Sequence record: KU726251.1 | Direction: 5' to 3' (one strand) | Length of the DNA stretch: 64,000 nucleotides | In this document: piece after piece, positions 1 to 64,000 of the stretch | How the letters are laid out: every line of letters starts with the position of its first letter | How positions within the stretch are numbered: position 1 is the stretch's first letter | Program-made: the position numbers and the translations under genes | Notes under the pieces: model-generated | What the model saw: the letters and a program-made list of their open reading frames with translations, nothing else | Databases searched by the model: none | Told to the model about the DNA's origin: nothing

Positions 1-328
1 TATTAAGATCTTAAAACGCGTGCGGGCGCGCGCGTGATCCTTATTAAGAGATCGTGATCGGACAGACGTCCTGGTTTGGGTACCCTGTGTATTTTTTACG
101 TGGTTTCCCTATCGTGTGTTCAGACCACCACTCGATGTCCAAAACCCATAGCTTCGGTGGCCGCCTCCCTGGACGGCAGACTCTGACAAGTCGACCCACA
201 CCACCAACCCGTCCGGGGACGGATTTTTATTCCAACGACAAGCTCCACGAAAATCCCCGCAGAGGGACTCACTGCTGTGTGACTCACCGGCTCCTGGACG
301 CCTACGCCTCGAGCCGGTAATTTTTTGA

Positions 329-351
329 TTACGTGAGTTTGTTGTTATATG
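329..351 (+). promoter_or_regulatory. TTAC-N15-TATG motif, candidate nvRNAP middle/late promoter
   Basis: TTAC 329-332 and TATG 348-351; same spacing recurs at 941, 2574, 22812 (TGTG variant), 56920 and 63572. Confidence 0.55.
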
Positions 352-930
352 CGAATAGCGATTGACCGCGCCAATGGTCCAATCACTTTTAAACCCTGCA
401 CGCTAGGGCTCCAAGTCCTGGGATTGTTACCCAGGACGCTTTTTCGAAAATACCTACCGTGGTGTCTTCGACAAAGCGCAATCTAACACTGCGTGATTTA
501 TTATGTTCTGGAAAACTTTCGCCGTGGAACAGAACCGGTGAGCGTCGGCGGGGATTCCGACAATCACCACCAATTCAGGTACTCGGTAAATAACCGACCT
601 GCCGACGGTGCTACGTCGGGCGTAGTTCGGTTTGCGAGAGTGTCGAGAAAGTCGACTGCGCACCCATGACAAAATCCGAGTTGACCGTGGCAGCGCCAGA
701 GGACTGGGCAGCGGAGAGACGTCGTTGAACTTACCTCCGATAGTTATCGCTGATTCCGCTCTGGCGTCGGGCCAAAACTGATTCGAATTCGGCGTTGCGT
801 CGAAAAGGGGTCTGCGTGTAGAACCGCAGACTTGGGGGATGATCTCCAGACGGAGGTGGTCAAAATATCTTGCCGGCTCGGAACAGACGAGAGGGGTGGG
901 TACTCCCGTTGAGAAACGACGGTACCTGGC
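351..930 (+). ncRNA. candidate large structured non-coding RNA
   Basis: No credible ORF; stems 415-422/430-437, 544-548/557-561, 602-607/614-619, 642-646/652-656, 693-701/759-767, 810-816/825-831; begins at a promoter motif. Confidence 0.45.
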
Positions 931-940
931 TGATTAAAAT

Positions 941-963
941 TTACAGATTCTGCGTGAGGTATG
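941..963 (+). promoter_or_regulatory. AAAATTTAC-N15-TATG candidate promoter
   Basis: TTAC 941-944, TATG 960-963, upstream of the RBS of 988. Confidence 0.55.
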
Positions 964-987
964 ATAAACCAAACGGAGAATTAAATC

Positions 988-1479
988 ATGACCACGATAG
1001 CGTTCGATGGAAAAGTCTTAGCTGCTGACGGCCAGTTAACCCGTGGGTCGAATATCTGCAACCTGAATACCCAGAAGTTATTCGTCTGTCCTCCTGACGA
1101 GGAGTGGTGGATTACCGGTGAACGAATTGTGGTGTTCGGGGTAAGCGGCGACATCACAGGACAATTGGCCCTGCTGGAAACGGTCCGCTTGAGACCCGGC
1201 TACAAGGGGTTAACACAAAGCTCGCAGTTACCTGCGAAGATGGATTTTACTTTCCTGATGCTTCTGGCCTCAGGGAAAGCGATAGTCGGTGGGAAGCGTG
1301 AAGACGACGTGTCGTTGTGGTGGAGTGAAGCCACACCACCTCTGGCAACCGGAAGCGGTTACGAGTACGCGTTGGGTGCGATGAAGATGGGCGCGAATGC
1401 GGTTCGTGCTGTTGAGATTGCGTCCGAATGCGATATCTACACCGGTGGTGAGATTAGCACTTACGAACTACGGAGGTGA
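988..1479 (+). CDS. HslV/proteasome-beta-like Ntn-hydrolase peptidase
   Basis: N-terminal MTTIAFDGKVLAADGQ (Thr nucleophile after Met removal) and ATGSG...ALGAM...AVEIA...DIYTGG; GGAG RBS. Confidence 0.8.
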   Translation: MTTIAFDGKVLAADGQLTRGSNICNLNTQKLFVCPPDEEWWITGERIVVFGVSGDITGQLALLETVRLRPGYKGLTQSSQLPAKMDFTFLMLLASGKAIVGGKREDDVSLWWSEATPPLATGSGYEYALGAMKMGANAVRAVEIASECDIYTGGEISTYELRR

Positions 1480-1572
1480 ATCATGCGGGAGTCAGAAGCA
1501 CGCAAGCTTGACCCCATCAATCGCCTGCGATAACGGGGTAGCGCATCCGTATAAACACGTTTAAAGAATTCT

Positions 1573-1648
1573 GGGGGTATGGCGCAATTGGTAGCGCACC
1601 GGTCTCCAAAACCGAAGGTTCGAGGTTCGAAACCTCGTGCCCCCGCCA
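1573..1648 (+). tRNA. trnW: tRNA-Trp (CCA)
   Basis: Full cloverleaf: acceptor 1573-1579/1638-1644, D arm GCGC/GCGC, anticodon CCA 1606-1608, TTCGAAA T loop, encoded CCA end. Confidence 0.95.
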
Positions 1649-1712
1649 CATTTAGCCAACGAATTCAGGTTCAACACAGAAGACACAGATTTGTCAACTG
1701 TTGGAGAACAAC

Positions 1713-1955
1713 ATGAATTTGTACTTGCTAGAACGAACTGACGATATCGGGTATGATGAATTTGATTCCATAATCGTGGCGGCTCCTACGGAGCAAGCTG
1801 CGTGTGCAATTCCTCCCGACTGTGGTCATTGGATGGACTGCCGCTGGTTACCGAAAGAGCGCTGGGATGAAGGGCTTACCCTGACCGTTACTCTTATCGG
1901 CACTACGCACTATCCTGCTGGGACCGTCGTTCATGAATCGTTCAATGCTGGCTAA
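1713..1955 (+). CDS. small hypothetical phage protein
   Basis: GGAG RBS before ATG 1713; MNLYLLERTDDIGYDEFDSIIVAAPTEQAA. Confidence 0.7.
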   Translation: MNLYLLERTDDIGYDEFDSIIVAAPTEQAACAIPPDCGHWMDCRWLPKERWDEGLTLTVTLIGTTHYPAGTVVHESFNAG

Positions 1956-1957
1956 AC

Positions 1958-1975
1958 AGTGGGCTTCGGCCCACT
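1958..1975 (+). other. UUCG hairpin without U-tract
   Basis: AGTGGGC-TTCG-GCCCACT; followed by further paired sequence rather than a T run. Confidence 0.6.
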
Positions 1976-2224
1976 AACCCTATTCGAGCCATGATACTTA
2001 CTCAGATTGTGCGGGTTGATGTCCCGCATGAGCCGGTAGCAGCTCAGACCTACGGTAAACCGATAAATCCGTAGCAGCCAGGTACACAAAGCACCAGGTC
2101 GCTTGTACAGGATGCTGGGTATCTGACCGGTCATAACCTCATTCGATACGAGACACGTTTATGCATGAAATACTCCAGTACATCAGGATGTTGATTTCAA
2201 ACGTCCGGTTCTGGGTATTCAGTC

Positions 2225-2530
2225 ATGTTTGGTTTACAGGCGATGGGTTTTCCCGTAAGGGCCCCACTTACAGACTGGCGTCTCCACGACAACCGTCCCT
2301 AGGGGACAGGCAAGCACCGGCCCATTAAGCCGCCATGCTACGCCTGTAAATCCACAATCTGATAACCGAATGGGATTGAGTTCCCAGTGTTAGGGTGACT
2401 GTGTGTCACCGTAGGCGCGGTACCTCATACGGCCGGTACGCCACGAATGTACGTGATAGCAGGTGGTGCTTGGAGACGCTAAGACCTGACCTTACGGCCA
2501 GGCTCAGAAGAAGAAGTCCATCACCTGTAT
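2225..2530 (+). ncRNA. candidate structured non-coding RNA
   Basis: Perfect 10-bp helix 2233-2242/2341-2350; 9-bp helix 2460-2468/2519-2527; hairpins 2295-2307, 2371-2386, 2394-2410; no credible ORF. Confidence 0.45.
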
Positions 2531-2573
2531 TCAGAAATGAATTTAGGTTAATTATTGGAAGTGGCGAAATCAC

Positions 2574-2596
2574 TTACGTGATAACTTAGTAGTATG
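2574..2596 (+). promoter_or_regulatory. TTAC-N15-TATG candidate promoter for the downstream RNA/tRNA unit
   Basis: TTAC 2574-2577, TATG 2593-2596. Confidence 0.5.
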
Positions 2597-2640
2597 CAAC
2601 GAACAATACCAGAGTGACTTTACGAGGTTACTGTGGTATA

Positions 2641-2721
2641 TGTCGGTGCGCCGGGCAACGTGTTGCCGCAAATAAGCCCGAGGGAGCTGACTGCACTAAC
2701 ACACGCCGGGATGCACCGGCA
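2641..2721 (+). ncRNA. candidate small structured RNA upstream of the tRNA pair
   Basis: 9-bp closing stem 2641-2649/2713-2721 enclosing CGGGC/GCCCG and GCAAC/GTTGC stems. Confidence 0.35.
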
Positions 2722-2730
2722 CCTTACAAC

Positions 2731-2800
2731 GGCTTTGTAGCTCAGGTAGGTAGAGCAGCCTCTTTGAGGAAGGTCGCCGGTTCGAGACCGGTCAAAGCAA
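2731..2800 (+). tRNA. tRNA-like element / pseudo-tRNA with shortened anticodon arm
   Basis: Acceptor 2731-2737/2793-2799, D arm GCTC/GAGC, T arm GCCGG-TTCGAGA-CCGGT; anticodon arm only 13 nt (CCTC-TTT-GAGG); no CCA. Confidence 0.7.
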
Positions 2801-2881
2801 GAGCAGCGAAGTTAGAGGAATTAACACCCGACTCATAATCGGATATTTCGACGGTTCGAATCCGTCCGTTTGCTCGCCCCA
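2801..2881 (+). tRNA. atypical tRNA with CAT anticodon (Met or Ile2)
   Basis: Anticodon loop CTCATAA 2832-2838, T arm GACGG-TTCGAAT-CCGTC, D arm GTTA/TAAC, bulged acceptor stem, CCA at 2879-2881. Confidence 0.7.
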
Positions 2882-2899
2882 TTTGTGTTATCCTTATCC

Positions 2900-3215
2900 C
2901 GAAGGCATTCGAAATAAGACGCGTATCCACACACGGGTCAAGGGTAACACGAACCACTTCCGCGGTCACCGTGTCCATTGCCGCCTACCTGCATGGGCTG
3001 TCCTCCGACACGGTGACTTCGGGCCAACTTACAGGCCAGGGCCGTTTGGGTTTTTCTTACGCATCCATCCAGAGCCACCTCGCGCCCTAGTCTGTATACC
3101 CCTTTTCTGTTCCTGGTTTGCCAACTAAATCAATTAAGCCTGGTGCGTTGCCCTGGGAACAGAAAAACTTATTCGGTTACACACCGAACCCACCCACGAG
3201 GGATATGTCGTGGAC
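2900..3215 (+). ncRNA. candidate structured RNA or long structured 5' leader
   Basis: Two perfect 11-bp helices (2965-2975/3007-3017; 3103-3113/3156-3166) plus hairpin 3194-3213. Confidence 0.4.
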
Positions 3216-3258
3216 TACCAATAGAAGCAGCAATAGTAGAAGTAAGAAGGAAAGCAAC

Positions 3259-4080
3259 ATGTTTACAGTTAAACGTGTGATTGATGGTGACCGCATTATT
3301 ACCGAACATGAAAAAGTTCGTATCGGTGACCGTAAGTCTCGTGTATTCCGCGAGGCGTTAAAGATGCTCGAGAACGAGCGATTCGACATTGTTGTCGGTG
3401 ATGAAAAGTTAGCCCTTAATCCGGGGTTAAAACGCGTTGCCCCTGATGTGCCTGATCCGAACACCATGCATTTGTCTGATTATTGTAGCTGGCAGCAGCG
3501 CCTGTCTACAAGTCAGCTTTATGCTCACGTATATCTAAGGCAGCTTTTCCCCAACCTTATTATCCCCGATTTGGAAACGGTCGAGGTGTTTAACTGCAAC
3601 GCACGCGAGTTTGTTAGCTACGTGCTAGATAATAAGGGCAACGCTATCTTGGTACTGGCGACAAATTTATGTGAACCAGAAGCCATGGATAGTATCTGCG
3701 GCGAACTTGTTGGTTTCGGTACGCCCTTGGAAAAATTAGGTTGGTACAAGCCGTCTCCTGATAGCGACATGGCGATTATTGTCTACACTCAGGAAGAACT
3801 GCAACAAGTCGAATTGGAGCCTGGTCCATCTATCGAGTTCACCGATGTCCAGGAGCAATCGCAGTGGGTTAACGGTGAGTGCGTTGTTACTGTTTTAAAA
3901 GGCGCTCGCCCTGGCGACCGGTCAGTCGATGAACTGATTGGCGCAATGTGCATCGAAGAAGAATCTGGGTACGATCCTGATAACCAGATCAGTGCCGGTG
4001 CGTTGTACGAACTGTTTTATAAAGGCGACGAAGTCTACGTGGTTAACTCTCACGGTAAGACTACCGACGTCCTTCGCTGA
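3259..4080 (+). CDS. hypothetical protein
   Basis: Start moved from 3118 to ATG 3259 (AAGGAAAG RBS); followed by terminator. Confidence 0.75.
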   Translation: MFTVKRVIDGDRIITEHEKVRIGDRKSRVFREALKMLENERFDIVVGDEKLALNPGLKRVAPDVPDPNTMHLSDYCSWQQRLSTSQLYAHVYLRQLFPNLIIPDLETVEVFNCNAREFVSYVLDNKGNAILVLATNLCEPEAMDSICGELVGFGTPLEKLGWYKPSPDSDMAIIVYTQEELQQVELEPGPSIEFTDVQEQSQWVNGECVVTVLKGARPGDRSVDELIGAMCIEEESGYDPDNQISAGALYELFYKGDEVYVVNSHGKTTDVLR

Positions 4081-4170
4081 ATTAGCTAACGCCCAGTAGC
4101 TATGTTCCTGACGATTAGCCCTCGTCTGACCTTGTAAGACCTTGTAGATTTACATGCCAACACCAGGGAA

Positions 4171-4213
4171 GTCCTCACTCTTCGGAGTGAGGACAACTCT
4201 TTTATTTTTTTTT
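4171..4213 (+). terminator. intrinsic terminator
   Basis: GTCCTCACTC-TTCG-GAGTGAGGAC then T-rich tract. Confidence 0.85.
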
Positions 4214-4229
4214 GTATTCCAAATATTTG

Positions 4230-4252
4230 CAGATAGATATTACCTAAGTGAG
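4230..4252 (+). promoter_or_regulatory. early (virion RNAP) promoter motif
   Basis: CAGATAGATATTACCTAAGTGAG; one of 7 copies; resembles phiKZ early TATATTAC. Confidence 0.65.
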
Positions 4253-4304
4253 ATGAGAAAGCCTCATCTGAATTCCCCCAACTCGACTATAAAAGGTAAG
4301 CATC

Positions 4305-5252
4305 ATGTACAGACCAAGTAATCCTAGCGCTATTGAAGGATTAAACCAGGATGGCTTCAGCCTCGCAGAAGCAACCCGCATTCGACCTTTCTTACCTCGC
4401 AGATTCTTCCCTTTCGGTTCGTTATACAGAACGAACTTCGACGCTTGGGAAGCGATACGTGCTGTAAAAGATGCACTACAGTACAAGAACTTCGAATTCC
4501 GATTTGTGTTCAAATGGGGCAACGGCGAATTGCTCCACTACTTCGGATTCCAACAGAACGAGTTTATTGAGTATACCTCACCTACGTACCACACCAGGTT
4601 CTTAAGTATCGAATTCGTTCGCCATTTCGGCGATGCACTCTTTACGGAACGGGCTACAGATGAAAACCACGGACGTAGGCTGATGTTAACGAACGGTGCA
4701 TTGCGCATCAAGATGAATCGTTTACGGGAAGCGTATAACCAACTTATCAATCCTGAACCGGTAATGTTTCCAACAGTCGCAGATTTGAACGTTACACCAC
4801 TCCAGCTACCTGTGGATATAGACAAACCGATCCTGGCAATCAGAGCACTGCAGGCAGGTTATGCAAACTGGTATAAAGGGCACAGTCTCCCGAACACCAG
4901 ATTGAACATCGAACCGTATGAGTTGTGCCTGTTCTTAACGTTACGCAAACAGCTCGAGCCAGAAAACTTAGACTTACGTTATTTAGCGACTCCTGATGTT
5001 GGAATCTATTATCCTGCGAATTGGATGGTTGCGGCAGTCCTACCGGACGGCGAGATGGTCGGTAGCATCGTTTATGGGACTCAACAATTACCTTCTACGT
5101 TAGCACCACCGAAGGATTCTATATATCCGTACGCTTCCTGGTACGTTGGCAGTAACGGAGCTAGATGGTTGGTACTCCACGTCCCTGAGGAAGTTTATAA
5201 TTTGTTTCCACGTGAGCAATGGCTTAGCGTGTACGATTTTCAGTTTGGTTAG
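4305..5252 (+). CDS. hypothetical protein
   Basis: 315-aa ORF between promoter motif and terminator. Confidence 0.75.
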   Translation: MYRPSNPSAIEGLNQDGFSLAEATRIRPFLPRRFFPFGSLYRTNFDAWEAIRAVKDALQYKNFEFRFVFKWGNGELLHYFGFQQNEFIEYTSPTYHTRFLSIEFVRHFGDALFTERATDENHGRRLMLTNGALRIKMNRLREAYNQLINPEPVMFPTVADLNVTPLQLPVDIDKPILAIRALQAGYANWYKGHSLPNTRLNIEPYELCLFLTLRKQLEPENLDLRYLATPDVGIYYPANWMVAAVLPDGEMVGSIVYGTQQLPSTLAPPKDSIYPYASWYVGSNGARWLVLHVPEEVYNLFPREQWLSVYDFQFG

Positions 5253-5266
5253 TAGTCGATGCTTTT

Positions 5267-5300
5267 GAGGGAACTTCGGTTCCCTCTTTTTTTTCTTTTT
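5267..5300 (+). terminator. intrinsic terminator
   Basis: GAGGGAAC-TTCG-GTTCCCTC + T run. Confidence 0.85.
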
Positions 5301-5337
5301 TCACGACTGCCTAAGAATCTTATAGGAGGAAGTTACC

Positions 5338-5754
5338 ATGATTACGCAGTGCTACTACCAGACGAAAGATTTATTTAAAGCATTGGAAGAAAATAAATTA
5401 CCCACGACTTTAAGACCGCAGTGCAGTTATTCAAGAATACTTGCAAGTGAGGTCTTTCCAGTGCTAATGCAGTTGCCCCAATTCCAACCGTGGCTCGACT
5501 CGCTAGATGTGGTAGATGCTGTGGCTATCTACACTGGGTCAGACGCACCAACAATAAACACAAGCGAGTGTTTATCCCGTAGCGAATCGTCGGCGTTAAA
5601 TGAAATGCCGCAATTAATGCCTTCTTTATTCGAATCGATGTGTGCTGCAGTTATGCAGAAACGACTACCTTATGAGGAAGTATTCGCCATTGTGTTAGAC
5701 AGCATCCACGCAATGAATTATAAACACTATAAAACCCTCGGAACCTTACACTGA
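5338..5754 (+). CDS. hypothetical protein
   Basis: GGAGG RBS, 138 aa. Confidence 0.7.
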   Translation: MITQCYYQTKDLFKALEENKLPTTLRPQCSYSRILASEVFPVLMQLPQFQPWLDSLDVVDAVAIYTGSDAPTINTSECLSRSESSALNEMPQLMPSLFESMCAAVMQKRLPYEEVFAIVLDSIHAMNYKHYKTLGTLH

Positions 5755-5821
5755 CTTTTTTACGGCAGGCACCTATCTTGTAGGGAGTCTGTGCTGTAAT
5801 AGATTCCAAAGGAGATGCTCG

Positions 5822-6211
5822 ATGAAAAACAAACTGCGTCCGCTGGACGTGATTATGGCGCATCCGGATACCCTCAAGAAAATTAAAGTGGTCAATGAAC
5901 TTGACCGTGGTCTCCTGGATACTATTCAATGGGGTTTTACTTTCCACCCCGATGAAGAGAACAACACGCGTCAATTAGATGTTTGCGACGGCGTAGAAAT
6001 CGATTGGTCTTCTAACGAAGGCTTCAACGATGTCGTCGATTATGTCAAACAAGCCACCGTTCCACCTGTGTTTCCCGTAGCTGGTTTAGCGGAACACACA
6101 ATTTCTCTCCGCCGACTGGTTAACGCACAACCGGAAATTGTGCGTGAAGGTGAAGCGTGGACGTCAGGTATTACTCATCATCTTAAGGATGTGTTGGGTG
6201 TTGCCGGTTAA
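5822..6211 (+). CDS. hypothetical protein
   Basis: AAGGAG RBS, 129 aa. Confidence 0.75.
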   Translation: MKNKLRPLDVIMAHPDTLKKIKVVNELDRGLLDTIQWGFTFHPDEENNTRQLDVCDGVEIDWSSNEGFNDVVDYVKQATVPPVFPVAGLAEHTISLRRLVNAQPEIVREGEAWTSGITHHLKDVLGVAG

Positions 6212-6221
6212 AAAAGAAGAA

Positions 6222-6262
6222 GTACCTCTACGCAAGTAGAGGTACGGAATCTTTCTTTTTTG
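6222..6262. terminator. bidirectional terminator
   Basis: GTACCTCTAC-GCAA-GTAGAGGTAC flanked by A run and T run between convergent genes. Confidence 0.8.
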
Positions 6263-7075
6263 TTACGACTTGAAGCGTCCACCGTTCATGTAGTTCCAAC
6301 GGTTTCCGATGTTGTCGTTGTGGACCAGACAACGTTGCATTTTCGGCAAGGTGTCTTCGAACATTTGACCCGCGTCTGAGTAACCTTCAATAACGTTTCT
6401 GAAGGCACCGAACTCCATACCGTTTTCCAGTTTACCGGAGTCCATGTCGAAGATCATGGTGTTGTAAATATATTGCTTAACAGCCATGACTGCCAGCTCA
6501 CCTACAACCGGATAGAATGCTGGTTTGATTTCGTTCATCTCCTGGGATAGTTCGTATTTCACCACGAGTTTGGTAGAGTAAACGAACATGCCTGGGTCTT
6601 TGATACGGATGGTATTCGGGCCGAGTACCTCGACCTCTGGTGAGGCGATACGTGGCATCGCCGACTGACTATCAACCACTTGTTGGGTGGATGCTAATAC
6701 GCCAGAGGTGGCACCGTCCAGATATGAACCTGCGGGAGGCATGGTGTACGCCTGTCCGGCAACGGGTGTTACAGAAATGTGGGCATCCAGAATAGGACGA
6801 CCGCCTGTTTTGATGTCGTCGAGATAATACACGCGACTGAAATAATCTTGCGTGTCGTTATCCCAAGGGATGCCTTGCAAATCTACTTCTTGATACTGCC
6901 CCATTCTTGAGATTTCAGGGACCAGAATCTCACGAATAACACGCTGTTGGATTTCGTTATCTACAGAGCTTGCAATTCCCAGTAACTTGAGGTTTTCTGG
7001 AACAAAAGCCGCCTGTAGAATCGGGGCAGGAATATGCTGTCTGATTTTACGCAGACAGTAGTCGATAACATTCAT
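6263..7075 (-). CDS. conserved phiKZ-like protein, possibly virion-associated
   Basis: Start at MNVIDYCL (GGAG RBS); virion role inferred from recalled SPN3US gene order only. Confidence 0.7.
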   Translation of the reverse strand: MNVIDYCLRKIRQHIPAPILQAAFVPENLKLLGIASSVDNEIQQRVIREILVPEISRMGQYQEVDLQGIPWDNDTQDYFSRVYYLDDIKTGGRPILDAHISVTPVAGQAYTMPPAGSYLDGATSGVLASTQQVVDSQSAMPRIASPEVEVLGPNTIRIKDPGMFVYSTKLVVKYELSQEMNEIKPAFYPVVGELAVMAVKQYIYNTMIFDMDSGKLENGMEFGAFRNVIEGYSDAGQMFEDTLPKMQRCLVHNDNIGNRWNYMNGGRFKS

Positions 7076-7194
7076 TCTAAGGCTCCTATGAAGCTCGTAG
7101 GACAACTCATACCATCGGGTAATGCTATCCCATTACCTGACATTAAAATACGTTTTACGACCTTTATGTGCGCACCATACTCGAAGAAATTTTG

Positions 7195-7215
7195 CATAGA
7201 TATTATCTTCGTGAA
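7195..7215 (+). promoter_or_regulatory. early promoter motif
   Basis: CATAGATATTATCTTCGTGAA upstream of TAAGGAG RBS. Confidence 0.6.
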
Positions 7216-7238
7216 TTATCCTTAAGGAGCATTTCTCG

Positions 7239-7558
7239 ATGACGCGCATGTTCTTTAATTTCTCTCCAGGGACAAATGAACAGATTGTGCCTGCGGACAT
7301 GTTACTGTGCGCGATACAAGAAGTCATTTATCCCGCACGCATGAGTTTCCACGCGAGTGGACACGCATTGCCGAAAGTTATTTTGGCACGGAAGCGTGGT
7401 TTGTTATTTCGGCGTTGGGCCGAAACCATCGCTATCCCTTTCATTACAAAAATGGAGTTGTGCAAACGTGGTCAGAATATACCTCGAACCAGCTGCGGTT
7501 CATTCTAGCTTCTGGGGGCCTGTCGATGCTTCCCAGTACGCTACCGCTCTGCGGATGA
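7239..7558 (+). CDS. hypothetical protein, apparently frameshifted (about 106 aa if one base is restored)
   Basis: Strong RBS at 7239; the -1 frame (ORF 7307..7558) ends in an ATGA overlap with the next start. Confidence 0.5.
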
Positions 7559-8118
7559 GCCAAAAAGAACGCGAGATGTTAACTGTACAACTGTTACACA
7601 CTGCGCTCGAAGATATCTTTTATTCCGTTCCGGAAATGCCTAATGCACGTATGGAACCTTTGCTGGAACCTTATACTGACGCTTTTAATCTCACGATGAT
7701 GTTGGTGGCTGACCAGATCATACTTCCACCGAAAACAGTTCCTGTGGAACGTACACACGTTTCCAGTGGCGGTTTGGGTACTCCGGTTAATAAGACGAAG
7801 GAGACCGTAGCGATTTTACGTTCTACCGAATATCTTATCGGATTGGCATTCGAAGACTGTTACAACAGTTTCCTGGACAGTATCCATGCGCTTGTGGAGA
7901 ATGCTGTGAAGGCCGCCAAACACCCGTTTAATCGTTATGCGACGATTAAACTGGAACCACACATAACCCGTCGTGGGCAGGTGCAATCTCTGGAGTTACA
8001 AATTGGAGAAGACATCAGATTCATCCACTACCGCCAATGCTTCCCAAACAAACGATATCGTCCGTCTGGTACTGATCGATCACATTGCCTCGACGGCATA
8101 CGTCAGGATATTGAATGA
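7555..8118 (+). CDS. hypothetical protein
   Basis: ATG 7555 (MSQKEREML) inside track ORF 7357..8118. Confidence 0.65.
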   Translation: MSQKEREMLTVQLLHTALEDIFYSVPEMPNARMEPLLEPYTDAFNLTMMLVADQIILPPKTVPVERTHVSSGGLGTPVNKTKETVAILRSTEYLIGLAFEDCYNSFLDSIHALVENAVKAAKHPFNRYATIKLEPHITRRGQVQSLELQIGEDIRFIHYRQCFPNKRYRPSGTDRSHCLDGIRQDIE

Positions 8119-8440
8119 CCCCAGCGACATCATGTTCAGCATGTATGATGTTAACACGGGGTTGAAGCATATCATTCTCTGTATGCTCGAATACATGATT
8201 CCGACATTTACAGAACACGGTGCGTGGGACACAGAAACAGTCTCACTGATTGTTAGGTGTTATCGTCCCAGAAGTCATTCGCGGGAAATCCACACCATCG
8301 CGTCACACGTTCATCGTGCTATCTGTGAGGAAATGGGCATTCCTCCGAAAGGGTATCGGTATCATTATAATCAAGCAGACAGAATTCTCCGTTTCATTCC
8401 ACGTAAGGTAACAGATGTCTATGATGACGGTTTATACTGA
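8111..8440 (+). CDS. hypothetical protein
   Basis: TTG 8111 (or ATG 8132) within track ORF 7973..8440; tightly packed operon. Confidence 0.6.
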   Translation: MNDPSDIMFSMYDVNTGLKHIILCMLEYMIPTFTEHGAWDTETVSLIVRCYRPRSHSREIHTIASHVHRAICEEMGIPPKGYRYHYNQADRILRFIPRKVTDVYDDGLY

Positions 8441-8822
8441 GTTCGTGCGATTGACTTGCCGACTCACCACACTCGTCAAAGAGAATCTCGGCATCGATTA
8501 CCAGGATGCTGCGGTAGAGCTTGACGACTATATCGAGCAAATTGTTCGGTTGCATGTTCTGCGGAAAAAATACGGCGTTATCGATAGCATGATACGCCAG
8601 TTCTTTATGGAGTATGTTCACGATAACCCAATCATTACTCCAACCACGTCGGCAAAATACTGGGCTCTTTGTCGATTTGAGTTGTTGATACGGGACACCG
8701 ATTGCATCTGGCAAGCAATCGACGAGGACATGACTTATTTACCACAATCCGACTTTCTCCTCTGGCATGTAGGAGACGGCGTCTGGAAAATGTTGACTAC
8801 AGGGGTTACTTACAATGATTGA
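8415..8822 (+). CDS. hypothetical protein
   Basis: Overlapping operon ORF, 135 aa. Confidence 0.7.
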   Translation: MSMMTVYTEFVRLTCRLTTLVKENLGIDYQDAAVELDDYIEQIVRLHVLRKKYGVIDSMIRQFFMEYVHDNPIITPTTSAKYWALCRFELLIRDTDCIWQAIDEDMTYLPQSDFLLWHVGDGVWKMLTTGVTYND

Positions 8823-9324
8823 GCGATCTCATTTTTATATCCCCGGCTATCAGTTATTGGCTGGGCCGTTAACGGAGTTTTCGCCAAACGATGTGCTCCG
8901 CGAAGTGAATGACGATTTGAACTCGATAATCAATACCGCCATGAGCTTCGTGGAACGTGGAACCATTGGTAGTGAGTTAAAGTTTATGATGAACAATACC
9001 TTTGGGTTTGTTTCTCGTACACTGAATGCACACGGCGTTGTGTTGGAAAATGAGCAAGTAATCACTTACGGCACCGCAATTCAAAACATCGGCCGAGCGT
9101 ATATGACTGCTGTGTCACAGTCACCATACTGGTTTACTCACTACGGACGTTGGGTAGGTGCGCAATACACAACGCGTAATCCATCGGATGTCGAATTCTT
9201 ACTGGATTATAACGGTGGTGATAAGTTCCCACAGTTTGCCAGCCAGGAAGCGTACGAGCGCATCACTCCACAACTTCTGCCGGTTATCGATTTGCTTATC
9301 GGTAATCTCGGAGGTCGTGTATGA
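8815..9324 (+). CDS. hypothetical protein
   Basis: Overlapping operon ORF, 169 aa. Confidence 0.7.
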   Translation: MIERSHFYIPGYQLLAGPLTEFSPNDVLREVNDDLNSIINTAMSFVERGTIGSELKFMMNNTFGFVSRTLNAHGVVLENEQVITYGTAIQNIGRAYMTAVSQSPYWFTHYGRWVGAQYTTRNPSDVEFLLDYNGGDKFPQFASQEAYERITPQLLPVIDLLIGNLGGRV

Positions 9325-9809
9325 GCGTTCTGTTTGATGTGGCGGATATTGCGAACCAATATAGCGCGACTCGGTTTTACGAGCATGTTCGTGAAGCGGC
9401 ATTGCGTGTACTGGAAGCCAGTAACCTGGAGATTGATGAAACACAGATACGTGATTTTTATCAACGTTTTGCGTTTGCGTATATCATCGGTGTGAAAACT
9501 CGTGACCCTTCGACGATGGTTGATTTGTTACAGGAAGACACGCTTGAACCTCTGGGCAATTGGGAGCTGGTGACCGATGGTCTGTCCGTTGACCAGTTCG
9601 CTAAGGAAACGTCCGTCGATACGACGTTTCTGGCAGCACAAGGTTCGCCCGAACAACATCAAGCAGCCTTCGGCGCTGCGGTAAGTTTGCTGGTCGAAGA
9701 GTTAACAAACTTAACTGGTTTTGCTGGACTGATAGAGTCGCTGTATCCGGGGCGATATCAAACGTATGTAGGTGATAGTTTTAACGATGTGGTGTTAATC
9801 TGCGAATGA
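9321..9809 (+). CDS. hypothetical protein
   Basis: GGAGG RBS, ATGA overlap. Confidence 0.75.
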   Translation: MSVLFDVADIANQYSATRFYEHVREAALRVLEASNLEIDETQIRDFYQRFAFAYIIGVKTRDPSTMVDLLQEDTLEPLGNWELVTDGLSVDQFAKETSVDTTFLAAQGSPEQHQAAFGAAVSLLVEELTNLTGFAGLIESLYPGRYQTYVGDSFNDVVLICE

Positions 9810-10237
9810 AACTGTACATGACCATAGGCGAAGTCTTCAAATATGAGTCGTTGTTGGCACGGGCCGAGATTGCTGATACTAGCGAGATCGAGCCCGCTGT
9901 CGCTTATTTGTTTCTGGCCAGTTACGCCGAATTAACGGTACGTTCTATTGTTAATGGGCTAGGTAAGGGTGAGAACTTTCTTACTTTTATTCCCCCAGAC
10001 CCTGCGTTGATACTGGAACAGTTGCGCGGGATGTGGGGTACTGAAAAGGTGCTGCCTCTAAACTGCTACAGCATGAGCAGTGGAATTAAGGATGATGTTC
10101 GGTTCTATGAAATCCTTTCCGTGATAGAACGTGTGTGGGGCATGGCTGGCTTGACTCCAGAAGACGGAGCAAAAAAGACAAAGGTTTCACTCCTTATGAA
10201 TGAAATTGGCAACGCACTCATCTGTGTTGAATGTTAA
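9806..10237 (+). CDS. hypothetical protein
   Basis: ATGA overlap, 143 aa. Confidence 0.7.
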   Translation: MKLYMTIGEVFKYESLLARAEIADTSEIEPAVAYLFLASYAELTVRSIVNGLGKGENFLTFIPPDPALILEQLRGMWGTEKVLPLNCYSMSSGIKDDVRFYEILSVIERVWGMAGLTPEDGAKKTKVSLLMNEIGNALICVEC

Positions 10238-10246
10238 GGAGTACGA

Positions 10247-10846
10247 ATGATCTACAAGGTGATCGCCAACCACTTGATTAATGTGGACTTGGGGGTCGTG
10301 GGGTATCTTCCTGACGGTATGCGGTTTCTGGATCTGGTGATTGACACCGTAGTCCGTTTACCACGTGTCACTGTGGAGATACCTGTAAAGGAATTGGACC
10401 GGGACGAGATACATGAACTTATACGTGAAACGCTGACTAGCTACACATACGAGTTTCGTTGCATGTTACCTCGCACCGATCTTACGTTCTTGCACGACTT
10501 CTTTACGTTACTGACTGACGAGTACCGTCGGTGGAAGTTTAATGTTGCAATGGAAGCCAGCACCGAATCGCATTTTAACGGTCTGACACCATTGTTAGAT
10601 TTAGCGTTGATGTACAAAGAGCAAGACAGTTCACACTGGGTTACGCTCAAGCATTACACGTTGGATCTAATGGCGACCGCCGTAACGGAAGCATTTATGG
10701 CGCATTATGTTGAGCCGGTGAAGATGTTCTTAGAGGCGCATAATGGCGCTATCCGTACGTTGGTTCTCAAGGTGGACTTCCCGAAGACGCCGTTAACCAA
10801 TGCTTTGGATATGAGGCTGCTTGTTGATGTTCCTGAGGAGGAATAA
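10247..10846 (+). CDS. hypothetical protein
   Basis: TAAGGAG RBS, 199 aa. Confidence 0.75.
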   Translation: MIYKVIANHLINVDLGVVGYLPDGMRFLDLVIDTVVRLPRVTVEIPVKELDRDEIHELIRETLTSYTYEFRCMLPRTDLTFLHDFFTLLTDEYRRWKFNVAMEASTESHFNGLTPLLDLALMYKEQDSSHWVTLKHYTLDLMATAVTEAFMAHYVEPVKMFLEAHNGAIRTLVLKVDFPKTPLTNALDMRLLVDVPEEE

Positions 10847-11256
10847 TGTTCGATCTACGCACACTGGTCGCTGGGCAAAAAGTTAACATTGTTTACGACA
10901 CCCCTTTGAAAGGGCAAGAGACGCGTGTAATTATTCTGGCAACCGGCGTTGGCTATGAAATGGCCAAAAGCTATATGGATGTGATGGCGGAGCAGAAGAA
11001 TATCTACTCTTCCATTGTTTCTCAGCCAGAAGATAACGTGAACAAATACACGTATCTGATTTTCAAAGGTGTTGACGGCAAACCCAAAGTCGCTGCTGAT
11101 GCCTGGATTCGTGATGTTCAGATTATCGAAAACACGAAAGTGCGCTTTACCGTCACCCTGGATAACAAACAGGAGATTGACGACCTTAAGCGCGCCCTGG
11201 CTGCCAACGGTTTCAATGATGTCGATTTTGAAATCGTTGAGAGTATCGCCGGTTAA
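10846..11256 (+). CDS. hypothetical protein upstream of DNA polymerase
   Basis: GAGGAG RBS, TAATG overlap, followed by terminator. Confidence 0.75.
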   Translation: MFDLRTLVAGQKVNIVYDTPLKGQETRVIILATGVGYEMAKSYMDVMAEQKNIYSSIVSQPEDNVNKYTYLIFKGVDGKPKVAADAWIRDVQIIENTKVRFTVTLDNKQEIDDLKRALAANGFNDVDFEIVESIAG

Positions 11257-11261
11257 AGTAA

Positions 11262-11300
11262 GCCCACTCTTCGGAGTGGGTTATTTTTTTTCTTTTTTCA
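11262..11300 (+). terminator. intrinsic terminator
   Basis: CCCACTC-TTCG-GAGTGGG + T run. Confidence 0.85.
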
Positions 11301-11346
11301 CGTATCCCGCAAGTCTTATAGCTGAGTAAAAACCAAGGGGCCAGAC

Positions 11347-13626
11347 GTGGACTACAATTCACCATTTCGTCTTAGTCAAGACGAGTATCATCGCGACATT
11401 GACGTTATCGATGCGTACTACGAACAACTGGCGCTCTACATTCATACCGTCACCAACGGGAAATATTCCTTGGAGTTCTGTCGACAGCAGGTCGAAGAAA
11501 TGTTCCAACCTGGTGGTGAGTTAGTACACGAATTCCCCGTGTGTAAGATGTGGGTGCGCAATCAAAAGACCGGCGATCGCGAAGAAAAATACACTACGGT
11601 AGATAAACTGTTCCGTACAGTGATTGATAAGCAGATCATTTCTGCACCGTCGTTGACTTTCTATTTGCCGGAACACGTCAAGCGTTCTAAGCTTGCTGAA
11701 TTTACCGCAGAGAACGTGCGTAAGCGTGCGGTGGTTAAGAAAGAGATGTATGCAGCCGGTGCTGCAGGCAACGAAGTTTTACGTATTAACAAAAAGAACG
11801 AACAGAACGCTGTTAAGACGTTGAACAACGGGATGTCGGGTGCATTCTCATCACCGTACACGGTAATCTTTAACCAGTCTTCGCACTCTGTATTGACGTC
11901 AACCTGCCGTACAGCTACATCATTCGGTAATGCGGGCAACGAACGACTACTGGGCGGTAATCGTCACTACGACACGCCGTCTCGTGTCATCGACCACCTA
12001 CTCTCTATCGGTACACTGACTAACTTTGCTGAGTTCAAGAAGTGTATGGAACTCTATAACCTCCACTACCCAACTGTGGACGAGGTTATGGAAGTGGTTA
12101 TGTACTCTGCAGAGTTTTACTTCCGTAACGAGGAAGGGGTGGAGTTCATTCGTCACTACGTCGGTAATTGTAGCCCGCTTGTACGTGCAGCGTTTGTCTA
12201 CATGGGTGACTTCTACCACCTGGCGAAATACAACGATGAATTCATGCGTGGATTTATTGGTGCGCTGATTGCCGAGGAGATGGAAGACGAGATCACTGAT
12301 TGGGATGCCGCTGAGCGCTCTATCGACGGTGACATGCAGATCATTATCTCGCAGTTCCGTACCGATATCGTGCCGTTAGGTAAGTCGTTCTCTGACGTTA
12401 AACTCAAAGACGAAAACACGAACAAAGCGGAACCGTGGGATAAGCAGGAAAAATACAAAGAGCTGATTCGCTCAGCTGTGTATCTGCAGAAAACCATCGG
12501 TAAGTACGCGTGCTTGATTCGTAATATCCTGACCACCAAAAACCTGCCAATCAACATTGCCAGGATGCCCGACGTGGTTCGTCGTGTTGGTGTGGTATCT
12601 GATACCGACTCCACGATGATGACTGCACAGTGGTGGGCGCAGTGGTATACCGGTCAACATTACGGTCGTGAAGCTACGCGCGTATCGGATGCGATGATTT
12701 ATATCGCAACCCAGCACTTACGTCATCTGATGGCGAGTATGTCGGCGAATATCGGTGTGGCGAAAGAGCGTCTGTTTTTGTACGCAATGAAGAACGAATT
12801 TAAGTTCGACTCCTTTGCGTTAACCACGAAAGCAAAACACTATTTCTCCATCATCACTGGCCAGGAAGGGCAGCTGAAGTCTGACCCTGAGTTAGAAGTT
12901 AAGGGCGTGTCTTTACGTACGTCGAACATTCCTCCGGTGGTCATGAAAGAGTTCAAACGCACGATCAAAGAACTCTGTGAGATCGTGGCACGTGGTGACA
13001 AGATTAAGATTCTGCCTCTGCTGGAAAAGGTTGCTGCAATTGAGCACGTTGTGGTGGATTCTATTCGCGCTGGTAAAGCAGGCTACCTGAAAACAACCAA
13101 CGTCAAAGACCGTAGTGCGTACTCTGAAGATGATGAAAAGAGTTACCATTACCACCGCATGTACAACGCTATCTTTGGACCGAAGTACGGCTACCTGGAC
13201 GAACCGCCTTATGACGCCGTGAAACTTCCGGTAAACCTGGAGAACAAAACAGCCGTTAAAGAGTGGCTGGAAAACATTAAAGACCCGATGATTAAGACCA
13301 CCGCAACACGGTGGTTCGAAGAAAACAACTATCGTACCTATCGCACTCTGATACTGCCAGAGTTCCTGGTGGAAAACTTCGGTATTCCGCCGGAGCTGAT
13401 TGATGCTGCAGACACACGTCGAAGCGCTTTCTCCACAGTAGAACCTTACTATCACATTCTGGAATGTCTGGGTGTGTTCATGATGGACAAAAACAGAACT
13501 CGTCTGCTTTCGGATTACTACGGTGAGTCTGTAGATTCCGTCAAGGAAGAATTAGGTAGTGGTGAGTACGTTAAGAAATCTGAACGTGATGGAGAGGAAG
13601 AAGATGGGGAAGAAGCGGAGGAGTAA
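11347..13626 (+). CDS. family B DNA polymerase, C-terminal catalytic part (phiKZ gp50-like)
   Basis: Motif B-like QNAVKTLNNGMSG, motif C SDTDS, KHYF and LEVKGV; lacks exonuclease and motif A. Confidence 0.85.
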   Translation: MDYNSPFRLSQDEYHRDIDVIDAYYEQLALYIHTVTNGKYSLEFCRQQVEEMFQPGGELVHEFPVCKMWVRNQKTGDREEKYTTVDKLFRTVIDKQIISAPSLTFYLPEHVKRSKLAEFTAENVRKRAVVKKEMYAAGAAGNEVLRINKKNEQNAVKTLNNGMSGAFSSPYTVIFNQSSHSVLTSTCRTATSFGNAGNERLLGGNRHYDTPSRVIDHLLSIGTLTNFAEFKKCMELYNLHYPTVDEVMEVVMYSAEFYFRNEEGVEFIRHYVGNCSPLVRAAFVYMGDFYHLAKYNDEFMRGFIGALIAEEMEDEITDWDAAERSIDGDMQIIISQFRTDIVPLGKSFSDVKLKDENTNKAEPWDKQEKYKELIRSAVYLQKTIGKYACLIRNILTTKNLPINIARMPDVVRRVGVVSDTDSTMMTAQWWAQWYTGQHYGREATRVSDAMIYIATQHLRHLMASMSANIGVAKERLFLYAMKNEFKFDSFALTTKAKHYFSIITGQEGQLKSDPELEVKGVSLRTSNIPPVVMKEFKRTIKELCEIVARGDKIKILPLLEKVAAIEHVVVDSIRAGKAGYLKTTNVKDRSAYSEDDEKSYHYHRMYNAIFGPKYGYLDEPPYDAVKLPVNLENKTAVKEWLENIKDPMIKTTATRWFEENNYRTYRTLILPEFLVENFGIPPELIDAADTRRSAFSTVEPYYHILECLGVFMMDKNRTRLLSDYYGESVDSVKEELGSGEYVKKSERDGEEEDGEEAEE

Positions 13627-13739
13627 GAATAAGTCACGATCGTGTGTACCACAAACAATAACCTTTACGTGGGTGGACCCAACACCGGTACCGACGGCGC
13701 TACTCAATCTTTGGTTATCTTATCTAAAGGAAGAACATT

Positions 13740-14012
13740 GTGTCGAAACGAAACAGTAAAGCAAATAACTGGGGCTGGCGACAGCTCTATTTACACAGCC
13801 AGCCTAACCTGGTACGGCAGCATGTGTTGTCTTTGCCAACGCAGTTTCAAACACTGGCATCGTGTGAAGGTTCGGTGTCGCCACGCGACGATCGTTGGAA
13901 AACCATGAAACCGGTTGTGTCTATTGACAAGCAATTTGACAATCCTCTCGACGGTTGGTTTGCAGCAATAGGCGGTTTAAACGTGCGGGTGGAAGGGTAT
14001 GTATCGAAATAG
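13740..14012 (+). CDS. small hypothetical protein
   Basis: AAGGAAG RBS + GTG. Confidence 0.45.
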   Translation: MSKRNSKANNWGWRQLYLHSQPNLVRQHVLSLPTQFQTLASCEGSVSPRDDRWKTMKPVVSIDKQFDNPLDGWFAAIGGLNVRVEGYVSK

Positions 14013-14196
14013 TGGGAAGTCCACAGAGATGATAACCGCAATCCGTCGCGACCTCGAAGAACGGGGTTGCGTGGATATTGAGTTACATCAGGCAGGCGAA
14101 ACGGTGCATATCACGGCATTGGATGCCAAACGGAAACGTAAAATCACTGTGTGGGGTAAACCATACGCAAGTGATTTTACGGAGACGATAAAATAA
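13999..14196 (+). CDS. small hypothetical protein
   Basis: GGAAGG RBS; ends before terminator. Confidence 0.5.
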   Translation: MYRNSGKSTEMITAIRRDLEERGCVDIELHQAGETVHITALDAKRKRKITVWGKPYASDFTETIK

Positions 14197-14205
14197 TAGA
14201 CAGAC

Positions 14206-14249
14206 AAAAAATAAAAAAAAGAACTACACACCGAAGTGTGTAGTTTTTG
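14206..14249 (-). terminator. terminator (UUCG loop on minus strand), probably bidirectional
   Basis: AACTACACAC-CGAA-GTGTGTAGTT with long upstream A run. Confidence 0.8.
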
Positions 14250-14297
14250 TATATAGTATGAATACTCGAAAGAGTGTTCGCGAGGAGAGAGTAAGTC

Positions 14298-15386
14298 TTA
14301 TTTTTCTTCTAGCTCTGTCGTCAACGGGATAATCAAATCGCGTTGGATAAAGTTATAGAAGGATTTGGTCAAACGTGTGAGGACTTTAGAGTCCACATAA
14401 CGCGCCAAATCAACCAACATCGTACGTTTGTGTTTCTCCATATTCCCCTGGTTGTATTGAAGACAAAACAGTGCCCAGTACCAGTTCACCATGTTCTGGT
14501 GCCAGGTGTTCTGCAGTGTTTGACCTGGTTCTCGAAAGACAATCAGTTCCAGTGCTGTATGGCCTTCTTCACCAGGATGTTGGAAGAACAATGGGATGTT
14601 GTTTAAGACTTGTCCCGGTAACGGGTTGGCAGCCAGTAGTTTACTACGGATGCCTTTTGCGTGCTTCACAGCTAAAGCTTGAAGCGGCGGAACAGGAATG
14701 ACACGTAACGTTTCATCCGGTTCAATCTCTTTCCCGAAGGCTATCGCGCGATGTATATTTACAAAGGCGATATCCATGTAGCTCGGCAACATGCGTGAGA
14801 TCACATGTCGTTGGAGATACACAGGTGTGGCAATAGGTTCGGTACCGCGACTGTAGTGCTGCTGACCTTTGACATATTGCCAAAGCAAAGCAACCAGGTT
14901 GATTTCGATCACCGTAACACCTCGGGGCCGTCCGTCACCGAACTTCCAATTGAGGTTGGTATACTCATGGTAGAGGTAACGGGCGGGGGTGTAGTCGCGG
15001 AACGAAAGGTCTGGATTTACTGGGCGGGCTACGAGAGAGATTACCTCATCTTGGCCCTGGATAAACTTGCTATTAAAGATTTGACCGTACTCACCAACAG
15101 ACGTCAAGCGTAAGGCGTTACCGATCTGAACAAGCTTGCGACGGCAAGCCCATTCGATGTCTTCGTACTCTGGTTCACCGGCATAGCCGATGGCAGACAA
15201 CACCTGTTGCAACAAATGGCCATTACCAGCACTGCGATTAAGCTGTTCGAAGTAGTTGCGTATACGCTGGCTGTTGTTTTTTACGTGAGCCGCTAATGTT
15301 ATAGCGGAGGGGTCCGTGCTGTGACCCTTTATGGCCACTTGGTTTAACTCGGCTTGGCTGAACATGGCAGACTCCTTAGATTCCAC
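14298..15386 (-). CDS. conserved phiKZ-like protein divergent from chimallin, probable head protein
   Basis: 362 aa; position matches recalled conserved block (phiKZ gp52-like). Confidence 0.7.
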   Translation of the reverse strand: MESKESAMFSQAELNQVAIKGHSTDPSAITLAAHVKNNSQRIRNYFEQLNRSAGNGHLLQQVLSAIGYAGEPEYEDIEWACRRKLVQIGNALRLTSVGEYGQIFNSKFIQGQDEVISLVARPVNPDLSFRDYTPARYLYHEYTNLNWKFGDGRPRGVTVIEINLVALLWQYVKGQQHYSRGTEPIATPVYLQRHVISRMLPSYMDIAFVNIHRAIAFGKEIEPDETLRVIPVPPLQALAVKHAKGIRSKLLAANPLPGQVLNNIPLFFQHPGEEGHTALELIVFREPGQTLQNTWHQNMVNWYWALFCLQYNQGNMEKHKRTMLVDLARYVDSKVLTRLTKSFYNFIQRDLIIPLTTELEEK

Positions 15387-15416
15387 ATAGGAAGTCAGTC
15401 ACAGTCAAAAATATCT

Positions 15417-15439
15417 CAGATTGATATTATCTATGTGAC
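15417..15439 (+). promoter_or_regulatory. early promoter motif (chimallin P1)
   Basis: CAGATTGATATTATCTATGTGAC. Confidence 0.6.
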
Positions 15440-15509
15440 AGTTCACGAGAAATGTCTGGACTATGTGCCTTGTAAGTAAGCGACGGCATACTTGCATTCC
15501 ATGGAATTA

Positions 15510-15532
15510 CAGGCAGATATTATCTCTGCGAA
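15510..15532 (+). promoter_or_regulatory. early promoter motif (chimallin P2)
   Basis: CAGGCAGATATTATCTCTGCGAA. Confidence 0.6.
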
Positions 15533-15571
15533 CCGAACTATGATTGCAATCACTATTAAGGAATATTTAAA

Positions 15572-17424
15572 ATGGTAAAAATCGTTGACTCTAACAACAA
15601 CGCTCAGCAGAACAACACTCAGACTCAAGACACCGCACCACTGGGCGGCCTGGGCAACGAGACTGTAAAAGTGCAAACTGCTGTGCCGGGTACTTCTACT
15701 GTCAGCCAATTCGATAACGCATTTGGCATCCGCAACATCAGCACCTATGCAATGCACTTCACCAACCTCCTGGATGAGCTGAAGAAAAGCAACGAATACC
15801 TCAACGCATTCCGCTGGGGCACCATCGTCGGCGTGGGTAACGAAATGGGTTCCGCGGCGTACGTCGCAGGCCAGTGGCAGGGCCACTGGCTGTACGGTAT
15901 CATCTTCTTTGAACGCGGTCAGTCTCTGCGTCTGAAAGAAACTACCAACAACGGCCAGGAAGACTACTACACCATCACTGAACTGTTCAACAAAGATGTG
16001 CTGGCAGTAGTACAGAAAAACATCATGGAAGCGCATGGTCTGACCAATGCGAACTTCATGATCATCAACTCCGTACCAGACCTGGGTAAAGTTCTGGATG
16101 CTGAGTGGGCACGTACTCTGATGGGTCAGATGATGATGGGCATCTTCGGTCGTATCGCAGGCTACCTGGGTACGCTGAACCTGCGTAAGCATGACCGTTA
16201 TCAGGCTGCAGTAATGCCGCTGGAAGATGGTGCGGTTGTTGATGCTAACGGCCACGCACAGCGTGCTGATTTCGCAATCACCGTTGAGCACAGCCCAAGC
16301 AACGTAACCGACGCCACTCCGACTCTGCTGGACACCAATCAGGTACAGGTGTATCCGCGTGTATCCGGTACCGGTTTCGTCAATATGCGTTTCACCGGTC
16401 AGAAGCCTGTCGTTAACGGCGTCTACGACCTGAAACAGCTGCAGGCTGAAATCGTAGTAAGTCTGGTCGATTCTCAAACTGAAGGTGCAATGGCACCGTA
16501 TGAACGACAACTGCTGCTGCTGGCTGCATTTGCAGAAATCGCGGCAATCGGTGGCTGGCGTGACCTGTTTGTGAAACGCCTGAACAAACAAGATCGCAAG
16601 TTCTCCCGTGTGGCAGAATACCTGTCCTGGGGTGCTGACGCTCGTCCTGATGTATCCAAAATCGACGGTAGCCGTGAAGCTATCGAAGGTTGCCTGGATA
16701 TGTTCGCACCGCGTGAAGCAGCACTGGTAGTTAGCCATCGTGCCGGTAACGGCTGGGTGGTCTGTCTACTATGCTGTCTGAAATTGCGGTCGGTTACGAC
16801 AACTCTCTGAAACAGCTGCTCGCTATTCTGAATTCCATGTCCCCGCGTGATCAGAACGGCGAAGTTGTTGCAGCGACCAGCTTCACTGCAGTATTTGCTT
16901 CTGCACTGAAAGCACAGCTGGGCGATGCCTTCAATGGTACCATCCATTGCAGCCACATCGTGAAAGCAGCCGTACCGACTGTTTCCGGTGTTTACACCGG
17001 TACTGCACAGAAACGTAGCTTCCAGGATATGGACCTGATTTCCGTTGTTACCAAACTGGGTGATAACGCGAACGACGTCTATAGCTACCTGAATGCACAG
17101 TCCTACAGCCACCGTGAACTGAACGAGCGTCAGCAGCGTATCTACATGCTGAAACTGGCCGCTTCTCTGTTCGCATCCAAAGCACCGCAAGCTACCGGTG
17201 AATCTCTGGATATGGCTATCAACCCGATCTTCGGTAAATGCCTGCTGGACTTCGTCCGTAACAACTGCACCTGGTCTATGACTGGTGTAAATGCCTACAA
17301 CACGATGGCGACCTCTCTGTTCTTCAACAACGGTGGGGAAGACTTCACGCTGTCTGGCAACGGCCTGTCTGCAAGCGGTTCCGATTTCGGTCTGGGCGTG
17401 TCTCTGAGCAACTTCAAACTGTAA
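15572..17424 (+). CDS. chmA: chimallin, major phage nuclear shell protein (one gene split by an apparent 1-nt deletion near 16753)
   Basis: About 617 aa when joined (…HRAGNG-LGGLSTMLSE…); highly biased codons; directly upstream of nvRNAP beta-prime N as in phiKZ gp54-gp55. Confidence 0.8.
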
Positions 17425-17453
17425 TCGAATCGGTTACTGAGTAGTTAGGAAAC

Positions 17454-17491
17454 GGACGGGGGCTAACGCCTCCGTCCTTCCCTCTTTTTTT
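17454..17491 (+). terminator. intrinsic terminator
   Basis: GGACGGGGGC-TAAC-GCCTCCGTCC + T run. Confidence 0.8.
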
Positions 17492-17506
17492 GTTGAGGTT
17501 GACAGA

Positions 17507-19101
17507 GTGAGAAAGGTACCAAAATTCTACGGAATATCCGGCCGGTTGGTTAGTCAGGATAACTATTTGTCCGATTTGCAAATAGAAGCTGCCGCAAAAG
17601 GTATTAAACCACCCACTATTATTAACGATGTCGCTGTTAACGGGGATGCGATCGAGGTTGCTGAACTTATCGATCGCATGGTACAGAACAGAATCGTTGA
17701 CGAAGAACTGAACTCTGCACCGATTTGTAGTTTGGATTGCCCGGCACCGATCGCGCATCGTTACAATCTCGGTTGTAAGTGTCCGACGTGTGGCTATGTT
17801 GTAACTGAACATCGAATTGAATCCGATGTCTGGTTACGTGCACCTGATGAAATGGGTAACTTCGTCAACCCACGATTCTGGGCAATGTTCAATGCTTTCT
17901 TTAATAGCAAGTTGAAGAAGTTTGAACGTAACAAGGTCACTATCGAACGCGGTAATGACTTGATGATGTGGATGATTGACCCGTATTACCGTATAGAAGA
18001 ACCAGACGGTAAACGCGCACATGCTGTGAAACGTGTATTGGAAGAACATGGTTTCGTTCGTGGCTTGCGCAATCTGGTTGATAACCACGTTAGTATCTTT
18101 AACATCCTTACCACGCCAGAAGCCTGGAAGGAAATCTTCGCACCTAATCGACATAACGCCGCTGAAGGTGAACGCTTACGTTTACAATGGAAGGAGCTAT
18201 TCGAAACGCAACGCCATGCATTCTTCCCAAGACACTTACCGCTAATCTCCTCTAACTTATCGTTACTGAGGAAGGTCGTCGTGGTGTCATGGTAGACCCA
18301 GTGTTCACGGGTGCTATTGATGCGGTGAAAAATATCGCGTTGCTTTATACGCGACGTAAAGCGATCGAACCACGTTTTCTGATTAGTCGTGCTTTGAAAG
18401 CGAACCGTCAGTTAACGTACTTCCACATGGACTTCCGTCGTGAGTCTATGGAAGGTAAACCGGGTGACTATCGCGCGAAATTGGGTTCCACCCATATTCC
18501 GTTCGGTGGTCGTGCAACCATCTCACCTATCTCAGAACCACACGATGCCTGGAAGTTAAAAGCACCATGGCGTTGGATGGTTGGGTTGATGTCGACCCAC
18601 ATCGAGAACAAACTGCTACGCCGGGGTTATTCGTCGCGGCAGTGTGAACGTATCGTCGCAAAAGCGGCAATGCAGTATGACCCGCTTGTAGACGAAATCT
18701 TTAAAGAACTGATTCGTGAATCCCCAGGCGGTCTTGGGATCATGGTCATACCGCTACGTAACCCAACGCTGGTACAGTTGTCTATTCAGACGCTGTTCAT
18801 CGACGAAGTTGTTACCGATGTTAACCAGTGTTCGCTGCGTATCTCTGACCGTGTGATAAAGATGGCAAATGGAGATTTCGATGGTGACCAGTTCCAGGTA
18901 CGTTTGCCAGTCGATGAAACTGAGATGAAGTTGGCGCTCCAATTCCGTCCAGATAACGGCTTTATGTCTTCTACTGATGTGGACCGCGTAGAACACGGCA
19001 TGGTTTTACATAACGAGCTAATCAGTATGCAGAACCAGTTCCTTATTGAGACAGATGAGGACGATGAAGAAGGCATTCCGTTGGAAGCGGTGATGGGCTA
19101 A
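17507..19101 (+). CDS. non-virion RNA polymerase beta-prime N-terminal subunit (phiKZ gp55-like), split by an apparent 1-nt deletion near 18254
   Basis: Zn-binding C..C…CKCPTCG; catalytic DFDGD at 18874-18888; about 531 aa joined. Confidence 0.9.
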
Positions 19102-19114
19102 TAGGAGTATTGTA

Positions 19115-19696
19115 ATGTGGCTACAAGGTAGCACGGTGTGGACGAAACAGACCGAAGGTAGCGGGGCACTCAGCGTATTCAAAGAATCGTTTTCGCTGTC
19201 TAGCCTGGCACCCGATCTCGTTGACCGTGTAAAAGAACATTGTCAGGACTTAATCTCACTGGAGCGTTTCCGTGAAACATTCAGTACCGCACGTAAGTTA
19301 CGTTATAGCGACGCGGTAGAGATGGTAAGACAGATCGAAGAGTTGGGTGAATTCCAGTTCGCCAATGCTGCTTTACAGCCATTCCTCGTTGCCATGCCGG
19401 AATATCGTAAGTTGTATAATGACGGTATGGCGACTGGTTATGAGAATGGCTTTTCGCGGTTGGATGTGTTCAAAGGGAATGCGTATATGCGTACCGATGA
19501 CCACTTCCGCGAAGCAACATCGGGCATTTCGACGAAGTACGATGAAGATAAGATTTGGCAATGGGCTACCAATGAAGATCGTGCAGTACGACTGAGTCGA
19601 ATCGATAAAGTGGATATTCAACTTAACTGGGCACGCATGTCAGCTTTCGACTGGGAAGATGGTGATCCCTGTTCGGAACTTGGCGCGACGTGTTAA
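19115..19696 (+). CDS. hypothetical protein
   Basis: AGGAG RBS, 193 aa. Confidence 0.75.
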   Translation: MWLQGSTVWTKQTEGSGALSVFKESFSLSSLAPDLVDRVKEHCQDLISLERFRETFSTARKLRYSDAVEMVRQIEELGEFQFANAALQPFLVAMPEYRKLYNDGMATGYENGFSRLDVFKGNAYMRTDDHFREATSGISTKYDEDKIWQWATNEDRAVRLSRIDKVDIQLNWARMSAFDWEDGDPCSELGATC

Positions 19697-19702
19697 AAAG
19701 AT

Positions 19703-19725
19703 GGGGCTTCGGCCCCTCTTTTTTT
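19703..19725 (+). terminator. intrinsic terminator
   Basis: GGGGC-TTCG-GCCCC + T run. Confidence 0.8.
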
Positions 19726-19777
19726 CTTCACTGGGGGCTGTATGCAGCATCCTACCTTGAATTTGACAGGAGCTAAC

Positions 19778-20164
19778 ATGATTGCGGTAGGAACCTTATC
19801 CACACGTGGCTGGGCACGTACACCCCAGGAAAAGGCGCGTGAGTTGATGAACCATTACACCGAGTCTGGCTATAGCCAATCGGTGGTTTATCGTGGGAAC
19901 ATTAAATCACTTGCGTATACGCAAGCTGTGTTTGCACAAGATCCCGACGGGATGGTTGCCCAGATTAAAATGGATTTGGAGAACCTCTACGGGAACGTAT
20001 TTCCTGCTGGCGTTGAAGTTGAAACCAGCTGGGAGTTTTTAAAAGATTCAGATGTGCGCTACCGCATCTTCATTAGTGTCCGTGTGCAAGAAGTTGTAGA
20101 CGGTGAATGGTACGATGTTGAGCGGTACGTGGATACCGAGTCGAGTGCGATTGAGGATATGTAA
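19778..20164 (+). CDS. putative virion protein, possibly gp25/gpW-like baseplate wedge
   Basis: AGGAG RBS before ATG 19778; TATG at 19741; fold is inference from size and C-terminal beta pattern. Confidence 0.55.
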   Translation: MIAVGTLSTRGWARTPQEKARELMNHYTESGYSQSVVYRGNIKSLAYTQAVFAQDPDGMVAQIKMDLENLYGNVFPAGVEVETSWEFLKDSDVRYRIFISVRVQEVVDGEWYDVERYVDTESSAIEDM

Positions 20165-20838
20165 TGAGCCAGGAACCTACATTTAACGGTGTACCGTTAA
20201 GTCAGATGAATGAGCAGATGCGCTTTGAGTATAACAAACTCAAAGAGATTGAAAAGGATTTGGCGGAAAGCCAGAACGTCTGTAGCGTCTTCACCGAAGC
20301 ACAGTTCCGACGTCAGGGCTTACCACTGTTGTCCGGGATGCTTGATGGTACTTTTAACGAAGAGACCTGGACGGCTTACGTAGGAAGTCCATTTGTACCC
20401 CTACAGATTGTGGACGATGCTGATAATAGCAAACTGCTATTTACCATCCCCGCTCTGCTGAACACCGGCCGCTCGTTAATCACCGTTGACGGCGAACCTT
20501 CCCTCTCTGATGAGACTGAGTACATCCGTCGTCAGGTTGATGTGATTGCAACCGTCGGTGAAACCCAGATGTACAAGATGATCGATTACACCCTAACCGG
20601 GATCGAAAATATGTCTCTGGCTGAAAATTCAGTTCGTGCGAAGTACATTATTGACTTGCTGAACTGGATTTTCCGACGCTACGGTGTGGGTGGTCAATTG
20701 CCATATCCGGAAGGGTTGGTTGAATACGTCGATAAAATTACCGGCGGTAAAAACACGGCGACAGCTGCAGAGACTTCGGCGCAAGCCCCAGCTCAAACGC
20801 AGCCAATCGTAGGGATCGGTGATGGAGAAGATTACTAA
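20164..20838 (+). CDS. hypothetical protein
   Basis: GAGGA RBS, TAATG overlap. Confidence 0.75.
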   Translation: MSQEPTFNGVPLSQMNEQMRFEYNKLKEIEKDLAESQNVCSVFTEAQFRRQGLPLLSGMLDGTFNEETWTAYVGSPFVPLQIVDDADNSKLLFTIPALLNTGRSLITVDGEPSLSDETEYIRRQVDVIATVGETQMYKMIDYTLTGIENMSLAENSVRAKYIIDLLNWIFRRYGVGGQLPYPEGLVEYVDKITGGKNTATAAETSAQAPAQTQPIVGIGDGEDY

Positions 20839-21970
20839 ACCTCCTAAGAAACCAGAAGGTGTTAAGCGCCTTTTGAACACTAACGATATCCATTTATTGC
20901 ATAAACGTGTGCCCACTTGGCACATCGTGGATGTGATACGTGAGGTACTCATTAGCTGCGAAAATACGCTTGACGCCTTTTATATAGCAGGGGATTTATT
21001 TGATGATTCCCGACATCTTCGCCAGGAAGATTCTCAAGAAGCTGTGGGCTTCTTGACGTGGTTGCTCCAGTGGTCTAAGGCCACCAATACCGCAGTTCGC
21101 ATCGTTGAGGGAACACCGTCCCATGACCACGGCCAGTCCAAAATAGTTGAGTCGCTGAACATCAGTATAGGCGCAGACTGTTTGTATTTGGCAGGGATCG
21201 GGATATTTTACGATCCGGCTCTCGATGCGACGGTAGGTTGGGTGCAGGACGAATATAAGGCTGCTGGCGTCGATGAAATTAATGCCGCTGCCACTGAGGC
21301 AGAAATGGCAGAACTGATGGCGACACGAGGCTTGGAGAAGTTAGACTTTATCTTCATGCACGGCTGCTTCCAGTTTCAACTCCCTGTCGAGTCCCCTCGT
21401 TCTTTCCACGAGGAGTTCTGGTTGCCGAGAGTCAAGCACCTGATATTTATCGGGCACGACCATCGACCCAAGGAATTAGACAAGATAAGAGTTGTAGGTA
21501 GTCCTGAGCGACTATCTCAAGGTGAAGAGGAGGACAAAGGCGTAGCTCTTGTCGATTTCACCGATACGGTTGCCAGGGATTATTTCCTGGTTAACCCACG
21601 CGCGTGCCCGCAGAAAAAGATTCGGGCACAGGAAGACTTTGATGCGCAGTTAGCAGCTTGTCTTTCTGCATTAGAATACATCGACAATCATCCCTCGTCC
21701 GCTATTGGGCGATTTGAGGTCGAGTATTACGCAGGTTCACCGATGGCCGAATACGTCAGTCGGTGGAAAAAAGAATACACGTTCCACATTTCTGGAGAGC
21801 GTGTGCGCTCCTCTGAAGAAGAGGAGTTGTTAGTGAAGAGTTTTTCGAACGAAGCCCCAGTGTACGAAAAACCTACTCCTGAGAACTTCGAACGGTTGGT
21901 TCTCGAAGAGCTAACATCAGTGAAGTACGACCCTGATGTTGTTACTGCAATCATTAGGAAAATAGAATGA
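20819..21970 (+). CDS. sbcD: SbcD/Mre11-like metallophosphoesterase nuclease
   Basis: DIH, AGDLFD, EGTPSHD, FMHG and GHDH motifs. Confidence 0.85.
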   Translation: MMEKITKPPKKPEGVKRLLNTNDIHLLHKRVPTWHIVDVIREVLISCENTLDAFYIAGDLFDDSRHLRQEDSQEAVGFLTWLLQWSKATNTAVRIVEGTPSHDHGQSKIVESLNISIGADCLYLAGIGIFYDPALDATVGWVQDEYKAAGVDEINAAATEAEMAELMATRGLEKLDFIFMHGCFQFQLPVESPRSFHEEFWLPRVKHLIFIGHDHRPKELDKIRVVGSPERLSQGEEEDKGVALVDFTDTVARDYFLVNPRACPQKKIRAQEDFDAQLAACLSALEYIDNHPSSAIGRFEVEYYAGSPMAEYVSRWKKEYTFHISGERVRSSEEEELLVKSFSNEAPVYEKPTPENFERLVLEELTSVKYDPDVVTAIIRKIE

Positions 21971-22803
21971 ATCCAATCAGTGTTGATCGCACTTTCGGGT
22001 TCTATTCAGTGTCGATCGCCAGTTCGCTGGCGTTTGAAGGTCTGCTGCATACCGGCGAATACGCCGACTGGAAAGGCGAATTGCCTATCCATTCCTATCA
22101 GGAAATATACCTGAATCTCCGGACATTGTTCCGTAACGCCTTCTATGCGTTTGAAGAGAATAGAGAACGGTTAACACCCGACGTGATGCTAACATCGATT
22201 GAAGAAGATATTAATAATCTTACGGCTACCGCGAGAGCGGTAGCCCCTTCGGTGTTATGCGTTCCGTACCTTTGTAGCTATCGTAGCGCTAACAAAGTGT
22301 TTCCCGAAGCCTCGTTCAAAAACATTGCAGGCGGTCAGGATAAGATGACGCCAAACCAGCTGCACTATAATGCACTGGAACACGACACCTTAAAGATGTA
22401 CGGTGAGAAACACGAAAATGACTTCCGTCAATTCGATGTTTTCCCAGAGGGTAGCCGCGACACACTGTTACTGACCCACATGCCAGCTGATCTCCTGGCA
22501 CGTAAAGATTTCCCTAAACTGGGTTTGTTGGAATCACATACCGGTAAAGTGAAAACGCAGCTGGAGTGGTACACCAAACTTAACGGGAAACCCCAACATA
22601 TTCCGTTTAACAAAGCGTTCCTGACGTTGTTTGGCGACGGGATAATGTTTTCACCCCTCGATCGCAAAACGCGTGGGGTGGTGTTAAAAACCGCAGAGAA
22701 GTACAGCTGGAAACAGGATACCACAATGGACCGTATTTATAACTGTCTAAAACTGGTGAATGAGCCATTTGTAATTGAACTGCTCCGCAGGCTTATGAAG
22801 TAA
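21967..22803 (+). CDS. conserved protein, possible FEN/5'-3' exonuclease-like fold
   Basis: IYLNLRTLFRN and LLLTHMPADLL loosely match FEN/PIN motifs; next to SbcD. Confidence 0.5.
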   Translation: MNPISVDRTFGFYSVSIASSLAFEGLLHTGEYADWKGELPIHSYQEIYLNLRTLFRNAFYAFEENRERLTPDVMLTSIEEDINNLTATARAVAPSVLCVPYLCSYRSANKVFPEASFKNIAGGQDKMTPNQLHYNALEHDTLKMYGEKHENDFRQFDVFPEGSRDTLLLTHMPADLLARKDFPKLGLLESHTGKVKTQLEWYTKLNGKPQHIPFNKAFLTLFGDGIMFSPLDRKTRGVVLKTAEKYSWKQDTTMDRIYNCLKLVNEPFVIELLRRLMK

Positions 22804-22805
22804 GT

Positions 22806-22834
22806 TAAAATTTACGTTAGTGGGACATCATGTG
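22806..22834 (+). promoter_or_regulatory. AAAATTTAC-N15-TGTG candidate promoter
   Basis: TTAC 22812-22815, TGTG 22831-22834. Confidence 0.45.
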
Positions 22835-22868
22835 TGAACCACTAGACTGCTTTTCCGAAAAGGATGAA

Positions 22869-23525
22869 ATGATGATTAACCAAGAAATTTTCAAAGACAA
22901 ATGGCTTTACCCGCAGACCGAACCGGATCAGCAAAACCGTACGCGTAAACTCAACATTGAACCGAATGATTTCAACGGTGATGTTGAAACTATGAAGTTT
23001 AGCTACTCTTTTGGTAAGGGCGAAGGTCTCTATTTCTCTGCACCGATTACGGTTTGCCGTACCATTATCGAAGCTCTGCAGGATTGTCTGCGTAAGAGCG
23101 AAAAGAGTATGCTGAAGTTTACTAACGAAAACGGCAACAAACCGCCCGTTAGTCTGATTGTTGGCCGTGAAGACAACCTGGTACCGTTCATCGCTATTGC
23201 CGGTGAAATCCAGGGCGTTGGTGCCCGCCAGAAGAAGTTCTACTTCTCCTACCCGAAAGGTTTCCGTATTTTCCGCGACGGCCAGCAGGTTTCTGATTTA
23301 GAACTTGCTGAGCGCTGTGCACGTGCGTTTATCACTAACTTCGAGAAGTTCTTACAGAACCTGGAAGAGAAATATAAGCCGCGTGAATTCCAGCAAGGTG
23401 GTGGTAGCTTCGGTCGTGGCGGATACGGCGGTGGCCAGGGTGGTGGTCAGCGTAGCGGCGGCGGTTATCAACAGCAACAATCTGCACCTCCAGCAACCAC
23501 TGATTCTTACGACGAATTCCTCTAA
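22869..23525 (+). CDS. chmC: ChmC-like nucleus-associated nucleic-acid-binding protein
   Basis: Two genes before PicA, directly before the sigma-like subunit; G/Q-rich disordered tail with acidic end; AAGGA RBS. Confidence 0.65.
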   Translation: MMINQEIFKDKWLYPQTEPDQQNRTRKLNIEPNDFNGDVETMKFSYSFGKGEGLYFSAPITVCRTIIEALQDCLRKSEKSMLKFTNENGNKPPVSLIVGREDNLVPFIAIAGEIQGVGARQKKFYFSYPKGFRIFRDGQQVSDLELAERCARAFITNFEKFLQNLEEKYKPREFQQGGGSFGRGGYGGGQGGGQRSGGGYQQQQSAPPATTDSYDEFL

Positions 23526-23544
23526 GAAACAAAATAAAAAATAC

Positions 23545-23564
23545 GCCCAAGGGAAACCTTGGGC
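23545..23564. terminator. GNRA hairpin, terminator or processing site
   Basis: GCCCAAGG-GAAA-CCTTGGGC preceded by an A run. Confidence 0.55.
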
Positions 23565-23610
23565 TATTAACGCTTATGCGTGGTCCTGCAACACACACTG
23601 TAAGAAGATT

Positions 23611-23633
23611 GAGATAGATATTATCTCAGTGCA
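23611..23633 (+). promoter_or_regulatory. early promoter motif
   Basis: GAGATAGATATTATCTCAGTGCA. Confidence 0.65.
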
Positions 23634-23660
23634 ATCGACTATTCGCGGAGTTCAACTATA

Positions 23661-25295
23661 ATGAAAATTACGAAGATTAAAGACCGGATGACAATCGAGC
23701 ATCATGGTCAAGAGGTCTCATTTATTGGCTTACGTTATCGGAAGGATAACAACGCACCCGACTACATCACTGTTAAAGGTAAACAGATTGCACGCGACAA
23801 CATTCTCTTCATGGAATTACAACGCGTGTGGGATTATTTAACGCCAGACGAACAAGATGAACTGTTCATGGCGTATCTGATGCTGGACGAGCTGGCAAAC
23901 GAATCGACGGAAACGCAGCGTAAGCACATGCCGAAGATTGTGCAGACGATTGCGAAGTTCCACAAGGCCGAAGTGTATCGTAAGCTGTATCCCATCGATA
24001 AGCTGTGGATTCCGCAGAACATGGAAGATACGCACGATGAAATGAACAGTAATTATCCGGAAGCGATGACGTACATTCGTCCGGACTATTACGAGTTGTT
24101 GATACTGGTCCTGATGATTAAACCGTATATTCCGGTGTTCCTCACCATGGGGACGTTCCCGATAGGTAAGAACTTGCCAATCGAAACACATCGGAAAATG
24201 GTGTACAATCTGACATACTGTCTGGAGATGCTTCAAGACACAGAAGTCATGTCTTTACCTGCTATTCCGAAACTGCGTGGGTTCCTACAGACAGTGATGG
24301 AAAAGGTAGAAAAAGAACTGGCAAACAAAGGTACGAACAGCACCAGTTTGTCGGTACTGGCTACGGTGCGGGGCTATGGCACGGATATGATGGAAGATTA
24401 TATCCTGGCGTATGCTATTATTAAATTGTTGGCTGTCCGTGAAGTCGGTGGTGAATTACCGGTTGAAATCATGGTTAACAACAATATCGTCACCGGCATG
24501 TATTTTCTGGTTAAACAAGAGATTGAAACGGGTTTTGCAAATAAAATCTCTAACCAGCCGGTGCTGTTAAAAGCGCATCCAGAAAGTGTGGTATTCAATG
24601 GCGAAAAGGGTAAGATAAACGCCATGGATTTGGTGCAGGCACGTTCTCCTGCCCAGATGAAAGAATACGTCCGTACCGAGTACGTATTTAAAGAATACCG
24701 CTCTTTCTTGAAAACAATGCGTCTGGATAATGCCGCTCCAGCAGATGTTAAGTTATTGATTGATTCGCAACTGGCAACACACGACGGTCCTGTCTATACG
24801 TTGCACGAATGGTTAGTCGCATTAGCACTTCATCGTAGCGTGCATTATAAGACGTATACCGAATGTGGACCAGAAGCGTTTCGCTACGGTATGGCATTGG
24901 CGCAGGCAACTTATCTCAATTATGGAATGTATGACGTTGCGCAACTGTTAAGTTGCAATATGGTGCGTTCTGAGATGTCTGCCGGTTATGCAGCCGACCC
25001 AATTCGATCTGAACTCAAAGCAGATTTAGATAGATATTATCTTCAGGAGTATCGCAACCCGCGTAATCTCGAACCGCAATCTACACCACGGGAATCACTG
25101 ACCTTGTTACACAAGGATCACATCAACCCGTATCTGTTCCATCTCAGGGCTACACCAGAAGCAGCTGCGCTGCTGAAGTGTGAGACGGATCAGCCAAACT
25201 ATATACCTCACTTGTCACTGCACAATAGCCTGGCGGAGTTTATGGTGTTGAATGCACGTCGCAAGTTAGAAGAAGTTGAATGGTTTAATTCTTAA
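23661..25295 (+). CDS. nvRNAP sigma-like promoter-specificity subunit (phiKZ gp68-like)
   Basis: 544 aa; synteny in ChmC-gp68-gp69-gp70-beta block; early promoter upstream. Confidence 0.7.
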   Translation: MKITKIKDRMTIEHHGQEVSFIGLRYRKDNNAPDYITVKGKQIARDNILFMELQRVWDYLTPDEQDELFMAYLMLDELANESTETQRKHMPKIVQTIAKFHKAEVYRKLYPIDKLWIPQNMEDTHDEMNSNYPEAMTYIRPDYYELLILVLMIKPYIPVFLTMGTFPIGKNLPIETHRKMVYNLTYCLEMLQDTEVMSLPAIPKLRGFLQTVMEKVEKELANKGTNSTSLSVLATVRGYGTDMMEDYILAYAIIKLLAVREVGGELPVEIMVNNNIVTGMYFLVKQEIETGFANKISNQPVLLKAHPESVVFNGEKGKINAMDLVQARSPAQMKEYVRTEYVFKEYRSFLKTMRLDNAAPADVKLLIDSQLATHDGPVYTLHEWLVALALHRSVHYKTYTECGPEAFRYGMALAQATYLNYGMYDVAQLLSCNMVRSEMSAGYAADPIRSELKADLDRYYLQEYRNPRNLEPQSTPRESLTLLHKDHINPYLFHLRATPEAAALLKCETDQPNYIPHLSLHNSLAEFMVLNARRKLEEVEWFNS

Positions 25296-25307
25296 GGAGT
25301 ATTTAAA

Positions 25308-27007
25308 ATGCAGCTTGTAAATCTACTGATGTATCCGGTCTACGATGTTCCAGAGCAAGTTCGTCGCCGCATCGGCTTTAACGCATCGACGGGTGCACTG
25401 GATGACTTAGCAGCAGCGGTTGAACTGGGCGGGGAAAAAGCTGTGGGAACACAGCAGTATCAAGAAGCATTATCTGCCATCGTGGGCTTCGATGCACCCA
25501 GAACGGTTTTGAGCGTCCATTCATCAACGTGTCCGATGATGACAATCGTCCTGTACAGTTCCAATGGGAATCACGTGATACCGGTATCTTTAACTTCGTG
25601 GCGGTGTTTATTGCTAAACCTCTGAATGCAACACGCACTCAGGAAACGCAATACATCGTCTCCGGTTATACCAGCCAGGCAGAAACCAGCCTGGGTAGCC
25701 TGCTGCCGGACGATATGGTGTTGTACATTAACGACATCTACGGCTTACAGGCAACGTATACACACGATGCCCTGGGCGGCAAAACATTGAACCCAGACTC
25801 ATTCCGTCTACTGGATAACTACGTTTTATCGAAAGCGCTGTCTGTTGAAGGTCAAACAGAAAGTACGGTAGATATCATTTCGATCGCGAAAGCAGCGGAC
25901 ATGGTAAAACGTATTGAAATGAATAGCGGTGAGAAGTTCGTCCCAACGAGCGACTCTGTGCTATCCGCAACCAGTAGCTCTGCACCACAGTTGATGGTAT
26001 CCCAACTCCAGCGTCCAGAAAACTACGTATCTGCCATCAGTAATGCGTATCTGGCAAGCTCTGGGGTAGATACCGAACTCGGTAGCGTGGAAAGCTTCTT
26101 TGCAGGTAATAACTCCATCGGCGTTGAATCTGAATTGAAGCAGCGTGGTGTTATCCGTAACTACAGCAACCACGAACTGATTGCTGCGATGCGTCAAGCA
26201 CTCCAGAACGGGATGTCTGATGTATCTGGCGGTTGGAAAGCAACCAGTAAGGCGACGTTCCGTTTGGCTGATTTGCGTAATGCGATTGTCAACCCAATGC
26301 GGTTGGATGAATGTATCCGTGAATCGCTGGCGCTGGCAAGTCGCCGTGGGTTGGGTGCAGGGCTGGTTAACCAAACCGACCACTGGATTGGACGTAACGG
26401 CTTTTCTACTCAGGGTAGTCTAGTTGCGTATGATCTGGCTATGTCTATCGGGCCGATTATGTCACGTAACCTGATTGGCGAAGTGAGCTTTGTCTTTGAT
26501 AACCGCAACACGGATATCATGATAGAGCCTACGCTGGAAGTTATTCCTAACTCAGTCAGCAGCATCACACATCATCAGTTACCTGCTGCATTAGGTCGTC
26601 GTTTCTTGCAGAACATGAAAGAAGCGATGGTTCAGGTTACTAAACATAACCATATTCGCTGTCACATGCTGGTCACCGCATTGTTGGGGACCGTTACTCG
26701 TATTGAAATCCGTGTCGACGACGAACCGCTGGAATATTACACCTACGCGTCGTTTATGCAATTCCGTCTCCATACCGGCAACACCACCGATCTCAAATAC
26801 GTTGGTGAGCTGGCACAGAATACTGCAACGCTGTTGAAAGCCGTGGAAGAAGGTTATACAGAATTCGAGAAAGGCCAAGGCCGGGGTCGAATGCTATCTA
26901 ACATTCCAACTAACACAGGTGGCTTAGATCCTCTTGGAGGTCTTGACCTGGGTGGTGGCTTAGGCGGTATAGGCGGAAACGGACTCGGCAACGGTCTCAT
27001 TGATTAA
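25308..27007 (+). CDS. picA: PicA/Imp1-like phage-nucleus import factor (phiKZ gp69-like), split by an apparent 1-nt deletion near 25498
   Basis: About 566 aa joined (…GFDAPQNGFERPFINVSDDDNRP…); synteny; Gly/Leu-rich tail. Confidence 0.65.
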
Positions 27008-27019
27008 GGATTATTAACC

Positions 27020-28387
27020 ATGAAATTGATTGAATTCTACCGTTCGTTTCTGACCTCTCTCGGATACGGATTCGAAGGTGACATGTTGACTATCGATGAT
27101 GGTCATCCGGCAATGTTCACCTACAACAAAGTGAAGCGCCGCTTGGTGCTTCCAACTGCAGCGATGATTAAGCGTGGGTTGGAAGACGATGAAGGTAGTG
27201 AATGTCATGCGTTCCACCCACTGTGTGAATCGGTACTGGCTGGCGAATCTGGAACGATTCGCTTCCTGAAGAAAGCCATCAACGCGAACCTCTTCCTGAA
27301 AAGCTTCGAGCTAATCGATGCGATTTTGGAAACAGCAGCCGAAGGGAAGAATATCCGTCTGGCAGCGTACAAGAAGTTTTTAAGCGATGTGGTTTGTGCT
27401 GACCTGAAAGATCCGACGATGGATAAGAAACTGGTTCAGAGCTGGCAAGCGGTGAAGAACTACGTTTACGGTTTGCTGGAAGAAGATAAAAAGACAAAGA
27501 TCACCAGTATCTTCATCTCCAGCGATATGACCATTGAAGGTATCAAATATATCCGCGTGGCGAACTACAAACACATGTTTGAAGAAGAGTCACTGGATGG
27601 TACGGCAACATTCTTCGGTGCCAAGCTCCAGCGTAAGCAGGATAAGGTCATTATCTTTAACCTGCTAACTGCAGTGTTTGGTTGGTATCCTTCGGTTACG
27701 GGTTCTAACGATCCGCGTCCGTACTTCGGTTCTTTGGCACGCGGTTGGGCACAATACGTGACCAACTACAATCAAGTGGTTCGTGGTCTGCGTGACCACA
27801 CTCCACTGCGTCCGTTAGAAGAAGAATGGATTGGCCAACTGGATAACATGAGCGTTTATGATAACGTTATCCAAACTCTGCCGTATAATACCGGCCCACG
27901 TAACGATCAGGCAACAGACACCACCGCAACGGATTTCCGTATCGGGCGTACACCTGCCGGTACAAAGCCGGTCGTTGCTTTAGCTTCTCAACAAGCTCCG
28001 CAGGAAAATCTTGATCTCAACGATCCGGTAAACTATTTCCGTGCGAAGAAAGCGCAACAGGCGTCTTCGGCTAATAGCTTCAATGCGTTAGCACCGAAGA
28101 TTCAGGAAGCGCTGCGTGAGAACAACGGCCATTTACCGAAAGGGACAATTAAAGAGCTGTCTCTCGGTGAAGCGCTGCGTGGTAATGCGGTGACGAAAGA
28201 AAGTGGTCTGGGTTCTGGTTTGCTGGGAAGTAGTAATAATCTCTTGGGGGGTAGCACGCAGTTGGGCGGCGGTAGCACCAACCTCTTAGGAGGGAGCAGT
28301 GACGTGTTAGGTGGTCTGGGTGGTTTAGGTGGCGGAAGTGGCAGCAGTTTAGGCAACCTACCATTCTCATCAGCTAATTTACGTTAA
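27020..28387 (+). CDS. conserved core protein (phiKZ gp70-like)
   Basis: TAAGGA RBS; FHPLCES motif; long LGG-rich tail. Confidence 0.7.
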   Translation: MKLIEFYRSFLTSLGYGFEGDMLTIDDGHPAMFTYNKVKRRLVLPTAAMIKRGLEDDEGSECHAFHPLCESVLAGESGTIRFLKKAINANLFLKSFELIDAILETAAEGKNIRLAAYKKFLSDVVCADLKDPTMDKKLVQSWQAVKNYVYGLLEEDKKTKITSIFISSDMTIEGIKYIRVANYKHMFEEESLDGTATFFGAKLQRKQDKVIIFNLLTAVFGWYPSVTGSNDPRPYFGSLARGWAQYVTNYNQVVRGLRDHTPLRPLEEEWIGQLDNMSVYDNVIQTLPYNTGPRNDQATDTTATDFRIGRTPAGTKPVVALASQQAPQENLDLNDPVNYFRAKKAQQASSANSFNALAPKIQEALRENNGHLPKGTIKELSLGEALRGNAVTKESGLGSGLLGSSNNLLGGSTQLGGGSTNLLGGSSDVLGGLGGLGGGSGSSLGNLPFSSANLR

Positions 28388-28397
28388 GCGTTAGAAA

Positions 28398-28425
28398 GAA
28401 GGGACTGGGCGTCCCTTCTTTTTTT
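28398..28425. terminator. bidirectional terminator
   Basis: GAAGGGAC-TGGGC-GTCCCTTC + T run between convergent genes. Confidence 0.75.
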
Positions 28426-28748
28426 CAAGATTCTACGATAGTCGATAAGATGTTACTTACCACACCGACACTAGGAACCAATAAGGTTCTTATCTCTGGC
28501 GTGAAATCAAACGGAGTAGAAATTCCGTTCATTAACATCATCGGATAAATAATACTATTATCGTACTGTTTGAGACGACAGTACGCGTAGAAACTGTGTA
28601 CCTCTGGGTAGGCATATTTTGGGTCAACAACTTCTTCTGTAGTATCTGGGTGTTTGCGAAGGAAGTCTGTATAGTCATGCAACACCTTATACTTGGTCGA
28701 ATCAGGCGAAGGTATTATTTCGGATAAGGTAGCAAATTTATCTAGCAT
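28425..28748 (-). CDS. small protein, possibly T4 gp53/LysM-like baseplate component
   Basis: IIYPMMLMNGISTPFDFTPEIRTLLVPS resembles gp53-type pattern; GGAG RBS. Confidence 0.5.
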   Translation of the reverse strand: MLDKFATLSEIIPSPDSTKYKVLHDYTDFLRKHPDTTEEVVDPKYAYPEVHSFYAYCRLKQYDNSIIYPMMLMNGISTPFDFTPEIRTLLVPSVGVVSNILSTIVES

Positions 28749-28768
28749 CGTCTCTCCTTAAAATAAAA

Positions 28769-28791
28769 CAGATAGATATTATCTTACCGAG
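28769..28791 (+). promoter_or_regulatory. early promoter motif
   Basis: CAGATAGATATTATCTTACCGAG. Confidence 0.65.
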
Positions 28792-28814
28792 GTAACCAAA
28801 AGGAGCATTTACGA

Positions 28815-31052
28815 ATGAAAACACCAGTCGAACTCATGTCAAGCGTTGCTGACCGTGAGGTGAATATCACTGGCGTATCTGGGGCACGTGCCTCAATGGT
28901 GGGTGGACATATGAAGTCGGCGGTACCACTGGACAATCCAGACCCGACTATCCATTTTACCGGCGCTGATGTGAACTACCACGATTATTGTTTTAACGAT
29001 ATCGTGGAAGATAGTGGTACCGTGTGCAGTTACACAACCAAAGAAGGTGTTACTCGTGCAGCTGTTTTTGCACGCTATGGTCGTGAAGGGGATCACGATC
29101 CGCTCCAGCATGTTATCTTCTTCACGCGCGCAGATTTAACCAACCAGCGCAAAGTGATGATTGATGTAATCGATATTAAGTATTACACCAACCACGATAA
29201 CATTTTCTCGTCTAAGAAAGAGGCTACTGGGAAACTTCAGGCGTTGCTGCGCGGACAGACGCAGCACCTGGAAAAAGATGAAATGCTTACCGTACTGCCG
29301 GCACAGAAAGACGGTGAGTTTGTCGATGGGGTCAATCTGCACACTGTGACAATGTCGCACCCAGACATTATCGAGGACTCGTACACCATCTCCGAAACTG
29401 CAGCGAAGGCGATGCACGCTTATGGTTTGCGTGCAATCGACTTTACCTTGCGCGACGACGAGTACCTGCTTGATACGTATGGGACAACGGGTATTGATGG
29501 CGTTCGTCGGCCACAGTACCTGCCCAATAAAGGACAGGCAATTCGCGATGATGGGTTGGTTATAGCCGCGCGTCGTTTCGATAAGCTGTGGGCGGCTATT
29601 GACTCGCACGTGGGCGAAACACAACATATCTCTCCGCACTTCGACCGCTGTGAGTATGTTGACGCTGACCCTGAGCATTACAAAGCGCGTCAGGCCGGCG
29701 ACTTTGAAAAGATGGAACGTACCGGTTCTCGTGTCGTTGATATTCAGGTATGGCGGGACGAAACCAAATGCGATCGTGGTGTTAACAATATCGCATGTAC
29801 CGAAGAGAACAAACGCGAGTTAGATCACTACGCGAACGCTTTGAAACGTTTTTACAATGATATCGTACGGTTCTATTTTGCGATGTCCAAGGACAAGAAT
29901 ATCGTCTGGTCACCGAAAGCGTTTGAGATTCTTGACAAGGCGTTCTGTTCTGAGACGTATGAAGTCTATAATGACTTCCGTGAAGAGATTGGTCGTGAAT
30001 ACGATGAAGCCATGCGTAAAGGTGAGTATAACCGTTCTGCTGATAAGAACGTGTTGAACAAACTGGCGCAGCCGGTTCAGCGTGGTCTCTGGGACCCAAT
30101 TGGTAGTTACACGATACGCATCGTGGTACGTTATCCAATCCCAGTTACCGTCTCATCGAAAATCACCGACCGTTCAGGTACAAAAGGTATCGTGGGCGCA
30201 GTGCGGCCTGATGAAGAAATGCCGATTAACGAGTTCGGAGAACGTGTGCATGTCATTCGTTCCATGAACGCCGTAATTCGTCGTTCGACTTATGCTGCGC
30301 TGTTCCACATGTATTGGTCTGCTGCATCCGAGCAGTTGAAGATGCGGTTGAAACCATTACTTGCCGCCAACCAGGTTGACGAAGCCTGGGAAATCCTGAT
30401 GGACTATATCGATCGCTATAACCCACGCTGGACATTCTATCTCAATGCCAGTCACCCGGATACTGGGTCACGTCTGGAACTCTTTAAAGAGATTTACGAC
30501 TTCACGATTCGTATCTGGCTTCCCCACGAATTGAATGCTACCCAGGTAGAAATCTGCCGTGCTCTAGGCGAGTATGCACCACGCAAGTCTAAGCTACTGA
30601 TTACTAACTATCAGGGTGAGAAAGAGTGGACGAAGAACCAGTTCTACGTCGGCATGGTAGAGACTCTGCGCCTGGATAAAACCGGTCGTGAGTTCTCCAG
30701 TATCTCGTCGATGTACACGAACTATTTGGGTTGTATTGATGCATCCAACCAAGGACGTGGTTCATATCCGATTAACCTGAAAGGGTTGAAGTGGGGTGGT
30801 CCTTCCGAGCAGCGTCTTACCGACGGCTTTGGTCCGGGCAACTTCCCCGAAACTCATGACCGCGCTAATAACCCTGCGGTACACCGTGCGATCGTAACGG
30901 GGCTGTATAACTCACCAACACCAACCAATCCAGGGGTGCTGGTCGATCGTAAGAAACTGCCAATGGGAGATTCGCAGATTGACAGGATGATACGTAACAT
31001 CCATCGCTGTGAAGGTTTTGAATTAGTGCGTCCAATTCGGGAGGATAAATAA
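28815..31052 (+). CDS. nvRNAP beta subunit, C-terminal part (phiKZ gp71-73-like)
   Basis: SGARASMVGGHMKSAV, IEDSY, SSKITDRSGTKG, KWGGPSEQR beta-type motifs; no intron. Confidence 0.9.
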   Translation: MKTPVELMSSVADREVNITGVSGARASMVGGHMKSAVPLDNPDPTIHFTGADVNYHDYCFNDIVEDSGTVCSYTTKEGVTRAAVFARYGREGDHDPLQHVIFFTRADLTNQRKVMIDVIDIKYYTNHDNIFSSKKEATGKLQALLRGQTQHLEKDEMLTVLPAQKDGEFVDGVNLHTVTMSHPDIIEDSYTISETAAKAMHAYGLRAIDFTLRDDEYLLDTYGTTGIDGVRRPQYLPNKGQAIRDDGLVIAARRFDKLWAAIDSHVGETQHISPHFDRCEYVDADPEHYKARQAGDFEKMERTGSRVVDIQVWRDETKCDRGVNNIACTEENKRELDHYANALKRFYNDIVRFYFAMSKDKNIVWSPKAFEILDKAFCSETYEVYNDFREEIGREYDEAMRKGEYNRSADKNVLNKLAQPVQRGLWDPIGSYTIRIVVRYPIPVTVSSKITDRSGTKGIVGAVRPDEEMPINEFGERVHVIRSMNAVIRRSTYAALFHMYWSAASEQLKMRLKPLLAANQVDEAWEILMDYIDRYNPRWTFYLNASHPDTGSRLELFKEIYDFTIRIWLPHELNATQVEICRALGEYAPRKSKLLITNYQGEKEWTKNQFYVGMVETLRLDKTGREFSSISSMYTNYLGCIDASNQGRGSYPINLKGLKWGGPSEQRLTDGFGPGNFPETHDRANNPAVHRAIVTGLYNSPTPTNPGVLVDRKKLPMGDSQIDRMIRNIHRCEGFELVRPIREDK

Positions 31053-33157
31053 TGGCGGGTCGTTCTGTACACGTACGTGATTTGCGTATGCTTAACTCTG
31101 ATCAGGTGTGGAAACTACGCGGGCGTTATTACGTGACTTTCGACGATGGTAAGTCGTTGGAAATGTCTAGTCGCCACATCAAACTCAGCTGGCCGTATTG
31201 GGGTGTGTCGCGTCTGTATCCGCAGGTGCCCACTCCATCGACCATGGCGTATCGTCCAGGTCAGGTAGCAACAGATGACCTGCATCTGGACTTTATGTCG
31301 GAAGCAGCGGTACTGGCCCGTAAAGCAGGTGTCGACCTTGCTGAAACGCGTTATATCCTGAGTCAACATGTCTACGCCGATGCGTTCAACATGACAGTGA
31401 AGAACCTGCTGTCCTATTGTACGACAATCGACTTTGATACGATGATGGAGATCTACGACCATCCGAACTTCGAACTCATCCGTCAGTGGGAAGTGCAATA
31501 TCCTACTGGCTACGATGAAGATGGTCGGGATATGGTTGAAGAAGCGTACAAGCTTATCGAGAAAATCTTCAAAGACCCTGCGCTACGGTATAACCCGGTC
31601 GTGATGTCGGTACTGGACGGTACTGTGAAGATGAACCAGGTACTGCAAGCCTTCGTGCGTGGTAAAACGTCAGAAATTGACTCACGTGTATACACCAATC
31701 AGGTGTGGGAAGGCTTCTTTACCGGAATGCATTCGGTTATTTCGCGTTTGAAAGAATCTGGTGCAACTTCACGTTCCCACCTGTACAACACTGACAAGAT
31801 TGCCGAAGCAGAATACGCCTCACGTAAACTGCAGCTGGCAGCAAACGTACTGATGTATTTCACGTACGACGACTGCGGTACAACTCACGCTCACCGCTAC
31901 ACTTTTAAGGATACGCAGCTGGATGAGCGTGCCTATAAAGCGATGGTGGGGATGCGTTATCGTTTAGAAGGCGATACTGGTCCGTGGTTGAGATTTGAGA
32001 AAGGTGGATACGCAGACCTGGTTGGCAAACCGCTGGTCTTCCGTAGTGCCATGACCTGTAAAGAGATGGCGAATCAGTCCATCTGTGCGACCTGTATGGG
32101 GGATTTGATTTATAACCTCTCTGAAGGTACGTCACCGGGTCACCTGGCGTCCACGTCCATCTCGGAAAAGGGTACACAGGGAATTCTCTCTACCAAGCAC
32201 CTTGACTTCTTGCGTTATCTGCTCAACCTGGTACTCACCCCACGTATGCGTGAGTATATGACCGAATACAAACATAACTCTCTGAAAGGGTTGTGCTTGC
32301 TGCCAAAACCACAGCGTGGGAATTGGTCAGAATACGAGTTGGTTGTTACCGACAAAGTTTATTCGGAGCTGAGCCAGATTGCGTATCATGAAGATCTCGA
32401 TGCGATTGATGAAACGGCATTACCAGAAATCACCGACTTAACTTTCCAGCGTCGTTTAGAAGATGGGCAGATAATCGCTGCGGATTCTATCGATGTGCGA
32501 ATGGGTGTTTGTGGGAACTTCTCTAAACCGTTCCTGCACTACTTCTTGAAACAACGAGCGAACATTCGTATCGAGAAGAAGACGGTAGAAATCCCCTTAA
32601 AAGGATGGAACCCGAAACACCCGGTCCTGGTCTACACCAACCGTTCTGAATCGATGGCGGAGTTCGTAGCCGGCTTAGAAACCAAGCTCCGTTCGATTGC
32701 TGCCGATAAGAACGAAGACATTGTGGAAATCATCAACACAGCCTCGACTGTGAAGCTGAACAAGAAACAAGGTCGTGTGAAACCGGTGACGTTGGTTGAA
32801 ATGGGTGGTGCTACAGAGAAACAGTGTACTTATGCGTTGATGGACACGTTTAAGTATATCCAGCGTAAGCTGAGTGGTATACCGATGACGCACATTGCGA
32901 TTATGTTGGCGATATCTCGTGTAGAGTCGCCAACCAATCCGTTCCCGGCAGTAGGATTTGACAGTGAGGATTCTACTAATGCCACCGGGAAACGGTTTGT
33001 CGATCACAACACGCTCATTAGTTTGCGCTCGGCAATTCCGATGTTGTTGTTTGAAGGACAGCAGGGGAATATCGATCGCGTTGGTTTTTATACCGAGTAC
33101 AAAATCCCGGCATCGTTGTACGATGACCTAGGAGCCGCTGTGGTAATTGAGTTGTAA
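31052..33157 (+). CDS. nvRNAP beta-prime C-terminal subunit (phiKZ gp74-like)
   Basis: DDCGT, FRSAMTC…ICATCMG Zn site, QGILSTKH. Confidence 0.9.
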   Translation: MAGRSVHVRDLRMLNSDQVWKLRGRYYVTFDDGKSLEMSSRHIKLSWPYWGVSRLYPQVPTPSTMAYRPGQVATDDLHLDFMSEAAVLARKAGVDLAETRYILSQHVYADAFNMTVKNLLSYCTTIDFDTMMEIYDHPNFELIRQWEVQYPTGYDEDGRDMVEEAYKLIEKIFKDPALRYNPVVMSVLDGTVKMNQVLQAFVRGKTSEIDSRVYTNQVWEGFFTGMHSVISRLKESGATSRSHLYNTDKIAEAEYASRKLQLAANVLMYFTYDDCGTTHAHRYTFKDTQLDERAYKAMVGMRYRLEGDTGPWLRFEKGGYADLVGKPLVFRSAMTCKEMANQSICATCMGDLIYNLSEGTSPGHLASTSISEKGTQGILSTKHLDFLRYLLNLVLTPRMREYMTEYKHNSLKGLCLLPKPQRGNWSEYELVVTDKVYSELSQIAYHEDLDAIDETALPEITDLTFQRRLEDGQIIAADSIDVRMGVCGNFSKPFLHYFLKQRANIRIEKKTVEIPLKGWNPKHPVLVYTNRSESMAEFVAGLETKLRSIAADKNEDIVEIINTASTVKLNKKQGRVKPVTLVEMGGATEKQCTYALMDTFKYIQRKLSGIPMTHIAIMLAISRVESPTNPFPAVGFDSEDSTNATGKRFVDHNTLISLRSAIPMLLFEGQQGNIDRVGFYTEYKIPASLYDDLGAAVVIEL

Positions 33158-33160
33158 ACC

Positions 33161-33186
33161 GAGGGGCCTTGCGCCCCTCTTTTTTT
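33161..33186 (+). terminator. intrinsic terminator
   Basis: GAGGGGC-CTTGC-GCCCCTC + T run. Confidence 0.8.
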
Positions 33187-33203
33187 GTGCGAAGAGGGGC
33201 AGC

Positions 33204-34910
33204 ATGGTAGAAATTCAAATGACTTACACGAGTATGGGGGTACGGGTTGAAGTCCCTATCCGCCAGGCTGAAAGGGCCATACTCGCGTGGGCCGAAGAGA
33301 ATATGCACGCCCCAAAGATGGGCAAGCAACATGGACGAATAACTACGGAACGCGGTGACGCGTACTACGCCCACATTCCGTCTTTAAGGACGTTCATTTT
33401 CCATAAAGTGTTCGCTGAGAAGATTAAACATATCCTCCAACGAGCAGCAATTGAATATGCTTTTCAGTACAAGCTGACAGAGCACCATCCTGAGCGAGGA
33501 ACACCTTACTGCTGTACATTTGATAACTACGGCTTCTCGATGGTAGAAAGCGATCCGGAGTCGCGTTTTTACTATCAGAACGAGGTTGTGGATGCAGCGT
33601 CCGATCCAAACCGACCACAGACAATCTTTGCCATTCAGACAGGTCGTGGGAAGACGAAGTCGTGTATGAAGTCGATGGTTAAACGGGGAACCCGTACCGC
33701 ATTGATTCACCGTCCGTCGTACGTTCCCAAATGGCTGTTTGACGTCTGTGATGATGAAACAGGACTTCGTATACTTCGTGACGAGGTGTTAGTTTGTACA
33801 GGCGTACAGGCGATTTACGACGCGCTGGAGATGGGTAAGTCGGGAGAGCTAGATAGTCGTGGTATTAAGGTAATAATCCTCCCCACGGTCTCTCTACAGC
33901 GTTTCCTGAAGGAGTACATTAACACTGCTGCGACTAACCCTGTGGACCTGGATACGTTTTATGATGTTCTGGGTGTGGGTCTGGTGGCGATGGATGAGGT
34001 GCACGAGCATTTTCACCTCGTTTACATGGCTGGTATAATGTTGAACCCTCCGGCATCGATAGAGATGTCTGCAACCCTTAAGCCGGGTAGCAGTAAAGCC
34101 TTTATCGCGGAGCGGTATTTAGAACGTTTCCCAATGGAGTACCGAATCAGTATTCCAATCATTCCGGTGGTTGACGTGAAGGCGTTGTACTATCGACTGG
34201 ATGATAAGAAGTTTGCGTGGTGGGCGTCGAAGATGACGCCGTATAACCACAAGCTCTTCGAAGGGAAGCTGATTAAAGAGAACTTGCATTTAGAATACGC
34301 GAACATGATCTGGGATGTGGTTGAGAAATCGTTCCTTAAACGGTATCAACCTGGCCAAAAATGTTTGATACTCTTTGCTACGGTAGCGATGTGTGAGTTC
34401 TTTACCGAGTATGTGAAAGATAAGTTATCGCGTGACCCTGTATTCCATCCACTGATGGTGGCGAAATATAATGCAGGCGATTCGTATGACGACTTTATCC
34501 AAGCAGACTTCTCTATCTCCACACCGGGGAAAGCGGGGACTGCGGTCGATAAACCTGGGTTGGTACACATGTACATTTCAACCCCGGTAGAAGACCAGCA
34601 ACTGAACGAACAGATGGCCGGTCGTCCACGTAAGATTCTCCACAACGAATGGGGTGAAATAGACCCAACGGTGTGGTTATTCCATGCGTATAACGTACCG
34701 AAGCATTGCAATTACCTGAATGCCCGCCAGAAATCACTCAAGGATGTCGTATTGTCGTTCCGTATTGCGACATCCCCCTACGTTGTAAGGAAATCACATG
34801 CTCACTCCGCCGCGTCCAGCAGAGCCGCTGCCACCCTACATCGGAATGACTTTAGCAAGTTTTCTCGAAAACATTCTAAAGGCGTATCCCGGCGTAGAAG
34901 ACGTCGCTAA
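33204..34910 (+). CDS. SF2 DEAD/DEAH-type helicase
   Basis: Walker A QTGRGKT, DEVH, SAT, QMAGR; start moved past terminator to ATG 33204. Confidence 0.9.
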   Translation: MVEIQMTYTSMGVRVEVPIRQAERAILAWAEENMHAPKMGKQHGRITTERGDAYYAHIPSLRTFIFHKVFAEKIKHILQRAAIEYAFQYKLTEHHPERGTPYCCTFDNYGFSMVESDPESRFYYQNEVVDAASDPNRPQTIFAIQTGRGKTKSCMKSMVKRGTRTALIHRPSYVPKWLFDVCDDETGLRILRDEVLVCTGVQAIYDALEMGKSGELDSRGIKVIILPTVSLQRFLKEYINTAATNPVDLDTFYDVLGVGLVAMDEVHEHFHLVYMAGIMLNPPASIEMSATLKPGSSKAFIAERYLERFPMEYRISIPIIPVVDVKALYYRLDDKKFAWWASKMTPYNHKLFEGKLIKENLHLEYANMIWDVVEKSFLKRYQPGQKCLILFATVAMCEFFTEYVKDKLSRDPVFHPLMVAKYNAGDSYDDFIQADFSISTPGKAGTAVDKPGLVHMYISTPVEDQQLNEQMAGRPRKILHNEWGEIDPTVWLFHAYNVPKHCNYLNARQKSLKDVVLSFRIATSPYVVRKSHAHSAASSRAAATLHRNDFSKFSRKHSKGVSRRRRRR

Positions 34911-35181
34911 GAAACTCTGTACCGACGCCACTATCAACCAGGCGTTTCATTACTACATGGTCACTGAACATTACAGCGGCCTGTTCCTTAACCAACGCGG
35001 GTTGACGTATTACGTCACCCGCACGTCAAGTATCCGTAACACTTCGTCGTACGAGTTATATACGTACGTGTTGTGGAATGAGAACCCGGCCGGTAGTGTC
35101 GATCAGAATCCAAAGATGGCTTATCGTCTTTACTCTGAAAAATGGCACGATTGGGTGACTGTTCCACACGATGCAAGTTAA
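34798..35181 (+). CDS. hypothetical protein
   Basis: AAGGAAA RBS; overlaps helicase tail. Confidence 0.65.
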   Translation: MLTPPRPAEPLPPYIGMTLASFLENILKAYPGVEDVAKKLCTDATINQAFHYYMVTEHYSGLFLNQRGLTYYVTRTSSIRNTSSYELYTYVLWNENPAGSVDQNPKMAYRLYSEKWHDWVTVPHDAS

Positions 35182-35240
35182 TCACGTTTTGGGTGTATAT
35201 TGTGTATACACCCAACCCTAATTTCAAAAGGATTATTACG

Positions 35241-35861
35241 ATGAGTCGTCGCAAAAAGAAACCCGCTTATAACCCACGTAAAGACGCCCGCGATTTCGTC
35301 AAGGCGATGATGCAGTCTGTGTTGAAAAAACAAGCTGTGTTTATCGAAAGTACCGAATTCCTGTCAGGCAAAATTGATCGGGAGCGTGAAGTAACTGAAG
35401 CCATTACGCACGAAGAGCTGAAAGCCTTTACGTTGAAAGCGCTGGATGAAGCACAGGCGGCTTTCCTTGGCATGTGTCAGCAAGGCAAAGAGCTGTTCGG
35501 TAAACTGATTGTTGAGGCAGATGCTAAGGCTGTGCCGGTGTTTGACATGCTGAACGATAACAGCAAAACGTGGAAAGAAATCAAAGACCAGTTCCACGTC
35601 GACCACACCGAACTGTCCCTGATTGACCAGCGGGCAAACATGCTTGCGATGGATATTCAGGGCACCAGTATCGAAATCTTCTCCACGTATAACGCGAAAG
35701 TGAAGTTCGTGAAGCAGGCGCTGAATAACGGTCATACCGTGGAACAAGCCGAAGTTCTGTTGGCTGAAGCTCTGGCTAATAATTCGAAGGAACTCCCTAA
35801 AAACGCCATCGTCGATCACAATGACGTTGTAGTAGAAACCGAGGAAGCGGCTAATGTCTGA
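35241..35861 (+). CDS. hypothetical helical protein
   Basis: AAAGGA RBS before ATG 35241. Confidence 0.75.
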   Translation: MSRRKKKPAYNPRKDARDFVKAMMQSVLKKQAVFIESTEFLSGKIDREREVTEAITHEELKAFTLKALDEAQAAFLGMCQQGKELFGKLIVEADAKAVPVFDMLNDNSKTWKEIKDQFHVDHTELSLIDQRANMLAMDIQGTSIEIFSTYNAKVKFVKQALNNGHTVEQAEVLLAEALANNSKELPKNAIVDHNDVVVETEEAANV

Positions 35862-38241
35862 GATCCAAGATCAGCGTCCGGGTAATGCCCGTCGCCCTAA
35901 TCCCGACCAGCCAGCCCCTGTGGCGGCTGCTACCCAACAAGAGATGATTCTTCCGACCGTGCCTGATGACGCGACCTCGGATGCAATCATCATGGCTATT
36001 AAACAAGCCAATCCTGATTTTTCTTTTGCCCGTGCAGAAGAAGTTTATCACCAACACTATCATCGTCCGGAGCCTAAGCTTGAGCGTCCGACGTTTGTAG
36101 AAGAGGCGTTGCCTGAACCTGCTGCACCTGTACCACCGGCACCTCAGACTTTTGCTGAACAGGTGCAGGAGCACCTACATCGTGCCCCGGAACCGGTAGT
36201 AGAGAAAGCGCCTACGGTAGAACCTGCTCCGCAGCCAAAAGCTCCGGAAGCGGTTGCACCGGCACAGCCGGCTGTAAAAGAAATGGAAGATGCAGCACCG
36301 AAGGTTCCGGAACAACAACAGATGCGTGAGATTGACTTCGGTAATACCCATTTAGCTGAAACCGCCGAAATGGGTGAAGATGAAGCCGATCGTATTCTGA
36401 CACAGTCGAAGATGTTGATTGGTCTGAAACAAGACCCTAACATCATTGCAGACTCCCTGCAAAAGTTCCTCGGTAATATTAAACGTTCACCGAAAGACGG
36501 CCGGCTGCTATTCGAAAGCCCTGAACAGCAACAGGTTTACGACGACATCTATCGTGCTTTGAACATGACCCCGCCACGTCTACAGGACGGCGTACCGGCA
36601 TTCGCGGGTGCACTGGACCGTGGTGATACCGCTTGGGAACAGCGCGTGATGTTGCCGGACGGCAAGGCATCTGGTGCTATTGCACCGCGTGACAATATGC
36701 ACACTGGCGCGCTGGCTGCTTTGCGTCGTGTACGTAAGTCGGGTATTCCGAACATGGTTTGGTTGCCGGCCACAGGTATCTACGTGGGCTTCCGCGCACC
36801 GCATGAACGTGACCTTTGTGACTTCGACATGCGTCTAACGCTGGAAACTGCGACCATCGGTATGCAGACCTACGGATTGATGCTGTCGTCGTCTTCTGGC
36901 GTGTACATGCGCCACATGGTTGAATTCGCACTTCAGTTTGTTACCGAAGCAACCATCGATTGTGCGGGTAACGATCTGCGTACGGTGCTGTTGGATACCA
37001 TTGATCTGGCTGACTACTGGCTGGTTATTCTGGGTCCGTTGCAGGCGAAGTGGCCGTCTGGTATTCCATGGACGCTGATGTGTGGCGAAGACGGCTGCAA
37101 CCAGCAGGAAGATGTGAAGCTGAATATCGCACGCTGTATCCGTTTCGGTTCCGGTCTGTTTAGCGACCTGCAGAAACAACTGTGGGCACGTCAACGCGGT
37201 ACTGAGCGTCCAGTGATTTCTATTGCAGAACAGCGCGAATATATCGCAGCGCATCAGGTTGACCCATCTTCGGTATTTGAATACCACGACGTGCGTGTTG
37301 AATTTGGCCGTTCTACCCTGGGTAGCTTCTTTGACTCCACCGAGAAGTGGATTGAAGACGTTAACGCGTCAACTACGGCAGCGCTGTCTGAATTTGCTAC
37401 CGAGCGTGAACGTGAATCCCATATGCGTTTAACTGCAGAAGCCCGTCGCTTAACGCGCTACGCTCACATGGTGAAATCTATCACCGTTAATGAGCAACGT
37501 GAAGTAAACGGTGAAATGCAGGTTATCCCACAAACTGAAACCGACACAGCGAAAATCGTTGAGATGCTGGAAGAGCTGTCTTCCGACCGTATCTACGTTG
37601 GTCAGTTTGAAAACGCGATTGCTGAATACAACGAACGTACACGTTTAGCGGTATTCGGTTACATGGGTAAACGCTGCCCGGCGTGTGGTAAAACACACGG
37701 CGAGAAAGACGGTCTGTATCGTATCGTCGCTTACTTGCGGTCCGGACAGGGTTTTTTTCGTGCTCTCTCGAGTGGTGTCCGAGATTCAGAAATTCTTGCT
37801 GGATCAATACGCCGATATTGGCTAGACCAGGAAGACGTTCCGTCCGAGCAAATCATTACAACGCTCAAGATGGATACCACCTCTCTCTTCAAGCAGCGTA
37901 GCACACGTCCTATTACGTATCAGGAAGCCCATAACGAGCTTCTGGAAGCGTATGACCGTACACTGGCTCTTAATACCGGCGACCATCAGGTAGGGTTGTC
38001 GGATTTTGAAAACCCGGTATATGGTAGTCTTTACGATATCTGGTACGCCACTTACTTACGTGAAGAGGTCGGTGAAAACTACCGGATGTCGATAGACGAG
38101 TTCCTCGACCGCCCCCGCTGGCAGATACTGCTGATGCTCGACAATATCCGTCGTCGCAAAGCGATTATCGCCAAAGCCGGCGAGCAGGTGGCAGGTGAAC
38201 GTGCGTTAAAGGAGCTGGAGAAAGATCTGACGGGACATTAA
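35854..38241 (+). CDS. putative tail/baseplate-hub assembly chaperone pair (G and GT-like); fused as written, probably two overlapping frames (G ending 37825)
   Basis: Pro-rich N-terminus; C-x4-C and CPACG; alternative frame PDRVFFVLSRVVSEIQKFLLDQYADIG* over a T7 run; gp51/T-like SIDEFLDRPRWQILLML segment. Confidence 0.55.
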   Translation: MSEIQDQRPGNARRPNPDQPAPVAAATQQEMILPTVPDDATSDAIIMAIKQANPDFSFARAEEVYHQHYHRPEPKLERPTFVEEALPEPAAPVPPAPQTFAEQVQEHLHRAPEPVVEKAPTVEPAPQPKAPEAVAPAQPAVKEMEDAAPKVPEQQQMREIDFGNTHLAETAEMGEDEADRILTQSKMLIGLKQDPNIIADSLQKFLGNIKRSPKDGRLLFESPEQQQVYDDIYRALNMTPPRLQDGVPAFAGALDRGDTAWEQRVMLPDGKASGAIAPRDNMHTGALAALRRVRKSGIPNMVWLPATGIYVGFRAPHERDLCDFDMRLTLETATIGMQTYGLMLSSSSGVYMRHMVEFALQFVTEATIDCAGNDLRTVLLDTIDLADYWLVILGPLQAKWPSGIPWTLMCGEDGCNQQEDVKLNIARCIRFGSGLFSDLQKQLWARQRGTERPVISIAEQREYIAAHQVDPSSVFEYHDVRVEFGRSTLGSFFDSTEKWIEDVNASTTAALSEFATERERESHMRLTAEARRLTRYAHMVKSITVNEQREVNGEMQVIPQTETDTAKIVEMLEELSSDRIYVGQFENAIAEYNERTRLAVFGYMGKRCPACGKTHGEKDGLYRIVAYLRSGQGFFRALSSGVRDSEILAGSIRRYWLDQEDVPSEQIITTLKMDTTSLFKQRSTRPITYQEAHNELLEAYDRTLALNTGDHQVGLSDFENPVYGSLYDIWYATYLREEVGENYRMSIDEFLDRPRWQILLMLDNIRRRKAIIAKAGEQVAGERALKELEKDLTGH

Positions 38242-38249
38242 TAGAAATT

Positions 38250-38280
38250 CGGGGCTTCGGCCCCGTTTTCTTTTTTTTAT
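38250..38280 (+). terminator. intrinsic terminator
   Basis: CGGGGC-TTCG-GCCCCG + T run. Confidence 0.85.
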
Positions 38281-38321
38281 TCGCCTTGGTATGAATGCCC
38301 TTTTCACTATGGAACAGAGCC

Positions 38322-39179
38322 ATGATTGATATTTATACCGACTATGCGGCTGTATTGACAGTCAACCGTCACGAAGGTCGTGCAGCACCGATGCTAGATT
38401 TAGTGACGCTCGGTATGGATTACGGTTACGATGTGGCGTTATCCGATGTTTATAGCAACCCGTTGTCTGACCCCGCGGACGAAACTGTCCGTCTGGAATC
38501 CATTATCGTGAAGGTAGCGGTTGGATTAGGCAACCGCCTCGGTATCGGACTTAATCCACAAATCGTCTTCCAGAAACCGAAAGAAACCGTACGTATCCTT
38601 CACGGTGTGTTGGAAGCCTTCGAAGAGTTCGAAGACAGTGATGCCCTTTACGGGATTGTCTCCTCTGGTGAGACACCAGAGTATATCCTGGAGAACATGT
38701 GTCGTTATGTTTACGGTGACGAAAACCTGCACTTCGAAGACCTGATTACTGTTGTCAGCCCACGCGTGCTTACCGTGATGGAAAACTTCTTAGCAGCAGA
38801 GTCGTTGGAAAGCCAGAAACGAAACAGCGACGATGTACGCCAAGAACGTATCGTCGCTTACTTGCGGTTGTTCCCTGAGAACCCGTCAGCGTTTGTCTTT
38901 ATGAATCTGCCTGCTGAGCCAGACTTAACGGTGGTGCAGCAGTCGTTAGAGTTTCGCGTAGAAGATGTTAGCGAAATTGATTTGCTGACGATGTATGCGG
39001 TGGGCTTATCGATTATTCCTCATGCGGAGTTTGATGGGGCTTACGGTGACTTAGAAAAGAACCTTGCCCTGTTGAACGTCGACAACGTCCCGCCTGGAGA
39101 AATCTTGCGGAAAGGATTGGAAGCGTTGAAAGTCATATACGCTAGTGGGGACGCGGAGGTAGATGATGAACAAGATTGA
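38322..39179 (+). CDS. hypothetical protein, probable virion component
   Basis: TATG at 38290; immediately precedes virion RNAP subunit. Confidence 0.7.
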   Translation: MIDIYTDYAAVLTVNRHEGRAAPMLDLVTLGMDYGYDVALSDVYSNPLSDPADETVRLESIIVKVAVGLGNRLGIGLNPQIVFQKPKETVRILHGVLEAFEEFEDSDALYGIVSSGETPEYILENMCRYVYGDENLHFEDLITVVSPRVLTVMENFLAAESLESQKRNSDDVRQERIVAYLRLFPENPSAFVFMNLPAEPDLTVVQQSLEFRVEDVSEIDLLTMYAVGLSIIPHAEFDGAYGDLEKNLALLNVDNVPPGEILRKGLEALKVIYASGDAEVDDEQD

Positions 39180-40461
39180 TTATCTGGTCGCTGCGTGTAA
39201 AGCAGAAGCTTGGCGTAGACTGGTGTGGCGTATTGCGGTTTTCAACGTGGCAATCTTTAATGAAAAAGGTGAGCCACCTGAGCAATACGACCTGAACTAC
39301 ATTGACGGCTTGCCCCACTACTGGGAAAACGAAGAAATTAAATGGGTGCCGATTGAAGGGTGCAAAAAAGATGAAGAGCTGTTCGTGCCGGAAGAGCAGT
39401 TTGAATTGCGTCCTGAGATGTACCCAGGTTTAGCTGGTCCCATTCCGACTACCGTGGGTCGCTATGTCTTTAACTGGATTGCCATCTATTACGCTTTCGG
39501 TACCCGTCTCCCGTATCTGGCAGAGTCTCGTGACCCACTAGCTTACCGTAAAGAGATGTATGAGCGTTGTGTGGAATATGATGACAGCGATCCAGACAAC
39601 GAAGACGCGATTCGACCGTACATGATAGGACGCTTTGTAGGGGGTCTACACGAGCTTGCTCCGTTGTGTCGTGGGATTGCCCCAACAGGAACAATTAGAA
39701 GCCTTACAACGCATCCTGACGCGTATAAGGTACGTGATGCGTTGCTGTTGAAGCACAAAGACGAACTGGATAACCCTGCGGTTATCGTTATGATTGAAAA
39801 AGCTCTCGACGAACTTGATAAAGAGTGGTTGAGTGGCGACCAGTCCGTTGAGTTCTACAGCTCGCCTAAAGCGCGTATGCGTCGCCGTAAGCTGATGCTG
39901 ATGTATGGTATTCAGACCGCTTTTAAAGAAGGTGCAGATTTTACCTTAATCCCAACGAGTCTGATGGAAGTTGATCAGACCGGGATGAAGTACCTGGTAG
40001 AGAAGTTCAATGACACTCGTGAAGGTTCCTTCATGCGTGGTGCAGAAACCGCTAAGGGTGGTGAGCAGGTACGTATCATCCAGATGATCTTCCAGAACCA
40101 CAAAATCGTGCCTGGAGATTGCGGGACAAAACTGACTCATGCACTTGTAATTAACCAGTATAACTACAAGCGTTATGTTGGCATGAACGCGATGATTAAC
40201 GGTAAAGTTACCCAACTCACCGAAGAGTATTTGAAAACGCAATTCGGTAAAGTTGTTCGACTCCGCCGACCCATCTTATGTCAGCAAGGTCACGTAGACT
40301 GTTGTGCGGCGTGCGCCTCTGCACACAAAGCAGAAGAGCCACGGGCAATCGCTGCGGATATCTCATCCGGCTTCTCGAACGTTATGACCACTGCAATGGG
40401 TGCGATGCACGGTCGTGAAACCGTGGTTAAAGAGTACATCCCTAAATTCCACATCACCTAA
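39163..40461 (+). CDS. virion RNA polymerase beta-prime middle subunit (phiKZ gp80-like)
   Basis: GDCGT, LRRPILC…CCAACA Zn site, terminal AMGAMH. Confidence 0.85.
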   Translation: MMNKIDYLVAACKAEAWRRLVWRIAVFNVAIFNEKGEPPEQYDLNYIDGLPHYWENEEIKWVPIEGCKKDEELFVPEEQFELRPEMYPGLAGPIPTTVGRYVFNWIAIYYAFGTRLPYLAESRDPLAYRKEMYERCVEYDDSDPDNEDAIRPYMIGRFVGGLHELAPLCRGIAPTGTIRSLTTHPDAYKVRDALLLKHKDELDNPAVIVMIEKALDELDKEWLSGDQSVEFYSSPKARMRRRKLMLMYGIQTAFKEGADFTLIPTSLMEVDQTGMKYLVEKFNDTREGSFMRGAETAKGGEQVRIIQMIFQNHKIVPGDCGTKLTHALVINQYNYKRYVGMNAMINGKVTQLTEEYLKTQFGKVVRLRRPILCQQGHVDCCAACASAHKAEEPRAIAADISSGFSNVMTTAMGAMHGRETVVKEYIPKFHIT

Positions 40462-40474
40462 GGATTGTTTCCTC

Positions 40475-40975
40475 ATGACTAAGAAAGACACTACTACCCT
40501 TGACCCGCGTACAGAAGGCGTGGTCCGTGATAGCGCTTCTTACAGCAACGACGACCAATATCGTGTTAAACTGATCACCACGATGCTCGATGAAGCAGGT
40601 AACAATGCCGGCCCACGTAAAGCATCTGGTACCCAGGCTGAGAAAGATGCGTATAATAAGCTGCATCACTCTTTCCGTGAGCTGTTTAAACTGCGCGGTC
40701 AGGCCTTCCTGGACGGTTTCTACGCCTTTGTAGAAGCGGCTAATAAGCACCGTAACGGTATTTTCTACGCACCGGCTGCTAATAACCGTATCAGTGAGAA
40801 CTTCCCGAATCGTGACGAGCGTGAAGTCTTCGTTATCTTTATTAACATGCTGATTCGTTACGCACGTTGCGCCGACAAAGGCCGTTTCCGCGATACCAAC
40901 GATGTTGACCGTCTGGCTCGTCGCTTGAACGACCCGGACCTGCGTTCGCTGGTTATGCACGCCTTTGGCGGTTAA
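40475..40975 (+). CDS. hypothetical protein
   Basis: TAAGGA RBS before ATG 40475. Confidence 0.75.
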   Translation: MTKKDTTTLDPRTEGVVRDSASYSNDDQYRVKLITTMLDEAGNNAGPRKASGTQAEKDAYNKLHHSFRELFKLRGQAFLDGFYAFVEAANKHRNGIFYAPAANNRISENFPNRDEREVFVIFINMLIRYARCADKGRFRDTNDVDRLARRLNDPDLRSLVMHAFGG

Positions 40976-40984
40976 ATAAAAGTA

Positions 40985-41020
40985 CCTCTCTACCTAGGGT
41001 AGAGAGGCCTTTCTTTTTTT
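40985..41020. terminator. bidirectional terminator
   Basis: CCTCTCTACC-TAG-GGTAGAGAGG + T run between convergent genes. Confidence 0.8.
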
Positions 41021-41023
41021 GTT

Positions 41024-42808
41024 TTAGAACCCGCAGATGTACTCCATAGGCTCTGTCACTACTTCCCCTTGCTTACGTAAGAACGTAGACAGGACAGTGT
41101 CTTTGTCCGGTAAGCAGAAGAAGTCTGTCGCTATTTCCATGGCATTAACTCGCCCAGCAGTTAAGTTGACGCCCGTGCGACGTCGAATCTCTTCACTAAC
41201 CCCATTGATGGACAGTAGTTCGATGAGTGTGGTCTCACGAGACTGGTTCATCATGTTTGTGGCCGACGGGTAGGCCTGGGTTAAGTCCGCATCCGCAGTT
41301 TGACCACGGAACGCAGAGTAATATTCGTCAATCTCCTCCAGAATGTTATTCAGACCGTTCTCAGCATTCATACATGCTGTCAGGGTAACAATCCAACCGT
41401 CTGTACCGATAACCTCTTCATCGTAATCGTTACGCATTGCAGACCCTACGGAACCGATGACGTATCCTTTGTCATACAGATAATAGGTAAAGGCCACGCA
41501 GATACGTTTTGGTAGCGACGGGAAGATATCGTACATCGAGAAACCTGCCAGAATGGATATTGCTGAAGACAAATCGTTCGTCTTCTTATCCAACAACACG
41601 ATTAACAAGTTATCCATCATGTTGTATACGGCATATTCGGCAGGGTAGTCCCGTTGTGCTTTTATGTGCCATTGCAGGTTATCTTCATACGGCAGTCCAG
41701 GAATGTCGAGTTTGTGTAAACCGAGTTCGGTGTACAGTATGGCAGATAACTTGTACGAAGGACGTTGGCCTTCGTGGACACGCAACGAACGGAATAACAC
41801 CATGGCATCCACACAGTAGAAAGACGCAGTACAGTAGAGTACGTGCCACTGTTGTGACGGTGCTTTGGTGAGTGACTTGGATTCCGTCTTTTTGTTCGCC
41901 TGGTCTTCTTTAAACCACAGACGACGGTATTTCTCCGGCACATCCGGATGGTTAAAGACGCCCAGTGGATCGATGCCTTCTTTCTGCAAGGTTTCTAACA
42001 TGCGTGAAATATCGAACTGGTGGTTCCATGCGACCAGCAAATCAGGAAGACGCGGATGAATTTCTTCGAACATCCTGACGATGCACTGCCCTGCCGTAGC
42101 GCAGGTATAGGTGAATATTTTATAACCGCTGATAATGTCTTTGGTCTTTGTCACCTTTTCGCCAGTCTTTTTGTCTTTCTCATCGAATTCGATTTTGCTT
42201 AAGAGTTCCTGCGCTTTTTTGAGAATGACTTCTTCCGCGTTTTTACCGATGCGGTCCATGTAGTTCTTAGCACCAAAGAAATGGATTTCGTCGTCTAAGA
42301 TAAATGACACGATCCACGGTTCCTTCGTGCCGTCCATTTCGTTGGTCTCTACGTCGTATACACAAAGACGGTTAGGACTGATGTTGTTTGGCCAACGCTT
42401 TAAGTATTTCTGTTTAATCCAGCTGGTAATCGGTAAGTCGGCCCAATAAACGTACGGGCTAGTACAAACACGCCTCAGGTTCTTTTTCGGGTCAGGGAAA
42501 CGTGCACCTAAACCCATCTGCAACGTCTTCGCCATCTGCGCATCAGTAGTCCAGAGTTCTTGACATTTTCCTTTTTCTTCGAACTCTTTTTTCTCCTGGT
42601 GGTTACGATATTCTTCACGGGTAACGTACACCGGACGCTTTAAATTCTCACGCATTACCAAGCGCGGGATAAGCCTGCCATCCTTAGTATGGATGACCTC
42701 TTTGATGAGGACAAAGTCATTTTCTTTTTCTTCGTCCGTCGCATAAGCGACGTGCTTGCACTCTTTAGCGATGACATCCTCGGGTGCGTAATAGGTATTG
42801 ATTTCCAT
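41024..42808 (-). CDS. family B DNA polymerase N-terminal part: 3'-5' exonuclease plus motif A (phiKZ gp82-like)
   Basis: ExoI YDVET, ExoII AWNHQFD, ExoIII YNMMD, motif A DLTQAYPS. Confidence 0.85.
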   Translation of the reverse strand: MEINTYYAPEDVIAKECKHVAYATDEEKENDFVLIKEVIHTKDGRLIPRLVMRENLKRPVYVTREEYRNHQEKKEFEEKGKCQELWTTDAQMAKTLQMGLGARFPDPKKNLRRVCTSPYVYWADLPITSWIKQKYLKRWPNNISPNRLCVYDVETNEMDGTKEPWIVSFILDDEIHFFGAKNYMDRIGKNAEEVILKKAQELLSKIEFDEKDKKTGEKVTKTKDIISGYKIFTYTCATAGQCIVRMFEEIHPRLPDLLVAWNHQFDISRMLETLQKEGIDPLGVFNHPDVPEKYRRLWFKEDQANKKTESKSLTKAPSQQWHVLYCTASFYCVDAMVLFRSLRVHEGQRPSYKLSAILYTELGLHKLDIPGLPYEDNLQWHIKAQRDYPAEYAVYNMMDNLLIVLLDKKTNDLSSAISILAGFSMYDIFPSLPKRICVAFTYYLYDKGYVIGSVGSAMRNDYDEEVIGTDGWIVTLTACMNAENGLNNILEEIDEYYSAFRGQTADADLTQAYPSATNMMNQSRETTLIELLSINGVSEEIRRRTGVNLTAGRVNAMEIATDFFCLPDKDTVLSTFLRKQGEVVTEPMEYICGF

Positions 42809-42878
42809 GGTCTACTCTCAAATATGGTGTCTGCTATACTGATTTGTGGGTAACGTATTTTCTAAAAGGAACGTCTAA

Positions 42879-44231
42879 ATGGGACACTGGCAAAAGCACA
42901 TAACCTCGTTGGCCGACGCGAAAGCCGTGGCCTCGGAGTCCATCGGATTCCAAGATAAAAAGAAACTCGCCTCTTTGGCGGAAGTGGTACGTAAGTTCCG
43001 TGATGCGGGCGACTTCTCGCCAGCGGGTTATCAGAGTTCTGGTATTGCTGCCTGGGTCTTTGACAACAACGGTATTACAGTCCTGCCTCGTAACGGGTCC
43101 GACTTAGGTGTGGCGGACGTTGTGTTTGCGGGTGTGGAGCCACCGAAGCTCGATGCGAACAACCCAATCATCGCCGACCTGCAACGCAAGATGGTACAGG
43201 GCAACACCGACCTGGATGTCTACAGTAAGTTCTTAAAAGAGAACGAGCTGAACGGCGAGTTCGACGATAAAAATGCGAAGCTTTCAGGCGAACTCAGCAA
43301 GGTGCCGTCCCCACTTTGGCTGACCCCGAAACTACTGACAGGTATCGAGTTAACGGATTTAGAAGTCGCGGCGATTATTCTACATGAAGTCGGTCACGTC
43401 TATTACTATTTCCGTACCTTGATGCGTACGGTGGTAACGAACCTGATTGCGGATGCTGCAGCGAACCGCATGATGCAAACAGAAGACCCGACAGTGCGTT
43501 TAAAAGTCGTAAAAGACGTTGAACGTATGCTGAACACCAAAGTGAATCAGCCGGAAACTATCTGCAAAGAGATGTCTAAAGAGAACATCTACATGCATCT
43601 GGTGACAGACATTCTGCTTGAGCGTCCGTTTGTTACCGGTTCGGAAGGGTTCGCTAACCGTACCTGGGAACGTGCTGCAGATGACTTCGCAGCTCGCTTT
43701 GGTGCAGCCCCGTACCTGGCGTCAGCCTTGTACAAAATCGAAACGTCCCAATTCTATCTCTGCCGGAACGCGTCGTACATGAACTACGGTGTGCATCTGA
43801 TGCTGGAGATGCTTAACGTTTCGCTGCTGATTGTGGCTTCGACTAATCCAGTTGGTCTGTTCTTCACGACTATCTCAGTCGCGTTCGGCCTGATTGTGAA
43901 CGACCCACGCAACACCATCTACGATCCGCCGCAGGAACGTTTTGAGACGATGCGTCGTAACTTAGTGGAGGAGCTGAACACCTTAAAAGGCAGTACCACG
44001 AAAGAAGCGAACGAACATCGTAAACGTATTCTGCAGGGCATTGCGTCTATCGACGAACTACTGAAAACCGTGAAAGACAAAGACAACGTCTTTAGCTTCA
44101 TCATGAAAACGCTGACCCCTGGCGGTCGCCGTGAGCGTGCTGGGGTGGATTATCAGCGTACGATGGAGCGCTATCTTTCTAATGACCTGCGTGTGGCTTC
44201 TGCGAAGCTTAGTCAGGCGACTTCTTCCTAA
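42879..44231 (+). CDS. head-associated protein with zinc-metallopeptidase motif
   Basis: ILHEVGH and WERAADDF, hydrophobic segment; ASES possible maturation site. Confidence 0.7.
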   Translation: MGHWQKHITSLADAKAVASESIGFQDKKKLASLAEVVRKFRDAGDFSPAGYQSSGIAAWVFDNNGITVLPRNGSDLGVADVVFAGVEPPKLDANNPIIADLQRKMVQGNTDLDVYSKFLKENELNGEFDDKNAKLSGELSKVPSPLWLTPKLLTGIELTDLEVAAIILHEVGHVYYYFRTLMRTVVTNLIADAAANRMMQTEDPTVRLKVVKDVERMLNTKVNQPETICKEMSKENIYMHLVTDILLERPFVTGSEGFANRTWERAADDFAARFGAAPYLASALYKIETSQFYLCRNASYMNYGVHLMLEMLNVSLLIVASTNPVGLFFTTISVAFGLIVNDPRNTIYDPPQERFETMRRNLVEELNTLKGSTTKEANEHRKRILQGIASIDELLKTVKDKDNVFSFIMKTLTPGGRRERAGVDYQRTMERYLSNDLRVASAKLSQATSS

Positions 44232-44246
44232 GTAAGGGTACTTAAC

Positions 44247-44689
44247 ATGACGCATAAAGTTTCTTTAAATAACCTGGTACTGGATTTCAAACGTACCAAC
44301 GAAGGGAAAGGCGTACACGCCCAGCGTGCTTTGACCGGCCTGGTTGCTTTCTCACTGGCGTATAACGCGGTACTGGCTGATAATGGCCAATATGGCGCTG
44401 CAGAGGCCGCTGGGACGTTTTTACGTCCGGTAATGCGTAATATCGTCTCTGACGTTAACGAGCTGTACTGTGTTGATTTGGGCGTGATTGAGGACATGAC
44501 CGTGGGTCTGTACTGCAATCGTTACTGCAACGTGTATGGCGGCGCTAAAGCCTGGAAAGTTTCTCTGTTCGTGAAATCTTCAACCAGGCGCTCGGTGAAG
44601 ATATCTGGGAAACCGTCGGTCTGTGGATTAGCCGCTTTATGGAAGTGGTTGGTTTCTACATGGCAGAACTGAAAGGGCAAATTTCATGA
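44247..44689 (+). CDS. putative virion protein, apparent 1-nt deletion near 44561 (about 147 aa restored)
   Basis: Restored frame KAWKVFSVREIFNQALGEDIW…QIS* ends in ATGA overlap with 44686. Confidence 0.6.
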
Positions 44690-46419
44690 GCATGGAAATG
44701 ACAGGTAACGCCACCCACCCCAAATGGCGTTTGGGGGAGATCGGTGAAGTCCTGCGTTCACGTATGGCCGAGCGTATTGATTCTGTCAACCAGCTCAATC
44801 TGTACATGCAACGCAACGAAGCTGACTTAATCTACGGCTCTCGACTGATTCTGCAAATTGACGCGATTCTTGACGAAGTGCGTCGCGCAGGTCTGTCGAA
44901 AGATGTCGCTGTCGCTGTTGAATCTTCTCGCCCAGGTACAATTCCCGAAGCCGTTCGCAAAATCCTGACTTCGAACTATACCCGCACGCACCAGAAAGAG
45001 ACTATTGTTGCGCTCGAATCCTGGGCAAATGCAGGTAAAGTGGGATTGGTTGTGCTGATCATGACCGCGATTATCAAAATCATCGGTTGGATTATCAGCA
45101 ACGGTAACGGGTTTGCTGGTAATGGCGAATTCGACGGCGAAGGTTACGCTGAGAAAGTCAGCGAAAAAGCAGAGAGTTTCTCCCAGACCGAAAATACCAT
45201 CATCGGTCAGCTGAAAATCAGCGCAGTGAAAGATGCATACATCGAAGCCTCTAAGGGTCTGAAAGGTCGTGACCTGGAAAACCTGAACTTGGCTATCGCG
45301 ATGGCCGACGAAGTGTTTACGAACATGAACGCGGAAGAGTATCTGAACGACTTGAGCAGCGCGCTGGGTCGTTCGCCGTTCACTGAGTTGTTCAAAGGCT
45401 ACACTAAGAAACGTCAGTCAAGCCAGCAGGTTATTCACGATCTGTTAGACACCCTGTTACAACACAACGTGACGTACGGTATCTACCCGATTGAAGTGGG
45501 TAAGAAAGCCTGGCAGGCGTTACCGAAGTCTGCTCGCGAAGCCGGTGTGCGTATTCCGAACCTGTTGAACTTCCATCAGATGTCGAATGTTGCCAGCGAA
45601 CTTATCGGTTACTTTGGCTCGCTCCAGAGTGCCTTTAAAGCGATGATTGACCCAAGCGTCGCCGAAGGTTTTAAGAATCAGCAAGGTTCAACCACCACGC
45701 ACAACGGTAAGCAAGTTAACAAAGCAGCACACGACACCGCGCTTATTTTCGGTCAGGCGTTAGCGCAGCTGAACACCACGATGAACTTCATCATCAGCGA
45801 CGTTTCCCGCAAAGGATTCGAATACGCTACTGCACCTTTGGTCGTTATCCCAGAAAACAAAGTTCGTGGTTTGGTGGGTCATGACGATGGTGTGGACTTC
45901 GTGCCTGGTAAGGTATTGGTCAACGCACAAGCATCTGCGTTCTTGGGACGCGAGTGCTTAGAGCAAATGCGTCAGGCAGGCACGTTATCGGTTGGTGACG
46001 AACGTGAGTTGCTGGCTGTAGTGGTAACGTTAGGTAAACAAGGCTTTACCAACGACACCGCTGCGACTAACCTGAATCGTTACAGTGCACTGGATAAGGC
46101 GGTTAACAACACGATTAAAGTGTTGGAACAGTTCCAGAAAGCAACCAAGGATAACGTTGAATACGTTAACCTGATTAGCGAAGTCATCATGAATGAGCTT
46201 AATCAGCCTTCTGGTCTGCGCACTGACGGTCGCGAACTCTCGATGGTGTTATTCTCCCCAGACGGTGACGAAGACCTCTTCGTCGGCTTGCGTCGTAACT
46301 TGTCGTTGGTGCGTCGTTGTTGCGGTGCTGCCGCTACACTGCAGACGATACTGAACCTGGCCAAACGTAACCCGTTGGTGAAAGGCAATAACCGCAAAAA
46401 CATGCTTGACGGCGAATAA
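44686..46419 (+). CDS. putative internal head protein
   Basis: AVES/ALES motifs then WANAGKVGLVVL hydrophobic segment, similar layout to the 53404/54759 paralogs. Confidence 0.7.
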   Translation: MSMEMTGNATHPKWRLGEIGEVLRSRMAERIDSVNQLNLYMQRNEADLIYGSRLILQIDAILDEVRRAGLSKDVAVAVESSRPGTIPEAVRKILTSNYTRTHQKETIVALESWANAGKVGLVVLIMTAIIKIIGWIISNGNGFAGNGEFDGEGYAEKVSEKAESFSQTENTIIGQLKISAVKDAYIEASKGLKGRDLENLNLAIAMADEVFTNMNAEEYLNDLSSALGRSPFTELFKGYTKKRQSSQQVIHDLLDTLLQHNVTYGIYPIEVGKKAWQALPKSAREAGVRIPNLLNFHQMSNVASELIGYFGSLQSAFKAMIDPSVAEGFKNQQGSTTTHNGKQVNKAAHDTALIFGQALAQLNTTMNFIISDVSRKGFEYATAPLVVIPENKVRGLVGHDDGVDFVPGKVLVNAQASAFLGRECLEQMRQAGTLSVGDERELLAVVVTLGKQGFTNDTAATNLNRYSALDKAVNNTIKVLEQFQKATKDNVEYVNLISEVIMNELNQPSGLRTDGRELSMVLFSPDGDEDLFVGLRRNLSLVRRCCGAAATLQTILNLAKRNPLVKGNNRKNMLDGE

Positions 46420-46428
46420 AATAAAAGG

Positions 46429-46470
46429 CTACCCTCTCCTTCGGGAGAGGGTAGTGCTTTTTTATTCTTT
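46429..46470. terminator. bidirectional terminator
   Basis: CTACCCTCTCC-TTCG-GGAGAGGGTAG with A and T runs. Confidence 0.85.
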
Positions 46471-49422
46471 TTCGGTATCGTGACGGTTGTACGACAGTAC
46501 GATGTCATCTTTCAAACCGATGTCGCCATTGGCTTCGATATCGAGCTTCTTACCAATCGTGGCACGTGCCGCTTCGGTAATGACAGTGAACAGTCGCAGG
46601 TCTTTATCTGGCCCCATGTCGTCGAGTTCAACACCGATAATGGCATCGTTAAGCGTGGTGCGTAGCGCATTACCAATCTCGGTTGCTGAAACGGTCAGAT
46701 GTGTTGACAGATAATCGTTAATGACTTGCGAAGTCCGTTTCCGGATTTGTGCCAGAAGCTCGCTGTTTGCGCGGTTCGCTGCCGTGAGGTAATATTTGAC
46801 AGTGAACTGGTTTTCAGCAGGCAGTGGTGACACAACCCCGTCTTCGGTACGTACGTCGATATAACCCATCGTGGTGATAGGAACAAAGAAGCCTTCAGTT
46901 TGCTCCAACAGCAGCGGTTTCAGATTAGGCAGTACCACCGTAACATAGTTGATGATGTTGTCAATTACGCTATCAAGGTACGTTTTAACCGCTTTCGAGG
47001 TTGCGAACTTATAACGGGCATCAAAGACAGCCATTTCACTACGGAACTTAATACTGCGCGGTTTCGCAATAATAGGCTGACCGTTCCCGTCGAAGATTTG
47101 CTCCCCAACGTGGTGTGCGATTTCTTGTTCACCGGTGACCGGGTCTATTTTCGGATCGCCTTTGCGATGCAGGTACGTGATTTGCAACGGTGGAACAGCA
47201 TCAGGGTCGTACGTATACTCAGGCGTTACACCATCTTCTTTGGTTTTAATAACATCCTTTTCCCAATACGCCAGAACGTCCTTCTGGTAGTATTCGTAGT
47301 TGATGCTGTCCGTTACTGCACGTGCTTTTCGCCAGTAATAGGACATGGCTTTACCCAGCTCGATTTTGAAAATCTCATGAGTAATCCCAATACCATCGCG
47401 CGCAGGCGGTACAATCATTGTATCCATTTCAGCGCGTTCGTAATTACCGGGGTAGTAACCCGTACAGCCGTAGAACACGTTATACTCGGTTAACAACGGT
47501 GCAGGTGTGTCCACATCCACTTCGGTGGTGATTCGGGTGTTGTTGATAATCAGCTCATCGTTACGGTCAACATCGAGATTGGTTTTCAACAAGAATTCCC
47601 ATACACGCTCCGAACCTTGACGACCCACTAAGGTGCCGTTGATGTACGCCAACTTACCGTCTGCGTTGCGTGGCGAGAAGGAAATCTGCGCAAAGACTTG
47701 GTCATCACTTAACGCCTGGTATGGCGGTTCTGACTTAGTCACAGTGCGCAGGATATAACCTTCGCTCGTTTTCTCAATCTGATAATCTGCAGTGACAACA
47801 CTCAGCTCCGTTGTCACGTTGGTGCTAACGAAACGTTTTGAGTTCAACTGCGGTTTATCGAGTTGGTAAATACGAACATCGCAAGATTTGTTGTTAATGT
47901 CCACCACGTAATGGAACGGTGTGAACAGGTAACGGTTAGTGTTACCCGCGTTAACCAAATCTTCTTTACGCATGGTCTTCGCAAGGATGGTCATCTCCGC
48001 ATCGATTTGCAGACTGGTATCCGTAAAGCGATACAGCGTGTCCGGCTCAATCGTCAAACGGTTGCCGTTAATACGGACCGTCGGCAGTTTCACCAGTTCA
48101 TCCCAGCTAAAGTACAGCGGGGCGGTGATGGTCCCGATAGGGGAACTCACTTTAGATAACGTGGACTCCGGCATCGGCGCAGTCAGGAAGTAAGTACGCC
48201 CAGTTACGTAATCGTTCGGCTTGGACAAGGTCAGGCCGTAATCCGATACTGTGGCTTCTAACTGTTTCTCTGTTACTGGCAGTTTGCGAATCCCCACTGC
48301 ATTGTTTACCACACGGTCACGCAACTCATCAAACGAAAGTTGTGTACGCCCCCCAGTGGCGTAACTGCCTTCTTCCGCAACCAACATTTTGATGGAGAAT
48401 GATTTCAACGGGTTGATGTATCCCGCATCGTATTCACCGTTCAAGTCGCGCAATGAGAAGGTGTACTCGTCCGCCGGAAATGCAGAAACGTCGAGGTCGA
48501 GTGGCCCGATGGTCGTATATACGTCCATGCGGATTTCACCACTTACCAGGTTCTTCGCCATGTAGATAGACGGTATCGTACAGCGAATGGACTGGTTAAC
48601 GACTTGAATCAGCGCCGTAGGTGTGTTTGGATCGTAAACGTCACGACTGTGCGTGTGATGGATTTCTGTCCAGGTGTTTGAATTGGACGGTTTATTCCAC
48701 ACCCGTGCGTAGAAGAACTTGTTGGTGAACGTGCGCGTCATCACAAACGTGTTCTGCCCCAACAACGTATCGTTCTCGTCCTTTACACTGTACTGCATCA
48801 CCGGAATACGGATAGCCAGTATCTGCGACGGTGTGCTGGGAACACTTGTCAGTTCCCAGTCCAACGCGTTAGTGGTTACGGGCGATATCGGTGACTGGGT
48901 TTCGGTAATCCACAAGACCTGGAAGGCTGGATTATCAACGGTACCATACGGCAGCACTCGAATTTCGATGGGATACTGAATGGCAAAGTTGTAACCTGAA
49001 ACAGTAAAGACGGTATCCCGCGGAATCACTACTTTACGAATACCTGCCACGTTTAACGGCATCGCCTTCGCTAATAGAGAGTCGACATCTAGAAGCAGCA
49101 GTAAGGTCGCTTGTGATGGCTGGGCAAAAACATCGACATAATCCACGTCAGACATGTGGCGGAACAGATCATCGTGAGTTTGTGCCATAGAGGGGAACAT
49201 TTTCGGAATGGTGTCCCGATCGCCCTGGATAATCGTGTGGCCCATCGTAATTCCGACTTCGGTCATGTAGACCACCGGGTCGGTCGGGTCACGTAGCAGG
49301 ATTTGCCCGTCGGCGTCCTGCACGTCTTGGAGCTGGTTCAGCATTAATGACTGCATTGCTGATGGGTTATGTGCCATCAGTAGCAAGTCTTTCGATAATG
49401 CGTCGTACGTTTTCGTAGTCAT
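46462..49422 (-). CDS. large virion protein, putative baseplate wedge (T4 gp6/baseplate J-like)
   Basis: GGRTQLSFDELRDRVV…LPVTEKQL resembles the gp6/J signature; 986 aa. Confidence 0.55.
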   Translation of the reverse strand: MTTKTYDALSKDLLLMAHNPSAMQSLMLNQLQDVQDADGQILLRDPTDPVVYMTEVGITMGHTIIQGDRDTIPKMFPSMAQTHDDLFRHMSDVDYVDVFAQPSQATLLLLLDVDSLLAKAMPLNVAGIRKVVIPRDTVFTVSGYNFAIQYPIEIRVLPYGTVDNPAFQVLWITETQSPISPVTTNALDWELTSVPSTPSQILAIRIPVMQYSVKDENDTLLGQNTFVMTRTFTNKFFYARVWNKPSNSNTWTEIHHTHSRDVYDPNTPTALIQVVNQSIRCTIPSIYMAKNLVSGEIRMDVYTTIGPLDLDVSAFPADEYTFSLRDLNGEYDAGYINPLKSFSIKMLVAEEGSYATGGRTQLSFDELRDRVVNNAVGIRKLPVTEKQLEATVSDYGLTLSKPNDYVTGRTYFLTAPMPESTLSKVSSPIGTITAPLYFSWDELVKLPTVRINGNRLTIEPDTLYRFTDTSLQIDAEMTILAKTMRKEDLVNAGNTNRYLFTPFHYVVDINNKSCDVRIYQLDKPQLNSKRFVSTNVTTELSVVTADYQIEKTSEGYILRTVTKSEPPYQALSDDQVFAQISFSPRNADGKLAYINGTLVGRQGSERVWEFLLKTNLDVDRNDELIINNTRITTEVDVDTPAPLLTEYNVFYGCTGYYPGNYERAEMDTMIVPPARDGIGITHEIFKIELGKAMSYYWRKARAVTDSINYEYYQKDVLAYWEKDVIKTKEDGVTPEYTYDPDAVPPLQITYLHRKGDPKIDPVTGEQEIAHHVGEQIFDGNGQPIIAKPRSIKFRSEMAVFDARYKFATSKAVKTYLDSVIDNIINYVTVVLPNLKPLLLEQTEGFFVPITTMGYIDVRTEDGVVSPLPAENQFTVKYYLTAANRANSELLAQIRKRTSQVINDYLSTHLTVSATEIGNALRTTLNDAIIGVELDDMGPDKDLRLFTVITEAARATIGKKLDIEANGDIGLKDDIVLSYNRHDTEKE

Positions 49423-50684
49423 TACAGTAAGCCCGCTCGTTTAAGGATGAATTGGTAATCTGCCTGATAAACATACCAGGTCAGTTTACGACGCAGGGAG
49501 TCGATGTGCGGATAGCCGTAGTAGTTGAACAGCGGTAGTAGCTGTGGTGCAATCGGCACAAGCTGGTCTTCAGCAATCGGGATAAAGTTGCCCGCTGCAA
49601 CGCTCCCTGGTTGCGGCATCATATCCGGGTTAAACATAGACACCGTCAAGTTGAACATCTCCATGTACAATGGGTCATCGAAGCGCGCCCCGATGCATTG
49701 CCAGTTGAGGTTAATTGTGGTGTCGTCATTTAATTGAGGCTTGGTGTTATCGACATTCGCCATTTGACCGGCGTTATCGTTCATTGGCCAACAAACACAC
49801 GCTGTCCAGAAACGAGTGATGTTTCCGAGCGCGTCGTATTTAAACCCGTACATCCTCGACTGGTAGTCAATGCGACGCTGGATGGAATTACGCATCTTCG
49901 GTTTGAACTTACCCATCTTAATGCCGGACATATATTCCAGCCACACGCCCATCATTCGCATGATAGGGTTGCCGTATGGGTTGTTCAGCGACATTGACAT
50001 GCTGTACTGGTTATTGATTTCATGTGTGGAGTCAACCATACCCCACTGTTCGCGCATTAAACCTTCTTCAGACATCCAGTTATCGACAGACTGGTCAGGC
50101 ATCCCCGAGAGGCTCAGCATCTGCGTACTCAGCAATGGTATGAATGCCTGAAGATTGTCAAACATAATGTCCTTCATGAATGGCGTGCCCAAACGGTTCT
50201 TTCTTCGCCCATCTTCCATCGGTGAATCAGAGAACCCCAATTCAAAATCTGGGTCTAACGCTGCCAGAATGGAATAGTCGAGTGACGATTTCGGCTGAGA
50301 AGCCATGTTCGACATCTTGCGCGAGTTGGCAATGTTGTCAAAGCACAAGTTGAAGTCAGGGCGGGTAATGAAGGTTAGGCCACCGTACTCACGGTTAACA
50401 GGCGTCGGGTTCGACGCCATCATATGGTTGAACCCCATGTAGGGGTTGGTCACACGCTGCGCAGCCAGACCCAAACCTAACGTAAGACGGATACGGTCAT
50501 TCCAACCCGATAACTCATCATTAACGTTGTACGCCGTGGTGGGTTTCGCATCGGACAGTCGACGGTCAAAGTAGTCGGCGACCGATGGTACTGCATCGAT
50601 ATTATTCGGGTTTTGATACGAATTGTCGTAGTCGGTATTCGGGTCATACCCCGGATCGTTCTTATCGGTCTCGTTACTCATCAT
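49422..50684 (-). CDS. virion protein, putative tail-tube-like fold (T4 gp19/48/54-like)
   Basis: Beta-rich SMSMSL…MMGVWLEYM…DYQSRMY…CWPM pattern; TAATG coupling to 46462 gene. Confidence 0.5.
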   Translation of the reverse strand: MMSNETDKNDPGYDPNTDYDNSYQNPNNIDAVPSVADYFDRRLSDAKPTTAYNVNDELSGWNDRIRLTLGLGLAAQRVTNPYMGFNHMMASNPTPVNREYGGLTFITRPDFNLCFDNIANSRKMSNMASQPKSSLDYSILAALDPDFELGFSDSPMEDGRRKNRLGTPFMKDIMFDNLQAFIPLLSTQMLSLSGMPDQSVDNWMSEEGLMREQWGMVDSTHEINNQYSMSMSLNNPYGNPIMRMMGVWLEYMSGIKMGKFKPKMRNSIQRRIDYQSRMYGFKYDALGNITRFWTACVCWPMNDNAGQMANVDNTKPQLNDDTTINLNWQCIGARFDDPLYMEMFNLTVSMFNPDMMPQPGSVAAGNFIPIAEDQLVPIAPQLLPLFNYYGYPHIDSLRRKLTWYVYQADYQFILKRAGLL

Positions 50685-50706
50685 TAACTCCGGAGTTTAG
50701 TTAAAA

Positions 50707-51825
50707 ATGGCAGAAAAAACATTTGAGACATCGCTCGTCTCCTTTCTTTCTAAGTTTCCCATGCTGCTTCGCCAGCGGGCGGAATCGACGGAAGAATTCA
50801 ACTCTGTGCTGTACAACGAGCACACCACGCTGGTTGAACAAAGTCTGTTGGGCTTAGATTACCTGCCAGGTATTCTGGAGAAAATCCAAATCCTGCTCGC
50901 GGGCAACCAACTTACCGCCATCTCAATTCTGGTAGGTGTTCCTGAGGTTGATATCCTTGGTACGCTTGACCAGGTTAGCACCCGTCGTAATGCCCTCGAC
51001 GCGGCTGCACGTTCGGGTTCTCGCTTAGCGTCTTTCGCAATCGGCGAGTCCTCCCGTCACGCGCTGCCGTCATACGATAAAATCGGGCTTGCGGTCGGTG
51101 AATCCCGTCGCCAGAAATCCGATAACAAAGTAGCGACTGAATCGTCCGCAGGTTCTGTGCTGCCGAACAACACGCTGAAGCTCCTGCATGATCAAGAAGG
51201 TCTGTCCAACGGTAAAGTGTTCTCTGTTACCTTCGAACGTGACGGTAATAAAGTCGAGCTGCCGATGCGTCTGCGTCTTGATGTGAAGTCTCTGCCGACC
51301 GACGAAATGAAAACGCTCATCGCGTTCAGCGATCAAACCAAAACCTTCTGGGAACGTGTGCTGCGCGCGAAGGTCGGTTCTCTCAGCTACGCGAAAGATA
51401 TCGCGCTGTGTAATGACCTTATCGAAGAATACCGTAAGAACCGCTTCCGTGATAAGTCCGGTTATTACCGCAAGATGATGGAGAAGAAAAACGCCAACTG
51501 GCTGTCTGGCCTGCTGACACTGAGCCCATCCATCAACAACGCGTCTTCGGTTATGGTGGTTTCTCAAGAAACTATCGACGATCTGACTGCTCAGCTGGGC
51601 GGTGACTTCGATGATTACAATATCCGCCAGCGTGTGTTCAAAGACACCCTGACTGTTTACTACGTGGTTGTCGACCAGACCTGGAACCGTGTAACCATTT
51701 ATACGCGTGGTCAGACCGGGTCTCAAGAACTCGACAAATCAGACTTTAGCAAGGCGAAGTCCGGTAGCGGCGATGTAAACAAAATCATCGATGCCTATCG
51801 CGTCGGCGCGAATCCGGTACTGTAA
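50707..51825 (+). CDS. putative head protein
   Basis: AIGES, AVGES and ATES candidate maturation sites. Confidence 0.7.
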   Translation: MAEKTFETSLVSFLSKFPMLLRQRAESTEEFNSVLYNEHTTLVEQSLLGLDYLPGILEKIQILLAGNQLTAISILVGVPEVDILGTLDQVSTRRNALDAAARSGSRLASFAIGESSRHALPSYDKIGLAVGESRRQKSDNKVATESSAGSVLPNNTLKLLHDQEGLSNGKVFSVTFERDGNKVELPMRLRLDVKSLPTDEMKTLIAFSDQTKTFWERVLRAKVGSLSYAKDIALCNDLIEEYRKNRFRDKSGYYRKMMEKKNANWLSGLLTLSPSINNASSVMVVSQETIDDLTAQLGGDFDDYNIRQRVFKDTLTVYYVVVDQTWNRVTIYTRGQTGSQELDKSDFSKAKSGSGDVNKIIDAYRVGANPVL

Positions 51826-51835
51826 GGGGAAAAGA

Positions 51836-52768
51836 ATGCCGATTCCGAATATGTTGGCGATGTTGCTGCCGAGCTTCGAAGCCACGAACTTAAAAAACCA
51901 ACTGTCATCTAACTGCGACTCGATTGCTGCGTTAGAGCCACAGTTCCAGAACCTCCAGGAACTGGTGGGAAGTGTCCAGGGCAAGCCATTTAAAGCGAAG
52001 CCTGTTGCAGACCTTTCTACTGAAATCGTTAAGTACCTGCATAGCTCCGGTTTGGAAGTTAAAGGGTTACGTAACGCAAGTATGCTGGAGTACGTCATCG
52101 CGTCTATGCAGAACGTACAGGCGCTGCGACCTTTCCTGGAGCAGTGTATCGACCGCGACATCGGGAAAACGTTGGTGACGTCATCTCTAACGTTCAACAA
52201 ACAAACCGTGTTGCAGTTGCTGGATATGATCGAATTCTTCGTCGGTTACGCTAGCACCCTGATTAACTACATCACGGCCGAAGAGATTGCCGCTGTACAA
52301 GACTCGAACATTGCAGTGAAGGGAATCGGTCCGAAAGACCTTCAGTATCTGCAAACTCGTAAGACGTCTTTCTGTATTGCGGTGCGCGTCCTGGCAACCC
52401 CCATTACCAAACTGAAAGCAGACTACGCTGAGATACCTGAAGCGGTGTTTGACGAAGAGACATATAGCCAATTGGTTCAGCAGTTCGGTTCGAACACCAC
52501 TGACCCGCTGGGTATGTCCTCCGTCCCGTTCCCGCTGTCGATCGTCTACCGCGTGCGTCTGAATATTGCAGAATGGCAAATGGATCGTTATGACGAGTGC
52601 GTGGAAGCCGCGAAAGCGACTGAACTGCGTATTCTGTTGTACAAGAAACAACTGGCTGCCGGTGAAGGGGACGTGCACATTGAGAAACTCATCGAAGCGC
52701 ACGAAAAGCGCTTGATGGAACTCAAGTACAAACGTGAACGTCTGGAGAAAAAATACGGTCTGGTTTAA
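51836..52768 (+). CDS. putative head protein
   Basis: Start moved to ATG 51836 (AAGGGG RBS); within head-protein operon. Confidence 0.7.
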   Translation: MPIPNMLAMLLPSFEATNLKNQLSSNCDSIAALEPQFQNLQELVGSVQGKPFKAKPVADLSTEIVKYLHSSGLEVKGLRNASMLEYVIASMQNVQALRPFLEQCIDRDIGKTLVTSSLTFNKQTVLQLLDMIEFFVGYASTLINYITAEEIAAVQDSNIAVKGIGPKDLQYLQTRKTSFCIAVRVLATPITKLKADYAEIPEAVFDEETYSQLVQQFGSNTTDPLGMSSVPFPLSIVYRVRLNIAEWQMDRYDECVEAAKATELRILLYKKQLAAGEGDVHIEKLIEAHEKRLMELKYKRERLEKKYGLV

Positions 52769-52791
52769 GGCCGTATTATCAGGAGAGTCTC

Positions 52792-53348
52792 ATGTTTGAC
52801 AATGACCAGAATTTTAACCTCGCCGAGAAGTTGATTAAAAACTACATGGCGAAACTGACCCAAAACCCCGTGCTGGTTCATGACGACGAACTGATACATG
52901 AAACCCTGGAAGCTGCAGCCGTCGTGCTGCCGTATTTCCGCATGATGGGCGCTGACTCTGTCCAACAAGTATTATATGACGAATATCCGCAGGTCGGTTT
53001 TACGTTTAATACGTTCTATAACGAAACTGCATCGTTCATACTTGACGGTAAACGCCGTACAGTGTCAACAGGACAGTGGTCCGTTCTTCTGGTATCGTAC
53101 ATGAACGATATCCACTCTACCAAGCAAGTAGAGCGAACCGGTTCCCTGGCTCACGACTTCTTGCTGCGGCTTACGGCCGTAGTGGGCAAGTTCGCCAAAT
53201 GGGAACTGCGCATCAGACGTACACGCCTGACCGGCGTCTATTATCTTATGCAGACCACGAACTGCTGGCACGTTGGTTGACACGTCCGAACGGGTTATCC
53301 GATATGATCTCGTCGTTAGCAGTGTTTTTAAAAATCGCACGTCCCTAA
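52792..53348 (+). CDS. putative head protein, apparent 1-nt deletion near 53150-53230 (about 185 aa restored)
   Basis: AGGAG RBS; -1 frame gives YADHELLARWLTRPNGLSDMISSLAVFLKIARP*. Confidence 0.55.
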
Positions 53349-53403
53349 GGGGCCCCTTATCTAGGGGCGTGTAATTGGGTTATAACCAAAGGAACCGAAA
53401 CAA

Positions 53404-54681
53404 ATGGCAAACTTTGTAAAAAGTAAACTCGCCCGCGAGTCCGTTGAAGCTACCGGCGACGTAATCGACGGTCTGAGCAACGTTGAACCGGCAGAAGAGA
53501 ACATCGACGTTCAGCTGGCAGAAGTTGCGTCTATCGACGGTCAGCTGGAACAGCTCGATGGTGACCAGGAAACTCTGGCTGCTGATACCGAGCGTACCGA
53601 AGCTGCTATCGACGCTGCTGACGAAAAAATCGAAAACGGTGAAGAGATGCCTGAAGAAGCCATCGCTCACACCGAGGTGGCGCAGGAATCTATCCGTAAG
53701 CGTTGGGCTATCGATCGTACCAAACTGGCGCGCGAATCTTATCGCCGTGGCCGTGGCATGACCAAAGCAGCTCAGGAAGGCTGGAAAGAAACCCTGAAAG
53801 ATCTGTTCGAACGCTTCGTTGAACTGTGTAAAGCAGTTATCGCGAAAGCGAAAGAGCTGAAACTGAAGTACATCAACGTTGGTAAGTCCGCGCAGAAACG
53901 TGCGAAAGCTTACCAGGAGATGCTGCGTAAGCTCGGCAAACAGAAGAAAGAAAACATTTCTGGTGGCTTTATTAGCAAACTGTCTATCGAAGGTGAATTC
54001 GATGTGGCCAACTCTATCGCTATCGCGAAAGAGCTGACCGGCGGTAAAGCGAAAGATGCTATCAACAAGCTGTCCTCTCAGGCGGCTGACTCTGCTGTAG
54101 CGATCACCAAAACTTCAGACGGTACCGCAACCGCTGCTAAAGGCGCTGTTGACGTTGCCCTGTTTGGTACCGCTGCGAAGAAACTGCGCGCACTGCCGCA
54201 ATTCGAAGACGGCGAAGGCGGTCAGAAAGTTCTGGCACTGCCAGGCAACGCCTATGTACAGACCGGCACCAAAACTCTGGCAGGCGGTCAGGAATTCACC
54301 GCAGTGGCCTTCCTGTCGACGGGTGACGTTTCTGAAACGAAAGAAATCGCTACTCCGGCTATTTCTGCACTGGCATCTGCTGCGTCTGCCCTGGACGTTA
54401 TCGGTAAAGGCTTCGAGAAAGTCCTGCAAGACTTCCGCAGCTACGACGCTGACGTTGAGAAACTGGAAGAGGCTGCTGCCAAAGCTGCTGCCGCTCTGAA
54501 AAAATCCAACGACGAAGGCGAGTGGGAAGCGCTGCGTAATGCACGCACTGCAGCTGACCAGGCTGTGCGTAACTACCAGACTCTGAACCGTGCTGTGGCT
54601 CACGTTGGTAACACTGTTATCAGCGGCCTGAACGGCTACATCGGCGCTGGTATTGGCGCGTACGAAAAGTCTAAAGCTTAA
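53404..54681 (+). CDS. abundant internal head protein, paralog 1 (SPN3US gp53/phiKZ gp93 family-like)
   Basis: Acidic propeptide with ARES/AQES/AQE sites; strong codon bias; paralog of next gene. Confidence 0.8.
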   Translation: MANFVKSKLARESVEATGDVIDGLSNVEPAEENIDVQLAEVASIDGQLEQLDGDQETLAADTERTEAAIDAADEKIENGEEMPEEAIAHTEVAQESIRKRWAIDRTKLARESYRRGRGMTKAAQEGWKETLKDLFERFVELCKAVIAKAKELKLKYINVGKSAQKRAKAYQEMLRKLGKQKKENISGGFISKLSIEGEFDVANSIAIAKELTGGKAKDAINKLSSQAADSAVAITKTSDGTATAAKGAVDVALFGTAAKKLRALPQFEDGEGGQKVLALPGNAYVQTGTKTLAGGQEFTAVAFLSTGDVSETKEIATPAISALASAASALDVIGKGFEKVLQDFRSYDADVEKLEEAAAKAAAALKKSNDEGEWEALRNARTAADQAVRNYQTLNRAVAHVGNTVISGLNGYIGAGIGAYEKSKA

Positions 54682-54758
54682 TCCGCTTTACGTACTGAAC
54701 GTCAGTTGACAAATCATTAATGGCGGTACACGGCGTACCGCCTAGAGGATAGAAAAAG

Positions 54759-56018
54759 ATGGCTAACTTTGTAAAAAGTAAACTCGCTCGTGAATCTGTC
54801 GAAGGCGCAGGCACTGTCGTTCCAGATGGCATCGAGCTGCCGGCTGAGTCCGTGGAAGGTACTCTGGCTGACATCGAGCATGACACCAAACCGATCGACC
54901 AGCTGGACGCAGAAGCAGACGTGCTGGCAGAAGACGGTGACGAAACTGATGCACAGCTGGATGCAGTTGATGCTGCTGAAGCCGCCGCTGACGGCGAAGG
55001 CGAAGATGGCGAAGAGCCAATGGAAGTGGAAGAAGATATGCCTGACGAAGCTGCTGAGCAGCTGGACGTTGCGCAGGAATCTATCCGTAAGCGTTGGGCA
55101 TTCGATCACCGCGTAAGCGTTGCGCAGGAATCTTACGGCGCACGTAAACGCCGTCAGGTTGCTCGTGAATCACTGTGGGACGACATCAAAGCGTTCCTGC
55201 AGCGTATCTTCGACTGGCTGAAAGAACAAGGCCGTAAAATCAAAGATCGCTGGCTCAAGTTCAGCAACCAGGGTAAATCCATTCAGGCGCGCGCTAAGAA
55301 ATATGACGCGGCTCTGCGTGGCCTGGGCAAGCAGAAGAAAGACACCGTTAGCGGTGGGTTCATTAAGAACCTGACCACCGGTGGTAAGTTTGTTGGTGAC
55401 GACATCAACGTCCTGAAAGGTGTTCTGTCTACTATCGGCAGCATCTACGGCGAGCAGGATGCAGTGGTCAAAGATGCAACCCGCATGGTCAGCTCAGTTG
55501 AAGGCGGCAAACTGAACAGCGGCTTCGCAGCAGCGGTTAACAAAGCCACTGCAGGCAAAGCGGGCGAAGTTCAACTGCTGGGTAACCAGATCGGTAAAGC
55601 TGACGTGAAAGTGAACGGGGATGACCTGGAAGCTTCCTTCACCGTTATCGATGCTGAAGGCAGCGTAGAAAAATCTGTTTCTACTCCGTCTGCTCAGACG
55701 CTGTCTTCTCTGGTTGCGTTCTTCAACCAGCTGGGTAAAGCAGTCGAAGAGAACGTGAAAGCGTACCACAAAAATAACCAGGCTCAAGAATCGTACGAGC
55801 GGGCTATTGAGGCGCTGCTGAAACGTATCGACGGCGTGAAGATCGACGACAACGCTGAACTGACTTCCAACGTCCGTGTTGCACGTCGTGCAATCACCGT
55901 TGCGAACCAGTACATCTCCTGGACCGAACGTTGCGTTGCAACTGGCCAGAAAAACCTGATCGCCGGCGTTAACGGCTACATCAGCGCCGGTATCGGTGCG
56001 TACGAAAAGTCTAAGTAA
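54759..56018 (+). CDS. abundant internal head protein, paralog 2
   Basis: Same MANFVKSKLARESVE start and GYI.AGIGAYEKSK end. Confidence 0.8.
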   Translation: MANFVKSKLARESVEGAGTVVPDGIELPAESVEGTLADIEHDTKPIDQLDAEADVLAEDGDETDAQLDAVDAAEAAADGEGEDGEEPMEVEEDMPDEAAEQLDVAQESIRKRWAFDHRVSVAQESYGARKRRQVARESLWDDIKAFLQRIFDWLKEQGRKIKDRWLKFSNQGKSIQARAKKYDAALRGLGKQKKDTVSGGFIKNLTTGGKFVGDDINVLKGVLSTIGSIYGEQDAVVKDATRMVSSVEGGKLNSGFAAAVNKATAGKAGEVQLLGNQIGKADVKVNGDDLEASFTVIDAEGSVEKSVSTPSAQTLSSLVAFFNQLGKAVEENVKAYHKNNQAQESYERAIEALLKRIDGVKIDDNAELTSNVRVARRAITVANQYISWTERCVATGQKNLIAGVNGYISAGIGAYEKSK

Positions 56019-56029
56019 TTAGACTGGCG

Positions 56030-56069
56030 AATCCCCCACTTCGGTGGGGGATTTACCCTTTCTTTTTTT
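56030..56069 (+). terminator. intrinsic terminator
   Basis: AATCCCCCAC-TTCG-GTGGGGGATT + T run. Confidence 0.85.
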
Positions 56070-56090
56070 GTCTCAGATTAGAAAAGATTT

Positions 56091-56113
56091 CAGATATATA
56101 TTACCTAGGTGAG
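56091..56113 (+). promoter_or_regulatory. early promoter motif
   Basis: CAGATATATATTACCTAGGTGAG, 21/23 identical to 4230-4252, contains TATATTAC. Confidence 0.7.
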
Positions 56114-56154
56114 ATTGCATTGGTAATCTTTTAACCGACTATCACTTAAGGAAT

Positions 56155-56916
56155 ATGAAAATGAAAACTATCAATCTGCTTACTCTGGCTAATGGCTCTA
56201 TCGAACGTAGCGAAGACGACGGTGCTATCCTGCAAGCAACCAACGGCTTTAAAATTATACTGTCCCCAATTCAATTCACCGGCTTACAAGTCTGGCTGCG
56301 CGAAATCAACAAACGCAAACTGCCGCGCCGTATGGCGGTTGGCGACCTGCTCTTTACACTGGATAACGTTGACGGTGTTAAACCGGAACTGTACGAAGTT
56401 CAGTACAAAGCCGCAGTCGACACACTGCGCCTGAAGAAAGGGGAAGAAATCAAATTCATTCCGGTGACCTATAATGGTAACAATTACCTGCAGATGGAAG
56501 ACACCCCGTTCGCTGTGCACGTCACTGACACTGCTGTTGAATTGGTCATTGCCTTTGGTCTGGTTGCGACACCGGCGGTACTGGAAATCAGCGAAGACCC
56601 ACTGCAAGATTTCGGTACGCTGTTCGATACCATGCTGGGTGGCATGAAACTCGGGAATATCACCAAGGTCATCCGCCGTATTCCGATTCTGAATGCGCAG
56701 CCGAAAGTGATGACCCTGGCAGAAAGCATGACGGAACACCCGGAGCTGACTGCTGAAGAAATTCAGGCGCAAGAAGAAGCAATTGAAGAAGAACGTCAGA
56801 ACGCCCAGCGTGAAGCCATGAAGCCGTTCCGTGGTTTCCTGGATGCTATCTTCGACTGTGCGAACTCGCTGATGAAACCAGTTGAAGTGAAAACCGCTGA
56901 AGAACCAGCAGCGTAA
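56155..56916 (+). CDS. hypothetical protein
   Basis: TAAGGA RBS, 253 aa. Confidence 0.8.
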   Translation: MKMKTINLLTLANGSIERSEDDGAILQATNGFKIILSPIQFTGLQVWLREINKRKLPRRMAVGDLLFTLDNVDGVKPELYEVQYKAAVDTLRLKKGEEIKFIPVTYNGNNYLQMEDTPFAVHVTDTAVELVIAFGLVATPAVLEISEDPLQDFGTLFDTMLGGMKLGNITKVIRRIPILNAQPKVMTLAESMTEHPELTAEEIQAQEEAIEEERQNAQREAMKPFRGFLDAIFDCANSLMKPVEVKTAEEPAA

Positions 56917-56942
56917 ATATTACGTTAGCCTGAAACCGTATG
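56914..56942 (+). promoter_or_regulatory. AAATATTAC-N15-TATG candidate promoter
   Basis: TTAC 56920-56923, TATG 56939-56942. Confidence 0.55.
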
Positions 56943-56974
56943 TAATCGACCATTAATCTTAAGGAGTATTTATA

Positions 56975-57520
56975 ATGAAACGTGTCAATCTTAAAGATAT
57001 TATTAGCGTAAGTAACGATAAATCATCGCCCCTTTGGGATGAGGTTACTACGCTGCAATTTAGTACCAGTGTCATGACAATCCCGCGTCCAGTTATGATT
57101 GGTCTGGGCGTATTCATTTTAGAATGTGATCGTCGTGCAGCAGGCACGCACATTCTAACGTACGGTGGGTACGAGTTTGTCGTCGAAGGTGAACTTAACA
57201 AACATTGCTCGGAGAGCATCATCGGTCTTTGGAAATACTTAATCGATGCGGGATTGTCCGACATGTCTAAAGTCTGTAGTCACGATTACGGTAAGTTGGA
57301 GCATTTTGTTCGTCGTAACGGTGAGCGTGTTCCGGTGACGATTGATGGTTACCAGACCAAAATGGTCACCGCGCCTTACAGCGCTGAGGGGATACGTGCA
57401 ACGCTTTACATTCGCCAGACGCTCGTACGCGATGACCTGTTAGACGAAGCAGAGCAAACTCTACATGGTCGTGTTGTGAACCTCGCACCGTCTTACGACG
57501 CGCAGCGTATGGTTCAATGA
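56975..57520 (+). CDS. hypothetical protein
   Basis: TAAGGAG RBS. Confidence 0.8.
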   Translation: MKRVNLKDIISVSNDKSSPLWDEVTTLQFSTSVMTIPRPVMIGLGVFILECDRRAAGTHILTYGGYEFVVEGELNKHCSESIIGLWKYLIDAGLSDMSKVCSHDYGKLEHFVRRNGERVPVTIDGYQTKMVTAPYSAEGIRATLYIRQTLVRDDLLDEAEQTLHGRVVNLAPSYDAQRMVQ

Positions 57521-57526
57521 TTTAAT

Positions 57527-57557
57527 AAGGTGGCCTAACATGCCACCTTCTTTTTTG
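57527..57557 (+). terminator. intrinsic terminator
   Basis: AAGGTGGC-CTAACAT-GCCACCTT + T run. Confidence 0.75.
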
Positions 57558-57564
57558 GGATTGT

Positions 57565-57939
57565 TTGATGACCGATAAATTTAAATTTGAGATGACGCCA
57601 GAAACCGCAAACGTAGAACCGCAGATTCGCCTCCGTGTACGAGATGTCGAATACTGTCTAGCGGTAGTTGAAGAAGACCTGGCAGAGGCCTTGTTGCTGC
57701 TCGGCGACAGGGAATGGCTTGGTACGCTAACTATTAGGCTTAAGAGGCCGTTGGTTGGTAGTGGGATGTTTGCAGGTTGCTGTACGAACAGTCTGTTGGT
57801 CGATGTGGATGCCAGAACGGTATCACTGTCGGTGATTCTGGACTATCCGGTGACATTCTCGTATAGCCGTCTTGAATTTAGTCGCCATTTACGCCACGCA
57901 ATGAAAGAATTATCTAAAGCCCGTAGGAGCAAACCGTGA
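57565..57939 (+). CDS. hypothetical protein
   Basis: 124 aa, GTGA overlap with DHFR. Confidence 0.65.
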   Translation: MMTDKFKFEMTPETANVEPQIRLRVRDVEYCLAVVEEDLAEALLLLGDREWLGTLTIRLKRPLVGSGMFAGCCTNSLLVDVDARTVSLSVILDYPVTFSYSRLEFSRHLRHAMKELSKARRSKP

Positions 57940-58487
57940 AACTCTCTATTATCGTCGCGATGGACCGCAACAACGCCATCGGTAAAAACAATGAACTGCC
58001 GTGGCGTCTGCCTGCCGACCTGGCTAACTTTAAGGCAATTACCACAGGGAAGAACGTTATCATGGGTAGTAAGACCTGGGAATCGTTAGGTTGTCGTCCT
58101 TTGCCTAACCGCGGTAACTTAATTGTTACTCGTAACCCAGAAAGTTATATTAGTGGCCGGGAAGAACACACGGACATGCGTTTGGTGACGTATCACACGA
58201 GTATTGATTTAGCTATCAAAGCTCTGGAGCGTATTGAAAAAGATACCGGTAAAGAGCAAGAGGTGATGATTATCGGCGGCGCATCAGTTTATCAACAAAC
58301 CCTCGCTCGCGCGGATCGTATTTATCTATCGCGTATTGACATTGCTGTTGAAGGCGCAGATGCGTTCTTCCCAGAAATCGACAGAGATGTTTTTCAAGTC
58401 GACTACACCATGACCCATTTACCCGACGGCCAGAAACACACGCACCGTTGGACGTATCAAATTTTAAATCGTATCGCTGGAGTTTAA
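57936..58487 (+). CDS. folA: dihydrofolate reductase
   Basis: IVAMDRNNAIGKNNELPWRLPADL, VIMGSKTWES, PLPNR, IIGGA, DAFFP. Confidence 0.95.
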   Translation: MKLSIIVAMDRNNAIGKNNELPWRLPADLANFKAITTGKNVIMGSKTWESLGCRPLPNRGNLIVTRNPESYISGREEHTDMRLVTYHTSIDLAIKALERIEKDTGKEQEVMIIGGASVYQQTLARADRIYLSRIDIAVEGADAFFPEIDRDVFQVDYTMTHLPDGQKHTHRWTYQILNRIAGV

Positions 58488-58488
58488 A

Positions 58489-58818
58489 GTGGAAAAGAAA
58501 TCTGTTAAAGGTTACGTGATGGAAGTAACCCCAAAAGCGGCTGAACTGGCGAAAGAGTATACCGATTGTATTCTACCACTGACCTCAATTGTGGTTTGCG
58601 AGGGTTCCTTCTATCTCATTTTCGGCAGCAACGAGCTGGTTTATGCATACATCGATGACCCTGATCAAGTTACAGCCCTCTCTATCGCGATGGGTAAAAG
58701 GTTATCAGACAAGATGATTGAATTCGTTGTCGGGCAAACGATGGACATTATCCGCAATCCGGTTGGGCACAGCGGAATAAAATGTAAGAAGTGGCAGCTG
58801 GCTTGGCTGGCCCACTAA
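58489..58818 (+). CDS. hypothetical protein
   Basis: GGAG RBS + GTG; ends at terminator. Confidence 0.65.
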   Translation: MEKKSVKGYVMEVTPKAAELAKEYTDCILPLTSIVVCEGSFYLIFGSNELVYAYIDDPDQVTALSIAMGKRLSDKMIEFVVGQTMDIIRNPVGHSGIKCKKWQLAWLAH

Positions 58819-58823
58819 AACAC

Positions 58824-58853
58824 GAAGGGAGTTTCGGCTCCCTTTCTTTTTTT
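58824..58853 (+). terminator. intrinsic terminator
   Basis: AAGGGAGT-TTCG-GCTCCCTT + T run. Confidence 0.8.
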
Positions 58854-58894
58854 GCGTTTTAGGCCAGTGATATGACTACAACGAGGGACAGCTA

Positions 58895-60397
58895 ATGCAA
58901 CAGTATTTTGAAATTCCATCGTTGGACAAGACCATGCGCAAAGCTGTGGTCGACGGCGTCGTAGAACGTGTGCTAAACGAATCTGGTATTGAACGTGCCA
59001 GTGTTGTTTTCACGGATAGCTTCAACACCGCCCATCAGCCAGGCTCTACGCTCGGCGATGAGACACCGGTGGACTATTCAGCACCGAACCGTGTCTACGT
59101 CGAAGTGGAAGAAGAACGTGATGAACGTGCACGCATTAACCGTCAAGTTGGGTTAGCGGCAGAGATTCCATTCTTCCATAACCCCGAAGACCAAGTACGC
59201 GCTGCTCCTGTCCGCGTAATGTATAACGTGACCATCACGCTCCGGCGTGTCGGCCCATCACGCGACGAATTGTTACGTTGGGCGAACCGCCTGGATTCAC
59301 TTATCGACATGGGTCGCTATTCGACCATGACGGAATCCGAAGCGTATTACTTGATTCCAAAACCTGCGCTTAAGCTATTGAACGAATGCTATATTGCCGC
59401 AGGGACCCGTGTGCCGAAATACGATGACTTTAAAGCCTATCTAAAGGCACATTTCACACCCGACGTTTTCACCACAGGCAATGTCGCCGGTGGCCAGAAT
59501 GTCTTAGCGGTGCGTTATGCACCAACCCGTATCGAGACGGTTTACGATGTTATCTCTCCTACCTGGGATAACGACGAAAACCATTACGAGACCAGCTTCG
59601 TTATACGCTTCTCGTATCAGCGACCCGAAGAGGTGGTGATTACCTACCCGTACATCATCAACCAGACACCGTTGCCTGATGAATGGTGGCCTGAGATAGA
59701 CCCACCGTTTGTGAGTAATGAAGAGGGTGTGCAACGTCACCAACAGCAAAAGAACCTCGACGGCACTTGGTGGATTAATGAATCTCGCCAGTTCTTACGC
59801 CTACCGTATCTGCTGTCACCGACAGAACAGTTCGAACGTACACACTCGCCTCTAAAAGCAAAGCTTCTGCATGTGTTCGGCACCGATGTAGCCTTCGGTG
59901 AAGAAAACATGATCGACCCTGAGGTTTGTAGTATCGATGATTTACCGTATGTCTGGAATGCCGACGTGGTTCCTTATATCGAGCACTGTCGCACGATAGA
60001 CCCGACTGGTCAGACGGGCATTATCCGTATGGAATTGTTCGAGAACGGTCAAATCATTGAACCACGTTTCTACCATTGGGAAAACGGCGTCTTCTCGCTA
60101 CGTAACCGTGAAGTTCATGTCGAGAAAGCGTACTACTTAACAGAGTCGGCAATACACGACTGGCGTAATATGGACTTATGGCCACTGCATCTTTATCCAA
60201 AAGCGGCAAAAGTGCTTATTGAGTGGTTATTCCCAGATTGGGATTGTCCGGATTGGTGGTGGGATAAACCTGTGTTACCACCAAGTGTGATTGATGAAAT
60301 CACGAAGTTCTATCGCCGTGTCCTGTTGACGCAATTTAATACCACGATTATAGCCATCAGAGGAGCCGATAATGCTCAAGGCGAACAAGAGGGGTGA
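58895..60397 (+). CDS. putative virion structural protein
   Basis: TATG at 58871, GAGG RBS, first of four coupled genes; function from recalled synteny. Confidence 0.7.
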   Translation: MQQYFEIPSLDKTMRKAVVDGVVERVLNESGIERASVVFTDSFNTAHQPGSTLGDETPVDYSAPNRVYVEVEEERDERARINRQVGLAAEIPFFHNPEDQVRAAPVRVMYNVTITLRRVGPSRDELLRWANRLDSLIDMGRYSTMTESEAYYLIPKPALKLLNECYIAAGTRVPKYDDFKAYLKAHFTPDVFTTGNVAGGQNVLAVRYAPTRIETVYDVISPTWDNDENHYETSFVIRFSYQRPEEVVITYPYIINQTPLPDEWWPEIDPPFVSNEEGVQRHQQQKNLDGTWWINESRQFLRLPYLLSPTEQFERTHSPLKAKLLHVFGTDVAFGEENMIDPEVCSIDDLPYVWNADVVPYIEHCRTIDPTGQTGIIRMELFENGQIIEPRFYHWENGVFSLRNREVHVEKAYYLTESAIHDWRNMDLWPLHLYPKAAKVLIEWLFPDWDCPDWWWDKPVLPPSVIDEITKFYRRVLLTQFNTTIIAIRGADNAQGEQEG

Positions 60398-61727
60398 TAC
60401 TAAATTCGTTCCTGTTGAACCTGAGATTCCGATTATCAATAAACCGCAGGACGGGGTGAAAGAAGCCAGCAACTTGGTAACGATTCCAACCCGCACCACG
60501 GTAACGGACTTCGACAGGATTCCGAAACAGTATCTCCTGCAATACAACGAAGGTTCTGAATGGCCGGTTGATTTTTATCACGCGTTGTCGGGTCGCAACG
60601 ATCCGAAGACGATGTTCGATACTCAGAATGACAGCCCTACGCAACAGCTGCTTAAGATTGTTAATCTGTCATTACGTGTTAACGCACCGCTCGACCGTAC
60701 GCAGGACGAACAACGTAAGACTTTCGAACTGACCGGGACGTCGACCCTGGTAGCATCGATTACACCGAACGAGGGTGACTTCTTTGTTGCGCCGATAGGC
60801 GACCATCGACACGGACTGTTTAACATCACTGCCGTTACCCGAATGTCGAACAACAAAATTGCAACGTACCAGATACGTTACACGATGTTGTACGAGATTA
60901 CACCGCAGATTGCAGAGACGATTCGTCTGTGCACTGTGAGAACGCTCCATTACGTCCGTGAGCGCGCGTGGACCGGTGGTGATACCTTACTGACCCCCAA
61001 CGAGTATCGCACGTTCCTGGAGCTGGGAGACCGCATTAAGGACATTGAGACGACGTTTGTTCGCCGTTTCTACGATACCAGTTTAGAAACCCTCGCCTAT
61101 CCACGTGACTGGAAACTTGACGGGTTAAAGGCAGGTGGCTACTACGACGTCTTCTTGGCGATGTTTGTGAAGGCTATCGGTCTTCGAACCGTTGGTAAAG
61201 ATATCCGTATTTACCCACACCCGCCGAAACCTGTGCAAGATATCGAAACGCTGTTCACGGTGTTGTTAAATCAACAGCCAGGACTACTACCGTACGTCGA
61301 GAAAGAATGCAGCGCAGTTAACCCGCGCACTTTCAGAACGATGCAGACCCGCAACACCATCGCGTGGTCACAGTTCAGTTCAACGCGCTTCTTTACATCA
61401 CAGATTCGTCAGTTGGCAACGTACGATGGGGAGTGGCCTGAGTTCGAAGCATTCGAACCGGTTATGTTCCCTGAGTATCAGGGCAACGCAGGCGAGGATA
61501 TGGTGGCTTTTCTGCCGTTGACGTATAAACCCTACCTGTTAAGCGAAACGTTCTATAGCGGCTCGTACAGCTCGGTTCTGGAGCATTGTTTGTACCTGTA
61601 TCTGAACAAACAACCGGTACCTAGTGAAGTGGCTGCGCGTTTAGCAGAATTGGTGCTGGCTTTACCGAAGGACAGTCAGTTCTATTACGTCCCGATGGTC
61701 TACGTGATTTTGAAATACGCGAGGTAG
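60372..61727 (+). CDS. putative virion structural protein
   Basis: AGGAG RBS; coupled operon. Confidence 0.7.
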   Translation: MLKANKRGDTKFVPVEPEIPIINKPQDGVKEASNLVTIPTRTTVTDFDRIPKQYLLQYNEGSEWPVDFYHALSGRNDPKTMFDTQNDSPTQQLLKIVNLSLRVNAPLDRTQDEQRKTFELTGTSTLVASITPNEGDFFVAPIGDHRHGLFNITAVTRMSNNKIATYQIRYTMLYEITPQIAETIRLCTVRTLHYVRERAWTGGDTLLTPNEYRTFLELGDRIKDIETTFVRRFYDTSLETLAYPRDWKLDGLKAGGYYDVFLAMFVKAIGLRTVGKDIRIYPHPPKPVQDIETLFTVLLNQQPGLLPYVEKECSAVNPRTFRTMQTRNTIAWSQFSSTRFFTSQIRQLATYDGEWPEFEAFEPVMFPEYQGNAGEDMVAFLPLTYKPYLLSETFYSGSYSSVLEHCLYLYLNKQPVPSEVAARLAELVLALPKDSQFYYVPMVYVILKYAR

Positions 61728-61729
61728 TA

Positions 61730-62269
61730 ATGTCGGAGAAGAAGCGCAGTGCAGCATTTATGCTGTTTAAAGCGTGGGTGTTCTTCCGGGTACCGGAATA
61801 CGCAACCATCACAACCTACGCCAGTCAGGAACACGGATTGTTCTTGCCAGAAGACCCGAAGAAACGACAAGCGTTGTTACTGAACATGAAGCCTATCTAT
61901 CTGCACCCCTCAGAAGCTGCTGAGTATTTAGCGACCGGTGGTGCGTTAGATGTACACGACCCGCATGACGGGATTAAAGTGTACGGGTGGATTATGGAAC
62001 ACCTTGCGGACTGGCTGAACTATCTGGAGAACCCGACGCTGATTTACCGGGAAGTCCCTATCGAAGGGTTGCGTCAGTTCAATGTGCTGGCTTCGAAACT
62101 GTTTCCTGTGGCTAACCGCTACGGGTATTTCAAGAAACCCACGGCAACGATGGCGGACTGTGTTCAGTCGTTATTTGGGCAGGTCCGCCTGGAGTCTAAA
62201 CTCCACCGTTTTAATGATACGATTATGAAACGTATTGAGTACGCTTATAGAGCCCGAGGAGGTCGCTAA
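61730..62269 (+). CDS. hypothetical protein
   Basis: GAGG RBS; coupled operon. Confidence 0.7.
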   Translation: MSEKKRSAAFMLFKAWVFFRVPEYATITTYASQEHGLFLPEDPKKRQALLLNMKPIYLHPSEAAEYLATGGALDVHDPHDGIKVYGWIMEHLADWLNYLENPTLIYREVPIEGLRQFNVLASKLFPVANRYGYFKKPTATMADCVQSLFGQVRLESKLHRFNDTIMKRIEYAYRARGGR

Positions 62270-63582
62270 TGTCGTTTGGTCGGTTACAACAGATGGCGAA
62301 CGGTCACATCGCTAATGCTCGGGGGTTACCGGCTATCGACTACGGGATATTCCTCACGGTACACGGTGCCCCAGTGACGGTGTTGAAGATGCTGTCTATC
62401 ATTCACACCGGTCACTTTACGCGTGATATCTGTTTATTGACACATCTCACCTTGGCTATACCCTACAGCCACATGCGAATGATCACGTCGTCCGCAGAAG
62501 GGGATTTGAAGGTAAAGCTGTTATTGCGTCGTGGACAGAAAATCGCGGGGGTCTTTAACTACCGCGGCATCGTGATAAATAACCGCGACCACAACGCGGA
62601 AACACCGACGATGTTCTTGAGTCAGTCTGATGAGAAATCTATCGCTTTGGTAACATTGGAGCTGATGGATGAGTCGATGTGGTTCCTGCGTAATCGTCAA
62701 GTGGGCGGCATCTACCACGAAACAGATGGGTTAACAGTGGCACGCTCGATACTGGCGGATACGTTGCCGGAAGGGGTGGCTGCAGAGGGGCAGTTGAAAG
62801 GGATTGAATACGATGAAGAAGAACAGCAGGCATATCGGGACATCGTTATACCAGACTCCGAAGACTTCTTAAGCGTGTTTGATTATCTGCAGAACCATTA
62901 CGGTGTTTACAGCAAAGGTATTGGGGTCTTCCAATACCTACAACGATGGTATCTGTATCGACCTTGGGACTCGTTGAAGTTTAATAACACAACGAAGCCT
63001 AAACTGGTCATCTATAATCTGCCTCGTGAACAGGCTGCTCACATTGACCGCACCACTGATATCGCGGGTAATGTTATCTATCTGATTTGTGGCGGCGACA
63101 CCAGTAGTTTGGAATACCGTGACCAGGCCGCGCTTAACCACGGTACGGGTTACCGGGTAGGGTCTGTACGTGTGTTGGATGGGCGTAGTAGTTCATTTAC
63201 GCCTGGCGACATCAGTATGACCACACCTGATAAGTTTGTGGCGCAGGCCGACCCTGCTGCGTATCCAGGCGGCGTGGTTAACGCACCAATCGATCCTGAT
63301 AAACACTTTAGTGATACCGATAAACCGCAGCGGTCTAAACTGGAGATGGGTCTGGGTACGATTGTGCAAACAACCTGGAACCGTTCAACGCACGGCATCC
63401 TATATCCTGGTATGCCAGTAAAATACGTTTTTGCCAACGAGTATGGGGTCTATACCCGCTACGGCACGTTGGTGGGTGAAGTGTTCCAGTCTGCTGTCGA
63501 CGGTCAAACGATGGCATCAGGACGTTATAACACCCAATCACAACTGAGTCTTTGGCTCAAAGATGAAAAATTTACAGCTTAG
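62269..63582 (+). CDS. putative virion structural protein (neck or baseplate hub)
   Basis: GGAGG RBS, TAATG overlap; beta-rich. Confidence 0.65.
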   Translation: MSFGRLQQMANGHIANARGLPAIDYGIFLTVHGAPVTVLKMLSIIHTGHFTRDICLLTHLTLAIPYSHMRMITSSAEGDLKVKLLLRRGQKIAGVFNYRGIVINNRDHNAETPTMFLSQSDEKSIALVTLELMDESMWFLRNRQVGGIYHETDGLTVARSILADTLPEGVAAEGQLKGIEYDEEEQQAYRDIVIPDSEDFLSVFDYLQNHYGVYSKGIGVFQYLQRWYLYRPWDSLKFNNTTKPKLVIYNLPREQAAHIDRTTDIAGNVIYLICGGDTSSLEYRDQAALNHGTGYRVGSVRVLDGRSSSFTPGDISMTTPDKFVAQADPAAYPGGVVNAPIDPDKHFSDTDKPQRSKLEMGLGTIVQTTWNRSTHGILYPGMPVKYVFANEYGVYTRYGTLVGEVFQSAVDGQTMASGRYNTQSQLSLWLKDEKFTA

Positions 63583-63594
63583 TCATCTAGTATG
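63566..63594 (+). promoter_or_regulatory. AAAAATTTAC-N15-TATG candidate promoter
   Basis: TTAC 63572-63575, TATG 63591-63594. Confidence 0.55.
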
Positions 63595-63625
63595 ACCCGT
63601 AAGTAACCTTAAGGAAAATATTGCA

Positions 63626-64000
63626 ATGAAAGCGATTCACACCTTTCGCATGACCGGCCAAACTGTTCTCGACATTGATGCGTACGAAGCCGCTAACTTC
63701 ACCAAACCGACCAAGCTCTGGGATCGCCTGGTTAAGGTACTACCGCAGAGCGGTGAGGTGCAGTTGGATTTTGTCATGGCATCGACGTTGGATAAGACAG
63801 TGGCAGTTATTTATACTGCTGACGGTGTGCAGAGTAAGAAGGACCTGGCAATCGAAGATAAAGGCGGGCTGGGTTATCACTTGTTCCTGCACTGCGTAAC
63901 CACTGCACCGATTTCAGCTGCGCTGGCGGGTCAGTACGGTTTCGCGAATGCGTATTTCCTGGCACAGAAACTCGCCGTGAATGTTATTCCGGGTGACGTG
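63626..64000 (+). CDS. hypothetical protein, partial (runs off the window; not in ORF track)
   Basis: TAAGGA RBS, ATG 63626, 125 open codons MKAIHTFRMTGQTVLDIDAY…. Confidence 0.75.
   Translation, partial: MKAIHTFRMTGQTVLDIDAYEAANFTKPTKLWDRLVKVLPQSGEVQLDFVMASTLDKTVAVIYTADGVQSKKDLAIEDKGGLGYHLFLHCVTTAPISAALAGQYGFANAYFLAQKLAVNVIPGDV

Follow-up and report, generated by a model that had tools for sequence, protein, structure and literature searches.

A candidate large, structured non-coding RNA gene shared by SPN3US-like jumbo phages

Only a few large RNAs with complex folds are known from bacteria and phages, namely rRNA, RNase P, introns, OLE, GOLLD, ROOL and raiA. Each of these large RNAs brought new RNA biochemistry. 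ROOL and GOLLD are large phage RNAs encoded near tRNA genes (PMC5737381; bioRxiv 10.1101/2024.12.08.627333). ROOL has a mean length of 581 nt, contains many helices, is encoded by phages and prophages, often beside tRNA genes, and its function is unknown (PMC5737381; bioRxiv 10.1101/2024.12.08.627333). In phage phiKZ, the late-promoter element is T(-3)ATG(+1), and the non-virion RNA polymerase (nvRNAP) initiates at the G of the strictly required TATG (PMC7598289). A recent review on phiKZ only mentions the expression of non-coding RNA (PMC13282480).

The window analysed here is a stretch of 64,000 nucleotides corresponding to bases 1-64000 of Enterobacteria phage SEGD1 (KU726251.1), an SPN3US-like phage of the genus Seoulvirus, family Chimalliviridae. 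Positions 1-3200 were 100% identical to positions 1-3200 of the SEGD1 record and 99.7% identical to Salmonella phage SPN3US. We propose that positions 351 to approximately 933 on the + strand are a large non-coding RNA gene of about 580 nt with at least 16 helices. This reading is given a probability of roughly 0.6, and the transcript is inferred from sequence alone. Even without transcript data, it is very likely that the + strand of this region encodes a conserved and structured non-coding RNA. That its primary product is one single RNA of about 580 nt starting at G351 is only slightly more likely than not, the start and both ends being inferred.

Compared with known RNA families, the locus gave no match. 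A cmscan search (Rfam 15) of window positions 1-4000 at E <= 10 returned tRNAs and three chance-level hits only. Scanning eight homologous loci at the Rfam gathering score returned only tRNAs, and extending the Rfam searches to 11 loci yielded nothing beyond tRNAs. The ROOL model RF03087 and the GOLLD model RF01998 did not match, either at E <= 10 in the window or at the gathering score in the eight loci. There was no Rfam match to group I or group II introns, and flanking exons were absent. RNase P RNA, tmRNA and 6S RNA were likewise not matched in Rfam, and ARAGORN found no tmRNA. Likenesses to the T-box sequence, the 23S sarcin-ricin loop, the RNase P conserved regions and the 16S 3' tail were seen by eye and rejected, because the shared words of 7-8 nt were within chance and their positions were not conserved across lineages; the Rfam T-box and RNase P models gave no match. 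The candidate self-complementary words GAAUUC and GGUACC were not conserved across lineages. Full-text literature searches turned up no account of an RNA from this locus. With neither a family-model match nor a description in the literature, the element is therefore assigned to a new family within a known kind of RNA, the large structured RNAs of phages whose function is unknown.

No annotated coding sequence was present at positions 1-987 in SEGD1, SPN3US or SaP7. The initial annotation had described a gene-free stretch of about 580 nt; this extent had to be corrected, as the region without coding sequences is actually about 1.8 kb long (238623-239461 plus 1-987 of the record) and is cut through by the start of the SEGD1 record. 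A syntenic gap of 1.3-2.1 kb was found in SaP7, SPAsTU, pEa_SNUABM_29, phiEaH2, pEa_SNUABM_9, pEa_SNUABM_11 and Kwan, and a gap was likewise present at the same syntenic position in a 222-kb E. coli element described below. Positions 351-933 are flanked by another small RNA unit and a promoter and not by the halves of a split gene, and the RNA element occurs once in the 64-kb window. tRNA arrays lie downstream of the RNA locus in relatives, and tRNA-Trp and tRNA-like genes lie there in SEGD1. About 350 bp upstream of the RNA region there is an AT-only stretch of 100-170 bp with GC-rich repeats on either side, which resembles an unwinding element. Separately, the SEGD1 record ends in a 358-bp palindrome that is missing in SaP7 and stands where the AT-only stretch should be; this palindrome is probably an assembly artefact.

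Positions 351 to approximately 933 do not encode a protein. The longest ORFs in 351-933 had no more than 72 aa, and across ten homologs the strand and position of the longest ORFs were not constant; no conserved ORF was found in 351-933 among these ten. Almost all indels among the homologs were not multiples of 3, and the variable columns were distributed over the codon phases as 95/90/94, showing no phase signal. The claim that the stretch has no credible ORF thus held. One frame of 20 codons (UUG...UGA) with an upstream Shine-Dalgarno-like GGAGGUG was present in most lineages and was treated as coincidental. Its third positions were invariant, its peptide altered wherever the 3' helix covaried, it was broken by a +1 C in SEGD1 itself, and its stop was missing in SPAsTU.

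Besides the genera Seoulvirus, Erskinevirus, Machinavirus and Wellingtonvirus, homologous sequences turned up in metagenomic contigs and on a 222-kb E. coli "plasmid". A blastn search with positions 351-930 matched 53 phage records. Full-length identity dropped from 99% to about 71% (SPAsTU and pEa_SNUABM_29), and only the 3' part was retained by blastn in Erskinevirus, Machinavirus and Wellingtonvirus, at 77-84%. An exact-pattern search with the most conserved block (867-896) recovered 12 viral and 11 metagenome contigs, which were clustered to 18 real representatives. Searching E. coli genomes identified a 221,873-bp circular "plasmid" that is syntenic with jumbo phages; it contains the element and scored 87.5, 48 and 76 bits, respectively, with the three covariance models described below, while no similarity to the element was found in E. 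coli chromosomes. Weak model hits of 15-21 bits in three contigs (L034, L042 and L046) were treated as chance because these contigs had been chosen for an exact 20-nt match. The RNA is common to four genera of SPN3US-like jumbo phages, which share its core. The 3' domain is the universal part across lineages; Wellingtonvirus retains this domain and a weak central domain, in Machinavirus the 5' part is unlike the others and about 190 nt long, and in Huxley-type phages, whose 5' part also differs, the element starts about 20 nt ahead of a terminator-like hairpin. In the sister genus Derbicusvirus (Derbicus, CR5 and Phobos), the upstream marker genes were present, the long gap was absent and the models gave zero hits; therefore, the RNA is not essential to such phages. 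Furthermore, blastn could not align the HslV-family gene across these phages, whereas the RNA region and the tRNA region aligned, showing that the RNA is better conserved at the DNA level than the adjoining HslV gene.

Compared with shuffles, the minimum free energy of the region had a z-score of -3.31 for the + strand and of -3.16 for the - strand, which is a modest signal alone. An alignment of ten sequences over positions 1-990 displayed invariant blocks alternating with compensating stretches, and a first RNAalifold run on it predicted 179 pairs, 42 of them with compensatory changes. Three long-range helices from this run (393-404/540-552, approximately 566-575/890-898 and 370-373/927-930) were dropped because better-supported local helices occupy the same bases and some lineages miss one partner. 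Three covariance models were then built (381-513, 671-793 and 775-938), all loci were re-aligned to each, and controls were made by shuffling and by sliding the partners by 1-3 columns. In the 3' domain (775-938; n=23), 95.7% of the cells were paired versus 84.6% in shuffled and 34-53% in slid controls, 17 of 36 pairs showed both-sided changes versus 2-8 when slid, and the covariation score was 0.317 versus 0.04-0.075. The central domain (671-793, model R2) was 98.3% paired versus 26-48% when slid, with both-sided changes in 9 of 20 pairs versus 0-3. For the 5' core (381-513), the corresponding values were 95.5% versus 35-54% and 8/17 versus 1-4.

These results show that the helices are preserved by compensatory changes on the + strand. 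Since the sequences represent only about eight independent lineages, the covariation figures are strong support and not formal probabilities, and alignments fitted to covariance models lean toward those models. When pseudoknots and tertiary pairs were sought by covariation across the joined domain alignments, lineage-correlated changes overwhelmed the signal, and no long-range or pseudoknot pair was validated. By hand tally, G·U accounted for 129 of 729, 33 of 293 and 29 of 286 paired cells in the 3', central and 5' models, respectively. Such frequent G·U pairs would be mismatches on the opposite strand, and thus the constraint is on + strand RNA and not on DNA. The RNAalifold score was -256 for the + strand versus -223 for the - strand. 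The features of the locus are listed in Table 1.

Table 1. Features of the RNA locus and its neighbourhood in SEGD1 (window coordinates, 5' to 3').
Feature	Position	Strand	Remarks
TTAC-N15-TATG promoter-like motif	329-351	+	Exact match; inferred transcription start G351
Lineage-specific 5' leader	351-393	+	Seoulvirus and Erskinevirus only; first ~8 nt alone conserved
Small hairpin 394-398/404-408, then conserved GCUCC	394-408	+	Both-sided change in 2/3 modelled pairs
GC-rich hairpin 415-422/430-437, then U5 (440-444)	415-445	+	Terminator scan; 14/14 representatives
~15-bp hairpin, U tract inside 5' arm	438-477	+	95.4% paired; both-sided change in 6/14 pairs
CUAACAC as hairpin loop	483-489	+	Invariant (n=16); flanking stems lineage-dependent, pairing read by eye
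Two hairpins: 505-510/530-535; 537-541/564-568 with 544-548/557-561	505-568	+	RNAalifold, compensatory pairs
Conserved AUUCAGGUAC block, opens variable domain	572-582	+	Invariant in Seoulvirus and Erskinevirus
Variable expansion domain, conserved closing helix 578-587/674-686	578-686	+	3 compensatory pairs in closing helix
Central domain	688-774	+	Helices 688-691/771-774, 693-701/759-767, 706-714/747-757, 719-727/735-744
Hairpin UCGGCG-UUG-CGUCGA	789-803	+	98.1% paired; 2 pairs with both-sided change
Hairpin with conserved 8-nt loop UGUAGAAC (817-824)	810-831	+	Both-sided change in 4/6 pairs
Peripheral purine-rich hairpin region (GGGGG / CUCC / GGAGGUGGUC)	834-866	+	Alternative pairings
Most conserved block AUCUUG.C.GCUCGGAA(C)AGACGAGAGGGG	867-896	+	Invariant over four genera; includes hairpin 877-880/888-891
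3' terminal helix 894-895/930-931, 897-904/921-928, 907-910/915-918	894-931	+	98% paired; both-sided change in 8/13 pairs
GNRA tetraloop capping terminal helix	911-914	+	GAGA in SEGD1; GCGA, GUGA or GGGA in relatives
Conserved GCUGA, then A/U-rich single-stranded tail	929-940	+	GCUG invariant; no terminator
Next TTAC-N15-TATG promoter-like motif	941-963	+	Motif at this position in 11/18 lineages
HslV-family gene	988-1479		25 nt past motif 941-963
tRNA-Trp	1573-1648		Downstream of RNA locus
tRNA-like genes	2731-2874		Downstream of RNA locus

Counted from G351 to A933, the predicted RNA is 583 nt long and forms at least 16 helices. The two hairpins at 505-568 were specific to Seoulvirus and Erskinevirus and absent in Machinavirus and Huxley-type homologs, and, for the block at 572-582, a UUCAGGU anchor was present in 13 of 14 representatives. 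The variable domain ranged from 26 nt (pEa_SNUABM_4) to 135 nt (the E. coli element), with the closing helix in each fold. In the central domain, the invariant loop AACUUAC (728-734) is borne by the stem 719-727/735-744, which reads GUCG..G, GCCAGUG, CCAUGG or CGACG depending on the lineage. The stem of hairpin 810-831 likewise changes between lineages (GUCUGCG, CCCAGCG or GUACACGG). Two alleles of 834-866 were found among Seoulviruses more than 97% identical, and in Kwan and Wellington a 615-bp HNH endonuclease cassette is inserted where the hairpin region ends on its 3' side, about 10 nt ahead of the AUCUUGG block; the two ends of the cassette can pair together. The presence of the cassette inside the RNA gene therefore suggests that 834-866 is peripheral and tolerant of insertion. 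A GNRA loop with varying N, a closed variable domain of 26-135 nt and a tolerated 615-bp insertion are hallmarks of a folded RNA. Positions 929-940 are likely the 3' end or a processing zone, the 3' end being inferred.

The TTAC-N15-TATG motif had seven matches in the 64-kb window, all on the + strand, versus 1.96 expected, and none of 100 shuffles reached seven. A relaxed motif gave 15 matches in the first 49 kb, six of which were intergenic though only 13.6% of the sequence is intergenic; five of these six fell within the first 2.7 kb. Among ten homologs, TTAC and TATATGCGAA were invariant and the sequence of the 15-nt spacer was variable. Apart from the E. coli 222-kb element (L047), every examined lineage had a motif of this type, its spacing fixed, where the element begins on its 5' side. 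TATG at 348-351 was invariant and coincided with the 5' limit of conservation, and initiation there is only inferred; the start is placed at G351 by analogy with the TATG start of phiKZ. No sigma-70-like promoter was found in a sequence scan of positions 1-3400. The SEGD1 unit thus resembles the phiKZ late units transcribed by the nvRNAP in having TATG at the putative start and no host-type promoter (PMC7598289), but it differs in having TTAC exactly 15 nt upstream, as no upstream element is conserved in the late promoters of phiKZ.

A terminator scan identified the GC-rich hairpin and U tract at 415-445, about 95 nt past the inferred start. In all 14 representatives, a tract of 5-6 U was immediately preceded by a hairpin of -10 to -18 kcal/mol, the stem sequence of which depended on the lineage. 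It is possible that this site is an intrinsic terminator or attenuator, termination being an inference. The covarying hairpin at 438-477 uses the U tract and therefore needs transcripts that cross it. The terminator scan found no terminator-like site after 445 in the RNA unit, and none follows 933.

The structural claims of the initial annotation were confirmed in the sequence. It had proposed at least six local hairpins, and more than six were present; of its GNRA-like loops, one true GNRA tetraloop was confirmed (911-914). Its long-range 9-bp helix (693-701/759-767) is in the sequence, was recovered by RNAalifold and covaries, while the competing pairings it listed (710-715/755-760 and 712-716/735-739) exist in the sequence without comparative support of their own. 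The TTAC-N15-TATG motifs it placed at the start and just past the end were both confirmed (329-351 and 941-963). Each computational check that it suggested turned out favourable: no known family was found in Rfam, the folding z-score was about -3.3, and homologs in several genera showed compensatory changes well above shuffled and slid controls in all three domains. Its proposal of a structured non-coding RNA with its own promoter is supported by sequence comparison; a discrete 580-nt transcript and the status of a single RNA are inferred only. The parallel it drew with ROOL and GOLLD is one of size and genomic habit, not of homology.

In the preferred reading, a phage-encoded RNA polymerase would transcribe from TTAC-N15-TATG, start at G351 and continue past the hairpin and U tract at 415-445. 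Because no terminator is present, processing in the A/U-rich stretch beyond the stable terminal helix is proposed to produce the 3' end. The product would be a compact, trans-acting scaffold RNA expressed together with the adjoining tRNA island, similar to ROOL and GOLLD. The invariant loops CUAACAC, AACUUAC and UGUAGAAC and the block 867-896 may provide the surfaces that a protein, ribosome or RNA partner contacts, and the variable domains may be tolerated peripheral expansions. This scaffold function is inferred, with no partner known, and the odds are slightly against it; it is suggested because of the size and modular architecture, the own promoter, the turnover of flanking genes, the peripheral insertion tolerance and the ROOL/GOLLD parallel. 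An autonomous unit is inferred from the promoter motif at the 5' edge in all examined lineages but L047, from the second motif in 11 of 18 lineages, 62-76 nt past the core block, and from the varying downstream gene. Several points speak against the preferred reading, among them the absence of the RNA from Derbicusvirus. The terminator-like site at 415-445 could possibly end most transcripts there, and the lack of a terminator past 933 together with a promoterless gene bearing a Shine-Dalgarno (SD) site in 6 of 18 lineages fits a leader.

The main rival, which remains possible, is that the element is a cis-acting leader of the operon that follows it (the HslV-family gene with tRNA-Trp and what lies beyond, or gene X in other phages). 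Under this explanation, 415-445 would be a regulated attenuator and the remainder would set read-through or modify the polymerase, stability or translation. In its favour, the 14 representatives all keep the terminator-like hairpin with its U tract, the U tract can instead lock into the covarying hairpin 438-477, and the 3' end has no terminator. In addition, in 6 of 18 lineages, including SNU9, SNU4, Huxley-type, SPAsTU and SNU29, an SD-bearing gene begins about 30 nt beyond the RNA with no promoter between them. The small gene found about 30 nt downstream with an SD site is PHROG 20200-like, is of unknown function and is missing in SEGD1 and SPN3US. Gene X was rejected as an obligatory partner, being absent from SEGD1/SPN3US and Erskinevirus. 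Against the leader explanation, the downstream gene differs by lineage (HslV-family, 191-aa ORF, gene X or others), and in 11 of 18 lineages the RNA is followed by a separate promoter before the gene begins. Moreover, the best conserved and covarying part is the 3' domain, which has no alternative terminator/antiterminator pair, and a length of 400-750 nt with invariant loops is well past the size of known leaders.

It is also conceivable, but unlikely, that the region makes two or more RNAs, one of about 95 nt (351-445) and a second of approximately 446-933 arising by read-through or processing. The terminator-like site at 415-445 would support such a split, as would the lineage-specific nature of 351-414 compared with the shared core from 415 on, and no comparatively supported long-range helix ties 351-414 to the remainder. 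However, there is no conserved second promoter, since Huxley-type phages lack the TATG at 502-505 and the distance between this TATG and TAAC varies. The hairpin 438-477 requires transcripts past the U tract, and in Huxley-type phages, in which the promoter lies about 20 nt before the hairpin, the first product would be a pointless RNA of 45 nt.

A bolder interpretation, which we consider improbable, is that the element represents a new "ornate" RNA class of nucleus-forming jumbo phages that forms a self-assembling RNA or RNP particle or is a ribozyme. Such an RNA might have the phage's tRNAs and mRNAs or the host ribosomes as its targets, with roles such as the maturation, protection or traffic of phage-nucleus RNAs, and the invariant loops and 867-896 would be its active or contact sites.

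Two further explanations are very unlikely. A DNA-level element in the 1.8-kb non-coding region, such as part of a replication origin, a packaging site or cruciforms, could be suggested by the AT-only, unwinding-like stretch about 350 bp upstream. However, 10-18% of the paired cells are G·U, corresponding to C·A mismatches on the other strand, so the constraint is strand-specific; GNRA loops and covarying stems are RNA features, and the promoter-like motif points into the element. A highly diverged member of a known family (ROOL, GOLLD, group I/II intron, RNase P RNA, tmRNA or 6S) missed by Rfam could be suggested by the length of about 580 nt and the phage tRNA neighbours, which resemble ROOL and GOLLD (PMC5737381; bioRxiv 10.1101/2024.12.08.627333), but Rfam gave no match at E <= 10 in window positions 1-4000 or at the gathering score in eight homologous loci, flanking exons were absent, and E. 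coli chromosomes showed no similarity. A protein-coding gene that has decayed or escaped annotation, suggested by small ORFs annotated in the homologous stretch of some records, is all but excluded by the lack of any ORF kept in position and strand, the non-triplet indels and the absence of third-position bias.

The preferred reading of a large non-coding RNA would add a family so far limited to nucleus-forming Enterobacterales jumbo phages and one related 222-kb E. coli element. It would be the first conserved non-coding gene, with a conserved promoter type, for SPN3US-like phages. Its carriers include SPN3US on Salmonella, a genetically tractable model, so that its function is experimentally approachable. 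It also points to under-annotation of the whole 3-kb "RNA island" with which these genome records begin.

Among known systems, several share single features with the SEGD1-type RNA. Attenuators and leader RNAs include riboswitch leaders and the HK022 put RNA. The SEGD1-type RNA resembles them in its early terminator-like hairpin and U tract and in abutting downstream genes without a terminator, but it is 5-10 times larger, its downstream genes are not conserved, and a separate promoter follows in most lineages. ColE1 RNA II is a replication primer, and the likeness here is that a structured transcript of about 550 nt lies near an AT-rich element that might be origin-like; in SEGD1, however, this element is upstream of the promoter and not at the RNA 3' end, and there is no hybrid evidence. 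The resemblance to ROOL lies in the length of about 580 nt with many multistem junctions, which is a resemblance of size only, and in the phage location near tRNA genes. ROOL hosts are mainly Firmicutes and rumen phages, whereas the SEGD1-type RNA occurs in Enterobacterales jumbo phages and has many invariant stretches where ROOL has few. As in GOLLD RNA (RF01998), the 3' domain is the universal part, but the SEGD1-type RNA is shorter and has no embedded tRNA. The parallel with ROOL and GOLLD is thus one of size, genomic habit and a conserved 3' part joined to a variable 5' part, and not one of homology.

Two kinds of variation were found inside the gene of the main RNA, the putative structured non-coding RNA. 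In the Kwan locus (cassette at L013:2386-3000) and the Wellington locus (L018), this gene is interrupted by a 615-bp cassette that encodes an HNH homing endonuclease, inserted about 10 nt 5' of the invariant AUCUUGG block, and the two ends of the cassette are complementary to each other. The close relatives L025 and L033 carry the main RNA gene without the cassette. Hairpin 838-866 has two very different alleles among Seoulviruses that are more than 97% identical elsewhere: SEGD1, SPLA1a and SPAsTU share one, and SPN3US, SaP7 and SPFM4 share the other, which points to recombination within the main RNA gene.

Directly 3' of the main RNA, Machinavirus and Wellingtonvirus have a PHROG 20200-like small gene of unknown function, and the promoter between the two is often absent. 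This gene was absent from SEGD1/SPN3US and Erskinevirus. SPAsTU and pEa_SNUABM_29 have a small ORF in a similar place, and its relation to the PHROG 20200-like gene is uncertain.

Upstream of the main RNA, a TTAC-N15-TGTG motif is followed by about 210 nt whose 3' end is formed by terminator-like hairpins (209-231 and 288-326). This unit (95-326) probably represents a separate small RNA; its covariation was weaker than that of the main RNA. Further copies of TTAC-N15-T(A/G)TG are listed in the table; the motif seems to represent a real promoter class of SEGD1, though a rare one.

A second CDS-free block (2008-2724), containing two motif copies, was 76-79% conserved with SPAsTU and pEa_SNUABM_29. 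No codon periodicity was seen in this block, its indels were not multiples of 3, and compensatory changes were present in 16 predicted pairs. It may encode another non-coding RNA. Two tRNA-like genes follow, where relatives have intact tRNA arrays; the second shows 90.6% identity to an annotated tRNA-Ile of the 222-kb E. coli element (L047).

Promoter-like motifs and small genes in SEGD1 and related loci
Feature	Position	Strand	Remark
TTAC-N15-TGTG	window 95-118		upstream of main RNA; invariant in 10 homologs
TTAC-N15-TATG	2574-2596		within 2008-2724 block
TTAC-N15-TATG	2620-2642		within 2008-2724 block
TTAC-N15-T(A/G)TG	22809-22834	+	in 68-bp intergenic gap; gene start 38 nt downstream
TTAC-N15-T(A/G)TG	56920-56942	+
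TTAC-N15-T(A/G)TG	63197-63219	+
TTAC-N15-T(A/G)TG	63572-63594	+
tRNA-like gene 1	window 2731-2800		above Rfam tRNA threshold, no ARAGORN call; most of anticodon loop missing
tRNA-like gene 2	window 2803-2874		anticodon CAU; above Rfam tRNA threshold, no ARAGORN call
PHROG 20200-like gene	L007:3172-3549; L030:10015-10401; L013:3118-3855		after main RNA

An invariant motif, GCGCGTGATCCTTATTA(A/C/T)GAGATC, adjoins an AT-only stretch that is 100-170 bp long with 10% GC and ACGCGTGCGCG-type repeats on its flanks (region noted at window 1-61; L003:2866-3033; L047:2530-2745). In Huxley-type phages the motif lies immediately upstream of the main RNA. The region could act as an origin or as an element for unwinding, or could hold a cluster of early promoters. 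In place of the AT-only stretch of SaP7, SEGD1 has a 180-bp inverted duplication (a palindrome of about 90%; L008:3105-3462) that closes its record at 239105-239461, immediately ahead of window base 1. This duplication probably arose as an artefact of assembly at the record ends.

The main RNA is also carried by a circular 'plasmid' of 221,873 bp in E. coli strain 98232, a urine isolate (L047, NZ_CP173450.1:148304-155375). It probably represents the genome of a jumbo phage that was entered as a plasmid; its gene order is that of SPN3US-like jumbo phages.

Follow-up and report, generated by a model that had tools for sequence, protein, structure and literature searches.

Dual-function bacterial RNAs, for example SgrS/SgrT, RNAIII/delta-hemolysin and SR1/SR1P, carry a small open reading frame (ORF) and conserved RNA structure on one transcript of a few hundred nucleotides. 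ROOL and GOLLD are large ornate multi-helix RNAs, roughly 500-800 nt long and entirely non-coding; they are often phage-borne and often found beside tRNA genes. The stable RNAs species 1 and 2 of phage T4 (rnaC and rnaD; 119-139 nt, non-coding) also adjoin phage tRNA genes. In hok-type mRNAs, a small ORF for a hydrophobic transmembrane toxin is placed within an extensively folded message that contains long-range helices.

This work examines an element at positions 2225-2530 of a stretch of phage DNA of 64,000 nucleotides (the window), which resembles each of these systems in part. By analogy, it would work most like the dual-function RNAs and has a positional likeness to T4 rnaC and rnaD, and it appears to be homologous to none of the systems compared. 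It is best classed as a new family of structured RNA that is fused to a family of small phage genes with poor annotation.

As in the dual-function RNAs, a small ORF and RNA structure share one transcript, and the structure is conserved beyond coding needs; this is seen in the covariation of a domain in the 3′ untranslated region (UTR) and of several hairpins. Unlike in those RNAs, the structured domain includes the tail of the ORF, whose frame is preserved and whose stop codon falls in a hairpin loop; the element is phage-encoded and lies beside a tRNA cluster, and translation of its ORF is predicted from a sequence signature. No conserved complementarity to an RNA target was found for it. Like ROOL and GOLLD, the element is located beside tRNA genes in phage DNA, in all relatives. 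Unlike these RNAs, it has a core of only about 300 nt, the first 95 nt or so of which are ORF codons, its host range is narrow, and it matches no Rfam model at E values up to 10, other than a 22-bit chance match to the L17 leader at 2391-2441. An Rfam search had been proposed as a check when the element was first noticed, and no family was returned for it: there is no match at gathering score within 1956-2730, and none inside the element in five relatives at E values up to 1.

The element and the T4 species 1 and 2 RNAs are alike in that both adjoin phage tRNA genes, and in two genera the element is probably co-processed with the tRNA gene that abuts it. It differs from them in size (~300 nt) and in overlapping an ORF. 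A covariance model of its 3′ domain only (R1), run with filters off on the T4 tRNA region, found nothing in rnaC or rnaD, with a best score of 12.8 bits elsewhere. The likeness to hok-type mRNAs concerns the small ORF within a folded message, although the long-range helix of the element is unproven; its peptide, in contrast to the hok toxin, is predicted to combine a charged amphipathic helix with a tail that is disordered, and no antisense partner was seen. A neighbouring RNA of about 580 nt (351-930) in the same genome region differs from the element in sequence and contains no copy of the 3′ domain.

Genomic setting and distribution of the element

The window matches the Enterobacteria phage SEGD1 at 100%, with identical coordinates, and the Salmonella phage SPN3US at 99.9%. 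Since the match is this close, the window is taken, by sequence identity, to be the left end of a Seoulvirus jumbo phage genome of about 240 kb. SPN3US serves as a genetic model of giant phages that form a nucleus, and it is amenable to work with amber mutants; most of its genome has no assigned function. In records of the SPN3US type, the element falls within a 775-nt stretch, bounded by the 84-codon gene on the left and by the two tRNA-like genes on the right, that has been left without annotation. New for the left end of SPN3US are a conserved gene that had escaped annotation and a new family of structured RNA; with the tRNA genes and the 580-nt RNA nearby, they make up an RNA gene island.

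Low-stringency blastn matched the stretch in 63 phage records, among them about 34 close Seoulviruses (95-100%) and two divergent ones, SPAsTU and pEa_SNUABM_29 (76-79% over 2008-2724). In phages of Erwinia and Salmonella that belong to Machinavirus, Erskinevirus and Wellingtonvirus, only the core is matched (window ~2230/2311-2525; 68-80%). The conserved portion measures about 215-300 nt (~2230-2535, plus strand) and is thus present in four genera of jumbo phages, Seoulvirus included. In all relatives, it is found on the gene strand, between a block of small genes and the tRNA cluster and immediately upstream of the tRNAs. The tRNA-Gly gene starts about 4 nt past the element in Asesino and phiEaH2, and about 20 nt past it in Wellington.

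As far as the collections scanned show, the family appears confined to these four genera of enterobacterial jumbo phages. Pattern scans of IMG/VR and one metagenome scan gave only sequences at least 97% like known copies, and in 5,426 complete E. coli genomes, blastn with 2225-2540 as the query gave no match at E values up to 10. The copies used for comparison amount to 18-20 distinct sequences; counts given below refer to 18 sequences for the second domain, to 17 for the hairpins and to 20 lineages for the ORF.

The tRNA genes of the region are listed in the table. Within 2225-2530 itself, there is no tRNA or tmRNA call by ARAGORN and no tRNA call by Rfam. In the Rfam alignment, the tRNA-like gene at 2731-2800 has an anticodon loop that is 4 nt short, and the SPN3US annotation lists it as tRNA-OTHER. 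Because relatives carry 5-14 intact tRNAs at this site, with tRNA-Tyr as the first, the tRNA cluster of Seoulvirus looks decayed.

Further to the left, a 7-bp hairpin with a UUCG tetraloop (1958-1975) directly follows the stop codon of the 84-codon gene, and the adjoining segment 1976-2160 is non-coding, yet shows 76-79% conservation in both SPAsTU and pEa_SNUABM_29. The gene that comes first in the record (988-1479) encodes a homologue of HslV-family peptidases (phrog_1040, E 2.9e-38); its relatives occur in about 490 diverse phage records.

Table 1. Positions of the element, its parts and its neighbours in the window
Feature	Position	Strand	Remarks
tRNA-Trp	1573-1648		flanks the element on the left
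84-codon gene	1701-1955		phrog_5444; left border of the unannotated 775-nt stretch
Small ORF	2161-2328	+	55 codons and UAA; ATG-initiated; open in 20/20 lineages
P1, 5′ arm	2233-2242	+	complement of 2341-2350; also encodes conserved F-T-G-D codons
Hairpin A	2252-2261	+	GNRA tetraloop; stem CCC/GGG, CUC/GAG in Machina clade
Hairpin B	2272-2283	+	AGAC-UGGC-GUCU; three pairs with double changes
Hairpin C	2295-2307	+	5 bp, 3-nt loop; hairpin in each clade
Hairpin D	2313-2339	+	outer AGC/GCU and inner CGGC/GCCG stems; UAA 2326-2328 in loop
P1, 3′ arm	2341-2350	+	13 nt past the stop codon
ACAAUCUGA motif	2354-2362	+	near-invariant in 20 sequences
5-bp hairpin after ACAAUCUGA	2371-2375/2382-2386	+	100% of cells pair; invariant, so without covariation
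Hairpin E	2394-2410	+	6 bp, UGUGU loop; covariation
Hairpin F	2414-2442	+	variable stem-loop; ~5 unrelated versions, every one folds as a hairpin
Second domain	2455-2532	+	long irregular hairpin; covariation, minimum-energy fold
Second domain, lower stem	2459-2471 with 2514-2528; extra pairs 2455-2456/2531-2532	+	
Second domain, internal loop	2472-2478 opposite 2508-2513	+	purine-rich; GGAGACG opposite AAGAAG
Second domain, short stems	2479-2480/2506-2507; 2482-2483/2503-2504	+	
Second domain, apical hairpin	2485-2502	+	
TATATG	2637-2642	+	~110 nt downstream of the element; context, not part of the RNA
tRNA-like gene 1	2731-2800		Rfam tRNA 37.1 bits; no ARAGORN call
tRNA-like gene 2	2803-2874		Rfam tRNA 30.6 bits; no ARAGORN call

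Structure of the RNA and its covariation

The element was first noticed in a sequence-only reading, as a multi-domain structured RNA between tRNA genes. The pairings named there are present in the window: the 10-bp helix P1 (2233-2242/2341-2350) is a perfect complement, which can be read directly in the sequence; CCC-GTAA-GGG and GTCCC-TAG-GGGAC are found as hairpins A and C; the 9-bp helix of the second domain (2460-2468/2519-2527) includes one G-U pair, and CC-TTAC-GG is found at 2490-2497. Minimum-energy folds of both domains recover these helices. The folding-energy z-score of 2225-2530 is -2.5 for the plus strand and -4.9 for the minus strand. For the first domain alone (2231-2352) it is -3.0, for the second domain alone (2453-2535) -2.3, and for the middle part (2351-2452) -0.05. 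By simple arithmetic, about 0.05 perfect long-range helices of 10 bp are expected by chance per 306 nt, which is not compelling alone. Folding energy by itself constitutes modest or weak evidence; the case rests on the comparison with relatives.

The strongest covariation is found in the second, 3′ domain, a long irregular hairpin. In this domain, 96.8% of alignment cells pair, with double changes in 11 of the 26 pairs. Its covariation score of 0.362 compares with 0.113 ± 0.015 in shuffled controls (0/500 reach the observed value) and with at most 0.065 when the partners are slid by 1-3 columns. The fold specified for the domain is both the RNAalifold consensus and the single-sequence minimum-energy fold. 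At two positions, G-U pairs are found in 16/18 and 11/18 sequences; on the other strand, these would be A-C mismatches. The conserved G-U pairs therefore identify the RNA as the plus strand and exclude the minus strand. Past the stop codon of the ORF, almost all six frames contain stops in every lineage, so neither a coding 3′ part nor a minus-strand gene is seen there.

The distribution of the changes within this domain is uneven. Almost no variation is seen in the internal loop and the strands that flank it, in contrast to the freely varying stems and apical hairpin. A 2-bp stem is lengthened to GGUU/AACC in pEa4 and Caitlin, where both strands have changed. Differences among close variants, i.e. 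Seoulviruses that are 97-99% identical, are also compatible with the fold. The substitutions 2461 A>G and 2526 T>C form a compensatory pair, and 2461 A>G occurs alone, as G-U, in another close variant; 2500 A>G yields U-G, and 2528 T>C converts a G-U to a G-C pair.

With the R1 model, the domain is detected exactly once in the window of 64 kb and once per genome in five complete phage genomes. A general terminator or repeated signal was rejected on account of this single copy per genome. There is also no terminator-like site on the plus strand within 1500-3300, and the bases past the 3′ domain are not rich in U.

Some copies depart from the common form. Huxley has one additional AGA in the AGAAGAAGAAG tract. 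The Wellington-type copies have lost this tract and most of the loop sequences and keep the closing helix via many double changes; their R1 scores are 48.9 bits, compared to 87-108 bits for the others. The distal face of Hfq binds A-R-N repeats. The AGAAGAAGAAG tract fits such a repeat, and a candidate Hfq site is an idea that its sequence prompts. Two other resemblances were considered and rejected. By eye, the 3′ strand resembled part of the L11-binding region of 23S rRNA, but BLAST and cmscan gave no support and the helix context differs; for a hammerhead-like core, only CUGA is conserved at the position of CUGAUGA.

The hairpins outside the second domain differ in how well they covary. In hairpin E, pairing holds in 88.8% of cells, with double changes at four of the six pairs. 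Hairpin D pairs in all cells (100%, n = 17), with one compensatory change from G-C to A-U in the sequences that have CCAGC/GCUGG. Hairpins A-C recur at equivalent sites in every clade and are partly out of register, hence their poor column counts. The loop of hairpin A is GUAA, GUGA or GCAA; in a close variant, 2256 T>C changes GUAA to GCAA, which stays a GNRA loop. In the form found in the window, hairpin A is absent from Erskinevirus and Wellingtonvirus. At the site of hairpin B, every clade has a hairpin, with sequences that differ (GGAC-GNRA-GUCC in Erskinevirus and Wellingtonvirus).

Selection on RNA structure, which had been suggested from the nested helices and tetraloops of a single sequence, is borne out by the second domain and several hairpins, which stay paired through many double changes across four genera. 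The covariation is thus found in the second domain and in hairpins E and D; it does not extend to the 10-bp helix described as closing the first domain. P1 is present here and forms in the minimum-energy fold of the window sequence. Among the 17 aligned sequences, it is invariant in 10 (Seoulvirus and Machinavirus) and broken in seven (Erskinevirus and Wellingtonvirus), with zero covariation. In minimum-energy folds of the latter two genera, the 5′ strand of the first domain pairs instead with the ACAAUCUGA motif and the sequence that follows. According to these predicted folds, the first domain recurs as a closed multibranch structure, with a closing helix that is unproven and that differs between groups.

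Hairpin F exists in several versions that are scattered mosaic-wise over the genera. That of the window is nearly identical in the Machinavirus pSal-SNUABM-04 and the Erskinevirus Asesino; closer relatives carry other versions. This pattern of sequences suggests exchange of the module by recombination across genera. As regards pairing with the neighbouring RNA or the flanks, one candidate, a 10-nt perfect complement of an invariant motif at 2002-2011, was rejected; it is missing from every relative, and would be a chance or lineage-specific match.

The small reading frame and its transcript

The description of the element as a structured RNA between tRNA genes holds as far as fold and conservation are concerned; the first domain, however, is not intergenic non-coding sequence, since 2233-2328 are the final 32 codons (stop included) of a small ORF. 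This ORF is annotated in no Seoulvirus record. Its counterpart in relatives is an annotated hypothetical protein (gp9 of Machina, ChrisDB and Asesino), which ends where the conserved core begins. Across the 20 lineages, the ORF has 55-69 codons and shares two motifs, W-x-L-x-x-x-W-(F/L)-(T/S)-G and a C-terminal (Q/P)-A-P-x-x-stop.

The two halves of the ORF have evolved differently. In the N-terminal half, differences within clades fall on codon positions 1, 2 and 3 in the ratio 129:72:212; in the tail, the ratio is 81:53:82. Change biased towards the third position is, by this count, a coding signature, and it is seen in the first half only. Between clades, the nucleotides of the first half are nearly unalignable, but an amphipathic helix is conserved. 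The tail keeps its hairpins, and its amino acid sequence is poorly conserved. From the invariant CAGG to the stop codon, the tail measures 93, 96 or 99 nt in all 20 copies, and these contain no stop in frame, compared to 23 and 26 stops in the other two frames. The UAA stop codon is invariant and sits in the loop of hairpin D, to which the frame continues through hairpins A-C. Two codes thus share one sequence: the frame is open through covarying hairpins and the stop codon lies in a loop.

The N-terminal part of the product (residues 5-33) matches positions 12-40 of the 64-position profile phrog_26199 (E 7.6e-5, 24.1 bits), a phage protein family with no assigned function; no Pfam family matches the product. 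AlphaFold2, run on 11 sequences with one Machina protein row left out, predicts a helix over residues 2-26 (pLDDT ~85), and pLDDT is below 50 over 33-51. The predicted helix is amphipathic and rich in Arg and Lys (charge counted by eye), and the tail from about residue 27 would be disordered. The codons at which the predicted helix ends make up the 5′ arm of P1, so that selection at the protein level would stop where selection at the RNA level starts. Taken together, the evolutionary signature makes a strong case that 2161-2328 is a conserved, overlooked gene whose translation is predicted.

RNA-seq was among the checks proposed at the outset. It places the element in RNA libraries, and it is informative only in part: the four runs, from a phage 98-99% identical to the window, are represented by assembled contigs, from which neither strand nor level nor true ends can be read. 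Contigs of all four runs cover the whole 6 kb. They are continuous from ~131-136 (or 1853) past 2163 and the start of the ORF to 2476, 2477 or 2490, which shows that the element is joined to upstream sequence in these libraries. In three of the four assemblies, a contig ends in adapter at one of these three positions, with the next contigs starting from 2585-2621; the fourth assembly spans 2353-2729. The breaks hint at a discrete RNA end within the 5′ strand of the second domain; they could also be a structure-induced artefact of library preparation. Contig depth, a poor measure, gives no sign of an unusually abundant stable RNA.

In all four assemblies, the leftmost contig starts at 131-138 after adapter, which suggests a discrete end of the molecule about 130 nt into the record, i.e. 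a transcription start or a physical end of the DNA. At 2726-2729, the phage used for RNA-seq has extra sequence, with the flanking pieces about 260 contig letters apart; this is possibly one or more additional tRNA genes.

The motif TATATG, which is found downstream of the element, is rare. In intergenic DNA of the 64-kb window, it occurs on the plus strand only at 346, where it marks the start of the neighbouring 580-nt RNA, and at 2637, upstream of the tRNA-like genes. In Machinavirus relatives, TATATGTCGG (as at 2637) is conserved upstream of tRNA-Tyr, about 100-190 nt past the element. From its sequence context, the TATATG at 2637 is likely a promoter for the tRNA-like genes, and the motif likely defines a promoter class for RNA genes. 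In phiKZ, tRNAs depend on the non-virion polymerase (PMC12571901).

Possible functions of the transcript

The reading that we favour, and to which we assign about an even chance, is that the conserved plus-strand transcript is a micro-protein mRNA whose last ~30 codons and ~200-nt 3′ UTR form a multi-helix RNA of ~300 nt, with a dual function. The element would be the 3′ two-thirds of one plus-strand transcript unit of SPN3US-like jumbo phages. This unit would open with the micro-protein gene, encoding a basic amphipathic helix of ~26 residues and an unstructured tail of ~30 residues. The long terminal hairpin would give the transcript a protected 3′ end, and the invariant purine-rich internal loop, together with invariant single-stranded motifs, is probably a docking site for a phage or host protein. 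The RNA part would thus probably be a protective or protein-binding 3′ module. In Erskinevirus and Wellington, with a tRNA gene 4-20 nt downstream, a cut by RNase P would leave the hairpin at the very end of the RNA; a role in protecting the 3′ end, the simplest one for this hairpin, fits best in such phages, with the tRNA gene directly following and RNase P trimming to the hairpin. The transcript may act as a dual-function RNA either whole or after release of its structured part.

Several observations qualify the dual-function reading. A transcription start at the TATG of 2160-2163 would yield a transcript that has no ORF ATG, and an RNA end at 2476-2490 could mean that the mature RNA stops before the 3′ hairpin is complete. 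The weak Shine-Dalgarno match in the window, the contig depths and the non-covarying P1, which differs between genera, also count against it. Binding of a host factor or of its own peptide by the RNA would bear on the handling of RNA by these phages outside their nucleus; if it only stabilises a 3′ end, the element is still of use for annotation and for phage engineering.

The first of these observations is the main argument for a different and, in our estimate, unlikely explanation, namely a free-standing non-coding RNA that acts in trans. In this case, the ORF would be untranslated and its openness a by-product of constraints on the RNA, which would start near 2160-2163, or be processed out, and bind a host or phage factor. 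The ATG of the ORF is embedded in TATG; among the ChrisDB clade, it is part of a complete TATATATG motif, similar to those upstream of the tRNA cluster and of the 351-930 RNA. Late promoters of phiKZ are TATG, with the transcription start at the G (PMC7598289). The conservation of hairpins rather than amino acids in the tail also fits, as does the Shine-Dalgarno match in the window, which is weak. However, the lineages of Machina, Erskinevirus and pEa11 have good ribosome-binding sites of the AGGUGA type ahead of the ATG. The third-position bias and the conserved amphipathic helix belong to the N-terminal half of the ORF, which precedes every helix described, and length changes by whole codons keep the frame through the structured tail in 20 of 20 lineages. 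The RNA-seq contigs also pass 2163 unbroken.

A translation-coupled RNA switch is judged equally improbable. Here, ribosomes would melt P1 and hairpins A-D and halt in the loop of D; the freed, invariant CAGG and ACAAUCUGA strands would then re-pair and affect how the downstream RNA, i.e. the 3′ domain or tRNA precursor, is processed or used, or how stable it is. Such a switch would account for a frame and stop position that are strictly kept when the tail peptide is not, and for a stop codon in a conserved loop just before the 3′ arm of P1. Alternative partners exist: the invariant CAGG pairs with CCUG (P1) or UCUG (ACAAUCUGA), and the two groups of phages differ in their minimum-energy folds in this respect; CAAUC can pair with GAUUG of the next hairpin. 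Every one of these alternative pairings uses invariant bases, however, and hence has no support from covariation, and there is no terminator-like site downstream. Phages of the SPN3US group are reported to transcribe in a proteinaceous nucleus and to translate outside it, which excludes classical transcription attenuation; the compartment of nucleus-forming phages is discussed in PMC12571901.

Alternatively, the 3′ domain may be a processing or termination signal and the rest an ordinary mRNA; this is slightly less probable still. Variants include an RNase III-type site with an internal loop (compare T7 early RNA) and a terminator for a phage RNA polymerase. Either would suit the position of the domain at the end of a transcription unit and its shape, a long irregular hairpin interrupted by an internal loop; the three contig ends are in or beside that loop, and a TATATG that resembles a promoter lies 110 nt further on. 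A general signal would be expected to recur, though, and the domain is present as a single copy in each of five genomes of 240 kb. Its loop sequences are invariant in four genera, far beyond what a stem for cleavage or termination needs, it has no U tract, and the conserved middle part and hairpins A-E are left unexplained.

A more speculative extension of the dual-function reading, which we regard as doubtful, is that micro-protein and RNA form one particle that assembles in cis, with the emerging basic N-terminal helix binding its own 3′ RNA co-translationally. The tail of ~31-33 codons, conserved in length and frame and free in sequence, would serve as a spacer that fills the ribosome exit tunnel; with the ribosome at the UAA in hairpin D, the basic helix would be just out, beside the folded 3′ RNA. 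If true, this would be a phage ribonucleoprotein made in a tRNA gene island; considered alongside the 580-nt RNA nearby, it would suggest that four genera of nucleus-forming jumbo phages share an RNA-based function that is so far uncharacterised.

Finally, a chance structure, a DNA-level signal or a minus-strand gene is very improbable: the z-score is lower on the minus strand and Wellington annotates a minus-strand CDS across the element, but nearly all frames contain stops, the shuffled and slid controls are far below the observed covariation, and the compensatory changes and conserved G-U pairs fit a plus-strand RNA only.

Follow-up and report, generated by a model that had tools for sequence, protein, structure and literature searches.

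We analysed the initial 64 kb of the sequence record KU726251 (Salmonella jumbo phage SEGD1), a stretch of 64,000 nucleotides that is referred to as the window in the following. On its plus strand lies SEGD1_042 (35854..38241), an uninterrupted open reading frame (ORF) of 795 aa that carries a CPACG motif in frame and is annotated as such. Directly 3' of its stop follows a terminator-like GC hairpin with a T tail (38250..38275, plus strand). With 795 codons in one frame, no frameshift is required for the full-length product. Homologs of SEGD1_042 are gp39 and gp40 of phage SPN3US as well as gp77 of phiKZ together with the open frame containing PHIKZ076.4. A protein of 795 aa is on record for KU726251 only. 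The flanking genes are those of RNA-polymerase subunits and a helicase-like gene. Thus, as a preliminary description based on the letters of the sequence had already observed, the gene is not located beside a tail tube or tape measure gene.

The CPACG motif (37675..37689, plus strand) comprises two Cys residues that do not vary within the SPN3US group and hardly vary in the family as a whole, and a second Cys pair upstream is likewise nearly invariant across the family. Because of this conservation and the additional pair, the CPACG Cys residues and the upstream Cys pair likely form a zinc site. Downstream of the motif, a run of seven T (37752..37758, plus strand) is the sole homopolymer of at least seven bases within the ORF, and it overlaps the slippery heptamer T_TTT_TTC (37753..37759, plus strand). 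The heptamer is in phase with the frame that is +1 relative to CPACG and that reads ...PDRVFFVLSRVVSEIQKFLLDQYADIG*, ending at the stop 37823-37825. In SEGD1, this frame is closed upstream by the stop 37646-37648, leaving 58 open codons only and no start. Since the heptamer is out of phase with the SEGD1 ORF, no shift is needed to read through, and a short product of 655 aa is not encoded in the window. Such heptamers occur four times in the SEGD1 ORF, three of them at the T run; one of them by itself is unremarkable. As judged from sequence comparison, the feature that goes beyond chance is the conservation among relatives described below.

The C-terminal extension (phrog_7580 / phrog_12109; 37759..38241, plus strand) begins at an invariant Arg codon. 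The structure model shows it as helical, and all relatives have it in the -1 frame. In these, the region 37760..37825 (plus strand) corresponds to a dual-coding overlap, in which the short form's 21-codon tail and its stop (frame 2) run over the first part of the extension (frame 1). The first ATG past this site (37870..37872, plus strand) is the codon at which SPN3US-type annotations let 'gp40' begin. It lacks a Shine-Dalgarno sequence: upstream of it, no GGAGG-like motif was found in SEGD1, and there is no earlier in-frame GTG or TTG. In other genera, non-start Leu codons occupy its position (CTN; TTG in phiEaH2). All motifs on which the preliminary description had built a hidden -1 programmed frameshift are present in the window, namely CPACG, the heptamer, the stop 37823-37825, a 5-bp stem and the ATG without Shine-Dalgarno sequence, and the other frame is indeed open to 38241.

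A 22-nt copy in the SEGD1 record

SPN3US has gp39 (656 aa) and gp40, and a patch of 22 nt is the only difference between both phages at this gene. The patch is unique to SEGD1 (37720..37741, plus strand), lies 12 nt upstream of the heptamer and is an exact copy of 38847..38868 (plus strand), a stretch inside the next gene SEGD1_043 (SPN3US gp41) that is present in SPN3US as well. The chance expectation for an exact repeat of 22 nt is zero; the patch originates from SEGD1_043. Compared with the stretch in whose place it stands, the patch has a net gain of one base. Consequently, the upstream ORF enters the frame of the extension, which leaves SEGD1 with a fused ORF and the heptamer out of phase. 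Thus, the hidden frameshift proposed for this DNA does not apply to the window, where both parts are already fused, while it is retained below for the gene family. Likewise, the two predicted products of about 655 and 795 aa agree in size with SPN3US gp39 and the SEGD1 ORF, respectively, while the shorter one has no counterpart in the window.

For the window only, one might argue that the patch reflects a mistake in the SEGD1 deposit, that the true phage is SPN3US-like and that the single ORF is an artefact. This is in line with SEGD1 being the sole bearer of the patch among about 40 Seoulvirus-type records, with the overwriting of a stretch that encodes a motif near-invariant among the relatives (23 distinct sequences), and with the absence of the fused protein from any other assembly. 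However, the assembly looks clean: over 10.4 kb compared against SPN3US, all remaining internal indels are intergenic with respect to the annotated genes. In addition, an exact ectopic copy of 22 nt, almost without flanking homology, is atypical of assemblers, and the copied stretch is in frame and free of stops. Taking both sides into account, we rate a deposit error at slightly less than an even chance.

Conservation within the SPN3US group

The SPN3US group was represented by 28 loci (SPN3US and 27 others; 11 from GenBank and 17 from IMG/VR) of five genera. Many records of SPFM phages, which aligned only as 13-34 broken pieces, were left out of the frame analysis. All 28 loci comprise an ORF of 651-720 aa followed by an ORF in the -1 frame. 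In every one of them T_TTT_TTC is invariant and in phase, and the 0-frame stop follows exactly 63 nt on. The -1 frame is open from 12-141 nt ahead of the heptamer and then for 153-164 codons. Its first ATG ranges from +41 to +308 nt past the upstream stop, and there is no conserved start codon.

Past the upstream stop, 55 of 56 third positions vary in the -1 frame, compared to 16 of 56 second positions. The first -1 codon past the heptamer encodes Arg in all 23 distinct sequences, by use of four synonymous codons, and the 0-frame residue overlapping it is Ala in nine, Val in seven, Glu in six and Gly in one of these 23. Immediately upstream of the heptamer, no conservation of the -1 frame was detected, and -1-frame stops occur at -21 and -15, which confines the frame transition to the heptamer. 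The substitution pattern thus places the onset of -1 coding constraint in the SPN3US group at the heptamer. The codon ahead of it changes from Val to Leu with its third-position T retained. The 0-frame tail is conserved, too, with synonymous changes. Tblastn gave alignments from the first residue past the heptamer in all relatives. Fused single-ORF homologs, sought as proteins of 437-1391 aa bearing the extension, were not found in a set of 5.8 billion proteins; among the 31 matches to the upstream ORF, the 26 full-length homologs all measure 616-706 aa.

Two genes are annotated in every relative's record examined, as would be expected if both were ordinary genes and the downstream protein arose from a non-canonical start or through reinitiation, with no trans-frame product. 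However, purifying selection already acts on the -1 frame from the heptamer on, 63 nt ahead of the upstream stop, and the ATG used in the annotation of SPN3US is not conserved. Further evidence on this reading comes from distant relatives.

Distant relatives

The gene was matched in 222 jumbo-phage records, and 13 further lineages were surveyed beyond the SPN3US group. The -1 layout recurs in phiKZ (gp77/076.4), 201phi2-1, RAY, RSL2 and others, the proteins of distant relatives being 476-581 aa long. Comparison of the orthologs, which the preliminary description had named as one way to check its idea, revealed split ORFs and an open -1 frame in SPN3US, phiKZ and 201phi2-1. A perfect, in-phase T_TTT_TTY is found in 10 of the 13 lineages, and the heptamers of the other three (PhiPA3, PS119XW and pVa-21) are imperfect. 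The extensions are homologous across the family and conserved from the T run on, ahead of every annotated start.

This has consequences for the notion of two ordinary genes. In favor of it, Vibrio phage pVa-21 possesses GAGGA and an ATG for the downstream gene at the homologous position, so that independent initiation takes place in at least part of the family, and a Met is found about 35 residues past the site in PhiPA3, 201phi2-1 and PS119XW. In phiKZ, however, none of the 87 codons that separate the T run from the annotated start is ATG, GTG or TTG, whereas the conserved domain of the extension begins about 26 residues past the run; of the 171 open codons, 076.4 accounts for no more than the final 80. 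Furthermore, every lineage examined has the downstream ORF in the -1 frame relative to the upstream one. We consequently regard two ordinary genes as a very improbable explanation.

No record examined carries a frameshift annotation, and no description of such a frameshift was found in the literature searched, which covered a minority of the papers in subscription journals. This agrees with the preliminary description, according to which such a frameshift is not known to have been described for phiKZ-like phages.

Candidate stimulatory elements and possible slippage of RNA polymerase

Six nucleotides downstream of the heptamer, a 5-bp stem with a 9-nt loop can be drawn (37766..37784, plus strand; 37766-37770 paired with 37780-37784), which had been put forward as part of the frameshift site. 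A stimulatory role is not supported: among 16 relatives, it is paired in 92.5% of cells, with no covariation and every change being disruptive. The 101 nt downstream of the heptamer gave a folding z of -0.93, and the stem is no better than chance. We thus do not regard the stem or the alifold consensus (-4 kcal/mol) as supported stimulators, the stem being backed neither by comparison nor by thermodynamics. An AGGG upstream of the heptamer was dismissed as Shine-Dalgarno-like stimulator as well, as it is not conserved and too near to the heptamer. Consequently, neither a supported 3' stimulator nor an upstream Shine-Dalgarno-like element was found.

The lack of a supported stimulatory RNA structure is compatible with a different agent. 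RNA polymerase might slip on the T7 run, which would suit transcriptional slippage just as well, and add an extra U to some transcripts, leading to the same long protein. The run of seven T is the only one of at least seven bases in the ORF, most lineages possess seven or eight T at this position, and these phages make use of their own multisubunit RNA polymerases. As in transcriptional slippage sites of IS elements and some phage genes, a short A/T homopolymer is located where two frames overlap. However, the run is shorter than in the well-characterised cases, and seven T make a rather short run for bacterial RNA polymerase to slip on efficiently, while phase and following base fit the ribosomal heptamer. 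Across the family, the homopolymer varies between T5 and T8 (T7 in SEGD1). VP4B, with T6 only, still displays a perfect heptamer, and PS119XW (T5) and PhiPA3 (T6) keep the conserved -1 frame from the site on. Within the SPN3US group, the second Phe codon is TTC in 23 of 23 sequences, and the run-lengthening TTT was never seen. Thus, slippage of RNA polymerase seems unlikely to us, albeit less so than two ordinary genes.

Proposed recoding

At the level of the gene family, the comparisons strongly support -1 recoding at the heptamer, which would yield a short form and one with an extended C-terminus. We consider it probable that the family of SPN3US gp39 and phiKZ gp77 produces two proteins from one start through a ribosomal -1 slip at T_TTT_TTY. 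We infer that the ribosome is the agent of the frame change and that both forms accumulate. Standard decoding would lead to the short form, ending 21 codons past a conserved Phe-Phe. At the T_TTT_TTY coding for these two Phe, a fraction of ribosomes would slip back by one base, read about 160 further codons that comprise the helical extension domain, and thereby give rise to the long form at a fixed ratio. Annotators, with no start in sight, would have named the -1-frame tail as a small separate gene. In the SEGD1 record, the 22-nt copy from the next gene causes the long form to be encoded directly and the short form not at all.

More broadly, we lean toward an unannotated -1 recoding site that is common to phiKZ-related nucleus-forming jumbo phages of Pseudomonas, Salmonella, Erwinia, Ralstonia, Xanthomonas, Klebsiella, Serratia and Vibrio. 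It would give rise to two isoforms of a protein that binds zinc and is probably not part of the virion, with the small genes annotated downstream being, rather than genes, the tail of the long isoform, and SEGD1 would be a natural variant that hard-wires the latter through the templated 22-nt patch.

Among tailed phages, tail chaperones are the best-known case of programmed frameshifting. If our interpretation is true, the present gene would be a second conserved case in tailed phages, in an unrelated gene and across 222 jumbo-phage records, and the annotation of those genomes, such as that of phiKZ 076.4, would be corrected. It would furthermore add an isoform pair of fixed ratio for a protein without known function. 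The site defines a precise region for proteomics and ribosome profiling of phiKZ and SPN3US. If the SEGD1 record is correct, a phage that encodes the long form alone can be isolated, and if the patch is real, this would speak against an essential role of the short form.

Likeness to known systems and protein identity

The proposed arrangement resembles that of lambda G/GT, P2 E/E+E' and Mu in several aspects: one start gives two proteins with a common N-terminal part, the minor form is extended by a -1 shift at X_XXY_YYZ close to where the short ORF ends, the downstream ORF lacks a start of its own, and the homologs bear no virion note. However, the common part comprises about 635 aa here, in contrast to about 100-140 aa in tail chaperones, and the gene is found among RNA-polymerase subunit and helicase genes instead of between tail tube and tape measure. 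In addition, searches of Pfam and the PDB revealed no chaperone family with a similar sequence or fold. Size, neighbours, sequence and fold thus led us to reject the tail chaperone identity that had been proposed for this gene. Escherichia coli dnaX (tau/gamma) is similar in that a -1 shift at a homopolymeric-type heptamer within a long ORF gives two forms at a set ratio. In contrast, its shifted form is the shorter one, while here it would be the longer one, and the dnaX site has a strong Shine-Dalgarno-like element on its upstream side and a hairpin on its downstream side, whereas no stimulator is supported here.

Database searches gave little indication of protein identity. Both parts and 11 diverse members had no match in Pfam or NCBIfam up to E = 1-10, and PHROGs returned solely families without known function. 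A sequence search of the PDB delivered two chance-level matches only (best E 0.043), and the best fold match of Foldseek against the PDB had an E of 1.5. The structure model has a mean pLDDT of 60.5, with a confident core. Against BFVD, Foldseek listed a 'Baseplate protein' at rank 11 (E 3e-15) and, as a weak match at rank 17, a 'Baseplate hub assembly protein, bacteriophage T4-like' (E 3.8e-5, TM 0.47 on target, rmsd 9.2, 13% identity). One depositor labelled an Erwinia phage homolog as 'T4 gp26 like'. A likeness to T4 gp26/gp51 had been suggested beforehand; its gp26 part agrees, weakly, with this one BFVD match and the depositor's note, while nothing gp51-like appeared in any search. For the core of the model, the comparison with the gp26 type was made through this entry named T4-like. 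Our protein has two to three times the length of this entry and, unlike a gp26-type protein, has no Pfam, NCBIfam or named PHROG match among 11 members and no PDB match.

The nuclear import factor Imp1/PicA was considered on account of a paper on the phiKZ gp67-70 locus and rejected, as the phiKZ homolog is gp77 and not gp69. Because of the weak baseplate-hub-assembly-like fold of the model, we infer, as a best guess, that the protein may act as a non-virion assembly factor. In the records of phiKZ and 201phi2-1, the neighbours bear a virion-protein note, while the homologs are without one.

Reading frames at the SEGD1 locus

At 35854-38241 the window matches the Enterobacteria phage SEGD1 record (KU726251) with 100% identity and unchanged coordinates. 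SEGD1 is a jumbo phage of the genus Seoulvirus (SPN3US-like), and its annotation lists the gene as SEGD1_042, coding for a 795-aa hypothetical protein. The preliminary description had proposed a hidden -1 frameshift that makes a short form of about 655 aa and a long form with a C-terminal extension. Nearly all of its sequence elements were found as described when the region was read and translated: a CPACG motif (37675-37689); in the frame +1 to it, the quoted peptide with its stop (37823-37825) and the in-phase heptamer T_TTT_TTC (37753-37759); six bases after the heptamer a 5-bp stem (37766-37770 paired with 37780-37784); a frame other than the heptamer's that is open to 38241; and an ATG at 37870 without Shine-Dalgarno sequence. 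However, 35854-38241 is a single unbroken ORF in the CPACG frame, while the frame bearing the heptamer and the supposed natural C-terminus is interrupted by a stop at 37646-37648 and stays open for just 58 codons. Thus no shift is needed and the 655-aa product is not encoded in the window. The proposed pair of short and long forms fits the layout of the relatives, whereas SEGD1 itself encodes the long ORF directly.

SPN3US is 99.1% identical to this stretch, comprises 2387 bases there compared to 2388 in SEGD1, and is annotated with gp39 (656 aa) and gp40 (123 aa). The T run is identical in both phages, and the one-base difference stems from a short patch of divergent sequence that lies 12 nt upstream of the heptamer. 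The 22 nt of this patch (37720-37741) reproduce 38847-38868 exactly, a segment 1127 nt downstream in the next gene, and SPN3US holds only the downstream copy. The direct repeat is in frame in both adjacent genes, and no other perfect coding repeat of that length occurs in the 64-kb window. The patch displaces a stretch encoding a motif that is near-invariant in 23 distinct relatives. It is in frame, stop-free and net one base longer than the displaced stretch, and thereby brings the upstream ORF into the extension frame immediately 5' of the heptamer. At 795 aa, the protein so encoded matches the length predicted for the long form and is on record in this one deposit only. Over the 10.4 kb compared between SEGD1 and SPN3US, the remaining internal indels fall between annotated genes. 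We consider a real templated mutation and a deposit error about equally probable.

The start of SEGD1_042 overlaps the end of SEGD1_041, the phiKZ gp78 counterpart by synteny, by 8 nt (35854-35861), which suggests coupled translation of the gene pair. Directly 3' of the ORF stop lies a GC-rich hairpin with a T tail (38250-38275), one of a family of similar terminator-like elements with others at 19694 and 33155 (repeat family D2).

Conservation in the SPN3US group

Eleven GenBank relatives from Seoulvirus, Erskinevirus, Machinavirus and Wellingtonvirus were compared together with 17 IMG/VR contigs; these contigs extend the set to Derbicusvirus-type phages and were fetched with two peptide patterns, one including Phe-Phe, which biases the amino acids but neither codon choice nor frame layout. 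All of these loci have an upstream ORF of 651-720 aa followed by a second ORF in the -1 frame. This -1 frame is already open ahead of the heptamer and continues for 153-164 codons beyond it, an in-phase T_TTT_TTC is present without variation, and the distance from heptamer to upstream stop is exactly 63 nt. Both the slippery site and the open -1 frame, whose conservation the preliminary description proposed to check in orthologs, are borne out in these 28 loci. No record examined carries a joined or slippage annotation at this gene. In the SPFM phage records LR535901, LR535903-08, LR535911-13 and LR535917 the gene was matched only in 13-34 separate pieces; they give truncated proteins, look indel-rich and are unfit for frame analysis.

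Past the upstream stop, the variable columns of the relatives' alignment comprise 29/55 first, 16/56 second and 55/56 third positions of the -1 frame. This coding signature begins right at the stop, well 5' of any ATG: depending on the phage, 41 to 308 nt separate the stop from the first -1-frame ATG, and the ATG at 37870, the start in SPN3US-type annotations, is TTG, CTA, CTC, CTT or CTG in other genera. As a tblastn query, the window's translation from one codon past the heptamer onward aligned from residue 1 in all SPN3US-group relatives. The first -1 codon past the heptamer is Arg in 23/23 distinct sequences, using all four CGN codons, while the overlapping 0-frame residue varies (A9/V7/E6/G1). 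Before the heptamer the -1 frame is unconserved, with stops at -21 (three of the 23 sequences) and -15 (one). Thus the frame transition is located within about 18 nt centred on the heptamer. In the codon preceding it, a Val to Leu change keeps the third-position T. Since the 0-frame tail is likewise conserved with synonymous changes in the 23 sequences, both short and long products appear to be under selection.

Distant relatives

With the upstream part as tblastn query, 222 phage records were matched, with hosts including Pseudomonas, Erwinia, Serratia, Klebsiella, Vibrio, Ralstonia, Burkholderia and Xanthomonas. The phiKZ homolog, gp77 (21% identity, E 2e-16), ends soon after a Phe-Phe encoded in a T7 run, which forms an in-phase T_TTT_TTT. 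An open -1 frame of 171 codons (4137-4652 of the phiKZ segment compared, NC_004629) starts 12 nt ahead of this run, and only its last 80 codons are annotated, as PHIKZ076.4 (RefSeq, 80 aa), after a 218-nt 'gap'. By reading, the 87 codons between T run and PHIKZ076.4 start contain no ATG, GTG or TTG, and the homologous domain phrog_12109 begins about 26 residues past the T run. The 'intergenic gap' after gp77 is conserved -1-frame coding sequence.

The same layout with a perfect in-phase T_TTT_TTY is present in nine more lineages (201phi2-1, RAY, RSL2, Haymo, SA002, LucasX with a T8 run, VP4B, FBKp24 and PhiEaH1). Imperfect sites occur in PhiPA3 (G_TTT_TTT), PS119XW (A_TTT_TTC) and Vibrio phage pVa-21 (A_CTT_TTT). 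Comparison of phiKZ, PhiPA3, 201phi2-1 and PS119XW shows conservation of the -1 translation beginning at the T run, 5' of every annotated start. In the distant pVa-21 pair (3348-3842 of the segment compared), T runs of 6 or more are absent. Because the downstream gene of pVa-21 carries GAGGA and ATG where SPN3US has its Met, part of the family probably uses independent initiation.

Mechanism

The most likely explanation is that ribosomes shift by -1 on T_TTT_TTY while both Phe tRNAs re-pair, which would yield short and long form in a fixed ratio. Transcriptional slippage on the T run may yield the same long protein; however, mild evidence against it comes from the invariable TTC codon and from lineages whose runs are T5-T6 yet whose -1 frame is conserved. 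For the ribosomal shift, stem covariation, consensus folding and folding of shuffled sequences support no stimulator. The 5-bp stem of the preliminary description pairs in 92.5% of cells across relatives, shows no covariation and is disrupted by every change; the consensus fold downstream of the heptamer reaches -4 kcal/mol, and the 101 nt downstream in the window fold no better than shuffles (z = -0.93). The first 40 nt past the heptamer are strongly conserved at the nucleotide level because of dual coding.

Protein identity and related systems

Pfam, NCBIfam and PDB sequence searches with the protein and its homologs returned no family, and PHROGs matches were to families of unknown function only. 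AlphaFold modelling of the unaltered window ORF gave a confident core (about residues 195-615), a disordered Pro/Ala-rich N-terminal region, disorder around patch and heptamer, and a helical extension of modest confidence. Foldseek gave no match in the PDB; in BFVD, outside family members, it matched a 'Baseplate protein' (E 3e-15) and a 'Baseplate hub assembly protein, bacteriophage T4-like' (E 3.8e-5, TM 0.47). Together with a single depositor's annotation of a homolog as 'T4 gp26 like', this makes the suggested gp26 likeness a lead, not a membership, while none of the searches returned anything resembling T4 gp51, named alongside it. In the phiKZ and 201phi2-1 records adjacent genes are marked as virion proteins but gp77 and its 201phi2-1 homolog are not, consistent with an assembly factor that is absent from the virion.

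In its expression logic the pair corresponds to lambda G/GT, P2 E/E+E' and the like. Size, gene neighbourhood, sequence and fold all speak against membership in the tail-chaperone family, as initially suggested. The site would belong to the known class of -1 frameshift sites, to which it adds a new gene family. The literature searched, which mostly excludes subscription journals, yielded no description of this frameshift.

Other features of the window

Within helicase-like SEGD1_039, about 190 differences from SPN3US fall in 700 nt (33500-34200), whereas the rest diverges by about 1%; the segment has the appearance of a mosaic that arose by recombination. Copies of a motif around AGATAGATATTATCT, at times followed by CTTAAGGAGCATTT, occur at 7179-7234, 23597-23652, 25013-25044 and 28772-28810 (families D1, D3 and D8) and may represent a phage promoter and ribosome-binding-site cassette. 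Finally, 53397-56014 contains three pairs of 43-56-nt repeats, 85-91% identical and set about 1340-1390 nt apart (families D4-D6), which indicates putative tandem paralogous genes.
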